Of a stretch of 64,000 nt of DNA, positions 1 through 64,000 are shown piece after piece. The stretch is taken from positions 8,750-72,749 of the forward strand of contig CALVNW010000004.1 in assembly GCA_944350015.1 (NCBI GenBank), written 5' to 3'. This DNA comes from an uncultured Clostridia bacterium. GTDB lineage: Bacteria; Bacillota; Clostridia; Christensenellales; UBA1242. The notes beneath the pieces are model-generated. The model had not been told where the DNA came from. It worked only from the letters and a program-made list of their open reading frames with translations, and did not search any database. Each line of letters opens with the position of its first letter. The first letter of the stretch is position 1. Both the position numbers and the translations under genes were made by a program.

Positions 1-1
1 T

Positions 2-175
2 AGCGGTGTTGTGTTTAAGGATATCGAACTTTCGCACGAAGAGAGCGGAAAGCCAATCGTCATTCTTCACGGCAAGGCACTTGAGAGATATAACGAAAGG
101 TTTGCCGGCAAGAAGATTGAAGTTTCACTATCTCATACGCCGATTATGGCAATCGCAATTGCTATTTTGCAGTAA
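2..175 (+). CDS. acpS: holo-[acyl-carrier-protein] synthase, C-terminal fragment (5' end lies outside the window)
   Basis: The frame is open from the window edge; it is absent from the ORF track because it has no start codon. Translation: SGVVFKDIELSHEESGKPIVILHGKALERYNERFAGKKIEVSLSHTPIMAIAIAILQ*. This resembles the AcpS C-terminus (FxDIE..NGKP...(V/I)S(L/I)SHT). It lies upstream of mazEF, as in Bacillus. Confidence 0.6.
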   Translation, partial: SGVVFKDIELSHEESGKPIVILHGKALERYNERFAGKKIEVSLSHTPIMAIAIAILQ

Positions 176-254
176 TAAAATATTGGCGGTGTGAGTTGTT
201 TTTTATGTAGGTGGTAAGCAAAATGAAAAGGGTGGTGAGTTTGTTCGGCTATTT

Positions 255-342
255 GCGGAAGAGAAAAATTTTTAAGTCCCTTAAAAATTTTTGTTTGTCA
301 TAAGATGACAAACTGCAAGCTTAAAAAGCTTGCCTCTTCCGC
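255..342 (+). repeat. four-way-junction palindromic element, copy A
   Basis: Outer stem GCGGAAGAG / CTCTTCCGC encloses three perfect hairpins. They are AAAAATTTTTAAG-TCC-CTTAAAAATTTTT, TTTGTCAT-AAG-ATGACAAA and GCAAGCTT-AAA-AAGCTTGC. Confidence 0.8.
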
Positions 343-411
343 AAACCTCTTCGAACCACTATATTGCACGTTCAAACTTTATTGATAAGGATTAATTAAA
401 AATATTATCAG

Positions 412-438
412 ATAAGCCAAAAGACTGGCTTATTTTTT
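412..438 (+). terminator. intrinsic terminator-like hairpin
   Basis: ATAAGCCA-aaagac-TGGCTTAT followed by a T run. Confidence 0.55.
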
Positions 439-508
439 ATGAATAATTTTAAACAATAAAAACAAAATAATAAAAAGTGATTAAAAGTCAGATTAATAGG
501 AGATAATT

Positions 509-772
509 ATGAACGCTGGCAAGATAAATCGTGAACTTAAAAAAAGAGTGAGGAATATAGAAAAGACAAAAGGCGACTATATTCACTCTGTTTTGGGTGA
601 AAACTTTGATGGCGCCCAGCATAAGATAGTAGTAGAAGGGAAAGTATTTTCAGAGGTTTATAATGCAACCAAAGATGAGCTTTTACCCTTAGAAAAAGCC
701 GACTTAATAGATTATTGGAATTTAGGAGAGAATGGACGGACAAATAAAAAGAGGAGAAATTTATTACGCTGA
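509..772 (+). CDS. putative MazE-like antitoxin (divergent; assigned by position only)
   Basis: An 87 aa ORF with RBS AGGAGataattATG, immediately upstream of mazF and overlapping it by 41 nt. No clear RHH or AbrB motif is recognisable by eye. Confidence 0.4.
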
Positions 773-1079
773 CCTAAGCCCTGTAGTTGGAAGCGAGCAG
801 GGTGGCGTTCGTCCTGTGCTTATAATTCAAAACGACGTCGGAAACAAATACTCGCCAACAGTGATAGTGTCGGCAATAACAAGCCAGCTTGGCAAGGCGA
901 AACTTCCAACGCATATAGAGCTTCCGGCAGAAAAATACAACTTGCCAAAAAATTCGGTCGCACTACTAGAGCAGATAAGAACGCTTGACAAGCGCAGACT
1001 TCAAGAGAAAGTCACCACTCTCTCACCAGACAAGATGCGAGAGGTCAATAAAGCCCTCCTTATATCACTCGGGTTTTAA
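732..1079 (+). CDS. mazF: MazF/EndoA (PemK family) mRNA interferase toxin
   Basis: 115 aa. [30 protein letters not shown]...[10 protein letters not shown]...THIEL is a near-textbook PemK/MazF sequence. Confidence 0.9.
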
Positions 1080-1193
1080 TTTGAATATTGTTCAAAAAAT
1101 GTATTTTTAAAAGATAAATATATACAAACAAAAAACGCTTGTACACAATGAGAGGCACAGGCGTTTTTATAATAGAATTTTTAAACATAAATC

Positions 1194-1267
1194 TGGCAGG
1201 GGTGGTAGGAGTTGAACCCACCTCAGGAGTTTTGGAGACTCTTATTCTACCGATGAACTACACCCCT
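1194..1267 (-). tRNA. trnW: tRNA-Trp (anticodon CCA), CCA end encoded
   Basis: The reverse complement folds by hand as a 74 nt cloverleaf. Acceptor AGGGGTG/CACCCCT, D arm GTTC-ATCGGTA-GAAT, anticodon arm AGAGT-CTCCAAA-ACTCC, T arm GTGGG-TTCAACT-CCTAC, then G-CCA. Confidence 0.85.
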
Positions 1268-1421
1268 TTATAAGTCTACTTAGATAATATACTACAAATT
1301 AGGTTTTTAGTCAATAAAAATTAAAAAATTTGTAAAAATTAAATAAAAATTTAGTATTTTGTCGTTTTTGTGTTATAATGTCTATGTTTAACAGTCGCAA
1401 AAGATAAAGTTAGGAGTTTTT

Positions 1422-2036
1422 ATGAACATAGGCATTGACATAGATGGAGTTATGACAAAACAAGATAAATATGTAAAGAAATATTTTTCTAAGTTTTTGC
1501 AAGAGAAAAATATATCCTTTAAACAGGATAGAACAAAGGCACGCTATAATATGCAGTTCGGTGTTACGCAAGAAGTGGAAGATGCCTTTTGGAATGAATA
1601 TGCCTTTCACTATGCAAAAGTTGTGAAAGTTATGAGTAACGCCTCTCAAATCATAGACAAACTTCGCAGAGAGGGCAACACAATAACTATCATTACCGCA
1701 CGAGTTCACTCAAGCCACCAAACTCCAGAGGGCGAGAAGATGAGGCAGGCTGTTAAAACTTGGCTTGCTAAAAATAAAATCTATTATGATAACATCTATT
1801 TTGGAAGTGAAAAAACAGGCAAAGTAGCATTAGCAAAGGAAAGTAAGATTGAGGTTATGATAGAAGATTCAGTTAGAAACACGAATGAGCTATCTACATT
1901 TATCCCTGTGCTTGTGTTTAGAAATCAGGCAAACAAAAAGACAAAAGGACCAAATAAAATAATTGTAAACAGCTGGAAAGATGTGTATAAAACTATAAAT
2001 AATCTTTCAAATATAAATAAGGTAAAAAATAATTAA
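1422..2036 (+). CDS. HAD-superfamily hydrolase, 5'(3')-deoxyribonucleotidase-like
   Basis: N-terminal DxDxV motif (IGIDIDGVM). Size and layout resemble NT5C/YorS-type nucleotidases. RBS AGGAG lies upstream. Confidence 0.45.
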   Translation: MNIGIDIDGVMTKQDKYVKKYFSKFLQEKNISFKQDRTKARYNMQFGVTQEVEDAFWNEYAFHYAKVVKVMSNASQIIDKLRREGNTITIITARVHSSHQTPEGEKMRQAVKTWLAKNKIYYDNIYFGSEKTGKVALAKESKIEVMIEDSVRNTNELSTFIPVLVFRNQANKKTKGPNKIIVNSWKDVYKTINNLSNINKVKNN

Positions 2037-2256
2037 AAATTAGCAAAATTATTAAAAAAATAAACAAAAATTACAAAAAATACAATAAAAACATTAAAAA
2101 TTCAACAAAAAACATTAAAAATTCAACAAAAAATATTAAAATACAATAAAAATTTACAAAAAATTTGACAAAAAGCATAAAAAAATAATAAAAAATTAAA
2201 AAAATATTAAAATATATTAAAAAATAATAAAAAATAATTAAAAAATAAATAAAAAT
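2036..2256. repeat. run of about 22 helically phased A-tracts (predicted intrinsically curved DNA)
   Basis: A4-A7 tracts recur every 8-12 nt. My hand count gives 21 intervals summing to 216 nt. The run includes a 21 nt tandem unit ACATTAAAAATTCAACAAAAA x2. Confidence 0.8.
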
Positions 2257-2296
2257 AAGGACATATTAAGTGTAATTGCCAATATGTCCTTTTTTA
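2257..2296. terminator. bidirectional terminator-like hairpin
   Basis: AAGGACATATT-13 nt loop-AATATGTCCTT, flanked by an A run and a T run. Confidence 0.55.
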
Positions 2297-2330
2297 TAGC
2301 AATAATAATCTATTAAATTTTTATTTTGAT

Positions 2331-2453
2331 ATTAATTCATAATCTTCCTAATAAAATTTAATTTAATAATAAATAATTTTTTATATTAATATTAATTATT
2401 AATTTATAATCTTTTTCGTAAAATTTAATTTAATAACAAATAATTTTTATTTA
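2331..2453. repeat. imperfect tandem duplication of an AT-rich unit of about 60 nt
   Basis: ATTAATTCATAATCTTCCTAATAAAATTTAATTTAATAATAAATAATTTT versus ATTAATTATTAATTTATAATCTTTTTCGTAAAATTTAATTTAATAACAAATAATTTT. Confidence 0.6.
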
Positions 2454-2473
2454 AAATTAATTTTAACCTATTT

Positions 2474-3739
2474 TTAAATTATAAAACTTGCGACTAAATC
2501 TTTCAAGCATTCGACAACATCTTTAAGTCTTTCGTCATCGTCAATGAGCCTTTGGTTGAAGCAAATTTGCAATTTAAAACAGTCATTTTTAATTTGATTA
2601 ATCGTTCTTGCTTTTTTGTATGAGTCAAAAATTGAGTTGATAGAAAAGTATTGCAAGTTGTGGTTATTTAAGATGTTGATTATCTGATATAACTTTTCTT
2701 TGTCATAGTCATTTGGTAAAAACAGCGTCACGTCTTGCACTCTGTCTTTACTTAGAACGTGCAGTTCAAGAAAGAGTTTTGTTTTAGGCTTGAGAACTTT
2801 TTTTACTAGAGTTGTCTTGTAAGCATTCTTTTTGATGTTAAAATAATCTTGGTCATTATCCCTGCTCTTATAGATGATAGAAAAGCCAAATTCCTTATAA
2901 AAGAGTTTGCATAGGCTACCTGTTATGCTTTCACTTGGCTTAAGTTTGCCGTTTAAGATGCTATCCTTAGCGTGCGGAGCAGATATTACTATGTCACTTA
3001 TACCGTCAACATACTCAAAATCATTCAAACTTTGAGCTTTCGAAAATGCGTCATCAATCTCGCGTAGTCTTTCAAGGCTAATCTGCCTTGACTTAATTTC
3101 ATTACGTTTGCGAATTGTCTTGCAAAAAGAATGCAAGGCATTTACAATTTTAACAAGATTTTGAGGAGAATACTCCAAAAAATTATTATTTATCTCAATT
3201 TGCACGGCTTTTTGCATAGGTTTGCTTGAAATAAAGTTTGACACCGTCTTCTGCTCTAGGCTGTAACCCTGGTCAATAGCAATCCTATAGATGCCAAATT
3301 TTTTGAAGGTGCTAGTAAGCTCGCCAAGCATACCATTGTCATCTTGCAAGGTCTTACCGAAGTTTGAGCAAATATTGACAACAAAATCACCCTTACTTAT
3401 GGTGTGAAGGTCAAGCACAACAATCGGCGAGTATTTTCGGCATACGCTGGCAAGTTGATTTTTGTAATCAGACTTCTCATCACTGTTTGCATCGTCTCCA
3501 CAGTTTTTGGTTTTGCAAAGTATGCTGTATCCAAAATACTTATTTAAAAGCTTTGCGATGACCCCGCTATTATACTCTGCAGGATAAATTTTTCCATCTT
3601 TTGTAAAAGATGATGAGTGTGGCGCACTGATAATAATGTCGCTTCTATTGCCTAGGATAAACTCATAAGAGGATTCGCCTTCATTTTTGAAACCCTCTTG
3701 CAACATTTCAATTTGATTTTTTGTAAGATTCTTTAACAT
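2474..3739 (-). CDS. protein with two tandem N-formylglutamate amidohydrolase (FGase)-like domains
   Basis: 421 aa made of two halves of about 200 aa. Each half carries (I/V)ISAPH..., D(A/N)N/D.D and (D/E)LH(T/V) motifs. The first half also has an QIEINN Glu, which is ICFNQ in the second half. Confidence 0.35.
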   Translation of the reverse strand: MLKNLTKNQIEMLQEGFKNEGESSYEFILGNRSDIIISAPHSSSFTKDGKIYPAEYNSGVIAKLLNKYFGYSILCKTKNCGDDANSDEKSDYKNQLASVCRKYSPIVVLDLHTISKGDFVVNICSNFGKTLQDDNGMLGELTSTFKKFGIYRIAIDQGYSLEQKTVSNFISSKPMQKAVQIEINNNFLEYSPQNLVKIVNALHSFCKTIRKRNEIKSRQISLERLREIDDAFSKAQSLNDFEYVDGISDIVISAPHAKDSILNGKLKPSESITGSLCKLFYKEFGFSIIYKSRDNDQDYFNIKKNAYKTTLVKKVLKPKTKLFLELHVLSKDRVQDVTLFLPNDYDKEKLYQIINILNNHNLQYFSINSIFDSYKKARTINQIKNDCFKLQICFNQRLIDDDERLKDVVECLKDLVASFII

Positions 3740-3792
3740 ATTCTCATCCTTTTTAGTATTATAACAAATTTTAAGAAAAAGTCAAAAAAATA

Positions 3793-3821
3793 TTGAAAAG
3801 TGTATAAATTTATAGTAAAAT
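3793..3821 (+). promoter_or_regulatory. sigma-A-type promoter candidate for the Fic gene
   Basis: TTGAAA, a 17 nt spacer, then TAAAAT. RBS AAGGTGG lies downstream. Confidence 0.45.
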
Positions 3822-3840
3822 ATATCTATAAGGTGGTTTT

Positions 3841-5052
3841 ATGAACGAAAGAAGGGATATAGGTTTTAAAGGATATTATTTGAGTGGAGATTTAGACTTA
3901 AGCAACATAAGAGAGCAACATAGGCTTATTGAGTTATATAAAAATGGTAAATTGTCAAAATTTATAGAGCCTTTTTTAAAGGCTTTTAATAATCTTGTCA
4001 ACCTCGACTATGTAATCAAGAGTGATAAGCTTGAACACGTTGACTATGGCGAGCTTGAAGATGATTTAAAGGATATCAAGTATGCCCTTATCACTAACAG
4101 CGGAGTGCTTGCCTTTCAGTATGGAAGGAGCAGAAAATTGCTCGGCGAAGAGGGGGTGTATGGCTTTAGGAATGACACAGATTTTGGCGATGTCTTTAAA
4201 GAGATAATCAAGTCAAAAAATGGAAGGTTTAAGATAATATCCTTTGATAATTTGCAAAATTTTTACAAGAAAAGCAAGGTTAATGACGGCTTTAGAACTT
4301 GCCAGCTTCAAGACAGTTTTGTCAAAAACACTCACTTAATCTTTATAAACCCTGCCTCAAATGAGTTTAAAGTGCTACCAAACAAAAATCATATGCTTGC
4401 ACTTGAGCAGATTATTGAGATGGCAAAGCGTGCAAGTGAAAGTGGAGAAAAGCTTGACAAAAAGGCACTTGTTAGCATAAACAAACTTTTATTTGCAGGT
4501 ACCGAACGAGATGGTGAAAGCGGTATAGGCAAATTTAGGCAGACTAACGTGCTTGTAGGCTGGCCACCTGCGTGGGAGACCATTGTTATTAGACAGGTTA
4601 CCAAAAGAGATGACCTTGGCAATCCAATTGAGTACGATAATACTCCTCTTATTAAGGAGATTGACGAGCTTTTTGCGTGGTATAATTCTACCGACCTTTC
4701 ACCAGTCATCAAGGCGACAATAATGAATTTGGAACTTGCTCGAATGCAACCCTTTAGAGATGGCAATAAGCGTGTGTCGAGATTGTTTACAAACTATGAG
4801 CTTATCAAGAACGGCTACCCAACGATAACCTTTAGGGCAAAGTCTAAGGTCGAGTATGATGACCGATTGGCAAGAGGAATTAATAGCAAGGATATCACCG
4901 AATTTGCCCAGTATCTAATTGATATGATTTATCTTCAACAAAATGCCTATCTAAATGAAATTGAGACGCTAAAACTATATCTTGAAGATGATATGCAAAA
5001 AGAAAATAGTATAAATTTTGAAATTGCACACACCGACGAAGAAAGAGAGTAA
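3841..5052 (+). CDS. Fic/DOC family protein with a degenerate active-site motif
   Basis: The C-terminal Fic core reads ...MQPFRDGNKRVSRLF... against the canonical HPFx(D/E)GNGRxxR. The catalytic His codon position is CAA (Gln) at 4747-4749. An upstream GIGKFR motif is typical of Fic proteins. Confidence 0.65.
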   Translation: MNERRDIGFKGYYLSGDLDLSNIREQHRLIELYKNGKLSKFIEPFLKAFNNLVNLDYVIKSDKLEHVDYGELEDDLKDIKYALITNSGVLAFQYGRSRKLLGEEGVYGFRNDTDFGDVFKEIIKSKNGRFKIISFDNLQNFYKKSKVNDGFRTCQLQDSFVKNTHLIFINPASNEFKVLPNKNHMLALEQIIEMAKRASESGEKLDKKALVSINKLLFAGTERDGESGIGKFRQTNVLVGWPPAWETIVIRQVTKRDDLGNPIEYDNTPLIKEIDELFAWYNSTDLSPVIKATIMNLELARMQPFRDGNKRVSRLFTNYELIKNGYPTITFRAKSKVEYDDRLARGINSKDITEFAQYLIDMIYLQQNAYLNEIETLKLYLEDDMQKENSINFEIAHTDEERE

Positions 5053-5130
5053 AAAGTCTAAAAATAAAGCAAAAAACTTTTGTTTTTTCAAGAAAAGTGC
5101 TACAATATCCAAGGTTAAAAGAGGTGACGA

Positions 5131-5745
5131 ATGGAAATTAAAAAACTTCACGGCTTGGTGCTTGACGCAAATGAATATGTAGTACGCAAAGATAATGAGT
5201 GTTTGCTTATAGATTGTGGTGCGCGCCTTGACGATGTCATTATGGCAACAGGTGGCAAAAAGGTGGTTGGCATCTTACTCACTCACGGGCATTATGACCA
5301 CTCTTTAAATTGTTTGGAGCAGGCAAAACACTTTGATTGTAAAATCTATGCAAATGAAAATATTAAAGACACGCTTATGGACCCAGAGGCGTCTTACAGT
5401 GAGGACGGCACAATAATAGACGATTTTTCTCGCTTTGAGTTTATCGAAGGAGATAAAAAAGTTAAGGTGGGCAGGTTTATCATTGACTGCTATTATTGCC
5501 CTGGGCATAGCAATTGCTGTGAGTGCTATATGATAGATGACTTGTTGTTCGCGGGAGATGTACTCTTTGAAAATGGAGTAGGGCGTACCGATTTGAAGTC
5601 TTCAAGCCGTGAGAAGATGTATAATAGCCTTTGCAAACTTGAAAAAATAAAATTTGACAAGGTTTATAGCGGTCACGGTAATGCCAGCGATTATGACTTT
5701 CAGATGAAAAATATATCAGTATTCAAAAGATTTTTATCAAGATAA
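5131..5745 (+). CDS. MBL-fold metallo-hydrolase
   Basis: THGHYDHS (HxHxDH) motif, later CPGHS and SGHG. 204 aa. RBS AGAGGTG. Confidence 0.8.
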   Translation: MEIKKLHGLVLDANEYVVRKDNECLLIDCGARLDDVIMATGGKKVVGILLTHGHYDHSLNCLEQAKHFDCKIYANENIKDTLMDPEASYSEDGTIIDDFSRFEFIEGDKKVKVGRFIIDCYYCPGHSNCCECYMIDDLLFAGDVLFENGVGRTDLKSSSREKMYNSLCKLEKIKFDKVYSGHGNASDYDFQMKNISVFKRFLSR

Positions 5746-5770
5746 TCTTAACTCAAATTAAGGTTATCTT

Positions 5771-5894
5771 TTATTTATCTTAAAAAAATTTAAAAATTAT
5801 ATACTTTTTAATAAAATTTTAACAATAACTATTTTATTTAATCTTTTTAAAAAAATTAAAAAATTATATGTTTTCTAATAAAATTTTATCAATA
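5771..5894. repeat. imperfect tandem duplication (units of about 60 nt) upstream of the surface-protein gene
   Basis: TTATTTATCTTAAAAAAATTTAAAAATTATATACTTTTTAATAAAATTTTAACAATA versus TTATTTAATCTTTTTAAAAAAATTAAAAAATTATATGTTTTCTAATAAAATTTTATCAATA. Confidence 0.6.
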
Positions 5895-5938
5895 TTTAAT
5901 AGAATTATAAAAATATTTAGTAGTTAATATTATTTAGT

Positions 5939-5967
5939 TTGACATTTGCTTAAATATTTTATAAAAT
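5939..5967 (+). promoter_or_regulatory. sigma-A-type promoter candidate
   Basis: TTGACA, a 17 nt spacer, then TAAAAT, about 85 nt upstream of the 6051 start codon. Confidence 0.5.
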
Positions 5968-6050
5968 ATAACTAATAATATATAATAAAAATGTAACTAA
6001 TAATAAAAATATACTAAAAAATATACTAAAAAATAATTTAAAGAGGTAAA

Positions 6051-9000
6051 ATGGAGAGAAAATTGTTGACAAAAAGAGATATATATTTTGTGGTGGTATT
6101 TATATTATCACTACTTTTTGTCTCGACTTTCTTTTATGGTGGTCAAAAGGTTGAAGATGAGGTTAGTTATGGTGCCACCACACCGACAAGTTCAACCTCT
6201 TGGACTGCAAGCTCAAGCTATTATGATACATCTTGGTCGGGAAGTGGAACGGCTAGCTCGCCCTATCTAATCACCACTCCTGCCGAGCTTGCGGGACTTG
6301 CCTATCGCGTAGACGCTGGCACCAGCTATAGCGGTAAATACTTCCTCCAGACAGCAGATTTGAATTTGCGAGCGCATTACTGGGACCCTATCGGGGATTA
6401 TGAATCTTTTTCAGGGTATTACGATGGAGGTGGACATACAATAACAAACCTTATAATAGATCATTCGTCTTCATCAACCACAATTACAGAGCTAGGACTT
6501 TTTTCAGATACTAGTGGCGCCACGATTAAAAACATAACCATAGCTAGTTCGTATATAGCCACTTATGTCTCTAGTGATCTTGGGTTTATAGTAGGTTGTG
6601 CCAACTACTCTATTATAGAAAACTGTCATACCGCTTCTTCCAACTTAATATATGTAAGCAAAGATGATTATGTGATTAATGCAGGAGGAATTGCTGGAAT
6701 GGTCCAACTCAGTACTATAATTAGAGGGTGTAGTAATGCCACCGATATAAAAGTGGCTAAGAATAGTCCTTCTGGAGGTTCTGTTGCTGGTGGAATATGT
6801 GGATTTGCTCTTGACAGTGAGATTATAGACTGTTATAATGAAGGAGAAATAACCTCTAGTGACTGTGACGACCTTGATTTACTTCAGAGTATCGGAGGAA
6901 TATGTGGGTATGTTTATAAAATTACATTTAATGGATGTTATAATAAGGGTTTCATTAATGGTGACAGATGTGCTGGTGGGATTGTAGGGCAGATTGATAT
7001 TGGCTCATGCATTATAACCAATTGTTATAATATCGGAGAAGTAAATGGTTATTATGCTGGCGGAATTGTTGCGTTAGTAAGGGATGGTGAGGATAGTATA
7101 ACAAACTGTTACAATACTGGCGCGATAGGTGGTAGCAGTATTGGCGCTTATGGTGTTTCTGGAATTTGCGGGTATAGTTTTGACTCTCTTAATATTATAA
7201 ATTGTTATAATGTGGGCAGTGTGCCGACTAGTAGCTGTGGGGGTATAATAACTTATAGTGGTGATGGTGACTATTTAAGCAATAATTACTATGGAGGTAA
7301 TTGCAACGCAGAATTTGGAATGGGCCCTAGTTACAATCCGTCAAACACAGGCTGTACTAAAATCACCAACTTAAATACAACTTCCTATGCAAAGAGTAGA
7401 AGTTGGTACACTAACTCCTCAAACTGGAATCGCTCATACCCTTGGGATTTTGACACGATATGGAGTATCAGCTCTTCTATCAATAATGGTTATCCATATT
7501 TAAATCCTAGGTATGCTATCAAATATAGTGTTCCAAGCCAACTATCATTATCCTCTTCAGCACCGACAAGTGCAGAGGCGGGTGAGACAGTATATATTCC
7601 ATCTCCAACTTCTAGAGGTGATGGATATTCTTTTGAGGGTTGGACTGCATCCAATTTGAATACTGACACAGCTAAGTATGGCAATAGTTCAAGTAGTGTG
7701 TCAACTCACTGGGCTAATGGCAGTACGAAAGTAAATGCAAATTATTTTGTTGACCTTGCAAATATCGGACAAACGGTAACGCTTACGGCTAATGTGAAGA
7801 TATCTAGTTACACCGTTAATGTCATCTATGGCAACGGAACATCAAACCGAAAACTTACGCTTGACTATGGGGAGTCCTTCAACCTTCCAGTGCCGAAGTG
7901 GAATGGCAAAGAGTTTCAAGGCTGGACAATATCGGGGACATATAATCTTGACACCGCACGTCAAGGGGGTTCGTCGAACCCGACCCTAGCGTGGTCAAAC
8001 ACAACGTCACTACCGACAAGTACATATTTTAGTAACCTTGCAATAGTAGACGGTGCTACCGTAACCCTCACTGCTCAGTGGGCGCCAGGACGATATGATA
8101 TAACTTATGACGTCAATAGTTCAGACGCGCAGTATGTTGGATTAAACTATGCACTTTCAGGTGAAGATTTTACAATAACAGCGGATGGTGGATGCCAGAT
8201 AAGTTTTGATTCAACATATGGAATTATTACAATAGATGGCAAGAACGATGATTGCACATATGGAGAAAGGTTAATTAGAACTGATATTGACTACCAGCCA
8301 AATAGTATGGAAGCTGGTCACTACAAGATTGGCGGTAGTCTCCAAAGAAAAGAGGGGGTACTTCCAGCTTATAGACCTCATATTGATATTTACCTTGATA
8401 GCTATTTGTTGGGTGAGGGAAGCACTGAGTACACGTATTATCATAAGTATACAGAAACAAATGATATGGGGAGTAGTAGAAAATACGTAGAACTTACTAT
8501 ATTCCCTTGTTCTTACACTTATGACAACACACAGTATAGAGTGTTTGCCTATGACCCTAACTATAGCGGAGACAACACCCAGCAGATATTATATGGTGAT
8601 ACTCCAGCTATGGGGTACGCTATAAGACCAGGTTATGTATTAAGCGGTTGGAACACAAGGGCAGACGGCAAGGGTACCACCTACGGACCAGACAACATCG
8701 GTACAATCACCTCAGATATAACCCTCTACGCGCAGTGGGAACTTGCAACCTACACAGTCACCTTTGATGGCAATGGTGGAACAAGTGAGCTTGACCGAAT
8801 GGACGTAGAGTACCTTTCCACCTTTGGTAGTGGCAATGGCGGAGAGCTACCACTTGCCGAAAAAGAAGGTTATGTATTTAAAGGCTGGTACTTAAGTGCC
8901 GACTCTGACGAAGAGGTAACTGCCTCAACGATTTATACCTATACAGACAACATAACTCTCTACGCACAATGGGAAGAGACTTGGTATGACTATGGTGTCA

Positions 9001-9746
9001 AGCCTGAAGGCGAGGGAACAGAAAGCTCACCATATCTAATAGCTTTGCCAGAGCATTTAGCTTGGCTAACAAATCAAGTAGCAAAAGGCAATGAGACCGA
9101 AGCATATTGCAGACAAATAGCCAACATTGATATGAGTAATACAAAGAACGTAGCAGAAGATAAAACCCTTGAGTGGTTCCCGATAGGCACAGACAGCCAT
9201 CCATTTAAAGGAAACTATAACGGCAACGGCTATAGCCTAAGAATAACCTCAAGCGGAACGCAATCAAACTACTATGGACTGTTTGGAGTGACCGAAAACG
9301 CCACGATAGAGAAGATATACTTTATTGGCAACAACTTTACAAGCGGAAGGACCTCGGGCGGAGTTATAGCCTACGCAAAGGGCAGTACTATAGTGAAAGA
9401 TAGCTACATAGAGCTTTCACTTCAACGAAAGATAGACACCTCTAGCTTTACTTTTGGAGCTATCATAGGTAATGGTGAAAGTGGAAGCGTAATAGAAAAC
9501 TGCTCACTTGTATACTACAATTCTCTTTCAACTGAGTATCCTCTTGCAAACGGAGACACCGAGATAAGAAACGTAGTGTATAGATACACCGAAGATAACA
9601 CTAATTTTGAAAACCGTTACAGCGGTACCGATTTTAGCGGATTTAGCTATACATCATATTGGACAATGCCACTACCAAAGAACCTCACGCATCTTCCAAC
9701 CGAAGAGGTAACGCTTGACGTTATCAAAACTTGGGCGGGGGAGTAA
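6051..9746 (+). CDS. large TM-anchored surface protein with GLUG-motif repeats and InlB-B/Flg_new-type repeats
   Basis: 1231 aa with an N-terminal hydrophobic anchor. GLUG-like repeats recur (AGGIAGMV, AGGICGF, IGGICGY, AGGIVGQ, AGGIVAL, SGICGY). Flg_new-like repeats are present (GYSFEGWT, GKEFQGWT, GYVLSGWNTRADGKGTTY..LYAQW, GYVFKGWY..LYAQW). A second GLUG-like region lies at the C-terminus. No LPXTG motif. Confidence 0.7.
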   Translation: MERKLLTKRDIYFVVVFILSLLFVSTFFYGGQKVEDEVSYGATTPTSSTSWTASSSYYDTSWSGSGTASSPYLITTPAELAGLAYRVDAGTSYSGKYFLQTADLNLRAHYWDPIGDYESFSGYYDGGGHTITNLIIDHSSSSTTITELGLFSDTSGATIKNITIASSYIATYVSSDLGFIVGCANYSIIENCHTASSNLIYVSKDDYVINAGGIAGMVQLSTIIRGCSNATDIKVAKNSPSGGSVAGGICGFALDSEIIDCYNEGEITSSDCDDLDLLQSIGGICGYVYKITFNGCYNKGFINGDRCAGGIVGQIDIGSCIITNCYNIGEVNGYYAGGIVALVRDGEDSITNCYNTGAIGGSSIGAYGVSGICGYSFDSLNIINCYNVGSVPTSSCGGIITYSGDGDYLSNNYYGGNCNAEFGMGPSYNPSNTGCTKITNLNTTSYAKSRSWYTNSSNWNRSYPWDFDTIWSISSSINNGYPYLNPRYAIKYSVPSQLSLSSSAPTSAEAGETVYIPSPTSRGDGYSFEGWTASNLNTDTAKYGNSSSSVSTHWANGSTKVNANYFVDLANIGQTVTLTANVKISSYTVNVIYGNGTSNRKLTLDYGESFNLPVPKWNGKEFQGWTISGTYNLDTARQGGSSNPTLAWSNTTSLPTSTYFSNLAIVDGATVTLTAQWAPGRYDITYDVNSSDAQYVGLNYALSGEDFTITADGGCQISFDSTYGIITIDGKNDDCTYGERLIRTDIDYQPNSMEAGHYKIGGSLQRKEGVLPAYRPHIDIYLDSYLLGEGSTEYTYYHKYTETNDMGSSRKYVELTIFPCSYTYDNTQYRVFAYDPNYSGDNTQQILYGDTPAMGYAIRPGYVLSGWNTRADGKGTTYGPDNIGTITSDITLYAQWELATYTVTFDGNGGTSELDRMDVEYLSTFGSGNGGELPLAEKEGYVFKGWYLSADSDEEVTASTIYTYTDNITLYAQWEETWYDYGVKPEGEGTESSPYLIALPEHLAWLTNQVAKGNETEAYCRQIANIDMSNTKNVAEDKTLEWFPIGTDSHPFKGNYNGNGYSLRITSSGTQSNYYGLFGVTENATIEKIYFIGNNFTSGRTSGGVIAYAKGSTIVKDSYIELSLQRKIDTSSFTFGAIIGNGESGSVIENCSLVYYNSLSTEYPLANGDTEIRNVVYRYTEDNTNFENRYSGTDFSGFSYTSYWTMPLPKNLTHLPTEEVTLDVIKTWAGE

Positions 9747-9760
9747 GACGCAATAAGAGC

Positions 9761-9813
9761 AAAAAAAGTAAATCTACTAAGTGAGGTACATCACAAAGAG
9801 ATTTACTTTTTTT
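9761..9813 (+). terminator. terminator-like hairpin (long loop)
   Basis: AGTAAATCT...AGATTTACT followed by T7. Confidence 0.5.
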
Positions 9814-9892
9814 GTCAATTTTATTTAGTTATATAAATGTAATAAAAAACAATTTTTGATATATTTCTAAATACTGCTTTAATTTTTTTCAC

Positions 9893-10795
9893 TTAAGCTT
9901 TTTTTAAGCGTATATCATCACCTTTAATGTATACACAAATTGAGGTGGCTTTATCTATAATTCTACTCGCAATACGCTCATCATAATAGTCTTTGATGTT
10001 GTAAAGGTCAAGGTTCGAGGTTATAATTGTTGGAAGTCTTTTCATTTTTCGCTCATTGATAACCTGATAGAGATAGTTGAGGGTGATATTTGGAAGTCGA
10101 AGTTCTGTGCCAAGGTCATCAATAAACAAAAATTCGCAGTTAAGATAGCGGTCAAGCAGTTGATTTTTTTGTTCCAAATCTCTTGTTGAGTAGCTTTTCA
10201 CAAAATCTTGATGCATAGCAAAGGAAGTTGTGAGGTAGACGATGTGGTTAAGTTTAATAAGCTCATTTGCCATACACTTTACAAGATGAGTCTTGCCAAC
10301 ACCTGTGTCACCAGCGATGAAAATAAGGTTTTTATGAAAGTCGGAGTGGCACCAGCTTTTCATTTTGGCATAGAGTTTTTTCATTGAATCATCTTCACCG
10401 AAAACTTCAAATTTGACGTTATCAAAGTCCTCAAAACTCAAAAAACCGCTCTCTTTTTTGAGAATATTATTAATTTCCCTTATAAGACACTGACAATATT
10501 TGCCATCAACAAAGCCCGTGTCATTGCACTTTTTGCAGGAGTAATCTGGGTCAATAGAAGGCAGTTTCAACTCTTTCAGCCGTGCGTAATACTTTTGTTT
10601 GAGAGCTTTGACCTCATCGCTCATTTCTTTTCCAAGTTTTGCACACTCTATCATATTTTCGGTATATTTTTGATAAAGCTCCTTAAAAATAGGGTCCTCA
10701 AAAGCCTGCGCCTTGTTTTTGATGGCATAACTATCGGCATAAAACCTTCGCTTGTCAATGACTTCTTTTGCTTTTTCAATGATTGTTGATTTCAT
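9893..10795 (-). CDS. dnaI: DnaI/DnaC-type replicative helicase loader ATPase
   Basis: Walker A AGDTGVGKTHL, Walker B FLFIDDLG, TIITSNL, and an N-terminal Cys cluster CKKCNDTGF..CQC. Confidence 0.75.
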   Translation of the reverse strand: MKSTIIEKAKEVIDKRRFYADSYAIKNKAQAFEDPIFKELYQKYTENMIECAKLGKEMSDEVKALKQKYYARLKELKLPSIDPDYSCKKCNDTGFVDGKYCQCLIREINNILKKESGFLSFEDFDNVKFEVFGEDDSMKKLYAKMKSWCHSDFHKNLIFIAGDTGVGKTHLVKCMANELIKLNHIVYLTTSFAMHQDFVKSYSTRDLEQKNQLLDRYLNCEFLFIDDLGTELRLPNITLNYLYQVINERKMKRLPTIITSNLDLYNIKDYYDERIASRIIDKATSICVYIKGDDIRLKKA

Positions 10796-10984
10796 TTTTA
10801 CTCCTATTAAAATTGATTATAAATTATCTTAAAAGATAGAAAGTTCACATAAATTATAGAAAATTCACAAAAATTACAATAAAATTCAATAAAATATGCA
10901 AAAATTTAATAAATTTGTGTAAATTATTTGAAAATATAAAGAAAATTTAAAAAATATATATAAATTCATAAAATCTTAATAAAA

Positions 10985-12427
10985 TTAAACGTCTATCTCT
11001 TCAATGGATTGGAATAGTGCATTGATTTCATCTTTTGAGTATTTTCTTTCATTGAAACTTCCACCGCTTGCCTGTTCTTCTTTTATTGGCAAGTTGTTTT
11101 TCGCCTCATCTATTGTCTTTATGCCTTTATCTCTATAATCGGCAAGCACGCGTGAAAGATATTTTATAGGATTATTTTTGCCTTTTGCAAGAGTGATTGC
11201 GTAGTCAAGCAGTTCGTCGCTAATTTTCCATTCTTGTGTCCAGATTTTGTAATTACTTCGGTCATAGGTGCTGACTGCGCGGTCTATATTAAGGCTCATT
11301 AAGATTGCTTTTATCCTCTTGTCATCAGATAATATTTGTCCCATATATTGGTTAAAAGCGGGCAGGGTGAGAAGTCCAAGTTTATAGAACTTCTGCACGG
11401 TTTTATCCATACCCTCAAGCGTTCTTATAGAGTTTTTAAAGCAATATGAAGCAATTTCAACAAGAAGTTCTTTCTCAAAGCCCATATTTATCCATTTCAA
11501 AATGTAAGAGTCAACAACAACCTCAAGATTTTCATAGTATACACCAATCGTGCGGTTTATCTCTTTTGCAAGGTCGTAGTATGACTGTTTTTGTTTTTCA
11601 TAATCTTCAATCTCACTTGCTGAGAGAAGTTTCATCTCATAATATTTGGAGATAATGCCGTCAAGCCTTTCAAAGGAAAAATAAGACCTCTTTTTGTATT
11701 TTTTACATAGATACAAGATAACCTCAAGGCTAAAACCATAGTCTTGTAGCCATTTGTTGATAAGCGCTCGCTCTTCAACATAAGGCGCTCTCTTTATGCC
11801 CGCGCTTGCAAAAATCTCTTTTATCTGAGAATTATTTTCTTCAAAGGATTTAAGCCTCTCTTCAACTTGAAGTGTAGTTGTTATGCCTTCGCCAGCCCAG
11901 TTTTTTGCGACAGTCAAGATATAGTTATATCCAACCGCACTCTTCTTGGTATCCACGCAGTACTGCATAATCATAAGTAGCGCTTCTTGCTCAAAGTGGT
12001 AGCGCTCCAAAAAGTCATAATACTGTTCATACTCGTGCTTAGTTATGGTGCGTTTGCCCTTGAAAACCTCTTGCGCTTGTTGATTGAAAACCTCATATTT
12101 CTCAGGTTTATACAATTTGTTCGCCGACAGTACATTTTTAAGCGGTATGAAAGTCACTTGAATAGGCTCTACATTTAAAATTCTTACAAGCCCTTGCTCT
12201 TGCCAGTACTCAAAAGCCTTAAGCACCTCATCTTCACTTTGATTTACGGTCTTTGCAAAACTTTCAAGACTGTTGTCAAAAGAGGTGCTACTGCAAATAT
12301 ACAGCCCGTACAAATAGACCACCACATACTGAGGTGGCGCAAAAGGAAGGTAATCATTTATAAAGATATTATCAACTTCAGTCTTAGAACTTGCTATATA
12401 TTCAGTTGAGTATTTACAAAAAGCCAT
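10985..12427 (-). CDS. DnaD/DnaB_2-domain replication initiation and membrane attachment protein
   Basis: Repeated DnaD-like C-terminal domains (e.g. YLSRVLADYRDKGIKTIDEAK). It lies upstream of the dnaI-like gene, as in the Bacillus dnaB-dnaI operon. The start is placed at MAFCKY because of RBS GGAGaaaactATG. The ORF track extends to 12472. Confidence 0.65.
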   Translation of the reverse strand: MAFCKYSTEYIASSKTEVDNIFINDYLPFAPPQYVVVYLYGLYICSSTSFDNSLESFAKTVNQSEDEVLKAFEYWQEQGLVRILNVEPIQVTFIPLKNVLSANKLYKPEKYEVFNQQAQEVFKGKRTITKHEYEQYYDFLERYHFEQEALLMIMQYCVDTKKSAVGYNYILTVAKNWAGEGITTTLQVEERLKSFEENNSQIKEIFASAGIKRAPYVEERALINKWLQDYGFSLEVILYLCKKYKKRSYFSFERLDGIISKYYEMKLLSASEIEDYEKQKQSYYDLAKEINRTIGVYYENLEVVVDSYILKWINMGFEKELLVEIASYCFKNSIRTLEGMDKTVQKFYKLGLLTLPAFNQYMGQILSDDKRIKAILMSLNIDRAVSTYDRSNYKIWTQEWKISDELLDYAITLAKGKNNPIKYLSRVLADYRDKGIKTIDEAKNNLPIKEEQASGGSFNERKYSKDEINALFQSIEEIDV

Positions 12428-12515
12428 AGTTTTCTCCGCTATTATTGTAACACAACTTTTCTTAGAATGCAAAACATTTTCAAAGTGATTTTTTTATAAT
12501 GCCCAGTTAAAAAAA

Positions 12516-14075
12516 GTGGTTATTAAATTAAAAGGCTGTAAATACAATATAAGTATGAAAAAATTAAAGTTAAAAAAGATATCAATCAATAAAAAAACAA
12601 AGATTATTGCGCTGAGCCTTCTTTTTGCGCTGGTCATAGCAATCGTAGTGATGCTATGCCTCTCTGCCACCAAAGATGAGGACAAAGCGCGCACTAGTTA
12701 CAAGATGACGCTTGCCTATGACGCGCAAACTCACGTTTTATCGGGCAGTGAAGAGGTCACCTATATAAATAATAATGAGAATATGTTCACATATTTATAT
12801 TTGCATCTCTATCCAAACGCCTTTAGAGAGGGCGCCAAAAACAGTCTAGCGTCGGTTTCAACCCAAGATGAGCTTTATGTCAACGGCGTAAGCTATGGTA
12901 ACATCACAGTTTCCTCGGTGGAGTGCGAAGGCGAGGCGCTTGAGTTTAACGTTGAAGGAGAGGACGAGAATATCTTGCGCGTCGATTTGCCTTGCGAGCT
13001 TTATCCCGACGAGCAAATAACCTTTTCTATAGACTTTTCTGTCACCCTTGCAAATATCAATCATAGGCTTGGCTACGGCAATAACACCATAAATTTTGGC
13101 AATTTTTATCCTATTTTATGTGTCTATGAGGATGGAGTAGGCTTTAAAACCGACCTTTATCACTCAAATGGCGACCCTTTCTATAGCGAAGTGGCAAACT
13201 ATGAGGTCTCTTTAACCTATCCAAGCGAATATACGCTTGCAAGTTCTGGCAACGTTTTGTCGTCGCAGGAAGGTGAGGACATAGTTACTGCCAATATCTT
13301 AGGCGAAAATATCAGAGATTTTTGCTTTGTGCTCAGCGATATATTTGAGGAGGTCTGTGCAAACGTTGACGGCACTCAAATAAATTACTATGGCTATCGT
13401 GGCGACAACAATTTGCAGACCAACTTATCGACAGCCCAAGAGGCGCTCTCAACCTTCAATGATCTCTTCGGCAGGTATCCATATGAGGTTTTAAACGTTG
13501 TCAAAACCAACTTCGTTCACGGCGGAATGGAGTATCCAAACCTTGTCTATATAAGTGATAGCCTCTCTCAAGAAGATATTGCCTACGTCATTGTTCACGA
13601 GATTGCTCATCAATGGTGGTATGGCGTTGTCGGCAACGATGAAAATAGTCACGCTTGGCTTGATGAAGGGCTTGCCGAGTATAGCACACTACTATTTTTT
13701 GAGAATAACACAAAGTATGGCGTAGATTGTGAGGCGATGATAGATAGCGCCCTTACAAGTTATAAAACCTTTGTGCGAGTGTACGGTTCAGTAAATGGCG
13801 AGGTTGACACTTCAATGGATAGACCACTTAGCGACTTTGCTACCGAACCCGAGTATGTGCAGAACACCTATACAAAAGGACTTCTTATGTTTGACAGCCT
13901 TCGCAAATCGACAGGTGACCGAAAGTTTTTCAAGGCATTGAAGAACTATTACAAAGATTTTTGCTATAAAAATGTTACGCCCGCCGAGTTTATAGCATCC
14001 TTTATTGATAGCACGGGCTATAACCTTGAAAACTTTATCAACAGCTGGCTAAACGGCGAAGTTGTATTTCAGTAA
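12516..14075 (+). CDS. M1-family zinc metallopeptidase, membrane-anchored
   Basis: HEIAHQWWYG...WLDEGLAEY (HExxH-18-E). An N-terminal TM segment is present. The alternative ATG at 12555 (MKKLKLKK) may be the true start. Confidence 0.8.
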   Translation: MVIKLKGCKYNISMKKLKLKKISINKKTKIIALSLLFALVIAIVVMLCLSATKDEDKARTSYKMTLAYDAQTHVLSGSEEVTYINNNENMFTYLYLHLYPNAFREGAKNSLASVSTQDELYVNGVSYGNITVSSVECEGEALEFNVEGEDENILRVDLPCELYPDEQITFSIDFSVTLANINHRLGYGNNTINFGNFYPILCVYEDGVGFKTDLYHSNGDPFYSEVANYEVSLTYPSEYTLASSGNVLSSQEGEDIVTANILGENIRDFCFVLSDIFEEVCANVDGTQINYYGYRGDNNLQTNLSTAQEALSTFNDLFGRYPYEVLNVVKTNFVHGGMEYPNLVYISDSLSQEDIAYVIVHEIAHQWWYGVVGNDENSHAWLDEGLAEYSTLLFFENNTKYGVDCEAMIDSALTSYKTFVRVYGSVNGEVDTSMDRPLSDFATEPEYVQNTYTKGLLMFDSLRKSTGDRKFFKALKNYYKDFCYKNVTPAEFIASFIDSTGYNLENFINSWLNGEVVFQ

Positions 14076-14147
14076 ACACAACTTATTTAGTGCATTTAAG
14101 TATGATTTTATATGAAAGCTAGTTAGCAGACTAATATGTTAAACAAG

Positions 14148-14260
14148 TTATCCCCATTTTAGCTGGGAAGTTATCCACAATTTGATAAAACATCGAAAGT
14201 TATCCACATTTTAGTTAGGAAGTTATCCACAATTTATTAAAACATCAAAAGTTATCCACA
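14148..14260 (+). promoter_or_regulatory. array of five same-orientation DnaA boxes
   Basis: TTATCCCCA at 14148. Perfect TTATCCACA at 14171, 14200, 14223 and 14252. Spacing is 23/29/23/29 nt, i.e. a 52 nt unit duplicated. Confidence 0.75.
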
Positions 14261-14280
14261 TTTTTGGCATTATTTAAATA

Positions 14281-14520
14281 AAAACCCGTACAAAACCTAG
14301 GAAAACCTAACAAAACCTAACCATAACCTAAAGAAACCTAACAAAACCTAACCATAACCTAAAGAAACCTAACAAAACCTAACCATAACCCAACAAAACC
14401 CAACGAAACCCAACCATAACCGAACAAAACCCAACAAAACCTAACTGTAACTGATACTGATACTGTAACCAATACTGTAACTGATACTATTACTGCTAAT
14501 GGTACTGTAAATGATAGACA
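14281..14520. repeat. iteron-like tandem repeats (10-11 nt AAACCTAAC-type units in a 32 nt super-repeat, then ACTGTA/ACTGAT hexamer repeats)
   Basis: AACCTAACAAAACCTAACCATAACCTAAAGA occurs about 3 times and degenerates to AACCCAAC units. It is followed by ACTGTAACTGATACTGATACTGTAACCAATACTGTAACTGATACT. No ORF is present. Confidence 0.8.
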
Positions 14521-14666
14521 AACAGACAGTTAGCTAGTCAATCAATAAAAAATAATCTATCTTTCTTGAGCGCACGCGCGTGAGGAAGAGATTTTGAAAA
14601 TCAATAATTTTAAACTATATGGCGAGCAAAATTCTACTAGCAAGGCGATTAAAGTTAAGTCAAAAT

Positions 14667-14699
14667 AAGACGGCTAAATTTTAAATATCCGTCTTTTTT
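14667..14699. terminator. bidirectional terminator-like hairpin
   Basis: AAGACGG-15 nt loop-CCGTCTT followed by T6, with an A-rich stretch upstream. It lies 62 nt beyond the stop of the minus-strand gene at 14761. Confidence 0.5.
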
Positions 14700-14760
14700 G
14701 ATTGTTGCAATTTTTAGTTCTGAAAAAGTAATCCGAAAAAGTATAGGTGTTTAGACAATG

Positions 14761-15579
14761 TTAACACTCCTTCACAAACTCATAGTACAGCGAAAGGACA
14801 GAAGTGTAACGGTATTTTAAAAGCGAGGAGTAGGTCTGCGACTGATTTTCTAGCGTTCCTCCGCACAGCTTTTGGCTTTCATCAAGTGCCTTTTCGAGAA
14901 CTTGCGAAAGTTCTTTAATCGTGCCGACTGGCTCAGGGAAGAGGGTGCTTAGGTTGTCGATGACGCCATTTAGGGTGTTGTGTGCGCTGTTCACGGCAAG
15001 ACGTGCCGAGATTTCATTGTATACATTTGTGTCAAGGGCAATGGCGCAATCATAGATGTTAAGGTAGTACTCATAAAGCGAGCCAAGAGCCTTTGTCAAA
15101 ACCTTTTTTTCGTCAGAGGTGAAGTTTCCGCTAAGCGTAACACTTTTAAAGCTTACCGCGATTATCTCGCTGTCAAGTCCTTGATTTGCTTTGACGCTGT
15201 TCTGCACAAGAGTGGCGTCATTTTTGTTTTGATAGACCGACGAGATGACGTAGTAGTAATCATTTTGTTTCCAAATAAAACCGCCCGCGCCAAGCTTTTG
15301 AAAGTCGCCTGCTCTTGACTTTGCCTCGCTCTCAACCTGGCTTTTGGCAAGCGAGAGCATATACACTTCATAGGAACTAGAGCGAACACTCTCTGCCGAG
15401 CTGTCAGTTTTGACAATGAGAAGGGATAGGAAGCTTGCAATTATCGTGCAAATGACTAAAAACATCAAAAAAGCTGTAATAATCATCGTTTTTTTTGAAT
15501 TTTTTGGGCTAAATTTAAAAATAGTTGGCATAAGACGTTGCGTTTTACTCCTCTTATATGATATTGTAGTGTATGACAA
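14761..15579 (-). CDS. membrane-anchored protein with a SPOR-like domain
   Basis: One TM segment (MIITAFLMFLVICTIIASFLSLLIV). It is followed by YEVYMLSLAKSQVESEAKSRAGDFQKLGAGGFIWKQNDYYYVISSVYQNKNDATLVQNSVK, which resembles a SPOR fold pattern. Confidence 0.35.
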   Translation of the reverse strand: MSYTTISYKRSKTQRLMPTIFKFSPKNSKKTMIITAFLMFLVICTIIASFLSLLIVKTDSSAESVRSSSYEVYMLSLAKSQVESEAKSRAGDFQKLGAGGFIWKQNDYYYVISSVYQNKNDATLVQNSVKANQGLDSEIIAVSFKSVTLSGNFTSDEKKVLTKALGSLYEYYLNIYDCAIALDTNVYNEISARLAVNSAHNTLNGVIDNLSTLFPEPVGTIKELSQVLEKALDESQKLCGGTLENQSQTYSSLLKYRYTSVLSLYYEFVKEC

Positions 15580-15617
15580 AAAACAACAAACTATGAAAGA
15601 ATTATTGATAAAAAAGT

Positions 15618-15646
15618 TTGGATAGTTTCGTCAAAAGTAGTATAAT
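15618..15646 (+). promoter_or_regulatory. groESL promoter candidate
   Basis: TTGGAT, a 17 nt spacer, then TATAAT. Confidence 0.45.
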
Positions 15647-15658
15647 TTATATGTAAAT

Positions 15659-15689
15659 TTTAGGTGACAAAAAGGGATTGTCGCCTTAA
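15659..15689 (+). promoter_or_regulatory. inverted repeat at the CIRCE position with non-CIRCE sequence
   Basis: TTTAGGTGACAA-aaaggga-TTGTCGCCTTAA (10 of 12 complementary), between the -10 box and the groES RBS. Canonical CIRCE is TTAGCACTC-N9-GAGTGCTAA. Confidence 0.5.
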
Positions 15690-15721
15690 AAAACGTATAA
15701 ATATTTTGCAGGAGGAAAAAT

Positions 15722-17634
<1,913 letters not shown>

Positions 17635-17845
17635 AATGTCGCCACAATTTAATGATAATAAATTTGACTATCGAGGCTGAAGTTTGTTGATAGAACGCTT
17701 AGTGATGATAGAAGATAATTTATTAATAAATAGTGTGAGATTGATTTATTAAGAAATAATTTAAATAGTAAGGGGTTTCTTAGTAAATTGTATAAAACTG
17801 ATTTATCAGCAAATTTGTTAAAGAGCTTTATAGCAAACCCTAGGT

Positions 17846-17943
17846 GGCGAGAAAACAAAATTTTTAACACGTTAAAAATTTTCGTTTTGCAAAAGGGCTT
17901 TTGCAAAACGGCGCAAAAAAGTTTTTTGCGCGGTTTTCTCGCC
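17846..17943 (+). repeat. four-way-junction palindromic element, copy B
   Basis: Outer stem GGCGAGAAAAC / GTTTTCTCGCC encloses three hairpins. They are AAAATTTTTAAC-AC-GTTAAAAATTTT, GTTTTGCAAAAG-GG-CTTTTGCAAAAC and GCGCAAAAAA-G-TTTTTTGCGC. Confidence 0.8.
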
Positions 17944-17973
17944 ATAACTGACACAAGGCGGTTATTTATAGGT

Positions 17974-18011
17974 AAAAAAATAGGACTTAATAATAAAAAA
18001 GTCCTATTTTT
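17974..18011. terminator. bidirectional terminator hairpin (groEL / SDR convergent pair)
   Basis: A7-ATAGGACT-12 nt loop-AGTCCTAT-T5. Confidence 0.6.
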
Positions 18012-18139
18012 ATATAAATTAAAACAATTTTTTCATAAATATTTGTTAAAAATAATTTAATTTACAAATTTTTATTGAAATTTATTTAATTATTAATCTT
18101 TTTATCAGAATTTATAAATTTTATTTATTAACTTCAACC

Positions 18140-18925
18140 TTATTTATCAATATAAAACAGCTTTGTCATAACTTTTAGTACCAACGATTTTGGGAAGAAT
18201 TTTTGCACTTGGTACAAAAATTTGTTTCTTGCGCCCATCACATATTGTGGTTTTAATTTCTTTTTGTCAATGATTTTTGTCATTATCTTGACAGCTTTTT
18301 CAACGCTCATACGTTTGTCCTCACGGCTGTCAATGCGCTCGGCAGAAAGCCTTATGGCGTCCTTATAACGCTCATTTGTTTGATAGTCCTTTTGCCTATT
18401 CTTGGTAAAATTGGTCTTTATATCACAAGGGCAGATGGCAGTTGACTGAATTTTGGTCTTGCATAGCTCCATTCGCAGACAGTCACTAAGCATACTAACG
18501 GCGGACTTGCTTGAGCAGTAGTAAGCTCTAAATGGTAGAGGAAATAGTGCGCACGCCGAAGATATATTGATAATCTTTGCCTTCTCGCTCATAATAGGCA
18601 GGGCAAGCTGAATGGCATAAACGGTGCCAAGAACGTTGACATCGTACTCCTTTTGAATTTGATTTTCAGGGATAAGTTCAATTGCGCCAGAAAGCCCAAA
18701 ACCCGCACAGTTGACAAGAATGTCAATGTGACTATATTTGTTTGCAATATCGCTAAAAATCTCTTTTAACGCGCCCTTGTCCGACACATCGCAGTTATAG
18801 TCATCATCAGTAAGACTTATTCCAATTACTGTGTCGCCTTTCTTTTCATAGTGTTCTCTTAAGGCCTTTCCGATACCACTAGAAGAGCCAGTTATCAAAA
18901 TATTTAATTTTTCGTGTTTTTTCAT
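18140..18925 (-). CDS. short-chain dehydrogenase/reductase (SDR) family oxidoreductase
   Basis: TGSSSGIGKA cofactor motif and YCSSK (YxxxK) catalytic motif. Confidence 0.85.
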   Translation of the reverse strand: MKKHEKLNILITGSSSGIGKALREHYEKKGDTVIGISLTDDDYNCDVSDKGALKEIFSDIANKYSHIDILVNCAGFGLSGAIELIPENQIQKEYDVNVLGTVYAIQLALPIMSEKAKIINISSACALFPLPFRAYYCSSKSAVSMLSDCLRMELCKTKIQSTAICPCDIKTNFTKNRQKDYQTNERYKDAIRLSAERIDSREDKRMSVEKAVKIMTKIIDKKKLKPQYVMGARNKFLYQVQKFFPKSLVLKVMTKLFYIDK

Positions 18926-19044
18926 AGATGCTCCTTAACATAATAATTCTATTTAAGTATATAATAAAATTAGAAATAATCAAAATAATTTGACTTAATT
19001 TTTTGATAGTGCTAAAATATGTTTAATTTTTAATAAGGAGAAAT

Positions 19045-19521
19045 ATGAATTCCACAAAAAAATGGCTAATAATCACGGCAATACTTTTCAATTTTGTCTC
19101 GATTGGTGTAAATATTTATTATATTGTCAATTGGTTTAAGTATAAGGCTAGCTCGGTATTTTATTTAATTTGGTATTTTATCACAATAGCCTGTTGCATC
19201 GCGGTTATAGTGCTTTTGTCGATGGCTATTTGGAGAAACGGCAAACTCTTCCGCTCGCGCTACGGCTATTATATGACGGCGCTAGTCATATCGATAATTG
19301 TTAACTTGCTTTCTGTTTCAAGCGTGCTACTTATCATCTCAATGTTTGTATCAGACTGGGTATGGATAACACCTAAAAAGGATGACAGCAAAGTCGAAAT
19401 TGACGAAAAGACCGTCGTCATCAAGAATAAAGAGGAGGAGATAGCCCGCCTTAGAAAACTAAAAGATGAAGGCAAGATAAGCGAAGAGGAGTTCCAAGAG
19501 CGCTTAATGAAACTATTGTAA
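19045..19521 (+). CDS. multi-TM protein with a C-terminal SHOCT domain
   Basis: Four hydrophobic segments, then EEIARLRKLKDEGKISEEEFQERLMKLL (SHOCT-like). Confidence 0.6.
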   Translation: MNSTKKWLIITAILFNFVSIGVNIYYIVNWFKYKASSVFYLIWYFITIACCIAVIVLLSMAIWRNGKLFRSRYGYYMTALVISIIVNLLSVSSVLLIISMFVSDWVWITPKKDDSKVEIDEKTVVIKNKEEEIARLRKLKDEGKISEEEFQERLMKLL

Positions 19522-19628
19522 TAATTTCAAACTTTTAAATAAGTTATTATAATGTTTTTATAGACTTGAGAAAATTATGATTTTTTGATTTAATATATCA
19601 TAAACAAATTAAATTATAATAATTTATC

Positions 19629-19715
19629 AAAAAATAAACTAAATTAATTTGATTTTTAAAAAATAAACTAAATTAATTTGATTTTTAAAAAATAAACTAA
19701 ATTATTTTAATTTAT
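19629..19715. repeat. tandem 29 nt AT-rich repeat (about 2.6 copies) within a larger repeat-rich spacer (19560-19920)
   Basis: AAAAAATAAACTAAATTAATTTGATTTTT x2 plus a partial copy. The core TAAACTAAATTA recurs at about 19793 and as TAGACTAAATTA at about 19774. AAATTATTATTAATTTATCAAAAAA recurs twice. Confidence 0.75.
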
Positions 19716-19922
19716 AGCAAAATTATTATTAATTTATCAAAAAAATAATTAAATTGCTAAATTTTATCGAAAAATAGACTAAATTATTATAAAATAAACT
19801 AAATTAATTTATTTTATAACCAAATTATTATTAATTTATCAAAAAATAATAAAATTACAATAATTTTACTAAAAATTATTGTAAAAAATATCTAAATTAT
19901 CTCAATAATTAAAGAAAGCACC

Positions 19923-20375
19923 TTAAACGCTCGGAAGGTGCTTTCTTTTACTTTTGAAAAAGTCGGTTAGTAGCCTTTGACATTCTTTGTTTTCAATAAA
20001 TTCTATTTGCGTCTTGTGATTTAAGCGATTGCTTTGCAGAATTTGCCTAAAAAGGTCATCCTCACTTGTTGTCTGACGGCAACAATAATATACCTTTCTT
20101 ATTCTAGCATTGACGATTGCGCCAGCGCACATAGGACAAGGTTCAAGGGTAACAAAAATATCACACCCGTCAAGTCTCCACGATTTAAGCTTTTTGCAAG
20201 CTTTATTTATTGCCTCAATCTCGGCGTGTCTTAAGGCGTTCTGGCTTTTTTCTCTTCTGTTATGACCTTTTGCAATCACCTTGCCATCTTTAACGATAAC
20301 CGCACCTATTGGCACCTCGTCTTTTTTGAGCGCCTTTCGCGCCTCAGATAACGCCATCTCAATAAATTCATCCAT
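19923..20375 (-). CDS. tadA: tRNA-specific adenosine deaminase
   Basis: HAEIEAI and PCPMCAGA zinc-binding motifs. 150 aa. Confidence 0.9.
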   Translation of the reverse strand: MDEFIEMALSEARKALKKDEVPIGAVIVKDGKVIAKGHNRREKSQNALRHAEIEAINKACKKLKSWRLDGCDIFVTLEPCPMCAGAIVNARIRKVYYCCRQTTSEDDLFRQILQSNRLNHKTQIEFIENKECQRLLTDFFKSKRKHLPSV

Positions 20376-20439
20376 ATTGTAAGTTTAATAAAATTTAAAC
20401 TTAAAGTAAAGCACTTTTGTTGTTTTTTCTTTATTTTTA

Positions 20440-21429
20440 TTGTATAATGGTTCAATGGAAAACAAAGAAGTATTTGCAAGACGCAATTTTTATAACGATG
20501 GTGACAGTGGTAAGGTCTATCTTTTTGCACTCATTTTACCAATCCTGCTTGCCATTGTTTCGGTGATGATATCAAATGTCATTGAGGGCGCAACAGGAAG
20601 CGAAAGTTTCACTGATGGAATTTTGTATAACACAATTATGCAAGTTGTCAGCAGTATCGCTCTTGTATGTATATATTTAGTATATAATAAATGTAACAAT
20701 ATTGAATATAAGGCAATCAATTTAAAGTTCAAAATGAAGTGGCACACATATTTGCTAGTTATTGGCATTGGCGTTGTGTCACTGTTTGGCTTGCAATATT
20801 TTATAGGCGCAGTCGACAACTTTTTAGAGCTTTTGGGCTATCCATTGCAGGTTCCATCTCCAGATTTGCCAGAAAGTTTGACAAATCCGAAAAGTTATGG
20901 TATATTTAGCCTTGCTGTCATTGTTGTTGCACTTTTGCCAGCCATCTGCGAGGAAGTTTTGTTTAGAGGGGTGGTTTTAAACGGACTGCGTACTCGCTTT
21001 GGTGATATAGCGTCAATCTTTTTGTCAGCGCTTATGTTTGCGCTAATGCACCAGAACTTGCAACAACTTGTCTATCCATTCTTGCTTGGCTCGGTTATGG
21101 GCTGGATAGTTTTGAGGACAGGTTCAATCGCCTCTTCTATAATTGTCCACTTTTGCAACAACTTCTTGACGATATTGTTTACATACTTAAGTAATATCTC
21201 AAGTTTTTCACTTAGCCTTCCAAATGTGTGGTGGTTTTACTTGGTGGCGATAGCACTTCTTGCGCTCACTGCGGGCATTATTTATCTTATTGATAGGTTT
21301 TATTTTAAGCACAAAAGTAAAGAGGAGACTGTAAAGACCTCGACCAAAACCTCGAAGTATATCTACATCTCACTTGCGGTGGCGGGTGTAATGTTCCTCT
21401 TTATTACAGTATTTAACTTTATGTCTTAG
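20440..21429 (+). CDS. CPBP family intramembrane glutamic endopeptidase (CAAX protease / Abi family)
   Basis: EEVLFRG, FALMH and HFCNN motifs. Polytopic. The true start may be the second ATG (MENKEV, 20455). Confidence 0.8.
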   Translation: MYNGSMENKEVFARRNFYNDGDSGKVYLFALILPILLAIVSVMISNVIEGATGSESFTDGILYNTIMQVVSSIALVCIYLVYNKCNNIEYKAINLKFKMKWHTYLLVIGIGVVSLFGLQYFIGAVDNFLELLGYPLQVPSPDLPESLTNPKSYGIFSLAVIVVALLPAICEEVLFRGVVLNGLRTRFGDIASIFLSALMFALMHQNLQQLVYPFLLGSVMGWIVLRTGSIASSIIVHFCNNFLTILFTYLSNISSFSLSLPNVWWFYLVAIALLALTAGIIYLIDRFYFKHKSKEETVKTSTKTSKYIYISLAVAGVMFLFITVFNFMS

Positions 21430-21626
21430 CGAAAAGGTGACTTTTGTAATTTACTATTTTTTTTGAATATCTGTTCGACATTTTTATCTAAAATATGACA
21501 CAAAAACCTATAAAATTATTTTTAAAATCATCATTTTTAATAAACAAATAATAAATTACCCCTTTACAGCGTAAAAATAATGTATTAATATATAGTTAGA
21601 AAAAAGGACACAAATAGGTCGGTATA

Positions 21627-22799
21627 ATGTATAGAGATTTTAAAAACAAAACAACAACAAATTCATTAATATCATATTCAATTATAGTACTCATTTTTGT
21701 TACTATAAGAATTTTGTCATCTGACTTGGTCGGAGTTTTTGACTTTTTGGGTACGGTGGGAAGCTATATCTTAAACGCCTTTGTTCAGATTGGTATCCTT
21801 TTTACAATTTCGGTGTTTGTATTTAAGGGCTTGCAAAAAGCGAGGTTCAGCCAAGTTTTTAAGTTCTATGGCTTTAGGAAGATGTCTTGGAAGGGTGTGT
21901 TATATAGCTTTTTACTTGGAATTATAGTATATATCATAAACGTCTTTGTAGTGATGGTTTTCAGTAACATTTTGGTGCTATTTGGCTACAACTATCAAAG
22001 CGGAACGTCAAGCGGAAGTTACCCATTTTGGCTGTTTTTAATCAATATTGTTACCACGGCAGTTTTGCCAGCAATCTGTGAAGAGACGGCGCATAGAGGG
22101 ATGCTCTTGCACGGACTGTCAAGCTACGGCACAACAAAAGCCATCATTTTTTCTTCGATATTGTTCGGGCTTATGCATATGAATATAGAACAGTTCTTCT
22201 ATACCACAGCTATAGGCTTCGCACTTGGCTATCTTACAACCTTCTGTGATACAATATATCCTGCAATAATTATCCACTTTACAAATAACGCGCTTTCAAC
22301 CTTTATGAGCTTTTCACGTGCAAACGGGCTTGGCTTTGATGGTATGTTTACTTGGATTGACTATAATCTTCAAAACAATGCTGTTGTTGCCTTTGTATTT
22401 ATAATTTTACTTCTTGCACTTCTTATAATCTTAGCAGTAATGCTAGTAAAAGCACTGCTAAAGGAATCCATCTTGCGCAAAGTCAACGATATGCAAGAGC
22501 AGATTATGGAAAAGGTGGCAAGACAGAACTTTTATAAAGAAGTTGAAAACTTAAGCAAAGAAAATAGCAGTTTAGAAGAGGAGAACCCTATCTCAAACGG
22601 GGAAGAACTTAACCTAGAACAAATCATCAGTGAGGTGGCGATTAAAACCGACAACTCTGATGAGATAACTGATAATATGCAAAGGGAGCCTACAGAGTAT
22701 AAGCCTAACACGCTTACAAAAGTGCTACTCATATGCTGTTTTGTGCTGATGGGACTTGTCACGCTTGCAACATTTTTCATAGGTGTTCTATGCAGATAA
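21627..22799 (+). CDS. CPBP family intramembrane glutamic endopeptidase with a C-terminal extension
   Basis: EETAHRG, FGLMHMN and HFTNN motifs. It carries an extra charged region plus a terminal TM segment. Confidence 0.8.
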   Translation: MYRDFKNKTTTNSLISYSIIVLIFVTIRILSSDLVGVFDFLGTVGSYILNAFVQIGILFTISVFVFKGLQKARFSQVFKFYGFRKMSWKGVLYSFLLGIIVYIINVFVVMVFSNILVLFGYNYQSGTSSGSYPFWLFLINIVTTAVLPAICEETAHRGMLLHGLSSYGTTKAIIFSSILFGLMHMNIEQFFYTTAIGFALGYLTTFCDTIYPAIIIHFTNNALSTFMSFSRANGLGFDGMFTWIDYNLQNNAVVAFVFIILLLALLIILAVMLVKALLKESILRKVNDMQEQIMEKVARQNFYKEVENLSKENSSLEEENPISNGEELNLEQIISEVAIKTDNSDEITDNMQREPTEYKPNTLTKVLLICCFVLMGLVTLATFFIGVLCR

Positions 22800-23245
22800 G
22801 ACTTGTATGTGTTGGCAATTTAAAAGAAAAATTTTGGCAGAGTGCAATTGAGGAATACAAAAAGAGATTGCAAAAATTTTGTAACCTTCAGATAATTGAG
22901 CTTGACGAGCAGAACAAATATCAAGACGTAAACAAAATTCTAAGCGAAGAGGGCAAAAGTATAATAGCAAATCTTGGCGGGTACAATATTTTGCTAGATA
23001 TTGAAGGTAAACTTTGCTCAAGCGAGGAGCTTGCAAATAAAATTAAACAAACTTTGCTCACCTCTAGCACTATAACCTTTATAATAGGCGGGTCATATGG
23101 CGTCAGTGATGAGGTCAAAAAGAGTGTGCAAGAGCGAATTTCTTTTGGAAAGATAACGATGCCACATAACTTGGCACGAGTGGTCGCGCTTGAGCAAATT
23201 TACAGGGCGTTTATGATAAATAGCGGTGCTAAATACCATAAATAG
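22790..23245 (+). CDS. rlmH: 23S rRNA (pseudouridine1915-N3)-methyltransferase RlmH
   Basis: MQIRLVCVGNLKEKFWQSAIEEYKKRL...IIGGSYGVS...LARVVALEQIYRAF. The start is taken at the internal ATG 22790; the ORF track begins at 22733. It overlaps the upstream stop by 10 nt. Confidence 0.85.
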   Translation: MQIRLVCVGNLKEKFWQSAIEEYKKRLQKFCNLQIIELDEQNKYQDVNKILSEEGKSIIANLGGYNILLDIEGKLCSSEELANKIKQTLLTSSTITFIIGGSYGVSDEVKKSVQERISFGKITMPHNLARVVALEQIYRAFMINSGAKYHK

Positions 23246-23323
23246 TTTGACTAAAGTATAATTGATATGTATTTGTCAATGTATCTGTTGTTTTTATGTG
23301 ATAAATATGGAGTTTTTCGGGGC

Positions 23324-23426
23324 GGGCGAGAAAGTAAAATTTTAAACGCGTTTAAAATTTTGTTTTTGCAAAAACTATGGTTTTTGCAAAAACGCTCAAG
23401 CGTAAGCTTGAGCCACTTTCTCGCCC
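23324..23426 (+). repeat. four-way-junction palindromic element, copy C
   Basis: Outer stem GGGCGAGAAAGT / ACTTTCTCGCCC encloses three hairpins. They are AAAATTTTAAACG|CGTTTAAAATTTT, GTTTTTGCAAAAAC-TATG-GTTTTTGCAAAAAC and GCTCAAGC-GTAA-GCTTGAGC. Confidence 0.8.
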
Positions 23427-23520
23427 TCGCCAAATTCAAACTTCATATTTTTATTTTAAATAGGACTTAACAAGTCTTAAACATAAAACAAGAGCTTTAG
23501 TTATAGGAAAGTATTGAATT

Positions 23521-23604
23521 TTACATCAAATTAAAAAACAGCATTGAAAAGAGACATCCAAAGAGGATGGTTAGTATTGTCAAAATTGCCAAATTTTTAT
23601 ACAT
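23521..23604 (-). CDS. 27 aa hydrophobic small protein (candidate; below the ORF-track cutoff)
   Basis: The reverse complement reads GAGGTGataaaATG TAT AAA ... TAA, giving MYKNLAILTILTILFGCLFSMLFFNLM. The RBS is strong, with 5 nt spacing. Confidence 0.4.
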   Translation of the reverse strand: MYKNLAILTILTILFGCLFSMLFFNLM

Positions 23605-23690
23605 TTTATCACCTCAACAGAAAAACTTGCATATATTATTGACTATGTGATGTAAAAATTTTATTGTCATAAAATTTTTTAAATTCTAAC

Positions 23691-23769
23691 GAATTTGTAT
23701 GCTTGCGCATACCCATCACATAGTATGAAAACCCCTCAGCCTCACCCTTGCAAGCAAGTTCGGCTTCCG
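23691..23769 (-). repeat. shared 3'-flank module (terminator-like), copy 1
   Basis: The reverse complement starts CGGAAGCCGAACTTGCTTGCAAGGGTGAGGCTGAG. Those 35 nt are identical to 48652-48686. The module contains a CTTG-CTTG-CAAG hairpin inside an AGCC/GGCT stem, then a U run and a second hairpin GTATGC-GCAA-GCATAC. Confidence 0.7.
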
Positions 23770-23779
23770 ACAATATTCA

Positions 23780-24187
23780 CTAAAGGTCATTATCTCGCTC
23801 GTCAAAATGTTCGTTAAACAGTCCGCGCCGTTTTGGCTCATAGTCCTCATCGTAATCATCGTAAGAGGGACGCCTATTCTCTTGCGAGGGTAGCTCCTTA
23901 CTTGCCTCAACGTTTGACCTCGAAGGCTCTTTATTTAAAACTTTATTGACATTTTTTTGCAAATCTTTTTTGTTTCTATAAGAAAAAACCGCGATAGTGC
24001 CTTTGCCTTTTATAAGTTTATACACTAAAAATAGGCTTGAAAGACCCACTATTATATAGACAATTCTTGACAAGATGCTTGACTGAAAGCCAAAAATGCC
24101 TGCCACAAAGTCATATTGCAAAAGCCCAATAAGAAGCCAGTTGACAGAACCGAGTAGGGTTAAAATAAACGATAAAATGGTAAACAT
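23780..24187 (-). CDS. DUF378-family small membrane protein with a charged C-terminal tail
   Basis: MFTILSFILTLLGSVNWLLIGLLQYDFVAGIFG...RIVYIIVGLSSL is a typical DUF378 core. The start is set at 24187 by RBS GGAGGtaatttgtATG. Confidence 0.65.
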   Translation of the reverse strand: MFTILSFILTLLGSVNWLLIGLLQYDFVAGIFGFQSSILSRIVYIIVGLSSLFLVYKLIKGKGTIAVFSYRNKKDLQKNVNKVLNKEPSRSNVEASKELPSQENRRPSYDDYDEDYEPKRRGLFNEHFDERDNDL

Positions 24188-24251
24188 ACAAATTACCTCC
24201 AAAAATATTTTTTGCAAATTAACAAAAAAAATTCTAAAGAGGCAAAAAAAC

Positions 24252-24280
24252 TTGACATAAAAATTAAAATTTTGTATAAT
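24252..24280 (+). promoter_or_regulatory. consensus sigma-A promoter upstream of greA
   Basis: Perfect TTGACA, a 17 nt spacer, then perfect TATAAT. Confidence 0.7.
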
Positions 24281-24313
24281 CTATCTTCGAAAACTGATAA
24301 AGGAGTGACAAAT

Positions 24314-24778
24314 ATGGTACATTTTTTAACATTAGAGGGTAAAAAACAACTTGAAGAAAAACTCAATTACTATAAGACTGTAAGAAGAGTTGAAGTTAGT
24401 AAGAAAATAGGAATTGCAAGAGAATTTGGCGATTTATCAGAAAATTCTGAGTATGACGCAGCAAAAGAAGAACAAGCTCAGATTGAAGCTGAAATTCGCG
24501 AAATGGAAGATATACTTTTGACTTGCCAGATAATAAGCAAGCAAGAAGGCGCATCAGATACAGTACAAATTGGCTCTACTGTAGAACTTTATGACGAGGA
24601 ATTTGACGAAGAGCTTAAGTATAAAATTCTTGGCTCAACAGAAAGCGACCCATCAAAGGGTGTTATATCAAACATATCGCCGGTTGGTTCGGCACTTCTC
24701 GGCAAGAAAAAGGGTGACACAATCAAGGTTAAAACCGAGGGCGGAGAAATCGCCTATAAGATTTTGTCAATAAATTAA
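24314..24778 (+). CDS. greA: transcription elongation factor GreA
   Basis: MVHFLTLEGKKQLEEKLNYYK...REFGDLSENSEYDAAKEEQ...ISNISPVGSALLGKKKGD. RBS AAAGGAG. The upstream part of the ORF in the track overlaps the promoter. Confidence 0.9.
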   Translation: MVHFLTLEGKKQLEEKLNYYKTVRRVEVSKKIGIAREFGDLSENSEYDAAKEEQAQIEAEIREMEDILLTCQIISKQEGASDTVQIGSTVELYDEEFDEELKYKILGSTESDPSKGVISNISPVGSALLGKKKGDTIKVKTEGGEIAYKILSIN

Positions 24779-24806
24779 TTTTTTAACTAAAAACTAGATA
24801 ATTAAT

Positions 24807-24836
24807 AGGGGAAAGGCAATTTTCCTCTATTTTTTG
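24807..24836 (+). terminator. greA terminator-like hairpin
   Basis: AGGGGAAA-ggcaa-TTTCCTCT (one G-U pair) followed by a T run. Confidence 0.55.
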
Positions 24837-24919
24837 TGCAATATTATATCATTTTTCCTTGCAAATTGAATACTTTTATTGTATAATAATAAAAGGATAA
24901 AGTTTGGAATTAAAGATAT

Positions 24920-25843
24920 ATGATGTTTAAAAACTCGGTAAAACTTTTGTGCGCTAATTTTGACAAAGTATGGAAACTTCTTGTTTACCATATTTTATCT
25001 ATTGGCTTGTGTATCGGGCTAATCTGTGTCTTTTATAACTATTATATTGACGCAGGCACTATTGCGCTAAACGAGTCGAGTTTAAAAACCTTCACTTTAA
25101 CAGGAACATTTTATGGCTCAACTCTTGCAGACGGGCTTACAGCTGTAGCAGACTTTGTGATAATATTTTTTAGAGAGATATTTTCAAATGTAGGCATTGG
25201 TATCTATTTTGTCATAATTGCATTTATACTTCTTCCTCTTCTATTAAATGTAGGCAAAATAGTGACTTGCGAGATGATGTACGGCTATATGTCCTCTTGC
25301 CAGAAACAAAGCTTTACAGGCATCTATCTAAAGATGCTCCGTTCGTCATTTAGTTACGCTATTGTAAAGGTGTTTTATTCAATGCCGTTTAACGCATTGA
25401 TTGTGCTAAGTATGTGGGCATTGACACGAGTTGACAATGAAATTTTTGACTATATAATGCCATTCGCATTTGTAATAGTTCCGGCTTTATTTATGGCTTT
25501 TAAAGAAACTTTCAATGCTGGCTGGGCTCCAGCAAAAGTTGTATACAATCAAAATGTTTTCAAATCCTTTAATATTGGGATGAGGGCGGTACTCCGCCGT
25601 GGTGCAAGGGTGTTTTCAACTTCCTTTGTTATCTTTTTGCTTGCAATAGTACTATCAATGGTGATAGGTGTTTATGCAATCATCATCATTTTGCCTTTGA
25701 TATCACCACTAATACACATATTTGAAATGGTTATGTTCTTCTCAAGCCAAGGTATGAGATTTTACGTCGATAATGACACAATTCTCTCTCCAAAAAGACT
25801 TGAAGAAGTTGATAGAATTGAGGACGCAAAATTTATTTTATAA
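24920..25843 (+). CDS. polytopic membrane protein, function unknown
   Basis: 307 aa with about 6 hydrophobic segments. No motif recognised. Confidence 0.5.
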   Translation: MMFKNSVKLLCANFDKVWKLLVYHILSIGLCIGLICVFYNYYIDAGTIALNESSLKTFTLTGTFYGSTLADGLTAVADFVIIFFREIFSNVGIGIYFVIIAFILLPLLLNVGKIVTCEMMYGYMSSCQKQSFTGIYLKMLRSSFSYAIVKVFYSMPFNALIVLSMWALTRVDNEIFDYIMPFAFVIVPALFMAFKETFNAGWAPAKVVYNQNVFKSFNIGMRAVLRRGARVFSTSFVIFLLAIVLSMVIGVYAIIIILPLISPLIHIFEMVMFFSSQGMRFYVDNDTILSPKRLEEVDRIEDAKFIL

Positions 25844-26018
25844 TAAAATATTGATGTCTGACCATCATATTTAGATAAATTTAATCGTGAGTTTACAAAA
25901 GATTTATGGTGAACTCTACTATTTGTTTGTAAAAAATTTTGATTGTAAAAAGCTGTAAAAATTATTAGCAATTGGCAGACCTGTCAAATTTATTAGTATT
26001 TATAAAAGGAGAATAAAA

Positions 26019-27674
26019 TTGAATAACAAATTAAAAATTACATTTTTAGGCGGTGTTGGTGAGATAGGTAAAAATATGACCGCACTTGAATACAATGACG
26101 AGATAATTATCGTCGATGCTGGGCTTACCTTCCCAGATGATGAGCTTCCTGGCGTTGATATAGTTATCCCTGATATGACTTATCTAATTGAAAACAAACA
26201 AAAAATCAAGGCTCTACTTTTAACGCACGGACACGAGGACCATATCGGCGCAGTGCCATTCTTGCTTCAGCAAATAAACGTACCAATCTACGGCACCAGA
26301 TTGACGCTTGCACTTGTTGAAAATAAGATGAAGGAGCATCCAAAGGTTAAATATAAAGCCATCTCAGTAAAACCAAAGAATGTGCTTAAGATAGGCTCAT
26401 TTTCAATTGAGTTTATCAAGGTTAGCCATTCAATCGCAGGCTCACTTGCTCTTGCCATAACAACACCTGTTGGCACAGTTGTTCACACGGGCGACTTTAA
26501 GATTGACTATGAGCCAATTGACGGCGTAATGACCGACCTTCCTCGTCTTGGCGAGATTGGAAGAAAGGGCGTAAGCCTACTTTTATGCGAAAGCACCAAC
26601 GTTTGCCGTAAGGGCTACTCAATGAGCGAGAAGTCTGTTGGACGCACGCTTGACGAAATCATCAAAAATCACGCAGACAACCGTATTATTGTTGCAACCT
26701 TTGCCTCAAACATCCATAGAATGCAACAGATTATGGATATTGCCGAAAAGTATAAGAGAAAGATTGCCTTCACTGGCAGAAGTATGATAAATGTCAGCGA
26801 AGTTGCAATGAAGATTGGTGAGCTTAGCTTTAACCGAGAGAACATTGTGGACATTGAAAAGGTAGATAAACTTGACGATAAAGAAATCTTGATTATGACA
26901 ACTGGAAGTCAAGGCGAACCTATGAGCGCACTGACGCGTATGGCAGCGGGCGAGTTCAAGAGCGTCAAGATTAGACCGAATGACCTTGTAATTCTCTCAG
27001 CTTCACCAATTCCAGGCAATGAAAAGAATGTCTACAACGTTATCAACGCGCTGTATAAACTTGGCGCCGATGTCATCTATGATGAGCTTGCCGAGGTTCA
27101 CACCTCAGGTCACGCTTGCCAAGAAGAGCTCAAACTTATGCATAGCCTAGTTAAACCTAAGTTTTTCATACCAATTCACGGCGAATATCGACACTTAAAG
27201 ACACATAAAGAACTTGCAATGAGACTCGGCAAAGACGAGCGAAACATCTTGCTTCCAAGTATAGGTATGCAAGTTGAGCTTGGACCAAACTCAATCAAAG
27301 AGGTCGGCTTTGTCAAAGCTGGTCAAAGACTTGTCGACGGTATGGGTATAGGCGATATGGATAGCAACGTTCTTCGTGAGCGTAAACAGCTTGCCGAAGA
27401 TGGTATTTGTGTTGTCTGCGTAAACATTAACAATGTGGCAGGCGAGGTCACTGGCGACCCATTTATTATAACCAGAGGTGTTGTCTATGCGGATGAGCAA
27501 GAAAGCTTTGTTCAAGATGCTAAAGCCTGTATAGTTGCATCACTTAAAGAGATTGACCTAAGGGGCGTTGAGCCATCGGTAATAAGGGCGTCACTACGTA
27601 GAAATATATCAAACTTCATCTTTAGAAGAACAAAACGCCGACCTATGATACTGACAATTGTGTCGCTTGACTAA
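26019..27674 (+). CDS. rnj: ribonuclease J
   Basis: TTG start after AAAGGAG. KITFLGGVGEIGKNM...THGHEDHIGAVPF...beta-CASP region...HTSGHA. 551 aa. Confidence 0.92.
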   Translation: MNNKLKITFLGGVGEIGKNMTALEYNDEIIIVDAGLTFPDDELPGVDIVIPDMTYLIENKQKIKALLLTHGHEDHIGAVPFLLQQINVPIYGTRLTLALVENKMKEHPKVKYKAISVKPKNVLKIGSFSIEFIKVSHSIAGSLALAITTPVGTVVHTGDFKIDYEPIDGVMTDLPRLGEIGRKGVSLLLCESTNVCRKGYSMSEKSVGRTLDEIIKNHADNRIIVATFASNIHRMQQIMDIAEKYKRKIAFTGRSMINVSEVAMKIGELSFNRENIVDIEKVDKLDDKEILIMTTGSQGEPMSALTRMAAGEFKSVKIRPNDLVILSASPIPGNEKNVYNVINALYKLGADVIYDELAEVHTSGHACQEELKLMHSLVKPKFFIPIHGEYRHLKTHKELAMRLGKDERNILLPSIGMQVELGPNSIKEVGFVKAGQRLVDGMGIGDMDSNVLRERKQLAEDGICVVCVNINNVAGEVTGDPFIITRGVVYADEQESFVQDAKACIVASLKEIDLRGVEPSVIRASLRRNISNFIFRRTKRRPMILTIVSLD

Positions 27675-27722
27675 ATTGGGCTATATAAAGCACTTTTATC
27701 ACAGTAATAGAAAAGGTTATAA

Positions 27723-28307
27723 ATGGAAGATTTAGAAGAGATTAAAAGGTACGCAAAAGAGAATTTTGTGCCTATTGTGAGAGATAAAACGGCAGAGGAG
27801 CTATGTAGGCAGGCGGGGAAATGCCAAAGTATCCTTGAAATTGGCACGGCAATAGGTTACTCTGGCTTGCTTATGCTCACTTGCAGTCAAGCAAACCTTG
27901 ACACGATTGAGAAAGACGATGGACGCGCACATCTAGCGCAAGAGAATTTTAAAAAGTTCGGCTATCAAGCTAGAGTAAAACTATATAATGAAGACGCTTA
28001 TGCCGTGCTTGAAAGGCTTGTCGAACAAAATAAAAAGTATGACTTAGTCTTTTTAGACGGAGCGAAGGGGCAGTATATCAAATATCTACCTCTTATCAAA
28101 AGACTGCTTAGCGGTGGCGGAACTTTGTTTGCCGACAATATCAACTTGCTTGGGCTTGTAAAGGGTGAGGAAAAAGTGCCTCATAAATATCGCTCTATGG
28201 TAAATAATCTGCGAAAGTTTATAAACGCGCTTGAAAGTGACTCTGACTTTGTTTGCAGATTTTATGACATAGACGACGGCTTTGTCATTTGTAAACTTAA
28301 GGCGTAA
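27723..28307 (+). CDS. class I SAM-dependent O-methyltransferase (YrrM/TrmR-like)
   Basis: LEIGTAIGYSGL motif I and VFLDGAKGQY. 194 aa. Confidence 0.75.
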   Translation: MEDLEEIKRYAKENFVPIVRDKTAEELCRQAGKCQSILEIGTAIGYSGLLMLTCSQANLDTIEKDDGRAHLAQENFKKFGYQARVKLYNEDAYAVLERLVEQNKKYDLVFLDGAKGQYIKYLPLIKRLLSGGGTLFADNINLLGLVKGEEKVPHKYRSMVNNLRKFINALESDSDFVCRFYDIDDGFVICKLKA

Positions 28308-28437
28308 AAATTTTGACCGCAACAATTCTAATAACACAAACATATGCTCAGATAAATAATATTTTATTTTTGTAAAGTTTGTTAAAATTGTAAATTTTTA
28401 TGCTTTAAAGTTTTTTATATTATAAAGTGAAAATAAG

Positions 28438-28509
28438 AAAAAATAGCAAGTTTGTGATCTTTTTAAGACTACTTAAAAAGATGACGTAAATTAAAATTTG
28501 CTATTTTTT
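28438..28509 (+). repeat. reduced relative of the four-way-junction element (outer stem plus one hairpin)
   Basis: AAAAAATAGCAA / TTGCTATTTTTT encloses ATCTTTTTAAG-actac-TTAAAAAGAT. That hairpin resembles hairpin 1 of copy A (TTTTTAAG..CTTAAAAA). Confidence 0.45.
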
Positions 28510-28554
28510 ATTTTTATATAATTTTTTTGAAAATGTTGTTTTTTTTAGACAATT

Positions 28555-29118
28555 TTGATACAATATAACTATATGATTACAGAGGCAAACATAATAAGAT
28601 TTTTACAAACAAATGCGAGTGTAGGATGGATATCATTTTTCCAATTTGTCACGCTTTTTGGAAGTTATCTAGGGCTTATAATCTTTTTTGCCATCATCTT
28701 TTTTAGAGATAAAAAGTTGAGTGTGGTCTTTGTGGTCACATTCGTTGTCGCCTCGGTTTTTAATCAACTTTTAAAGCAAATAATAATGCGTGACCGACCT
28801 TTCGTTACATATCCAGATATTGAAAACTACGGCGGTGTAGATGGCTATAGTATGCCTTCTGGTCATAGCGTCTGCGGTGGACTTTATGCGACCTTTTTGT
28901 TTTACACAATTTTGAAAACCTCAAGAAGAAAGAGTACAAAGGTGCTTTGTGCTATATTTTGCACATTGTTTCCGCTTTTGATAGCATACTCAAGAATGGT
29001 GCTAGGCGTGCATTATCTTAGTGACACGCTAGTAGGCATAGCCGTTGGCGTAATATTTGCCTTGCTTGCAATTTTCCTATATAAATTTTATCTAAAAAGA
29101 AGGAAAATCGCCAGATAA
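28555..29118 (+). CDS. PAP2-family lipid phosphatase (BcrC/undecaprenyl-diphosphatase-like)
   Basis: KQIIMRDRP (KxxxxxxRP), PSGHS and SRMVLGVHYLSD (SRxxxxxHxxxD). Confidence 0.8.
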   Translation: MIQYNYMITEANIIRFLQTNASVGWISFFQFVTLFGSYLGLIIFFAIIFFRDKKLSVVFVVTFVVASVFNQLLKQIIMRDRPFVTYPDIENYGGVDGYSMPSGHSVCGGLYATFLFYTILKTSRRKSTKVLCAIFCTLFPLLIAYSRMVLGVHYLSDTLVGIAVGVIFALLAIFLYKFYLKRRKIAR

Positions 29119-29312
29119 ATTGCTATATATGTTTTATATAAAAGAAATTTATGTTATAATAGTTAAGGGATGAGGTCTAGCTTTAAAGAGTTTTTGGGCA
29201 TAAAAACAAATACATATTAAATATAAAAATTAATACATATTAAAAATGCAAAAATTAAGATATATAAAAAACACTTAATAAAATTAAAAATAAATACATA
29301 TTCAGGAGAATT

Positions 29313-29753
29313 ATGGAAAAGATATTTTCAGTTATAACAAACAGCGAAGAGGAGACAATGGCTGTGGCAGAAAAGCTTGCAAGCACAGTAGGAAAGGGGG
29401 TGGTATTCACACTAAAAGGCGATTTAGGTGCAGGCAAGACCCGCTTTGTCAAAGGTTTTGTAAAGGGCGTTGGGAGTAGCGACCTTGTCACAAGCCCAAC
29501 TTTTACACTGCTTAATGTCTATGAGGGGGGCAAATGTCCTATCTATCACTTTGATATGTATAGGCTTTCGTCAGCACAAGAGGCAGAAGAACTTGGCTTT
29601 AATGAGTACTTTGACCTAAAAAGTCTAGATGGCATTGTCTTGCTCGAATGGCCAGAGCAAGTGGAGGGGCTTGTAAAATGTCCGCATATCGAAATAGAAT
29701 TGCAAAAACTAGATGGGGACAGAAGAAAAATAATTGTTGGAGCAGAAAAATGA
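29313..29753 (+). CDS. tsaE: tRNA t6A37 biosynthesis ATPase TsaE
   Basis: LKGDLGAGKTRFVKG...SPTFTL...YHFDMYRL. Confidence 0.88.
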   Translation: MEKIFSVITNSEEETMAVAEKLASTVGKGVVFTLKGDLGAGKTRFVKGFVKGVGSSDLVTSPTFTLLNVYEGGKCPIYHFDMYRLSSAQEAEELGFNEYFDLKSLDGIVLLEWPEQVEGLVKCPHIEIELQKLDGDRRKIIVGAEK

Positions 29754-30388
29754 TAGCACTATCAACAGCATATAAACAGGCACTGATTGCAGTTAAGCTT
29801 GATGGCAAAAGCGCCTTTAAGTCACTAGATGCAAACTGCAAACACTCTGAAAACGTACTTTATAGCATCGATGAGCTTCTTGACAGCCTAAATGTGAGCA
29901 TTCAAGACAATGACGCACTATCAGTAGTTGTTGGGCCAGGCTCATTCACCGGCATAAGAATTGGCGTTGCACTAGTCAAGGGACTGAATAAGGGAAACCC
30001 TTGCAAACTTATCAAACTTACCACTTTTGACCTTCTTGCATACAGTTATATAAAACGTTATCACCCAAAGGATGTCTTTTACTGCGTTATAGATGCTCTT
30101 AGCGGTTACTATTATATTTGCAAATTTGCTAAAGATGGGGAGTTACTCTCGAACGCGCAGGTGGTGGATAGTGAAAGTTATCAAGCCATACGCGAAACTA
30201 AGGTTGGGCTTAAGGAAGAAAATCTAGGCGACACTGAGCTTGAGCCGTCACCAGAGGAGCTTCTTGAGCTTAGCGAAAAGTATTATAGCGAGGGCAAATT
30301 TGTCAGCGATAGCGAGCTTATACCGCTTTACCTACGTAAAAGTCAGGCAGAGGTTAGCCTTGAAAATAAGGTCAAAAAAAATATTTAA
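29750..30388 (+). CDS. tsaB: tRNA t6A37 biosynthesis protein TsaB
   Basis: ATGA overlap with tsaE. MIALSTAY...VVGPGSFTGIRIGVA. The upstream part of the ORF in the track lies inside tsaE. Confidence 0.8.
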   Translation: MIALSTAYKQALIAVKLDGKSAFKSLDANCKHSENVLYSIDELLDSLNVSIQDNDALSVVVGPGSFTGIRIGVALVKGLNKGNPCKLIKLTTFDLLAYSYIKRYHPKDVFYCVIDALSGYYYICKFAKDGELLSNAQVVDSESYQAIRETKVGLKEENLGDTELEPSPEELLELSEKYYSEGKFVSDSELIPLYLRKSQAEVSLENKVKKNI

Positions 30389-30492
30389 AAAATTGCAAAA
30401 AAGTTGAAAAATAATTAGACATTTTTATAATATATATGTATAATGTGTTAAGCAAATTAAATATTGCTTGAAGTAATTAGAAGGAGAAAATA

Positions 30493-31017
30493 ATGAAAAA
30501 ACCAGTTTATATTAGATGTCCTAGATGTGAACTTAACTATATTCAAAAAAAGGATAAGTTCTGCCCAGTATGCAAGGCTGAAATGGAAGCTAAGAGGGAC
30601 TATGTTGACGATATTGATTTAGAGCTTTGCCCAATTTGCAAAACTAACTATATCCAGCCAGACGAGATTATGTGTGCAAGCTGTTTGAAAGAGCATCAAA
30701 ACGAGGATGGCGAGCTTAGCTCAGATTGGGAAGACTATATCATCAGAGATGACCAAGACGATATTATGACCCTTGATGACGAAACCGGTGATATGGCGTC
30801 TGTCAATGACATCACAAAATCTACACTTCTTGACGATGATGATATCTCTCCAGATATTGACTTTGACGATGACGATGGCGATATCTCGTTTGACGATGAA
30901 GAGTTTGATGATGACGACGATGATGACGATGACGATGACGACGATGATATCGACGATATAGACGATGATGACATCGATGATGACGATTATGACTACGACG
31001 ATGACGATGATGACTAA
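30493..31017 (+). CDS. double zinc-ribbon protein with an extremely acidic poly-Asp tail
   Basis: CPRC-x15-CPVC and CPIC-x15-CASC, followed by about 100 aa rich in D/E. The last roughly 60 aa are almost entirely Asp. Confidence 0.6.
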   Translation: MKKPVYIRCPRCELNYIQKKDKFCPVCKAEMEAKRDYVDDIDLELCPICKTNYIQPDEIMCASCLKEHQNEDGELSSDWEDYIIRDDQDDIMTLDDETGDMASVNDITKSTLLDDDDISPDIDFDDDDGDISFDDEEFDDDDDDDDDDDDDDIDDIDDDDIDDDDYDYDDDDDD

Positions 31018-31045
31018 TATTTGTCAATAAAACGGTTTTAAAATT

Positions 31046-31108
31046 AAAAAAGGGCAGTATCGTGTGAAGTGAACGACGAAGTGGTCATTTTACTTACTGT
31101 CCTTTTTT
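31046..31108 (+). terminator. terminator-like hairpin with a long loop
   Basis: A6-GGGCAGTA...35 nt...TACTGTCC-T6. Confidence 0.4.
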
Positions 31109-31378
31109 CGATTCTTTATTTATTTTTATTAATGATTATAATATTTTTGTAAATTTCATTATCACTTTACAAAGGGAATATTGATTAAACTTTAGTGAAC
31201 TAAAAAATTTATGATTTTTAATATATTTTTGCAAATGTTTGTAGCCATCACTTAAACTTTAGTAATTTTATTTTTTATTGCAAATTTTATCAATTTTGTT
31301 ACAATAACTTTTCACCTTGATTAATATATAAATGATAGATATATAATTAATAGAAAATTTGATAAATATATAAATGAC

Positions 31379-31409
31379 AAAAAATGCAATCATACGATTG
31401 CATTTTTTT
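31379..31409. terminator. bidirectional terminator hairpin
   Basis: A5-ATGCAATC-atac-GATTGCAT-T7. Confidence 0.7.
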
Positions 31410-31500
31410 GATAATTACTTTATTGCTAGATTTTGCATTTTAAAAAATTAATTATTTTTATTTTAAATAACTGCTTTTTAAGTCAAAACTTGCAATTTAA

Positions 31501-34500
31501 TTATTGCTTGTCGCTACCATCATTATCGTCAGCATTTGCATCCTCATTTAAAGTAGCTTTTTCTTTGTTTTGTTTTTTAAGCTCTCTAAGCTCGGCTTTA
31601 TATGCTTTCCTTTCATTTCTATAGATGGTATCTTCTTCTGCAACAATCTTGCGCTCAAGTACTAGCAGGTAGTCAGCTGACATAACTGTGTCAATCTTTT
31701 CAGAGATTATGTTAATCTTTTCATCGATTTTTATGATATCGTTGTTGTATTTCTTAATCTCTTTTTCAACTTCTCTAGTAACTGCGCCCTTATTGTTAAG
31801 CCTGTTATCTTTCATAAATTCTTTATGATTTTCTTCAAGCCTTACCTTATCTTCTTCAAGCATTCTCTTAGCCTTAATCAAGTCTTGAACTTCTTGGTCT
31901 CTACGTTTTTGAGCTTCTACAAGGATAATATCGTGATTTTTAGAAAGTTTTCTATCATAATTTTCTTTTCTGATTTTTTCAATCTTCTTAATCTTGATAT
32001 GTCGCAGTACGAAACCTACAATTGCAACGATAATTGCAAGACCAAATATGAGTGAAGATATCAAGAGCCAAGGTGATGTTCCGTCAGGGTTAGTCGGTGT
32101 TTCTTCATCGGGATTTTCTTCGTCCGGGTTTTCTTCGTCAGCACTATCACTCTCTGAAAGCTCTGCTACAAAAGAGGTCTCACCATTAGTAGATGCAATG
32201 CTTGCATTTGTATATTCAGCCTCTTCGACAGTGGTTACATCAATATTGGTTATAAGCGCATTGCCAATCGTCTTAAAGCAATCTGATACGAGGGTGAAGG
32301 CAATAGTAGGAGTAATCTCAGAACTACTATGAATATAAATAGAGTAAGATTGAAGCTCGCCGGCTGTAACAATTTGAGTTATAGGCTCAAAACCGTCAAT
32401 CGAAATAGTCACACCATACTTGCATTCGTGGTCTTTGTCATTTTCAATATTTGAATTGTACTCATCGAATATTGTAGCAAGGTCAAAGGTCAATTTATAG
32501 TAGTTTTCACTTGATAAAGTTAAACTATATTTTGAAGTAAGGGTAGCTTCGCTCTCATAATTGGTGTGAATTACAAGATAGTTTTTATCATTAACAAATT
32601 CACTTCCAAATGGGTTGTCGCTGCCACTTATGATACCTCCTTCAGCAATTAAAGGATTGTCGCTATCGTTTTGTGATACTGTGAAGTCGTAGGCAGGTGA
32701 TTCGGTTATATCATTTGTTGCACTACCAAGTGAAAGGAAGTAGTCAGATAAATCAACCTTATTGCTTTGAGCTCCCGTAAATTCACTTTCACTAGAAGTT
32801 GACACGAGTACATTGTCGATATAGACAAGTCCTTGAGAAAGAGTGCCATCTTCTTCGCCAAGATTGATAACTATTTGAAGGTTGTGCGCCACGGTTTCAG
32901 CTGTGTGGATATAAACTTCAAAAGTTCTCCAAGAGCCATAGCCTGTTATACCATCTTGATAGAAAAGTTGTATACCATTTTCATCGACAACTTCAAGGGA
33001 AATAGTCGTTCCAGTCAAGGCAGGGATATAGTAATCAAAAGTCATTTTATAATATGAATTCTCTGATATGGGATAGCTTTCAGAAGTAATAGATTGATAG
33101 CTTGCCTTGCTGTTATACATCATATAGACATTGTTTGGCAAACTTACATTAGGTGCATCTGATGGATATCCAGGGAACGAGCCTAAATATCTATACTCGT
33201 CACTGCCATACATATCATTAAAGGTAGCCTGGTCATAGAGATATACAACACCGCTCTTGTTGTAAGCGTCATCTTCAAGGCTGGTGGTCCAGTTTGAAGC
33301 CTTTACAGGATACTCAAGCACGTCTCCGTCAAACTCAGTTGCATCAAATCTTGCATTCGGCACATTTGAAGAGGAGTTTGTTGTCAAAGACAGCGAGTTA
33401 GAGGCACTCGCAAGCTCTTCATTTGTTGCATACTCAACCGAAACATTGTCAATCACAACGCAACCATTTGCAGAAGTACTGCTGTCGCCAAGCCAAAATT
33501 CGAGGTTTACAAAGGTGTCATAGAGCGCGTGACCTTTGATATAAAACTCAACCGTTTGGTAGTCGTTTGTAAAACTATTTTCAGAGTTTGAGCTTATTCC
33601 GCTTGTCTGACCCTCTTGAAGAGGTAGATAGTCTTTTGTGGTGTCCTCTTGGTCGCTTGTAATGACACTGCTGTATAGATTATATATAGTATCATTTTCT
33701 TTAACTTTAAGATAGAAGGTTCCGCTAGTAATCTCAGACACCTTTAAGTTGAAAGATATCTTGTAAATTCCGTGAGCCTTTATCTCAAGTTCCTTAGACT
33801 GTACGCCAACATAGCCATCTTGACCCTTGGTGTAAAGCGCAAGAGCCTTGCTATTATTGTAACTTAAATCGTCGCCAATATAGGTGTAGCCAGTAAGGTC
33901 CGCAAAGTCATTTGGTGACATATTTCTTATATTTATAACTCGCGCGTGTCCATTTTGACGAGAAAGCAAACTCCAACTGTCGCCAAGGGTGTTAGAGGAG
34001 TCATTATCTTCTTCAAAATCAAAGTTATAGTCGCTTGTGTCGATTAGCGAGCTTTTATCAATAAGTCCATCAACAATAAAGGCGCTTTTGCCTCCGTCCT
34101 CATTAAGCAGAAGGTCTCCTTCATAATTTTTAGCGTATAGGTCCTCATAGAAGGAGTTTTCAGAGTGTCTATATAAGTTGACCTCATCAAAGAACACCGC
34201 ACCACTGCTTAATGTGCTTTTGCCACCAAGGTAGAGGTCAATTGTGATAGTTTGACTTTGCTCGCCTGTTGCAATGTAGATAAAGTGCTCTTGCCAGGTA
34301 GTATTTTTTATATTTTCAATGCCAGCGTCGATAGCATTGCCGTCTTTATCCTCAAGTCCCGAGATATAGATTGAAGCGCTAGCAGGGTAGTCATCACCAT
34401 TTGAAGAGGTCTTAACAAGCACCGAGAGAATATAGTATGAGTTTGCCTCTAAGGTAACAGAATTAGATTGATAACCCTTTATTGTTCTAACATTTTTGTT

Positions 34501-34917
34501 GTTTTCATTTTGCTTTGAGTTAATCATTAGTATTCTGCTATCACTGCCAATGGAGAGAGGGTTAGACTGAAGCATATAAGCCTCTTGATTTTTATTGAAA
34601 GTTTCGTTTGAGCCTTCGCCCTCAGAGCTTGACCCGCTTCCCACATCAACAAACATACCACTTGCAGTCGAATCTTCGCTATCATCAGTAACCGTCCAGC
34701 CGTTTAGGTTGTCGCTAGCAGAGGCTACTGTGCCGTTCGTAAAATCAGAGTTTGTAACGCTAACCTCTTCGTTATAACTAGGAAGGTAATCAATTGCCGT
34801 TTCAGCCCTTGCAACATTGATTGAAGCTATGCCACCGAAAAGTGTAAATGGGAAAAGGAAAGCCACGCAAAGCTTTAGGATTTTGTTTTTAGTTGAATCA
34901 GATTTTAATTTAGCCAT
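31501..34917 (-). CDS. type I membrane protein with a large ectodomain of CBM-like beta-sandwich repeats and a cytoplasmic coiled-coil tail
   Basis: Signal peptide ...INVARA/ET. The signature recurs four or more times (LEANSYYILSVLVKT, IKAHGIYKISFNLKV, ISENSYYKMTFDYYI, LSSENYYKLTFDLAT). EENPDEENPDEE linker, TM segment SPWLLISSLIFGLAIIVAIVGFVL, then a K/E-rich heptad-like tail of about 170 aa. Confidence 0.6.
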   Translation of the reverse strand: MAKLKSDSTKNKILKLCVAFLFPFTLFGGIASINVARAETAIDYLPSYNEEVSVTNSDFTNGTVASASDNLNGWTVTDDSEDSTASGMFVDVGSGSSSEGEGSNETFNKNQEAYMLQSNPLSIGSDSRILMINSKQNENNKNVRTIKGYQSNSVTLEANSYYILSVLVKTSSNGDDYPASASIYISGLEDKDGNAIDAGIENIKNTTWQEHFIYIATGEQSQTITIDLYLGGKSTLSSGAVFFDEVNLYRHSENSFYEDLYAKNYEGDLLLNEDGGKSAFIVDGLIDKSSLIDTSDYNFDFEEDNDSSNTLGDSWSLLSRQNGHARVINIRNMSPNDFADLTGYTYIGDDLSYNNSKALALYTKGQDGYVGVQSKELEIKAHGIYKISFNLKVSEITSGTFYLKVKENDTIYNLYSSVITSDQEDTTKDYLPLQEGQTSGISSNSENSFTNDYQTVEFYIKGHALYDTFVNLEFWLGDSSTSANGCVVIDNVSVEYATNEELASASNSLSLTTNSSSNVPNARFDATEFDGDVLEYPVKASNWTTSLEDDAYNKSGVVYLYDQATFNDMYGSDEYRYLGSFPGYPSDAPNVSLPNNVYMMYNSKASYQSITSESYPISENSYYKMTFDYYIPALTGTTISLEVVDENGIQLFYQDGITGYGSWRTFEVYIHTAETVAHNLQIVINLGEEDGTLSQGLVYIDNVLVSTSSESEFTGAQSNKVDLSDYFLSLGSATNDITESPAYDFTVSQNDSDNPLIAEGGIISGSDNPFGSEFVNDKNYLVIHTNYESEATLTSKYSLTLSSENYYKLTFDLATIFDEYNSNIENDKDHECKYGVTISIDGFEPITQIVTAGELQSYSIYIHSSSEITPTIAFTLVSDCFKTIGNALITNIDVTTVEEAEYTNASIASTNGETSFVAELSESDSADEENPDEENPDEETPTNPDGTSPWLLISSLIFGLAIIVAIVGFVLRHIKIKKIEKIRKENYDRKLSKNHDIILVEAQKRRDQEVQDLIKAKRMLEEDKVRLEENHKEFMKDNRLNNKGAVTREVEKEIKKYNNDIIKIDEKINIISEKIDTVMSADYLLVLERKIVAEEDTIYRNERKAYKAELRELKKQNKEKATLNEDANADDNDGSDKQ

Positions 34918-35069
34918 ATTCCACCTTTTAAGTAATTAAGACATTTTTTGTCATCTTTTGTATGATTGGTTTAGTGCCATAAGCACCAATTTAAACATTT
35001 ACCCTAGTAGTATACAACATTTATCGATTTTAATCAAATATTTTTTACATATTTATTCATAATAGTTAT

Positions 35070-35591
35070 ATGAAAAGACAAAAATATCAGATTAAGCAAA
35101 GATGTTTCAATTTAAAATGCGCAAAAATGCAAGGCAATATCATAAAAAATCAAAAATTCACGATGCGTATAATGTCGAAAGATAAGAAAAAGAAGGGCAA
35201 GAACAAAAAATCTTCAAACTTCGACAAAAAGTTCTCCAAAAAGCAAATTTTCTTATTACTGCTAAGCGGTGGCGTAATAGGCTTTTTGAACGGATTTTTT
35301 GGTGGCGGAGGTGGGATGGTGTGCGTGCCGTTGCTATCAAAGGTGTTAAAGCTTGACGCAAAGCGTTCTCACGCAACAGCAATTGCCGTTATCTTTCCGC
35401 TAAGCTTAATTTCGGCATTTATCTATGTGATAAACGGCTATATCAGCTCGCTCCCTCTTTTAACTGTCGGGCTTGGCGTGATTGCAGGCGGGCTTATTGG
35501 TGCGTATGCGCTAAAGATTTTGCCACCTAAAGCCGTCAGACTAATCTTTGCAATAATTATGTTTGTAGGGGGGATAAAGCTAATCATATGA
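35070..35591 (+). CDS. TauE/SafE-family half-size membrane protein (first of a pair)
   Basis: GFLNGFFGGGGGMVCVPLL motif and four TM segments. A Lys-rich N-terminus is present. The real start is probably downstream (ATG 35163 or 35172). Confidence 0.6.
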   Translation: MKRQKYQIKQRCFNLKCAKMQGNIIKNQKFTMRIMSKDKKKKGKNKKSSNFDKKFSKKQIFLLLLSGGVIGFLNGFFGGGGGMVCVPLLSKVLKLDAKRSHATAIAVIFPLSLISAFIYVINGYISSLPLLTVGLGVIAGGLIGAYALKILPPKAVRLIFAIIMFVGGIKLII

Positions 35592-35962
35592 ACATCTATT
35601 TGACTATCTTTCTATATGTGGCGTTTGGGGTAATCTCAGGCATTTTTGGCGGGCTGGGTATGGGTGGCGGGACACTTTTAATACCACTTCTTACCATCTT
35701 TTTAGGCTTTGACCAAAAGCTGAGCCAAGGGATAAATTTGGTATCCTTTGTAGTTATGGCAATCTTTGCCCTTCTTGTCCATTACAAGAACGGCTACATT
35801 CAAACAAGAGGCATCATTTACATCATCATAAGTGGTGTAATTTTTTCGGTTTTAGGGGCGCTACTTGCGGGATTTTTGCCAAGCGACTATCTCAGAATGG
35901 CGTTTGGGGTGTTTTTATGCCTATTATCTATAGTACAAGTTATAAAAGTAATCAAAAAATAG
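35588..35962 (+). CDS. TauE/SafE-family half-size membrane protein (second of a pair)
   Basis: ATGA overlap with the preceding gene. ISGIFGGLGMGGGTLLIPLL motif and four TM segments. Confidence 0.65.
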   Translation: MNIYLTIFLYVAFGVISGIFGGLGMGGGTLLIPLLTIFLGFDQKLSQGINLVSFVVMAIFALLVHYKNGYIQTRGIIYIIISGVIFSVLGALLAGFLPSDYLRMAFGVFLCLLSIVQVIKVIKK

Positions 35963-36012
35963 TTTACATTCTTGACAAAATATGATAAAATGGACCTACG
36001 GAGGAAAATTTA

Positions 36013-36210
36013 ATGGTAGACCAAAGCAAATGTATAGGCTGTGGAACTTGCGTTGCAATTTGCCCAGTAGGCGCAATCAAGTTTAACAGCGTTGGGAAAG
36101 CAGAAATAGACACAAAAATTTGTATAAGATGTGGGGCTTGTCAAGCAAGTTGTCCGGTTGAGGCTATAGACTTAAATAGGAGTAAAAATGGAAAAAATAG
36201 CAATAATTGA
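36013..36210 (+). CDS. 2x[4Fe-4S] ferredoxin
   Basis: CIGCGTCVAICP and CIRCGACQASCP. Confidence 0.85.
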   Translation: MVDQSKCIGCGTCVAICPVGAIKFNSVGKAEIDTKICIRCGACQASCPVEAIDLNRSKNGKNSNN

Positions 36211-37669
36211 GCTTAATGAAAAGGCATTAAAACTATCAATTTACAAGGTTAATAATGGCAAAAGTAATCTATCACTCGTTAAAAATCAAAGCGTTGCTTT
36301 AGCCGAAGAACTTGACGAAGGCGAACTTATAAACCCAAACACTAAAAATGAGATGCTTGAGGTACTAAAGGTATACCGCAAACTCATAGAAGGCTATGGG
36401 GTGAGCAAAATTTTATCGTTTGCAACCAACGTGCTATACAAAGCTAGAAATTATAGAGGCTTTCTTGACGAGGTGTTTAACAATACAGGTCTTAATTTTA
36501 TAATACTTAGCGATGAGGATTATATCAAAAATCTCTTCAATGCAGTAGTGAACAGTATTGACAGCGCAAAAGGGGTGTTCATTTATGTTGGCGCCTACAA
36601 TTTATACGTTGTCAAATATAATAGACGTGCCATACTTGGCAGTGTGATTTTGCCAATAGGAAGTTACCTCATTGACACAAGTATGGATATAGATGAGGCA
36701 GTCAAAGAGATAAAAAGTAAGATTGTAGTTGAAGGCTTTTTGCAAGACATTGATGACGACAGCAAGGTGGTAGGACTTGGTGATGCCTTTATTTCACTAG
36801 GTAAGATTGCTAAGAAGATTATGAGATATCCTCTTGATGTTGACAATAACTTTTTAATCACAAAGGAAAATATGACTAAAACCTTTGATTTTGTCAAAGG
36901 GCTTGACCTTGAAAAGATTAAAAAGATAAAGGGCATCGATTATGATGATGCAGGCCGAATAACCTCAGGTTTTGCCATCATCAAGGCGCTATTTGAAGTG
37001 CTTAATTTGAAAGAAGTTACAATCTCAACGGCAAACTTAAGGGCGGGGTTATTACAGGTGAACGTTCTCAGTCCAAATCAAGAGAAGTTTAATGACCTTT
37101 TAACTAATTCGCTTGAAAGTTACTATGAATTTAATAATGATGAGTTTTCAATAAATCAATATGTTTACAATATGTCAACCATACTCTTTAAGCAACTCAA
37201 GGTTATGCATAAACTGCCAAGATTTTATGTAAAACCGCTTAGAATTGCCTCATTTATGTATGATTGTGGCAAATGCATCAATAGCGAGCATTTTTCTAAA
37301 TATGGCTTTGAAAAGATTGTGTTTTCAGAGCTTGCAGGCGTCACACATAGAGAGCTTTTGATTGCAGGTTTCATATGTGTTTGTCAAAATCTTGATGACT
37401 TTTCTCTCAATGAGTGGATAAAATATAAGGATATTTTAACCGAGGAGGATATGGACGCCGTAAGAAAACTTGGCATCATTGTTAAACTTGCAGTTGCACT
37501 CAACGCCTCAAGAAAGCCTGTTGTGCAAGATATTGTCTGCGACATACTTGGCGACTCTATAATTATGAAAACGGTGGTTGAAGGCGACGCAAGCTACGAG
37601 ATACTTGAAGGTATGAAGGTAGCCCAAGATTATAAGAAGGTTTATAAGAAGAGCTTGCAAATTATTTAG
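36188..37669 (+). CDS. Ppx/GppA-family phosphatase-like protein with degenerate catalytic motifs
   Basis: The layout aligns by eye to Ppx/GppA: an ASKHA N-terminal part plus an HD-like C-terminal part (ASFMYDCGKCINSEHFSKYG). The DxGSNS motif reads IELNEKA and the DIGGxS motif reads YVGAYN. Confidence 0.45.
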   Translation: MEKIAIIELNEKALKLSIYKVNNGKSNLSLVKNQSVALAEELDEGELINPNTKNEMLEVLKVYRKLIEGYGVSKILSFATNVLYKARNYRGFLDEVFNNTGLNFIILSDEDYIKNLFNAVVNSIDSAKGVFIYVGAYNLYVVKYNRRAILGSVILPIGSYLIDTSMDIDEAVKEIKSKIVVEGFLQDIDDDSKVVGLGDAFISLGKIAKKIMRYPLDVDNNFLITKENMTKTFDFVKGLDLEKIKKIKGIDYDDAGRITSGFAIIKALFEVLNLKEVTISTANLRAGLLQVNVLSPNQEKFNDLLTNSLESYYEFNNDEFSINQYVYNMSTILFKQLKVMHKLPRFYVKPLRIASFMYDCGKCINSEHFSKYGFEKIVFSELAGVTHRELLIAGFICVCQNLDDFSLNEWIKYKDILTEEDMDAVRKLGIIVKLAVALNASRKPVVQDIVCDILGDSIIMKTVVEGDASYEILEGMKVAQDYKKVYKKSLQII

Positions 37670-37690
37670 TTTAGCGGGTAAACTTGTCTA

Positions 37691-37720
37691 TTAAGAGGCT
37701 ATCGTAGTAGCCTCTTAATT
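37691..37720 (+). terminator. terminator-like hairpin
   Basis: TTAAGAGGCT-atcgtagt-AGCCTCTTAA. The following T run is weak. Confidence 0.45.
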
Positions 37721-37770
37721 AATATTGATTGTAGGTTTTTAGCTAGATAACCTATATACAAGGAGAGCAT

Positions 37771-38772
37771 ATGAACAAATATAAATACGCGATTGAAATA
37801 GGCGGTTCTTATACCAAAATCTATGTGAAAGACAATGGCTTTGCACTGTGCGAGCCTACGCTTGTGTCAGCCGAGCCAACGCCACAAGGCTATCAAATAA
37901 TAGGACTTGGCAGTGAAGCTAAGGCTATGCTTGGCAAGACCAACGATAGCGTTGAGGTTTTTAGCCCTGTTTCAAATGGACAAATCAAGAATTATGAATA
38001 TACAAAGGCTCTTCTTATGCATTTTTTTGAAAAACTTGACTTTAAAAAGAATAGAGACTCAATACTAGTCTTAGTCAACTGCGGTCTTTCGCAAAAGGAT
38101 AAAGAGAGCTTTTTAAGCTTGCTCTATGAGATTGGCTTTAAAGAGGTTATGCTCATTCCAACGGTATTTTGTTCTCTTATAGGTGCAGGTAAAAATATAA
38201 GCTCAACTAAGGCGAATATGGTAGTAAATATTGGTGGCGGAAGCACCGATATTGCGGTAATCAATATGAATTCTATTGTAAAGGGCGCAACGCTTGGCTT
38301 AGGTGGGCGCGCTGTAGACGTGGCTATTGCAAACACAATTGCCTATAATAACGGACTTGTTATAGGACTTGGCACCAGCGAAAAACTCAAAGCCGAGGTA
38401 GGGAGTCTCTATCCAAACGACACTCTCAATATGGAAGTTACAGGGGTTGATATAGAGAGTAAAATCCCTCGCTCCTACATTATCTCGTCAAATGACCTAC
38501 TTGTTGTGCTAGAGCCATTCTTTGATGAGATTATACGAAGCATAGATGTCACAATAACCTCACTTCCGCCAGAGATTACCACTGATATAATCAATAACGG
38601 CGTGCTTTTTGTTGGCGGAATGAGCAATATCACAGGGCTTGACTATTACCTAAAAAATCACTTCAAGTACCCATTCAAAATAGTTGAGGACTGCGAAAAT
38701 GTCTCCATCTTAGGCGCTGGAAAACTGCTTGATGACCCTCAACTTCTTGAGAAAATCTACGAAAATACATAA
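37771..38772 (+). CDS. MreB/Mbl-like actin homologue (divergent)
   Basis: YAIEIGGSYTKIYV...CEPTLVS...VNIGGGSTDIAVI...FVGGMSNITGL. Phosphate-1 Asp is replaced by Glu and phosphate-2 Asp by Asn, relative to the MreB consensus DLGT / DIGGGT. Confidence 0.6.
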   Translation: MNKYKYAIEIGGSYTKIYVKDNGFALCEPTLVSAEPTPQGYQIIGLGSEAKAMLGKTNDSVEVFSPVSNGQIKNYEYTKALLMHFFEKLDFKKNRDSILVLVNCGLSQKDKESFLSLLYEIGFKEVMLIPTVFCSLIGAGKNISSTKANMVVNIGGGSTDIAVINMNSIVKGATLGLGGRAVDVAIANTIAYNNGLVIGLGTSEKLKAEVGSLYPNDTLNMEVTGVDIESKIPRSYIISSNDLLVVLEPFFDEIIRSIDVTITSLPPEITTDIINNGVLFVGGMSNITGLDYYLKNHFKYPFKIVEDCENVSILGAGKLLDDPQLLEKIYENT

Positions 38773-38848
38773 CAAGTGTTATTTAAAGCTTGTTTTTAAC
38801 TAAAAATAAATGTCTCCATTTACTTTTGACTAAAAGAGACAATAAAGG

Positions 38849-38875
38849 GAAGAATACGACAATTCTTCTCTTTTT
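38849..38875 (+). terminator. terminator-like hairpin
   Basis: GAAGAAT-acgaca-ATTCTTC followed by TCTTTTT. Confidence 0.5.
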
Positions 38876-38917
38876 ATATTGCCATCAATTTGATAAAATT
38901 GTTTTCAGAGGTGCAAT

Positions 38918-39709
38918 ATGGCAAGAAAGATAGTTTTAACAAGTGGTAAAGGCGGTGTTGGTAAAACGACAATCTGCGCAAATCTTGGTATTCAACTTGC
39001 AAAACTTGGGTTTAGGGTGGTTCTGCTTGATGTTGACATAGGGCTTAATAACCTAGATGTTGTTATGAATATTGAGGACCGCATAGTCTTTGATATCACC
39101 GACGTCATTATGGGTAGATGTAGACCAAAGCAAGCCCTTGTGCAAGACAAGAACATATCTTCGCTCTATGTTATGCCGAGTTTTTCTGCCTATAATAAGA
39201 CAAACATTCTTGGCGAGCATATAAAGAATGTCATCGACCAGCTTGATAGCAGTTTTGACTATATCCTCATCGACTGCCCAGCGGGCGTTGAGGCGGGCTT
39301 TCATAGGGCGGTTTTTCCTGCCAATGAGGCGATAATTGTTGTAACGCCACACCTGTCATCGATTAGGGACGCCGACAAGGTGATAGGACTTCTCAATGAT
39401 TATGATATAAGCTACAAAGGGCTTGTTGTCAATCGCGTGCGAGGCGACCTTCTACTAAACGGTCAAATGATGGCAGTTGAGAATATAGTCAGAGCGCTAA
39501 ATCTTCCTCTGCTTGGCGTTATCCCAGAGGACGATGCAATAGGTGAGTCCAACTCTCTCGGCGAGAGGGTGCAGTCGATAGAGAGTGCAAGGGCGTTCAC
39601 CCTGCTTAGCGAAAATATCCACAACGGTTCAAAGAAGATATTTGATTGCACATATAAATATCGCGGACTTGTAGGCTATTTGAAGCGAAACCTTAAAAAG
39701 CACGTTTAA
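38918..39709 (+). CDS. minD: septum site-determining ATPase MinD
   Basis: IVLTSGKGGVGKTT deviant Walker A, DCPAG, and a C-terminal amphipathic helix GLVGYLKRNLKK. Confidence 0.88.
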   Translation: MARKIVLTSGKGGVGKTTICANLGIQLAKLGFRVVLLDVDIGLNNLDVVMNIEDRIVFDITDVIMGRCRPKQALVQDKNISSLYVMPSFSAYNKTNILGEHIKNVIDQLDSSFDYILIDCPAGVEAGFHRAVFPANEAIIVVTPHLSSIRDADKVIGLLNDYDISYKGLVVNRVRGDLLLNGQMMAVENIVRALNLPLLGVIPEDDAIGESNSLGERVQSIESARAFTLLSENIHNGSKKIFDCTYKYRGLVGYLKRNLKKHV

Positions 39710-39944
39710 AACAAAAATATTTTATTTATTTTATAAAAAACTTCAAAGGACAATAGTAAGTAAAAATATTTTTAAAAAGACAATAAGAAAATAATGAAAA
39801 TATTTTAAAAAAGATAACAAATGAGTTAATAGAAAATTAATCGAAGTATTTAAAATATAAAATACTAAAAATATTTATTTTAAATAATAAAAATCAATTT
39901 TAAAAAAAATAGTTTAAAAAATCAAAAATAAGGTAGGGTGAAAT

Positions 39945-40175
39945 ATGGATTATAAAATAACCGAAAGAATTAAAAACATACTTGCAAGTGATAAGATGGC
40001 AGACCCGCAACACATATGTGAGGTTTTAAAAGATGAGCTAAAACCGCTTATTGAAAGCTATATAGAGCTTGACAGCGACATTCGCGTACGCTTTAAAAAG
40101 GAGCGCGATAAAAACATTTTTTGGATAGAGTTTTCAGCCGACCGCATTAAGCCTTTTGGCTATATTCCCTATTAA
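39945..40175 (+). CDS. minE: MinE-like topological specificity factor (short, divergent)
   Basis: ERIKNILASDKMADPQHICEVLKDELKPLIESYIELDSDIRVRFKKE aligns by eye to the MinE pattern (ERLQ.IL..DR...p..l..lk.ei..vi.kYv.id...v.v). It is separated from minD by a 235 nt AT-rich spacer. Confidence 0.5.
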   Translation: MDYKITERIKNILASDKMADPQHICEVLKDELKPLIESYIELDSDIRVRFKKERDKNIFWIEFSADRIKPFGYIPY

Positions 40176-40405
40176 TTTTATTTTATCCATAATTTATTAA
40201 ATATTTTTTATCAAATAAATTATTAAACGGTAATTTATATAGTAATTTTGTTTTATTAAATAATTTTTTATATAATTTTATCTATATATTTTTATTTACA
40301 ATAATTTTTATTTTCAAACAATAAAAATATTTTTTATAATTTAAAAAATTTTTAATATTAATATTATTGATATTATTAATATTATTATTTTTTATTTTTA
40401 GCTAC

Positions 40406-40443
40406 AAAAAACACATTAAGCTATTTTCGCTTAATGTGTTTTT
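40406..40443. terminator. bidirectional terminator hairpin
   Basis: A5-ACACATTAAGC-tattttc-GCTTAATGTGT-T4. Confidence 0.7.
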
Positions 40444-40576
40444 AAAAACCTTTAGTCACATATTTTTTATGCCTATATTCACTTGATTTTCCTATTTTCA
40501 TAATTCAATTATTAAATTTTTATTAATATCATAACTCAATCACTTAAAGGATAAAATCAAGAGTTTTTTAATAGAT

Positions 40577-43500
40577 TTAATTCTGATTGTAGCCACTTTC
40601 ACCGCTTTGAAGTGATGAGAAGGAAGCCTCAATTGTGACATCTCCAGTCAGGTGGTAGATATTGTTTTCAGCACCTTTCCAGCCTTGGAAGATATAGTAC
40701 CAGTAAACCTTGAATATCCAGTTACCAGTGGTATATTTACATCTTGCAACAAAAGCGCTTAAATCTACATCGCCTTCAAGGAATTTGTAAGACATTTGAG
40801 TTGTCTCAACGCCGTTATAGTATAGTTTTGCATTATCTTTCCACGGACTTGATGGCAACGAAACATCGTCATCAAGAATGTCAAAGGTGATAGTGTAGTA
40901 ATACTTATTAGTTACAGTCCAAGATGCGTTATAGGTTACATCACTATTTGGCATTATGGTAGAGCTTACTCCATAGCCATTAAAGGTGTAGGTGGTTTGC
41001 ATTGTCTGCGTGCCATCATCATAAACATAACTATTTTGAACAGGAACCTCAAAGTTGTCACCTTGATAGATTTGATAGGTCACCGTACTAGTATTGCCAT
41101 ACTCACTAGTAAAGGTTAGGGTGTAAAGGTTTCTGATATGAACGTCAAGGTCGCTCTCTGGCATTGTGAAGTTTACTATCTCTTGCAAGTAGCCTGCGTC
41201 ATAGTAGAACTTAGTGTTCTCGTCAACAACATCAACGTTTGAGAAGTCTATTGTATCGCTCGCCTTTACACGCAATGAGTCTACAAGTGTGCCGTTATCG
41301 TAGAGGTTAACCGAATAGGTTGCCTCAGATTTCACATAGTCCCACTTAGCAAACAGCGTAAGGTTTTGCGATGGCATAATAGTCTCTTCGAATCTGGTAT
41401 TTTCCTCGTATCCAGCACTTGTAAACCATCCGCCAAAAGAGTAGTAAGAGGTGATATTACCTTCAGTAACCTCTTTTGTGCTAAGAGAAGGCAGGGTGAT
41501 GCTTTCGCCTTCAAGCTTTTTGATGTCGTCAAAGGTTTTGTCACAGTTCGATACAAACCTGATTGTATAGTAATTTTGAGTAGAAGTAACCCACTTAGCA
41601 TACAGCATTAGGTCCTTTCGTGGCATAGTCTGGCTTGTAAATTCTTGCGTCAACGCCTCGTCCTCATACCATCCAGCAAAGTAATATTCGGTGCGTTTTG
41701 CGCCGTCATCAACCACATAATCTTCAAGCGACGGTAGTGATAAAACGTCTTTATAGTGGTAGCTTTGCTCCCCAAGTGACTGGTCGCTATTTGTTGTAAA
41801 GTTTACGTTGTAAAGAACCTCGCTTGTCATTTGCCACTCGCCGTTGCTAGCTTCCCATTCGGTCTCGCTAGAGTATTTGTAGTTATTGATGAAATCGTAA
41901 AGCGGTGACATATCGACACTCTTGCCATAATCGACAATTCTTGCGTCAGAGGTTGAAAGGGTGAGGGTGAAGATATCAGCAAGAGGCATATAGAGGCTAA
42001 GAGCCATATTGCCAATATAACTACGTCCGTCCTCTGTCTTTTGGAGCCCAAGCGACAAGGAAAGACTATCAAGGTCAGGGTTGTTTGTAAGCTCCTTCAT
42101 ATTGAGGTTGACTTTGAAGTTTTGGCTGTTTTCCACCGTGAAAGATTTGATGATATTGCCGTAGTCCATCGGCTCGGTACGCGGATTATTCATAGATTCT
42201 ATGATAGCGTTCATAATGGTGTCAGTAAAGCCAAAGCAATATTGAACGTAGTACATAGGGTCGCCAAAGAAGGTCTCTATTGCAACCTTAGTGCATTTTT
42301 CATATGTTCTTCCACCGCCAAAGAACTGCCCAACAGTCTCACTTCTATAAAGGTAGATATATCCTGCTTTATAATAGATGTAAAGCATTCTGTTTTTACC
42401 GCTATTTGTGTCATCAAATTGGTAAGGAACGTCGTTATTTACTCCCACCATCGTAGGTATCTCGCCAATTACACCATAAAGCTCAATATCTGCCTTGCCG
42501 ACAACATTAATAAGAATATCGAATGGTACCGACCAGCTTATATCGATGCCAGCAAGCGAGCCAAGGATATCAAACGTTCCAGTCACGTGGAACTCCTTGT
42601 CGTTTGACATATTTACAATGGCTTTCACAAGCTCATTTGCGCCAGATATGTCGATATAATTTTTGGTTTTATCAACATAGTTAAATGCGCCAAGCTCGTT
42701 AAAGGTTATCTTGCCACTGATTTCACTAGAAAGAGTGCTATCAAGATAGCAGTTGTCAAGTGATAAATACTTGATTTTGCCGTTTTCGCTTGCAAGCGTA
42801 ATGATTATATCAGTTGCATTTTCGTTGTCATAAACTTGTTTGCCGTCAAGCTTAATTGTTAGGGCGGAATTGTCAGCGCTTATCTCTTTAACCATCTTAA
42901 TGATGTTGATTATATCTTGAGCGCTAATTTCAATGCTTGCAATGTCGCTGTCTATCATTGAGAAGTCAAGGTCTAGGTCAATCTCAGATAGGAATGGAAT
43001 GCTTGAGGTATCAAAGCCCAGCACTTCAAGCACGATATATAGAAGCTCATTGAAGTTATCATTATTGATTTTAAGCAGAAGGCCGTTATAGTCAAAGTAG
43101 AGGATACTATCTTCAATGTTCACGCCAATATTGTTTTCACCTAAAGCGACATTTGCACTTAGCATTAGGCTGTCAGTCACATCAAGTTGAAGATTTCCGA
43201 CTACGCTTTGACCGCCGAATTGCATATCAACGCCAAGCTCAAATTGTTTGCTTTCAATGTAGTCAAGAACTTTGCCGGCGTAGTCAAGAAGGGTGGTGAC
43301 ATTGACATATTCGCCGTAAGGCGCAAAGATATTTGCCTTATCTTCAATTTCAATTTGCGCTGAGATGTCTTGATAGAGCAACTCCAAAGCTTTCAAATTA
43401 TTTTCGCTGAGTTTTATCTTGGCTTCAAGCCCGTCGAGAGCGTTTAGAACAAGCTCTTCGCTAGTAAGCTTGAACGTCATATTTTCTATTATTGACCCGA

Positions 43501-45775
43501 TATCAAGGCTTTCGGTATCGACGGACTCAACCTTGCCTAAAAGCTCATCAATGACCTCATCTAAATTAATTCCAAAGTAGTCATTTAAGAAGGTTTTTAC
43601 GCTATCAATATCACTTAAGCTAAACTGCAATTTAATGTTTTCAACTTCAACATAGACGGTCTTTTGATAGAGCATTACATTTGCTTCAAGTCCCAAGTAG
43701 CTTAGGTAGAGCGAAAGCGCTATATCTTCGTTTGCATAGTTAAGCGCGCCTTCAACGTGCAATTCTTGATAGTCAGCGACAAAGGTGAGATAGAACTCTT
43801 TGCCCATCACATAGCCATAGACATTGACTATAGTGTCTGCAAGGTCCTCAATATTTGTATATTCGCTTTCAACTATTATAGGCACATTTATAGCCTCGCT
43901 TGAAACTTTGATTTGACCTTCAAAAGCGATATCGCCGTAGTTTACATTCAAGCCTAGCTCCTTTTCTCCGTTTGTAAGAGAGAGGGTGAGTTTGTTAAGT
44001 AAAGTTACAATAAACCCATTCTCAGTCTTTTCAAACTTTGTGATAAGAAGAGGATTGATTTCACTATTGATTAAATCGCCTAAGCTCTCAGTAATTTTAG
44101 AGCTGTCTGTAATATTAACATTAGGCGCAAATTTTGCAAGCAATTTTTCTACAACATTACCTATATTTGAAAGGTCACATACAATCTTAGTTTCGCTTAC
44201 CTCAATGTACACCTTGCCATTCATAACTGTCAAAACAATATCTTGACCAAATAGGGTGGTAGTAAGTCTTACAAAAGCATTATCGCCTTTAACTAACGTG
44301 TAATTGATGTCAATTTTGTGCTCTCCGATAGTTATGATGCCATTTCCTACAAACGCATCACTTTGAAGCATATCAAGTATATTCTCAAGGGTAGGGAAAA
44401 GGTCAGAAAGCTCTACATAATTTTCTTCGCTTGTGCCTCTTTCGATGGCGATAAAGTCTATAACATCAAGGTCTGCTTTAGCATCAAAGGCGTCAACGCT
44501 AATTCCTGAGAAACTTTCGCCATTAAGCTTGATTACAAACTGACCAACATCTCTTATGATGAGTGTTGCGCCCTTTTCGTCTACCTTAAAGCTTTCAATT
44601 ATGCTTAGGTCAATCGAGCTTAAATCAATTTGCTCTAGGCTAATCTGTGGAAGTTTAGCACTATCTATAACACTAGAGAAGTCGCCACTTTCAAGTCCAG
44701 AAACAATAGAACTTATAAGCTCACTTGGTATTTCAAGACCAAAATAGTTTTCAAGCAAAGCACAAAGTTTGTCTGCTTGAGATAGGTCAAATTTAAGATA
44801 GATGTTATTAAATTCGAGGTATAAATTATTGTCAACAAATAGGATATTTGCGCTGTAGCCTTCATAATTTACGGCAAGCTTTGCACTCTTGCTGTCAAGG
44901 TCAAGATAAAGCTGACCATTTACCGCGATATTATCATAAATTACATCTAAATCAAAGGCAAATTGTTTGTTTGTAAAGTAATCAACAAGACTAACGCCAA
45001 CATCAATAACATCGGTTATGTTGATGTAGTCGTCATCGTTTACAACTTCGATATCAGAGCTTTGTGGATAGTCGATATTCGCCGAAGCGCTGATGCCTAC
45101 ACCATCTAAAGAAAATTGAGGAAGCTCAAAGCCTAGCAGGTGATAGTCAGAAGAGCATCTGAGATTAATTGAAAGCCCTTCCAGCATAGAGATGTCTATT
45201 ATAAGGTCAACACTGCCGTCAGCATTTTCAACCTTGTCAAAGTTAGATAAAAGTACAAGTATAGAATTTACGTCAAGTCCGCCTAAAACCGAACTTATAT
45301 CAGGAAGCTCAACGCCGAGTAGTTCGGTAATTTGCCCAATAGAGCTCGCAAGACTGTCAGTTGCAAGCATAAATTTGCCATTAAAAAGCTCAAAATAGAC
45401 GCAATTGTTTTGGTAAACAAGACCGATATCGAAATTTTCCTGACTAATAGCAAGATTTAGATTAGCGTCAACTTGGATATTATCAAAGCCTTCAGATAAG
45501 TCAACTTGACCATCAAGCGAAATGCTAATAGGATTGTTTCCAGTGTCAACCGAGGCTTGCACTTCAAGGTCAATCACTTCTGAAGAGGTCAAATTATTGA
45601 TGATTGCATTAATCTCATCTGCGACAACGGCAGGTGGGGTTTGACTTCCGCCTCCAGTACCAACTTGCTCATTTGAGATATTGTTCATAGAAATAGAGAT
45701 GACGCCGTAAGCCGATGCCAACGAAATGAACATATAAATTAATGAATAGGATAAAAATTTTAAAATTTTTCTCAT
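40577..45775 (-). CDS. giant TM-anchored envelope protein with five novel repeats of about 190 aa plus C-terminal InlB-B/Flg_new-type repeats
   Basis: 1732 aa with N-terminal anchor FLSYSLIYMFISLASAYGVISI. The repeat signature occurs at aa ~100-165, 285-350, 505-552, 675-740 and 860-925. Examples are NCVYFELFNGKFMLATDSL..ELLGVELP, NNLYLEFNNIYLKFDLSQ..ENYFGLEIP, GKVYIEVSETKIVCDLSN..KLLAKFAP, KTVYVEVENIKLQFSLSD..NDYFGINL and SILYFDYNGLLLKINNDN..LEVLGFDT. Residues ~1320-1720 carry YYFAGWYEDE..LYAKW, YSFGGWFTS..LFAKW and IFQGWKG motifs. Confidence 0.7.
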   Translation of the reverse strand: MRKILKFLSYSLIYMFISLASAYGVISISMNNISNEQVGTGGGSQTPPAVVADEINAIINNLTSSEVIDLEVQASVDTGNNPISISLDGQVDLSEGFDNIQVDANLNLAISQENFDIGLVYQNNCVYFELFNGKFMLATDSLASSIGQITELLGVELPDISSVLGGLDVNSILVLLSNFDKVENADGSVDLIIDISMLEGLSINLRCSSDYHLLGFELPQFSLDGVGISASANIDYPQSSDIEVVNDDDYINITDVIDVGVSLVDYFTNKQFAFDLDVIYDNIAVNGQLYLDLDSKSAKLAVNYEGYSANILFVDNNLYLEFNNIYLKFDLSQADKLCALLENYFGLEIPSELISSIVSGLESGDFSSVIDSAKLPQISLEQIDLSSIDLSIIESFKVDEKGATLIIRDVGQFVIKLNGESFSGISVDAFDAKADLDVIDFIAIERGTSEENYVELSDLFPTLENILDMLQSDAFVGNGIITIGEHKIDINYTLVKGDNAFVRLTTTLFGQDIVLTVMNGKVYIEVSETKIVCDLSNIGNVVEKLLAKFAPNVNITDSSKITESLGDLINSEINPLLITKFEKTENGFIVTLLNKLTLSLTNGEKELGLNVNYGDIAFEGQIKVSSEAINVPIIVESEYTNIEDLADTIVNVYGYVMGKEFYLTFVADYQELHVEGALNYANEDIALSLYLSYLGLEANVMLYQKTVYVEVENIKLQFSLSDIDSVKTFLNDYFGINLDEVIDELLGKVESVDTESLDIGSIIENMTFKLTSEELVLNALDGLEAKIKLSENNLKALELLYQDISAQIEIEDKANIFAPYGEYVNVTTLLDYAGKVLDYIESKQFELGVDMQFGGQSVVGNLQLDVTDSLMLSANVALGENNIGVNIEDSILYFDYNGLLLKINNDNFNELLYIVLEVLGFDTSSIPFLSEIDLDLDFSMIDSDIASIEISAQDIINIIKMVKEISADNSALTIKLDGKQVYDNENATDIIITLASENGKIKYLSLDNCYLDSTLSSEISGKITFNELGAFNYVDKTKNYIDISGANELVKAIVNMSNDKEFHVTGTFDILGSLAGIDISWSVPFDILINVVGKADIELYGVIGEIPTMVGVNNDVPYQFDDTNSGKNRMLYIYYKAGYIYLYRSETVGQFFGGGRTYEKCTKVAIETFFGDPMYYVQYCFGFTDTIMNAIIESMNNPRTEPMDYGNIIKSFTVENSQNFKVNLNMKELTNNPDLDSLSLSLGLQKTEDGRSYIGNMALSLYMPLADIFTLTLSTSDARIVDYGKSVDMSPLYDFINNYKYSSETEWEASNGEWQMTSEVLYNVNFTTNSDQSLGEQSYHYKDVLSLPSLEDYVVDDGAKRTEYYFAGWYEDEALTQEFTSQTMPRKDLMLYAKWVTSTQNYYTIRFVSNCDKTFDDIKKLEGESITLPSLSTKEVTEGNITSYYSFGGWFTSAGYEENTRFEETIMPSQNLTLFAKWDYVKSEATYSVNLYDNGTLVDSLRVKASDTIDFSNVDVVDENTKFYYDAGYLQEIVNFTMPESDLDVHIRNLYTLTFTSEYGNTSTVTYQIYQGDNFEVPVQNSYVYDDGTQTMQTTYTFNGYGVSSTIMPNSDVTYNASWTVTNKYYYTITFDILDDDVSLPSSPWKDNAKLYYNGVETTQMSYKFLEGDVDLSAFVARCKYTTGNWIFKVYWYYIFQGWKGAENNIYHLTGDVTIEASFSSLQSGESGYNQN

Positions 45776-45791
45776 AATAATACCCTTTTAT

Positions 45792-45840
45792 ATTAGGATA
45801 CATATATTAATATATATAATATACTATATAATATCCTAAT
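45792..45840. promoter_or_regulatory. 9 bp inverted repeat bracketing an all-AT 31 nt core, just upstream of the giant gene RBS
   Basis: ATTAGGATA-31 nt (A/T only, apart from two C)-TATCCTAAT. Confidence 0.4.
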
Positions 45841-46054
45841 CGCTTGCTATTTTTTTTGCTAGCTGTTTTATAATTTGTGTAGTTTGTTTTTGTTTTTGTA
45901 TTTTGAAAGCCATTATTGCGACCTTATTGTCACTTTAAGTGCCTTGTTTTTATCAAGTTGTTTCTTTATAAAGTTCTTTATTAGGTTTATTAAACTCTGT
46001 TTTAATTATTTTTGTGATGCAACAACCTATCAAGCGCTATCAAGTTTAACACCT

Positions 46055-47548
46055 TTACAACTCAATAGGCAGGTCAGGGAAGTCGATAAGCTCAGGTTGA
46101 TTTAAGTAGTAGTAAGAGGTTAGCGTACCACTGCAACCTGCTGAGATACCACCATATAGCACCGAGTAGCGCTCTTCAATGCTGATACTTATTAAATTCC
46201 ATTCGCCATCAATCGTTATTGTTTGTTTAACGCTCTCAAAGGTAGGAGCTGAGCCAAGTCCGCTTGTCTGCTGAACCTGTCTTACATAGTTAAGCACGCT
46301 TGTGATTGGGTCAAGTTCAATAGTGAAAGTGTAGTAGCCAGTTGCTTCGTCGTAGGTGATAACCGAACTGTCATTTGTGCTTGTAATAGTTTTGTCAGAG
46401 ATGATATAGGTTTGAATGCCGTTTGGCAGACCACCAGCAAGGTCAATGTAAGCCTCTTGAGTATAGGTATCATATTTATTCCAAACCGCATTATCAGTAA
46501 TGCTTGCACCTTCGCTGGTGTAGACGTCAGAGCTTGAGAAGAGCATAACCTCAGGATTTGGATTAAGTGAAGTAGATTTTTTCATAACCGAGCATTTACC
46601 AATATCCTTAGTACCTTCGCTTATGCTTTCAAAGGTGTAGGTGTTTCCGTCGAAGTTCTTTTCGCTATAAACAGTTTGTGAGATAGGTAAACCAAACGCC
46701 GAAACGTTAACCTTTCCATTGCCTACAATATGGAAGTAGTCGGAATTCAAAGCGTTAAACTCAGCAAGCAGAAAGTTTTGAACAGGGGTGAGGTCGCTTG
46801 GACTGTCAATGCCCGAGCTTAAGAACTCACTAGAACTTCTCCAGTTTTCATAATCTGAGCTTATGCCAAATAACTCGCCAAGAACGTCCTGCGCACTTGT
46901 TTGATAATCACTAGCGTTGTACTGCCCATAATTGACAGGTGGAACGACAGCATTATTGAAGTACCATACCCCAAGCCCGCATCCAGTAAAGACGCCTAGC
47001 ACGGTTAGGATGCCAAGAGTTTTCATTCTCTGCTTGAACGACTTTTTGGATGTCTTTGATTTTACCTTTTCTTTTTTTGCTTTTTTGTTAAGCTCCTTCT
47101 TAAAGTCATCCTTAAGTTTTTCGTCAGCGCTTTCATCTTCTTTTTCGGTGTTATTTAAATAGATAACCTCTTCGCTATCACCATACAAGGTAGTTAGTGG
47201 CGTTTGACTACTATTTTTGCTGGTATTTGCACTAGCTTTACCTGTTTTTGTGTACGAACTACTTTGTAAACTCTCTTGCCCTTTATTTAACTGGTCAAGA
47301 ATGGCTTTTTTGTCGTCATCGTTAAGGGTAGTTGTGCTTACATTTTTACCCTCAACTTTTGACGCCATTTTGCTATCGTTTGCGCTATCTATAGAAGAGC
47401 TCTTTGACAGCTCTTTTTGGTTTTTACCATCATAAAAAACGCTTGCATTTTTCTCTTCAATGCAATCAGCTTTGTTTGTCTTATTTATATCTTCAGTTTT
47501 TATAAAACTTTTTTTATTATTGTTTCTTATATTAGCCACGTTCTGCAC
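46055..47548 (-). CDS. bitopic membrane protein with a Lys/Ser-rich cytoplasmic N-terminus, one TM segment and an ectodomain of about 300 aa, unknown function
   Basis: 497 aa. TM segment TLGILTVLGVFTGCGLGVWYF. It lies directly upstream of the giant gene on the same strand. The start is uncertain (GTG at 47548 or GTG at 47539 after GGGGTG). Confidence 0.55.
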   Translation of the reverse strand: MQNVANIRNNNKKSFIKTEDINKTNKADCIEEKNASVFYDGKNQKELSKSSSIDSANDSKMASKVEGKNVSTTTLNDDDKKAILDQLNKGQESLQSSSYTKTGKASANTSKNSSQTPLTTLYGDSEEVIYLNNTEKEDESADEKLKDDFKKELNKKAKKEKVKSKTSKKSFKQRMKTLGILTVLGVFTGCGLGVWYFNNAVVPPVNYGQYNASDYQTSAQDVLGELFGISSDYENWRSSSEFLSSGIDSPSDLTPVQNFLLAEFNALNSDYFHIVGNGKVNVSAFGLPISQTVYSEKNFDGNTYTFESISEGTKDIGKCSVMKKSTSLNPNPEVMLFSSSDVYTSEGASITDNAVWNKYDTYTQEAYIDLAGGLPNGIQTYIISDKTITSTNDSSVITYDEATGYYTFTIELDPITSVLNYVRQVQQTSGLGSAPTFESVKQTITIDGEWNLISISIEERYSVLYGGISAGCSGTLTSYYYLNQPELIDFPDLPIEL

Positions 47549-47934
47549 CCCAATCCAAAGGGCTCAGCACACTCGCTACTTTTTGACATATTCAGTTTAT
47601 TATATGTAGACACGGCTTGTCCGTGTGAATAAAAATCAAAATTAATTAAGGAGCAGTCAAAATTGACAAGTGATAAGGCTGAAAAGTTTGTGACAAGCAA
47701 ACTTTGAGTGGCTACAACAGATATACTGTTCACCATAAACCCCCTAAGTGATAAATAAAGTTTTTCAATGTTTAATATATTGTCTCAAATTAAATAGGTT
47801 ATATCTTCATTAAACAACTTTATTATATAATATAAAAAAGGGTTTGTCAACTGATTTTTAATAACTTTTTAATTAATTTACAAAACACACTAAATCATAA
47901 AAATAAATTTTTTTGTATAAATATGCAAAAACGC

Positions 47935-47963
47935 TTGCATATTAATTGTGGAATGGTTATAAT
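47935..47963 (+). promoter_or_regulatory. sigma-A-type promoter candidate
   Basis: TTGCAT, a 17 nt spacer, then TATAAT. Confidence 0.5.
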
Positions 47964-47994
47964 AAAACTAATAAGATTGACAAAGGAGAAAATT

Positions 47995-48639
47995 ATGCAA
48001 GAAGGTTTTATCGAGGATTTGCAAAAAGGATTGTTGCTTTCAAATTCAATCGGGCAAGAAGAGGCGCTCGATATTTATGATGCGCTTGTAAAAAAGTATA
48101 AAAAAGTAAGAAGTTCATCCCTTGGTAAAAAGGCAGAAGAAGGCGAGAGTGAGGAGTTTAAGAAAGTTATCAAATCATTACCAAAGTACGCAAAATACTA
48201 TGATATAGATAGTTTTGACGTTTGTCTTAACGAGTATAAAAACAGCTTACCTAGAGAGATAAAGCTTGACGAAAAGGATTTGAAGGGCAGTATTGCCTCT
48301 CTTGCCGAAACTGTGATTAGTGCGCAGGCAAGCATAGGTAAATTTAGTAGAAATTCTGGTGTCAATATTGCTAATGACAAGACCAATTACACAAACAGCG
48401 TAGTTGATTTTGAAACGGCAAGCAACCCTCAGTTTGTCGAAAGTCTCATTGCAAAGGTTGGCTCGTCAAACCCTGAAGTTGTTGCTCAGTGCAAGAAGAG
48501 ATGTGACGATTTATGCAAAAGCCTTGCTGAAAGCGCGATAGAGGATAAGACAAGCTATTACGATAGATATGTAGATTACCTTGTTGACTTTTATTCAGAT
48601 AACGAGATAGCAAGACAGGGTGAACCTCAGATGGCGTAG
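47995..48639 (+). CDS. hypothetical protein (predicted all-helical, soluble)
   Basis: The start is set at MQEGFIEDL by RBS AAAGGAGaaaattATG; the ORF track starts at 47923. No motif recognised. Confidence 0.5.
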   Translation: MQEGFIEDLQKGLLLSNSIGQEEALDIYDALVKKYKKVRSSSLGKKAEEGESEEFKKVIKSLPKYAKYYDIDSFDVCLNEYKNSLPREIKLDEKDLKGSIASLAETVISAQASIGKFSRNSGVNIANDKTNYTNSVVDFETASNPQFVESLIAKVGSSNPEVVAQCKKRCDDLCKSLAESAIEDKTSYYDRYVDYLVDFYSDNEIARQGEPQMA

Positions 48640-48651
48640 GTGTTTTATTAC

Positions 48652-48728
48652 CGGAAGCCGAACTTGCTTGCAAGGGTGAGGCTGAGTTTTTTTGCTATGT
48701 AATGGATGAGCAAAGCATATAAATTTGT
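48652..48728 (+). repeat. shared 3'-flank module (terminator-like), copy 2
   Basis: CGGAAGCCGAACTTGCTTGCAAGGGTGAGGCTGAG followed by T7. The first 35 nt are identical to the reverse complement of 23735-23769, and the next roughly 40 nt are similar. Confidence 0.7.
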
Positions 48729-48809
48729 CAAAATTTTATTGTCGCATAGTCACTAATATATGTATATATCTATAAATAAAAGATTTTTATAAAAATAATG
48801 CAAAAATGC

Positions 48810-48838
48810 TTGACAAATGTAATTTTATTATATAAAAT
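48810..48838 (+). promoter_or_regulatory. promoter candidate for rplM-rpsI
   Basis: TTGACA, a 17 nt spacer, then TAAAAT. A leader of about 150 nt follows. Confidence 0.5.
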
Positions 48839-48995
48839 ATAAGCGTCTTAATTTTAAGGCGTTTTTTGTTTGCACTAGCCCCGCGGATAAAATTTGCCTT
48901 GTAGACGAAACAACCTTATAGTCCCGAAGATTTAAGGTTTTAATTAAAGTCATTTTGACTTAAACGTTTAACAAAATTTTATTCGGAGGAAATTA

Positions 48996-49439
48996 ATGAA
49001 AACTTATATGGCAAAACCTACGGACATTGAAAGAAAATGGTTCGTTGTAGACGCTGCTAATGTTCCACTAGGAAGAGTGGCAAGCCAAGTAGCAGACATT
49101 TTAACAGGTAAAAACAAGACTATTTACACACCACACGTTGATTGTGGCGACTTTGTGATAGTATTAAATTCAGATAAAGTTGCTCTTACTGGTAAGAAGC
49201 ACACAGATAAGAAGCTTAGATGGTATACAGGATACATCGGCGGACTTAAAGAAATCGATTATGGTACACTTCTTGAGAAGAACTCACCAAAGGCTATTGA
49301 GCAGGCAGTTAAAGGTATGCTTCCAAAAACAAGCCTTGGAAGAAAGCAATTCACAAGATTGCACGTATACAAGGGTGAGGAACATAATCACCAGGCACAA
49401 AAGCCAGAAAAAGTTGAAATAAAAGGAGTTAGAGACTAA
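48996..49439 (+). CDS. rplM: 50S ribosomal protein L13
   Basis: [17 protein letters not shown]...[21 protein letters not shown]. Confidence 0.95.
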
Positions 49440-49849
49440 TGGCAGAGAAGAAAGTTAAAAATGCAAATCAAATTATTTCAACAGGTAGAAGAAAGAAATC
49501 TATCGCAAGAGTAAGACTTTTCCCAGGCGAAGGCAAATGCACAGTTAATGGCAGAGAACTTGGAGAGTATCTTCAAAGAGACACACTTCTCTTAGTTGCT
49601 CGCAGACCTTTTGCTGTAACAAACACAAACGACAAGTTTGACGTTATTGCAAGAGTTAATGGCGGTGGCTTGTCTGGTCAAGCAGGTGCTTTAAGCCACG
49701 GCATTGCAAGAGCGCTTGTAAAGTATGATGAGATGTATAAGAAAGAATTGAAAGAGGCAGGACTTCTCACTCGTGACCCAAGAATGAAGGAGAGAAAGAA
49801 GTACGGCTTAAAGAAAGCAAGAAAGGCATCTCAGTTCTCAAAACGTTAA
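49439..49849 (+). CDS. rpsI: 30S ribosomal protein S9
   Basis: GRRK.SIARV...GGG..GQAGA..HGIARAL...RDPR.KERKKYG.KKARK..QFSKR. TAATG overlap with rplM. Confidence 0.95.
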
Positions 49850-49889
49850 TATTTTGCCCTTTATGGTAATATTTTCATAACTATATATT

Positions 49890-49926
49890 AAAAAGCTTAG
49901 CGTTGTTTTATATGCTAAGCTTTTTT
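49890..49926 (+). terminator. rplM-rpsI terminator
   Basis: AAAAAGCTTAGC-12 nt loop-GCTAAGCTTTTTT. Confidence 0.7.
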
Positions 49927-49988
49927 GTTTAAAAATTTTTGACATTTTTAAAATAATTGGATATAATAAATTTTAAAGGAGCAATTTT

Positions 49989-50915
49989 GTGGAAAAGGTT
50001 TATGATATTGTGATTGTTGGCGGTGGACCTGCTGGAACAACTGCGGGCATCTATGCAAAAAGGGCAGGTCGCGACGTTGTTATAATCGAGAAGTTCTTGG
50101 TTGGCGGGCAACTAGGGCTTATCGGACAAATTGAAAACTATCCAGGTTTTATCAGTATAAGCGGTGGCGAACTTGCTGACAAGTTTTTATCTCACGCAAA
50201 GAGCCTTGATATTCCTATTATTAGTGATGACATTTTAGAGTATGATTTGCAAGGCGAAGTTAAAACTTTAAAGGGCAAGAGGCAGACGTATAGCGCAAGG
50301 GCTGTTATTTTAGCTATTGGCAGTCACTCTAAGGAGCTCAACATTCAAGGCGAAAAGGAGCTTATCGGAAAAGGTGTAAGTTACTGCGCGCTATGTGATG
50401 GCAACTTCTTTAAAGGTCAAGACGTGGCAGTAGTCGGCTCAGGTGACTCGGCATTTTCAGATGCACTATACCTTTCAAACATCTGTAATAAGGTGTACAT
50501 CTTAACTAAAGACAACCTAAAGCTCAACAACTACAGCGAAGATGACATAAAGGAAAGAGGTAACATTATTTTACTAAAAGGCGCACTCTCAAAAGAGATT
50601 GAGGGTAAGGATAAGGTTACCGCTCTTGTCTATGATAAGAACGGCAAAGAGGAAAAGCTTGACACAAGCGCCGTATTTGTTGCGGTTGGCAGAAAACCAG
50701 ACACTGAAGCCTTAAAGGATAAGATAAAATTAAACGCTCTTGGCTTTATTGAAACTGACGATAAGATGTCCACCTCAGCCGAAGGCGTGTTTGCTTGTGG
50801 TGATGTTAGGGCAAACGCGATAAAACAAGTTGCTCTTGCCGTTGGTGAGGGGGCAATTGCCGGAAGTGAAGCGAACAAATATATTTTAAAATCAAGAAGA
50901 AAATCAAGTATTTAA
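49989..50915 (+). CDS. trxB: thioredoxin-disulfide reductase
   Basis: GTG start after AAAGGAG. VGGGPAG, redox CALCDG, and a second GxGxxA (VGSGDSA). Confidence 0.88.
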   Translation: MEKVYDIVIVGGGPAGTTAGIYAKRAGRDVVIIEKFLVGGQLGLIGQIENYPGFISISGGELADKFLSHAKSLDIPIISDDILEYDLQGEVKTLKGKRQTYSARAVILAIGSHSKELNIQGEKELIGKGVSYCALCDGNFFKGQDVAVVGSGDSAFSDALYLSNICNKVYILTKDNLKLNNYSEDDIKERGNIILLKGALSKEIEGKDKVTALVYDKNGKEEKLDTSAVFVAVGRKPDTEALKDKIKLNALGFIETDDKMSTSAEGVFACGDVRANAIKQVALAVGEGAIAGSEANKYILKSRRKSSI

Positions 50916-51059
50916 TCTCCATCAAACAATCAAATTTGGAAGCTAAAAACCGCCTATTTACGCCTTTAAAAATTATTAAATTTCACTTTTTATATAGTTA
51001 TAATAATATAACATTATTATTTATTTTAAACGACAATAACATTAAAGAATAAATACAAG

Positions 51060-51096
51060 AAAAAAGTTGTTAAACGAATATTTAACAACTTTTTTT
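51060..51096. terminator. bidirectional terminator hairpin
   Basis: A5-AGTTGTTAAA-cgaata-TTTAACAACT-T7. Confidence 0.7.
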
Positions 51097-51318
51097 GTAA
51101 AAGTCAAGTTTAAAAGATGTGCTAAAAATAGAAAGCCAAGCAAAAAACAAGATAGCTAACTAACACAAAAAATAGAAAACCAAACAAAAATTCAGATGCC
51201 TCAAAGCTAACATAAAAAATAACAAATCAAAACAATAAACTAAATAGCAAAAACGCTAAGCTTTATTTGAAAAACTTGAAGGATGAGGTTTAGTTATAAA
51301 GAACGTTTTTATTAAGTT

Positions 51319-52146
51319 TTAATGACAAACAATAATGCCTTTTTCAAGGGCGTAGTATGAGCATAAACCTCTCATAGGAAGTATTCTTATTTCTTTAAAG
51401 TTGCACTTCTTTTCAAGGTCGTCTTTAATATATTTTGCCTCTTCTTCGGCGTAGCAATGCGTGATTATCAAGGTTTCTTTTGAGAAATCTTTTGCCTTTT
51501 CGCAAATCATTTGCACAAGTTTTGAGAAGGCATTTTTAATGCCGATAATCTTTTTAGCCATCTTTATTTCGCCTTCATATGCGATACAGATAGGGCGGAT
51601 AACAAGTTTGCTTGCAATAAGACCGGCAATCTTGCTCATTCTGCCATTGTTTACAAGGTTGTCAAATTTTTGAAGGATAAAGTAGAGGTTTTTCTTGTCT
51701 CTATAAGCTATAATCTCTTCGCAAATTTTCTCATAAGAAAGACCTTCACGAATAAGCTCGGCAAGCTTATCTACGATTAAAATCTCAGTGCCACTAACGG
51801 CCTTTGAGTCAATAACAAAGACGTTTTCAGGTTTAGCATAAGAATTTTTTGCAACGCAAGCGGCGTTATAGCAACCAGAAAGTTTTGCGGTTATTGTAAC
51901 GATGAAGGTGTACTCGGCATTGTCAAACTCTTGCAAAAAGGACTGTGGTGCAGGACAGGCAGAAGAGGACTTCTTACTGCTGTGCATATCGGTCAGCATC
52001 TTATCGATATCAAGCGAGTCATTGTCGACATATTCATTGTTGTTTACATTGATTGTGAGAGGAATAACTTTAAACCCTATATTTTCATCTTTTATATAGT
52101 CGCTCATAAGGTCGGAAGCGCTATCAACAAGTATTTGATATTTCAT
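51319..52146 (-). CDS. DegV-family fatty-acid-binding protein
   Basis: MKYQILVDSASDL... 275 aa, with typical DegV layout. Confidence 0.8.
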   Translation of the reverse strand: MKYQILVDSASDLMSDYIKDENIGFKVIPLTINVNNNEYVDNDSLDIDKMLTDMHSSKKSSSACPAPQSFLQEFDNAEYTFIVTITAKLSGCYNAACVAKNSYAKPENVFVIDSKAVSGTEILIVDKLAELIREGLSYEKICEEIIAYRDKKNLYFILQKFDNLVNNGRMSKIAGLIASKLVIRPICIAYEGEIKMAKKIIGIKNAFSKLVQMICEKAKDFSKETLIITHCYAEEEAKYIKDDLEKKCNFKEIRILPMRGLCSYYALEKGIIVCH

Positions 52147-52310
52147 AATAATCTCCTATATATTTTAATTGCTTAGAGCAAGGTAAATTTTTATATTTTT
52201 AAACAGAAAGATAATCTTTCAAAAACAATTATAGCACAATTTATGGAACAATCAAAATAATTTACTGTTTTTATAGATATAATATGCCTTTTTTTGTCAC
52301 ATTATGAATG

Positions 52311-53507
52311 TTATTCTTGCGGATGCGAACTTTTATTTATAAAACTTGCACTGTCACTTGCAAGCCCAATCTTACCATACTTATCGTTTATATACCTAAG
52401 GGTCTGCGAAAAATCAGGCTTAACCTCATCAAAAAGCGAAAGTTGCCGAGCATTCGCGCTTGTAAAATTGGAGCCTTTAACCCTAATAGCTCTAAGTGGA
52501 TAGTTATATTTCCATATCTTATCACACAGGGCTAGCGCATTTTTTGCAAGGTCATCAATACCATTTGTTGGATTAATCTTTCGGCTTATATGGTAGGTCT
52601 TTAAATCCTTAGTTTTCAAGGTGATTGAAAGGTTGCTGGCAAGAACTTTATGTTTTATCATCCTATAAGATATTTTCTCGGCTAGAAAGTAGATAACCTT
52701 TTCAACGTCACGCCTGTCCATAATATCCTTTAGCGTTGTAGTGCCGTTGCCAATACTTTTAGGCGCGGGGAGGCTGTAGTAGTCGGCAACCTTTTCCTCT
52801 CGCACGCCTAGAAGGTCTTGCTTAAGTCGCAAGCCATTTATGCCCATCAGATTTTCAAGGTAGCGTTCTTCAAGTTTTACAAAGTCGCCGATAGTCTCAA
52901 TGCCGATAGAAGAAAACTTTTTCTCAAGCCTCTTTCCAATGCCGACTATGGAGTTTAGCGGAAGGGGATAGACCACTTTTTCAATGTCCTTGCGCTCTAT
53001 GCAAGTAGTGAAGTCAGGCTTTCGCAAATCAGAGCCAAGCTTTGCAAAAATCTTTGAAAAGGACACGCCGACAGACACAGTAAAACCAAACTCTTGTTTA
53101 ACTTTCTGCCTTATCTCATCGGCAATCTGCACGCCTGTCATTTTAAGGTACTTTAAGCTGTCCGTCACATCAAGCCAGCACTCATCAAGCCCAAGAGGCT
53201 CAACAAAATTGGTGTAATTTAAGTATAACGCGTGCAATTGACCGCTTATTTCCTCGTATAAGTCATAATGTGGCGGGAGACAGACAAGCCCAGGGCATAT
53301 CGCCTTAGCCTCGCCTATGATTTGCCCGGTTTTGACGCCAAACTTCTTTGCAATTTCATTTTTTGCAAGTATAATACCGGTACGCTTCTGCGGATTACCT
53401 GTCACGGCAACTGGTTTATCTTTAAGATCGCTCTTGCTTGCACATTCCACCGACGCAAAAAAATTGTTGACATCAGAATGTAAAATAACCCTCTCTTTCA
53501 CTTGCAT
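52311..53507 (-). CDS. dinB: Y-family DNA polymerase IV
   Basis: ILHSDVNNFFASVE...LGLDECWLDVT...SVGVSFSKIFAKLGSD. Confidence 0.85.
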   Translation of the reverse strand: MQVKERVILHSDVNNFFASVECASKSDLKDKPVAVTGNPQKRTGIILAKNEIAKKFGVKTGQIIGEAKAICPGLVCLPPHYDLYEEISGQLHALYLNYTNFVEPLGLDECWLDVTDSLKYLKMTGVQIADEIRQKVKQEFGFTVSVGVSFSKIFAKLGSDLRKPDFTTCIERKDIEKVVYPLPLNSIVGIGKRLEKKFSSIGIETIGDFVKLEERYLENLMGINGLRLKQDLLGVREEKVADYYSLPAPKSIGNGTTTLKDIMDRRDVEKVIYFLAEKISYRMIKHKVLASNLSITLKTKDLKTYHISRKINPTNGIDDLAKNALALCDKIWKYNYPLRAIRVKGSNFTSANARQLSLFDEVKPDFSQTLRYINDKYGKIGLASDSASFINKSSHPQE

Positions 53508-53550
53508 AAAACCCTCGTTTTATGTATAATAGGTAAAAATTAGGAGATTT

Positions 53551-54504
53551 ATGCAACGACAAAACAATAAAGTTATAATAGATAAATTTTGCAACCACTA
53601 CTGCGACGCGCTCGCCTGTACACTGGGCGAATTTATTGATATTAGAGACTCATATGAAGATATATTAAAATTACTTTCGTTAGAAGAGGCTGAAACTTTG
53701 ATTGACTACGCAGTTCTAAAAAACAAGATGGCGGGGGTGGAAAGGCTCAACATTAAAGTGCCATTGCCATCACTAGGAGTTAAAGCTCTTGAAAAATATG
53801 GCTTAAAAGGTAGCGAAATAATCTCTGCCAAAAACTATGCTTCCCTTCCCACAAGCGCTCTAATCGGTGATAATAATATGCTCGACATTGAAAATTTGCT
53901 TGACTATAGCCAAGAACTGCTTTCATCTATATCAGATTTTTGCGCAAGGGCAGATATGCCAATTTGCATATCAATCGGCTCAAATTTAGAAGAGGTCGGG
54001 CGTCTTGTCAATGGCTATAATATGTCGCCTGTCGAGGTGTTAGAAAGTTTTGGCTTTTTAGATAGAAAGTGCCTTGTTTACGGGCTTAACTATATCGATA
54101 AAGACGACCAAAAACTACTAAAGGACTATGGTATAATGTCGGTTTTTTCGCCTCAAGATGACGCTTTGTGCGGACGCGGGGCAATAAATTTATATAATTT
54201 TATTTATAACGATTTAAAATTTGGTTTTTCAAGCGGAAAATGCTATAATATAGATATGCTTTTTGAAGGCAAGCTTGCAAGGCTTAACACAAATAACCTT
54301 ATGCACGAGGGCGGACTTGTGACAAATGAGGCTTTGCTTGGCGCCCTTTGCGAGAACAGCGAAGCTAAACTTGAGATAGAACTTCTTGACGCGCAAAAAC
54401 TAGAAGTTTTGTTTGACAAAAAGGTCTATTTAAAGGATGACGGCTATCTTGATTTGCTTTCAAAAGTGACAAAAATTGCAACAAAAATAAAGGAGAAAAT
54501 TTAG
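53551..54504 (+). CDS. amidohydrolase-superfamily-like protein lacking the usual metal/catalytic residues
   Basis: The C-terminal half aligns by eye to MtaD/SsnA-type deaminases (LVYGLNYIDKDDQKLLKDYGIMSVFSPQDDALCGRG...FGFSSGKCYNIDMLFE). The expected H (HCVH), H (HNP) and D (GTDG) positions read G/Y, F and S. Confidence 0.35.
   Translation: MQRQNNKVIIDKFCNHYCDALACTLGEFIDIRDSYEDILKLLSLEEAETLIDYAVLKNKMAGVERLNIKVPLPSLGVKALEKYGLKGSEIISAKNYASLPTSALIGDNNMLDIENLLDYSQELLSSISDFCARADMPICISIGSNLEEVGRLVNGYNMSPVEVLESFGFLDRKCLVYGLNYIDKDDQKLLKDYGIMSVFSPQDDALCGRGAINLYNFIYNDLKFGFSSGKCYNIDMLFEGKLARLNTNNLMHEGGLVTNEALLGALCENSEAKLEIELLDAQKLEVLFDKKVYLKDDGYLDLLSKVTKIATKIKEKI

Positions 54505-64000: not shown

Follow-up and report, generated by a model that had tools for sequence, protein, structure and literature searches.

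A strain-variable array of five co-oriented DnaA boxes next to phage-derived iterons in a Clostridia chromosome, a putative accessory non-origin DnaA-box cluster

Why should a compact series of DnaA boxes, all on one strand, lie in non-coding DNA between two convergent chromosomal genes, and is it an origin of replication, a site that captures DnaA, or a leftover of a mobile element? The window, by which we mean the whole 64-kb stretch of DNA analysed, is part of the chromosome of an uncultured, low-G+C, spore-forming gut member of the Clostridia with Christensenellales-like affinities, its nearest public genomes being MAGs of uncultured Clostridia and Christensenellales, and the locus is flanked by housekeeping genes. 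On its left lies the + strand gene of an M1-family metallopeptidase (12516-14075; 506 aa as called in public assemblies). This gene stays linked to dnaB-dnaI in most of 80 loci from Christensenellales-like relatives. On its right, convergent with the M1 gene, a - strand gene (14761-15579) encodes a membrane-anchored protein of unassigned function (272 aa; 256 aa according to public assemblies), beyond which lies groES-groEL (15722-17634). The host helicase-loading operon (9893-12472, - strand), chromosomal and conserved in position across relatives, includes the genes of a DnaD-domain protein of the Bacillus subtilis DnaB type (10985-12472, - strand) and of a DnaI/IstB-like AAA+ loader (9893-10795, - strand). 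Further along the window we found tadA, RNase J, mreB, minD, dinB, Tex, mcsB-clpC and a germination protease.

The array itself (14145-14264, + strand) consists, according to Tandem Repeats Finder, of 2.3 copies of a 52-nt unit with 91% matches. The sequence TTATCCACA, a high-affinity DnaA box, occurs on the + strand at 14171, 14200, 14223 and 14252 (direct reading and pattern search), and a one-mismatch search added a near-perfect box, TTATCCCCA, at 14148 on the same strand. These five boxes fall within 113 nt, with box-to-box spacings of 23, 29, 23 and 29 nt, and the array can be read as five + strand copies of AAGTTATCC(A/C)CA(A/T)TTT. The conserved core exceeds the 9-mer: a 12-nt sequence, AAGTTATCCACA, is identical in at least four copies and perfectly shared by both half-units, the spacers, which measure 11 or 17 nt, being barely alignable between these two types. 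All five boxes are perfect in three conspecific contigs (L290-L292), which indicates that the TTATCCCCA of the window is a lineage-specific point change. Since the array arose via tandem duplication of one unit, its five boxes are not independent chance events. The four perfect boxes present in the whole window are all inside the array; dinucleotide shuffles contained on average 0.53 perfect boxes per window, with four or more in 1 of 100 shuffles. A preliminary description of this DNA had proposed four perfect boxes and an imperfect one, on the same strand at alternating intervals of 23 and 29 nt, as the product of a duplicated 52-nt unit, and the pattern search and Tandem Repeats Finder agree with it, the imperfect box being the first, at 14148. 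It had also envisaged that boxes might recur by chance at similar density elsewhere; no second cluster exists in the 64-kb window even when one mismatch is allowed, the 26 sites detected in that way being singly scattered with the array as their sole cluster. Its account of the surroundings is likewise correct: the 685 nt between the convergent genes (14076-14760) are devoid of ORFs even at a cut-off of 40 aa, the dnaD-like and dnaI-like genes are 1.7-4 kb away, and neither DnaA nor DnaN is encoded among the window ORFs of at least 300 aa.

Five consensus boxes in the same orientation, located in non-coding DNA with helicase-loader genes close by, are what could be expected of oriC or of a second chromosomal origin firing in every cell cycle, and an unusual oriC or secondary origin was among the roles first suggested for this locus. 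However, the box cluster is the only attribute of oriC that we found. The cumulative GC skew climbs from 0.13 to 3.91 over the window, with no sign switch and no turning point at 14 kb, and + strand genes predominate on both sides of the array, with no strand switch at the array. No run of three or more in-register DnaA-trios adjoins the last box in any frame. The 30-nt windows flanking the boxes have 63-77% A+T, a content below that of typical intergenic DNA of this genome, and no strongly AT-rich unwinding element lies beside them. Added to this are the lack of linkage to dnaA and dnaN and the lack of conservation: in none of 80 related genome loci is the orthologous M1 gene followed by such an array, which is also missing from 8 of 15 contigs of the same species. 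Since it is missing from half of the strains, the array cannot be the chromosomal origin; we regard the probability of this reading, already contradicted by the polymorphism, as practically nil.

The 15 conspecific contigs, carrying five M1 variants, were obtained only through a protein-cluster route, starting from the 90%-identity cluster of 42 sequences to which the M1 protein belongs; when the M1 peptidase was used to scan metagenomes and genomes, no relative above 67% was retrieved. The array is present in seven of these contigs, always with five boxes and identical spacing, and unrelated sequence occupies its place in the other eight. The segment specific to the array-bearing allele, which we call allele A (14076-14285, + strand), extends from the M1 stop codon to a shared ATAAAAAC and is found in the window, L281 and L290-L294 (alignment A1). 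Allele B (L282-L287, L295 and L296) has at this place an unrelated, G+C-rich sequence of ~204 nt up to ATAAAAAC, with no DnaA boxes. To the right of ATAAAAAC, the sequences of all strains are homologous and differ in the copy number of the iteron-like repeats found there, the complete intergenic region measuring 654-883 nt among conspecific strains. The contigs represent at least five lineages with flanking genes 3-5% apart, and the allele type does not follow flanking-gene similarity, so the A/B dimorphism is either old or moved by recombination. Such presence/absence polymorphism implies that the array is dispensable.

The nature of the slot between the M1 gene and the membrane-protein gene becomes clear from the closest species (M1 proteins 64-70% identical), the only ones that keep the downstream synteny with the membrane protein and groESL. 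This slot is a prophage graveyard, the content of which varies among sister species: a + strand DUF6291-domain gene in L001 and L002 (419 and 306 aa, respectively), a 71-aa gene together with three Xre-type HTH genes in L297 and L298, a short AT-rich spacer in L301, and, in L299, 846 nt of non-coding DNA with ~33 AAAACCTAAC-type repeats followed by ACTGAT/ACTGTA hexamers, where we detected neither ORFs nor DnaA boxes. At the equivalent position, distant relatives show a DnaA-box pair upstream of an amidase gene.

In the window, the boxes are followed by an iteron-like array (14290-14445, + strand) of ~15 units of 10/11 nt, AAAACCTAAC / CATAACCTAA, which also form a 31-nt super-unit repeated 4.9 times. 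These direct repeats are spaced about one helical turn apart, as in iteron origins, and have stop codons in all frames. They are continued by a block of ACTGTA/ACTGAT hexamers (14442-14515, + strand) that would read TDTDTVTNTVTD, and by a further pseudogene remnant (14516-14667, + strand) reading ...SQSIKNNLSFLSAHAREEEILKINNFKLY..., colinear with '...SINKNKLS..VRACE...F..YW' of DUF6291 proteins and truncated before their C-terminal domain. The repeats of the window match, with 70% identity in blastn (E 6e-10), those inside the DUF6291 gene of L002 (GATAACCCAAA / GATAACCCAA), and blastx aligned the region 14277-14620, across stop codons, with the linkers of DUF6291 proteins (E 5e-9 to 1e-11), for example with P0140 ('...NLKKPKKDLTKPKKNL...ITDTDTVTDTVTDTETD...SQSINENKILSKVRACGEEAEI...', E 5e-9). 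In the P0140 alignment, the hexamer block corresponds to the NVNDNVNVN / TDTDTVTD block that intact DUF6291 genes have behind their iterons. The similarity is confined to the linker region: tblastn with DUF6291 proteins located neither the N-terminal nor the C-terminal domain in the window, where no cognate initiator gene encloses or adjoins the iterons. Judging from this homology, the iterons and hexamers are the pseudogenised linker-coding middle of a prophage DUF6291 gene. A search of IMG/VR with a simple iteron pattern (AACCTAA x3) yielded 92 unspecific matches, including arrays with a 5-nt period and giant-virus contigs. The early suggestion of a remnant of a phage- or plasmid-type origin is supported for the iterons, homologous to DUF6291-gene repeats; the boxes are outside the phage module in every intact copy examined, and may either have arrived with a phage origin or have arisen locally. 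Allele B retains, in blastx, faint colinear similarity to the last part of the N-terminal domain of DUF6291; we therefore take allele B as the more original form of the pseudogene and allele A as a replacement.

What might the intact gene have done? The L002 protein has full-length homologues in the early regions of Clostridia prophages, with 30-41% identity over 92-96% of the query. In L395 and L396 the gene order is integrase, CI-like and Cro-like repressors, Gp157, ERF, SSB, NinB, a small gene and DUF6291; in L398 it is RecT, a DEAD helicase, one gene, DUF6291 and HNH; and in the Riemerella phage PJA1 the homologue, which has a Phg_2220_C domain, comes after Erf and a YqaJ exonuclease. All these DUF6291 genes contain within their coding sequence 4-8 repeats of ~10 nt (AAAACCTAGA in L398, AACCTAGACT in L395 and TAGCAAAAA in PJA1), followed by an AT-rich hexamer block encoding NVNDNVNVN. 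The repeat of ~10.5 nt (AAACCTAAC) is read in two frames, GAA AAC CTA GAA AAA CCT AGA giving ENLE and then KPR and, in a second example, GAT AAC CCA AAG ATA ACC CAA giving DNPK and then ITQ. As successive copies are read in different frames, the repeated unit is a DNA repeat and not a peptide. In the AlphaFold model of P0142, two domains are predicted with confidence, one of three helices at the N-terminus and an all-alpha one at the C-terminus; the linker between them (residues 77-137) is disordered and matches the part encoded by the repeats. Neither profile nor fold searches of PDB with the DUF6291 protein gave anything significant, and we found no mention of DUF6291 in the literature searched. 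In a library of viral predicted structures, its neighbours beyond DUF6291 proteins bear the names replisome organizer, DnaD domain protein or replication initiator, with high Foldseek probabilities but low TM-scores. The module neighbours, the in-gene repeats and hexamers, their reading in two frames, their position in the linker and the structural neighbours all suggest that the phage DUF6291 protein is a replication initiator whose origin is embedded in its own linker-coding region. This lead on an uncharacterised protein family predicts both the replication start site in these phages and the DNA motif bound by the protein. We also considered DnaA boxes as a regular part of the DUF6291 module and rejected the idea: none lies near the intact prophage DUF6291 genes, and among 126 viral loci with DnaA-box arrays a single one has a DUF6291 match, weak and 3.7 kb away.

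The boxes and iterons of allele A might form a cryptic origin that fires under some conditions, for instance when an infecting or resident phage supplies a DUF6291 initiator in trans, or a decoy titrating that initiator. The succession of boxes, a short AT-rich stretch and iterons resembles iteron-type origins and the corresponding region of Lactococcus phage 949, and the boxes point towards the iterons in the same way as box R1 of the Escherichia coli oriC is oriented relative to the unwinding element. Moreover, in a sister species with an M1 protein only 69% identical, the iteron unit persists in non-coding form. Nevertheless, the window contains no initiator gene and no strongly AT-rich unwinding element adjoining the boxes, and the hexamer block has only ~65% A+T; its counterpart behind the iterons of intact phage genes is an AT-rich TAAATG block. 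The distribution of DnaA boxes just described, away from intact phage DUF6291 genes and with one weak DUF6291 match in 126 viral array loci, also speaks against a joint function, and we consider this explanation improbable. An even bolder version, to which we concede a very slim chance, would see in the allele-A boxes and the orphan iterons a working hybrid, either phage-initiator decoy or trans-fired origin, and in alleles A and B a balanced polymorphism driven by phages. As a decoy, the hybrid would soak up the initiator of incoming DUF6291 phages and would be a natural counterpart of 'Per', the plasmid-borne origin-titration phage resistance engineered in lactococci. As a trans-fired origin, it would cause amplification of the neighbouring chromosome during phage infection or induction.

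A transcriptional role is another candidate: DnaA bound to the array could block or modulate read-through from the M1 gene into the relic, or control a small transcript ending at a hairpin at 14668-14700. This hairpin (AAGACGG-N15-CCGTCTT), read directly from the sequence, is bordered by T-runs on both strands and probably terminates the convergent transcription units in both directions; it escaped our terminator scan because its loop exceeds 8 nt. The same scan found no intrinsic terminator from the M1 stop codon up to the array; the hairpin is the next terminator-like structure. In addition, some of the B. subtilis box clusters are sites where DnaA regulates transcription (PMC3245932), and the amidase-associated box pair of distant relatives occupies the equivalent position. 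Yet there is no downstream gene among the ORFs and no known RNA, an Rfam scan of 13500-16100 having given just a sub-threshold match outside the array region; no convincing + strand promoter was found after the array in the promoter scan, and the neighbouring genes converge on the region. A regulatory function of this type seems to us hardly probable.

The provenance of the boxes is a separate matter from that of the iterons. Phage DNA frequently contains perfect boxes arrayed in one orientation: three or more of them occur in at least 120 IMG/VR contigs, and 22 in one contig, with spacings mostly of 11/12, 21/22 or 33 nt. Our survey thereby reveals tandem co-oriented DnaA-box arrays as widespread in phage genomes, including those of small gut Microviridae, whose arrays also contain the extended box AAGTTATCCACA; in the literature searched, we found no description of such phage arrays and no function for them. 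In Lactococcus phage 949, a non-coding gap between divergent early genes harbours four co-oriented boxes, an AT-rich stretch and ~10 long direct repeats. As for a donor of the array in allele A, blastn of the region against plasmids gave nothing, the phage sequences matched by blastn share only the boxes, five viral contigs with the exact 23/29 spacing are unrelated in sequence, and the exact junction and spacer patterns of the array have no match in IMG/VR. With no donor found in viral contigs, phages or plasmids, local duplication and import are both possible.

The explanation that we favour, and consider likely, is that the array is an accessory cluster of DnaA boxes, not an origin, that has been joined to a defunct phage-type origin; it probably binds DnaA and is a mild sink at most, and a titrating cluster is a plausible, putative role for the boxes. 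According to this scenario, a phage DUF6291 gene has decayed in the slot, with survival of its linker-coding part containing the iterons and hexamers, and the iterons, now out of frame, have expanded to ~15 units. The duplicated five-box unit would then, in roughly half of the strains examined, have taken the place of ~200 nt ahead of the iterons, which in the other strains are probably a more colinear piece of the pseudogene remnant. We infer that in vivo the host DnaA binds the five high-affinity boxes head-to-tail, as at other non-origin clusters. The site would not fire, given that it has no unwinding element, DnaA-trio run or surviving phage initiator, and it would do no more than sequester a little DnaA, dispensably for the cell. 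Several points count against this explanation. A cluster found in some strains only may have no measurable effect, two of six clusters having had one in the B. subtilis precedent; its 23/29-nt spacing is not the helical-turn spacing that dominates phage arrays; no donor for it was found among viral contigs, phages and plasmids; and the sequence and fold searches of PDB gave no support to an initiator role of DUF6291.

Sequence conservation does not help the favoured explanation either. The allele-A segment is 99-100% identical among three lineages whose flanking genes differ by 6-12% at third codon positions, but control intergenic regions of the species are as conserved as this segment. Purifying selection on the boxes is therefore not demonstrated, and we dropped it as an argument for a function of the array. 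The same observation favours a serious rival of the titrating cluster, namely that the array is a neutral relic, either a duplicated box-bearing unit or a copy of a mobile element, on which no selected function depends and where DnaA binding is inconsequential. Its origin by tandem duplication (52-nt unit at 91% identity), its location in a pseudogene graveyard of variable content and its absence from about half of the conspecific contigs and from all related species are in agreement with neutrality. On the other hand, the 12-nt core AAGTTATCCACA is identical in 4-5 copies, although the spacer types have diverged beyond alignment, the number of boxes is constant at five in three lineages while the adjacent iterons vary in copy number, and both alleles persist in lineages 3-5% apart in their flanking genes. 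On balance we consider a neutral relic rather unlikely.

Taken by itself, the array adds a further example, from little-studied gut Clostridia, to the known class of DnaA-box clusters outside origins. The natural presence or absence of five boxes in otherwise similar strains offers an opportunity, since ori/ter coverage in metagenomes could be used to test for shifts in initiation in bacteria that cannot yet be manipulated.

The combination of boxes and iterons invites comparison with several known replication systems. The origin of phage lambda is inside gene O, and the replisome-organizer genes of Firmicute phages carry iterons and an AT-rich block in the part coding for the initiator linker. 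Similarly, the repeats of DUF6291 genes are spaced about one helical turn apart, precede an AT-rich block and lie in the linker-coding part of a two-domain protein of a replication/recombination module. Iteron plasmid origins such as P1 oriR, F oriS, pSC101 and RK2 oriV have flanking DnaA boxes, and in allele A the DnaA boxes also flank iterons. In contrast with lambda O and with these plasmid origins, the putative initiator gene of the window has been destroyed, leaving a linker region with stops in all frames, and, unlike the plasmid origins, intact DUF6291 genes have no adjoining DnaA boxes. The boxes themselves resemble those of the phage 949 group, of gut Microviridae and of many IMG/VR arrays, with which they share the extended box (A/G)AGTTATCCACA, the tandem arrangement in one orientation and the non-coding context. 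The allele-A layout of co-oriented boxes followed by repeats also resembles that of phage 949, where an AT-rich stretch lies between the two, whereas the 23/29-nt spacing differs from the 11/12, 21/22 and 33 nt that prevail in phage arrays and the spacers are common to none of them.

Chromosomal clusters of DnaA boxes outside origins, as in our array, include datA, DARS1 and DARS2 of E. coli, which modulate DnaA availability. datA requires an IHF site and exerts its effect via ATP hydrolysis, and DARS elements have three boxes in a defined mixed orientation. The number of high-affinity boxes in datA is five (PMC3245932). Unlike datA and DARS, the array is made of direct repeats 23/29 nt apart, all five boxes being on the same strand, and neither of the two architectures is present.

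The closest parallel is provided by the non-origin DnaA-box clusters of B. subtilis (yydA-yycS, ywcI-vpr and others), which form stable complexes with DnaA and hold back initiation (Okumura et al. 2012, PMC3245932). Of the six clusters, two had an effect on initiation, detectable for one of them upon single deletion and for the second only when deletions were combined, and this effect varied with the distance to oriC (PMC3245932). The array described here differs from them in that its boxes are all co-oriented and derive from a recent tandem duplication, and in that it occurs in part of the species, within a prophage relic and not in a conserved promoter region. Like the B. subtilis clusters, it groups several consensus or near-consensus boxes in an intergenic region of a Firmicute chromosome, outside oriC and with no unwinding element, and it is the only such cluster in the window.

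Across this genome, many intergenic regions are long and extremely AT-rich and consist of tandem repeats, degenerate in sequence, whose periods are about 10, 21, 29-31 and 52 nt, as seen at window positions 2015-2466, 10836-10986, 19591-19896 and 40170-40400; compared with these, the A+T content of the studied region (14076-14760), at 68%, is low. Three intergenic regions (10796-10984, 12428-12554 and 15532-15721) were compared with their counterparts in conspecific contigs (L281-L295). Between most lineages that differ by 6-12% at third codon positions of the flanking genes, their identity is 99-100%, and in a few lineage pairs it falls to 87-92%. The divergence pattern is mosaic and suggests frequent recombination. 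A gene encoding a 1231-aa surface protein with a Listeria-Bacteroides repeat and GLUG motifs (6051-9746) lies between a Lactamase_B gene and dnaI, and represents a strain-specific insertion, since these two neighbours are separated by just 17 nt in the conspecific contigs L282 and L285. Elsewhere in the window, repeats of the GATGATGAC type, with periods of 9, 12 and 21 nt, encode the long acidic tail of an ORF at 30493-31017.

Each of three distant relatives has two DnaA boxes, perfect or near-perfect, directly 3' of the M1 peptidase gene (L054, 1634-1770; L063, 11414-11445; L070, 11476-11496). In L054 and L070, this pair precedes a gene for an N-acetylmuramoyl-L-alanine amidase (Amidase_3) and is possibly a DnaA-regulated promoter.

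The DUF6291 genes of phages and prophages, including those of two Clostridia prophage loci (L395, 5001-5774; L398, 5001-5846), locus L394 (5004-5708) and the sister-species locus L002 (11809-12729), contain DNA repeats of ~10.5 nt, which use two reading frames, together with a block of AT-rich hexamers. The gene part bearing these repeats and hexamers encodes a disordered linker, and the genes are located in recombination/replication modules. The two-frame repeats and AT-rich block in the linker-coding part, coupled with this genomic setting, suggest that the DUF6291 proteins form a so far uncharacterised phage initiator family, with the origin placed within their own gene.

Co-oriented DnaA boxes also occur in non-coding DNA of two small gut Microviridae, Gokushovirus WZ-2015a (KT264787; L288, 2990-3090) and bajarodmic virus 609 (PQ006815; L289, 3003-3115), as tandem AAGTTATCCACA boxes, one of the two carrying seven of them and the other a 21/22-nt unit repeated six times. 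Our literature search found no paper mentioning DnaA boxes and Microviridae together. Across IMG/VR, at least 120 viral contigs (L081-L200) contain three or more perfect co-oriented boxes at short distances, with a maximum of 22 in one contig and with spacing peaks at 11/12, 21/22 and 33 nt, that is, whole helical turns. In Lactococcus phage 949, a 1-kb non-coding gap between ORF40 and ORF41 (L404, 3050-4110), from which the early transcription units diverge, contains four co-oriented DnaA boxes (3481, 3503, 3524 and 3544) followed by an AT-rich stretch and then by ~10 long direct repeats. This gap resembles a DnaA-dependent phage origin.

Follow-up and report, generated by a model that had tools for sequence, protein, structure and literature searches.

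Nested cloverleaf palindromes form a small intergenic repeat family in uncultured Clostridia

Introduction

The spacer that follows rlmH in an uncultured Clostridia bacterium contains a sequence in which almost every base can be paired, an outer stem closing around three back-to-back hairpins to give a cloverleaf-like four-way junction. Two further sequences of this form, one after acpS and one after groEL, had been noticed together with it. The question raised by this locus is whether such a structure acts as an RNA, is recognised as DNA, or is a repeat whose arms are kept complementary by the way in which it is replicated.

We analysed the window, that is the whole stretch of 64 kb in which these sequences lie, together with related loci from other contigs and species, which are given here by their L numbers. 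All window coordinates refer to its + strand. The three elements are called copies A, B and C, elements of their type F1, and a sister family F2.

Architecture of copies A, B and C

Copy C is built exactly as the original prediction described it, both by inspection of the sequence and by folding. Its 12-bp outer stem, GGGCGAGAAAGT paired with ACTTTCTCGCCC on the + strand, surrounds three abutting hairpins (H1, H2 and H3). H1 is a perfect 13+13 palindrome with zero spacer, H2 has a stem of 14 bp and the loop TATG, H3 has a stem of 8 bp and the loop GTAA, and the C at 23414 is the single unpaired base. The same layout, a 12-bp stem around three abutting hairpins, is found in copies A and B (Table 1). 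The consensus GCG.GAAA that had been given for the outer stem holds for B and C and fails for copy A, which reads GCGGAAGAG; the two strands of its outer stem are TTTGCGGAAGAG and CTCTTCCGCAAA.

The flanking genes had been named correctly, groEL and rlmH being identified by Pfam and acpS by its full-length orthologue in L123. Copy B lies 210 nt after the groEL stop codon and copy C 78 nt after that of rlmH, and copy A lies between the acpS stop codon (173-175) and a terminator-like hairpin. Separate terminator hairpins do follow copies A and B, as had been proposed. The one 3' of copy B is situated between the convergent groEL and SDR genes and is conserved in strains. The 30 ORFs scanned in the window are housekeeping genes, and GC skew suggests that the + strand is the leading strand throughout. 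Small ORFs that span the elements (for example 23267-23470) were set aside as by-products. An independent RNA gene was also considered and rejected, as inspection by eye, strain variants included, found no consistent promoter upstream of the elements.

A MazF/PemK-type toxin gene (732-1079) is located just downstream of copy A and acpS. A small ORF (509-772) overlaps it from upstream and likely encodes the antitoxin, the pair occupying region 509-1079.

It is highly improbable that the elements are complex terminators or attenuators, possibly bidirectional, acting between neighbouring genes. In a consensus scan, H3 of copy B with GGTTTTCTCG after it is picked up on the + strand; on the - strand the scan picks up H3 of copy C and H2 of copy B, each with T-rich sequence behind it. 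A T run comes directly after the outer stem in L141 6891-6980 and in copy C of L128. The hairpins flagged in the window are internal ones, however, and the statement that the element is not itself a canonical terminator stands, there being no T run after the outer stem of A, B or C. Most copies have no adjoining U tract and canonical terminators are separate after A and B. In addition, one copy in a relative lies inside a pgk-tpiA spacer and another between a promoter and its gene, positions in which termination would be harmful.

Table 1. Cloverleaf elements and associated terminator hairpins of the window
Feature	Position	Strand	Parts	Basis
Copy A cloverleaf	252-345	+	outer stem 252-263 / 334-345; H1 264-292; H2 293-313; H3 315-333	sequence, folds, scanner, covariance model (51 bits)
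Intrinsic-terminator-like hairpin downstream of copy A	412-439	+	ATAAGCCA...TGGCTTAT, then T run	read from sequence
Copy B cloverleaf	17845-17944	+	outer stem 17845-17856 / 17933-17944; H1 17857-17882; H2 17883-17910; H3 17911-17931	sequence, folds, scanner, covariance model (105 bits)
Terminator hairpin downstream of copy B	17980-18012	.	A run before, ATAGGACTT...AAGTCCTAT, T run after	read from sequence
Copy C cloverleaf	23324-23426	+	outer stem 23324-23335 / 23415-23426; H1 23336-23361; H2 23362-23393; H3 23394-23413	sequence, RNA and DNA folds, scanner, covariance model (103 bits)
F2 insertion, 133 bp	23641-23773	+	cloverleaf 23642-23724; conserved 49-nt tail 23725-23773; TATT direct repeats 23637-23640 and 23774-23777	scanner, folds, empty site in conspecific L128
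Decayed F2 copy	48640-48760	+		BLAST of L123 9-70 to 48646-48704; sequence; fold z +0.9

Folding, chance and known RNA families

The four-way junction is the minimum-energy RNA fold of copies A, B and C on both strands, with energies of -45.7 to -56.9 kcal/mol (z -7.3 to -11.5), and no shuffled sequence folded as well (0/200). With DNA parameters the z scores of the three copies are -8.8 to -12.8. When folding was slid along the whole 64 kb, the five lowest-energy 120-nt windows all fell on copies A, B and C. A scanner that required an outer stem of at least 6 bp and three abutting perfect hairpins matched the window at four sites; in five shuffles it matched nothing. Copy C is a confirmed, non-random element. 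The fourth site is a cloverleaf with a different outer stem which had been overlooked by the original prediction; it belongs to F2.

The elements could not be assigned to any named RNA family, in agreement with the earlier statement to that effect. At the gathering threshold Rfam reported only a tRNA, tRNA-Trp in the window and a tRNA in six related loci, and gave no match for the elements in either. A relaxed search (E up to 10) over copy C and F2 gave best scores of less than 20 bits against thresholds of at least 39, which is noise. ARAGORN found only the tRNA-Trp (1194-1267) in the window. A tRNA has canonical arm lengths, whereas the arms of these elements are 6-14 bp long and are joined without variable or junction bases.

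Anatomy of the family

Members of the family are nested palindromes of 80-105 bp in which an inverted repeat of 9-13 bp surrounds three abutting hairpins, with 0-2 nt of unpaired junction sequence in nearly every copy. Every copy has three inner hairpins except one, an F2 copy in L137 that is without hairpin 1. In most copies GC content rises from hairpin to hairpin (H1 0-15%, H2 19-43%, H3 40-75%).

Similarity between loci is confined to H1, with its AAAATTTT core, and to the 5' strand of the outer stem, which is rich in purines; H2 and H3 drift. The outer strand GCGAGAAAG is common to the window species, L122, L124 and L137; it is GCTCGGAAA or GCTTGGAAA in L141 and L145, and CTTGGAAGT in L162. 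The flanks of F1 elements are not conserved: blastn-short with all upstream and downstream flanks found no match beyond orthology. A resemblance between the spacers upstream of copies A and C (GTTGTTTTT(T)ATGT and GAGTTT.TTCGG) was under the threshold of this search and was dropped.

Distribution in related genomes

A pattern made of the outer stem and hairpin 1 had only five matches in 185,579 species genomes, and these are in three MAGs titled 'uncultured Clostridia bacterium'. Three of the five are orthologues of A, B and C in a MAG that is 90-98% identical to the window, and the other two are single copies in the more distant MAGs L122 and L124. A metagenome scan, with a pattern of the outer stem, the start of H1 and the 3' outer strand, returned only orthologues of B, C and the L124 element, plus one chance match (L155). 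Among viral contigs the F1 pattern had no matches and the F2 tail pattern had four, all of them chance matches in GC-rich coding DNA; BLAST against plasmids with copy C and F2 gave no match. The hairpin-1 pattern alone (AAAATTTT.AA...TT.AAAATTTT) was rejected as unspecific, since more than 120 viral contigs match it and none of these has the junction structure.

The syntenic loci of relatives were fetched through RlmH homologues of 95, 79, 73, 70, 68 and 63% identity. All conspecific contigs examined carry copies B and C. Copy C is also kept at the same site in the 79% species (L137-L140), abutting the rlmH stop codon. The 73% and 70% species have no elements at the B and C sites; their cloverleaves occupy other positions, among them the region 3' of a SHOCT-like gene and the leader of the gene that follows greA. 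In one 68% species an element (L150 5104-5196) follows groEL, and another species at 68%, whose spacers are very short, has none at the fetched loci. One 63% species has a weaker copy (L162). F1-type elements thus occur at different loci in species of 63-73% RlmH identity.

A covariance model built from the B and C variants recovers the copies of the relatives and finds nothing further in the window. Beyond A, B and C, the analysis as a whole brought out the fourth cloverleaf of the window and about ten loci in related uncultured Clostridia. All copies had been placed on the + strand, which is true within the window and is not a rule of the family. The copy in L122 lies in the pgk-tpiA spacer in the opposite orientation, and those of L141 and L145, which are flipped relative to each other at the same locus, lie in a 5' UTR, with a good promoter on one side and the start of the next gene on the other. 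On the evidence of the pattern scans and of the survey of syntenic loci, the family is apparently confined to one Clostridia clade, where it is low-copy and turns over between species.

A separate observation concerns L141 1-440, where a strong promoter-like site (TTGACG, a 15-nt spacer, TATACT) precedes a GC-rich, repeat-containing leader. The leader, which matches no Rfam family, contains a cloverleaf (95-187) and is followed by a 38-aa ORF.

Pairing and mode of sequence change

A MAFFT alignment of all copies misaligns H2 and H3, and pair statistics were therefore taken from a five-sequence alignment and from folds of the individual elements. The individual folds of 26 elements contain 685 A-T, 333 G-C and six G-T pairs, so that 6 of 1,024 predicted pairs are G-T. 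Natural RNA helices usually carry several percent G-U. In the five-sequence alignment (A7), which holds variants of B and C, 98.6% of cells pair. Of its 43 pairs, nine differ at both positions and none at a single position; controls with slid partners gave 0-1. The view that the differences between copies are compensatory and leave the arms complementary is upheld by these two-sided changes.

The changes can be followed among close relatives. Among strains, a C-G pair of H1 in copy B has become T-A; in H3 of copy B a G-C pair has become A-T and one A-T pair has been lost from both arms. H2 of copy B shows a swap of G-C to C-G in L128, the same position being a G-G mismatch in L127. In the 79% species (L137), H2 of copy C is without a T and its partner A, and H3 has gained A-T pairs in both arms. 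Mismatches also occur, one example being a one-sided change in H2 of copy C in L136.

Loops and interiors are found in both orientations. The window has AAG as the H2 loop of copy A and L123 has CTT, the orthologues being otherwise identical. In copy B, strains have AGT or ACT as the loop of H3 and TTCA or TGAA as the loop of H1. In L141 11937-12026 and L145 11916-12010, which occupy the same site downstream of greA, it is the whole interior that is inverted between the two.

Through template switching, a single replication event gives rise to perfect stems, to compensation at several bases or to the inversion of a loop (PMC8794818). The pattern described here fits what would be the signature of DNA hairpins kept perfect by this process. 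We infer template switching from pairing that is Watson-Crick only, from swaps that are unable to pass through G-U, from symmetric insertions and deletions, and from flip-flop.

An alternative is that the elements are a functional structured RNA of untranslated regions, serving to stabilise the mRNA, to mark it for processing (for example by a double-strand-specific RNase) or to dock an RNA-binding protein. Lying past the stop codon and ahead of the terminator of groEL, acpS and rlmH, they should be co-transcribed, and they are kept at orthologous sites in strains and in one sister species. Pairing is maintained across many two-sided changes, and the sequence of the outer stem and H1 is conserved between loci. 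RNA-level selection could mimic the two-sided changes; it would not produce the scarcity of G-U or the flips. The absence of one-sided pairs from alignment A7 also argues against a selected RNA, and the flips alter every loop and, where the interior is inverted, reverse the order of hairpins in the RNA. Pure pairing together with flips does not sit easily with an RNA in which the loops or the order of the hairpins are important. Elements occur in both orientations relative to genes and also in 5' UTRs, close genera have the same UTRs without the element, and Rfam has no match. We consider such an RNA unlikely.

The sister family F2

The fourth cloverleaf of the window is part of a longer element in the 3' UTR of a minus-strand DUF378 gene. 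Its outer stem is ACTATGTGATG / CATCACATAGT, its H1 contains only A and T and is followed by H2 and H3, and a conserved, structured tail (CTCAGCCTCAC...GTTCGGCTTCCGA) completes it. The element is flanked by direct repeats of TATT, a 4-bp duplication. Conspecific L128 has the empty site with exact junctions and a 4-bp overlap, and the sister species L137 is also without F2 at this site. F2 is a demonstrably inserted element. The two ends of the insertion are not inverted repeats of each other.

Other F2 copies were found at different loci in L123 (two, in this conspecific contig) and in L137 and L138 of the 79% species. By inspection they are flanked by AT-rich direct repeats of 4-5 bp, and their tails are about 95% identical. 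In six of six cases the sense strand of the flanking genes reads first the reverse complement of the tail and then the cloverleaf. The two paralogues of L123 differ by a compensated change of T-A to C-G. The L137 copy (1600-1720) is precisely without hairpin 1 when compared with L138 9086-9172, which would be a case of one palindrome having been cut cleanly out of the cloverleaf. A short contig, L001, breaks off within F2, as is expected because F2 is a repeat.

A decayed F2 copy is also present in the window. Directly after the stop codon of the gene at 47923-48639 its tail is intact, as the reverse complement, with a T run behind it; its cloverleaf is degenerate and no longer folds.

No flanking repeats, target duplication, empty site or autonomous partner were found for F1 copies, and B and C are in all conspecific contigs; the F1 copies may themselves be mobile.

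Possible partner enzymes

The original prediction favoured a REP/BIME-like DNA or RNA hairpin module over a classical ligand-binding RNA, possibly one that is a target of a RAYT or IS200/IS605 enzyme. A DNA hairpin module agrees with the near absence of G-T pairs and with the flips of loops and interiors. A target of a RAYT or IS200/IS605 enzyme finds no support, as none of the defining features (tag, copy number, Y1 transposase in the window) was found. Among 26 elements searched on both strands for the GTAG/CGTC tag, one GTAG was found, in a hairpin loop of L141 6891-6980, and no CGTC. The window holds three F1 copies in 64 kb, to which the pattern adds one site each in two other MAGs. No transposase or recombinase, Y1_Tnp included, is among the 30 window ORFs scanned, and no candidate enzyme gene lies beside any copy in about 0.6 Mb examined. 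An IS200-like Y1_Tnp pseudogene is present in the conspecific contig L163 (19692-20102), about 9 kb beyond the window end. A link to it was rejected, the gene being broken and the hairpins at the ends of the element being unrelated to the cloverleaves.

In L163 18440-20300, about 8-10 kb past the end of the window, there is a tRNA gene whose 3' end is repeated twice more, in units of about 190 bp, and the IS200-like element comes after these. Its Y1 transposase is split by a stop into 19692-19841 and 19890-20102.

More generally, the cloverleaf may be a recognition structure for a DNA enzyme or protein (a REP/RAYT-like or other single-stranded DNA transposase, a recombinase, or a binder of cruciforms or junctions) that reads the outer stem and H1, the element being maintained together with this partner. 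The outer-stem signature is shared within a species group and differs between groups (GCGAGAAAG; GCTCGGAAA or GCTTGGAAA; CTTGGAAGT), and all conserved features are invariant to inversion, as is expected if DNA is being read. F2 inserts without terminal inverted repeats, and a Y1_Tnp gene does exist in the species. Against this stand the missing tags, the low copy number, the lack of a candidate gene beside the copies or of a transposase in the window, and the pseudogene state and different end hairpins of the IS200-like element. We regard a partner of this kind as quite unlikely.

A more speculative form of recognition joins the two families. The cloverleaf would be the cis recognition structure of undescribed small mobile elements that lack terminal inverted repeats, its four-way junction being bound by an enzyme in single-stranded or supercoiled DNA, with flip-flop like that of a parvoviral terminal repeat. 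F2 would then be active and F1 its older, immobilised relatives. This also seems to us rather doubtful.

Nature and origin of the elements

The element family is real and previously uncatalogued, a small intergenic palindromic repeat, and it is not evidence for a new functional RNA. We give about an even chance to the reading in which copy C is a lineage-restricted, nested-palindrome intergenic repeat of the REP/BOX/MITE kind, made of selfish or neutral DNA. Such elements would sit in the transcribed spacers of one uncultured Clostridia clade, mostly between stop codon and terminator. DNA hairpins formed during replication would act as templates for their own repair by intrastrand template switching, so that the arms stay complementary; the same process would give the two-sided substitutions, the symmetric indels and the flip-flop of loops or of the whole interior. 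New copies would arise rarely and by insertion, for which F2 is the direct case. Once transcribed, an element would be a very stable four-way junction in the UTR, and its most plausible effect on the host may be to hinder 3'-to-5' exonucleases in a generic way, as other repeats of this sort are reported to do, or there may be none. Both strands fold equally well and H1 of copy C is a palindrome without a spacer, which supports this reading.

Several observations speak against a selfish or neutral repeat. Copies B and C are fixed, and C persists at 79% RlmH identity, which could reflect selection. The copies are few and diverged, unlike the bursts that are typical of MITE and REP sequences, and none of the traces of insertion seen for F2 was found for the F1 copies. 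The outer stem and H1 are kept across loci and species while H2 and H3 drift, which suggests that something recognises them. The three hairpins and, in most copies, their AT-to-GC order look constrained. The rival explanations are kept alive by this fixation, by the conservation of the outer stem and H1, by the constancy of the three hairpins and by their composition.

If a repeat shaped by template switching is the correct reading, the family is an unusually clean natural case in which DNA structure, and not RNA function, drives 'compensatory' evolution. Four nested helices stay perfect, and intermediates and both orientations are visible among close strains. It would be a caution that covariation alone is no proof of a functional RNA, and a test bed for template switching and cruciform biology in bacteria. 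The perfect four-way junction is a new architecture for small bacterial repeats and comes with an inserted sister element. The elements also break short-read assemblies, as in L001, and may serve as strain markers in this uncultured lineage.

Other features of the window

Four perfect DnaA boxes (TTATCCACA) and one near-perfect box are found at 14148-14260, all on the + strand and 23 or 29 nt apart. They are followed at 14290-14445 by a tandem array of period 10 or 31 (ACAAAACCTA...), boxes and array lying in the spacer between a peptidase M1 gene and a minus-strand ORF. The cluster is not an obvious origin, since GC skew keeps its sign there.

Long AT-rich tandem arrays fill two intergenic spacers, 2015-2466 (periods 21-67) and 19591-19876 (periods 29-102), and the content of these spacers differs among close strains. 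Two adjacent and overlapping half-size TauE/SafE genes are found at 35070-35962, the first corresponding to the C-terminal half and the second to the N-terminal half of the Pfam model. A repeat of the (GATGATGAC)n type at 30864-31016 lies at the 3' end of the ORF at 30493-31017 and encodes an acidic, Asp-rich tail.

Comparison with known systems

The REP, BIME and REPIN sequences of Proteobacteria are short extragenic palindromes found mostly in 3' UTRs, as are the elements described here; hairpins that are possible in single-stranded DNA, genome-specific signatures and proposed effects on mRNA decay are likewise common to both (PMC3333891, PMC3116915, PMC3733652). A REP is a single imperfect hairpin or a doublet, whereas here four helices are nested in one junction. 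REP sequences number tens to hundreds and carry the GTAG/CGTC tag, and here there are few, diverged copies and no tag. They also flank a RAYT Y1 gene in Proteobacteria; in the Clostridia host none was found in the regions examined. Membership of the REP/RAYT class fails on tag and copy number.

BOX elements of Streptococcus (boxA-boxB-boxC), with RUP and SPRITE, are composite intergenic repeats of low-GC Gram-positive hosts (PMC3049150), and are compared here by description. Their end modules pair together and the internal module folds alone, they are co-transcribed with neighbouring genes, and they insert slowly (PMC3049150), in all of which they resemble the present elements. BOX modules are about 45-60 nt long and the number of boxB modules varies, whereas here the three hairpins are short, near-perfect and constant in number with one copy excepted. 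Copies of BOX are similar in sequence and there are hundreds per genome; here copy number is low and identity is limited to the outer stem and H1.

MITEs such as Correia, ERIC and Nezha are AT-rich, about 100-150 bp long and highly base-paired (PMC3049150), as are the cloverleaves. The terminal inverted repeats of MITEs (PMC3049150) are matched by the outer stem, which in F1 is a perfect 9-13 bp repeat at the ends, and their target duplication and presence/absence variation are matched by F2, with its TATT repeats and the empty site in L128. The ends of F2 do not match each other, one being the cloverleaf and the other an unrelated tail. F1 shows neither a duplication nor a recent insertion, and the searches of plasmids and viral contigs brought out no parent insertion sequence. 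The likeness to a MITE is partial and lies mainly with F2.

The inverted terminal repeats of parvoviruses (AAV) and hairpin telomeres also consist of an outer stem around small palindromes, and their interiors occur as flip and flop, which are reverse complements. Repeats of the AAV type are the ends of linear replicons, form three-way (T-shaped) junctions and flip through terminal resolution by the Rep nickase. The present elements occupy internal chromosomal sites and have three inner hairpins, and the likeness appears to be one of form only.

The hairpins attributed to template switching are the product of a mutational process inferred in RNA genes and not a family of elements (PMC8794818). 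Here the same process would act on a nested set of four helices located in spacers.
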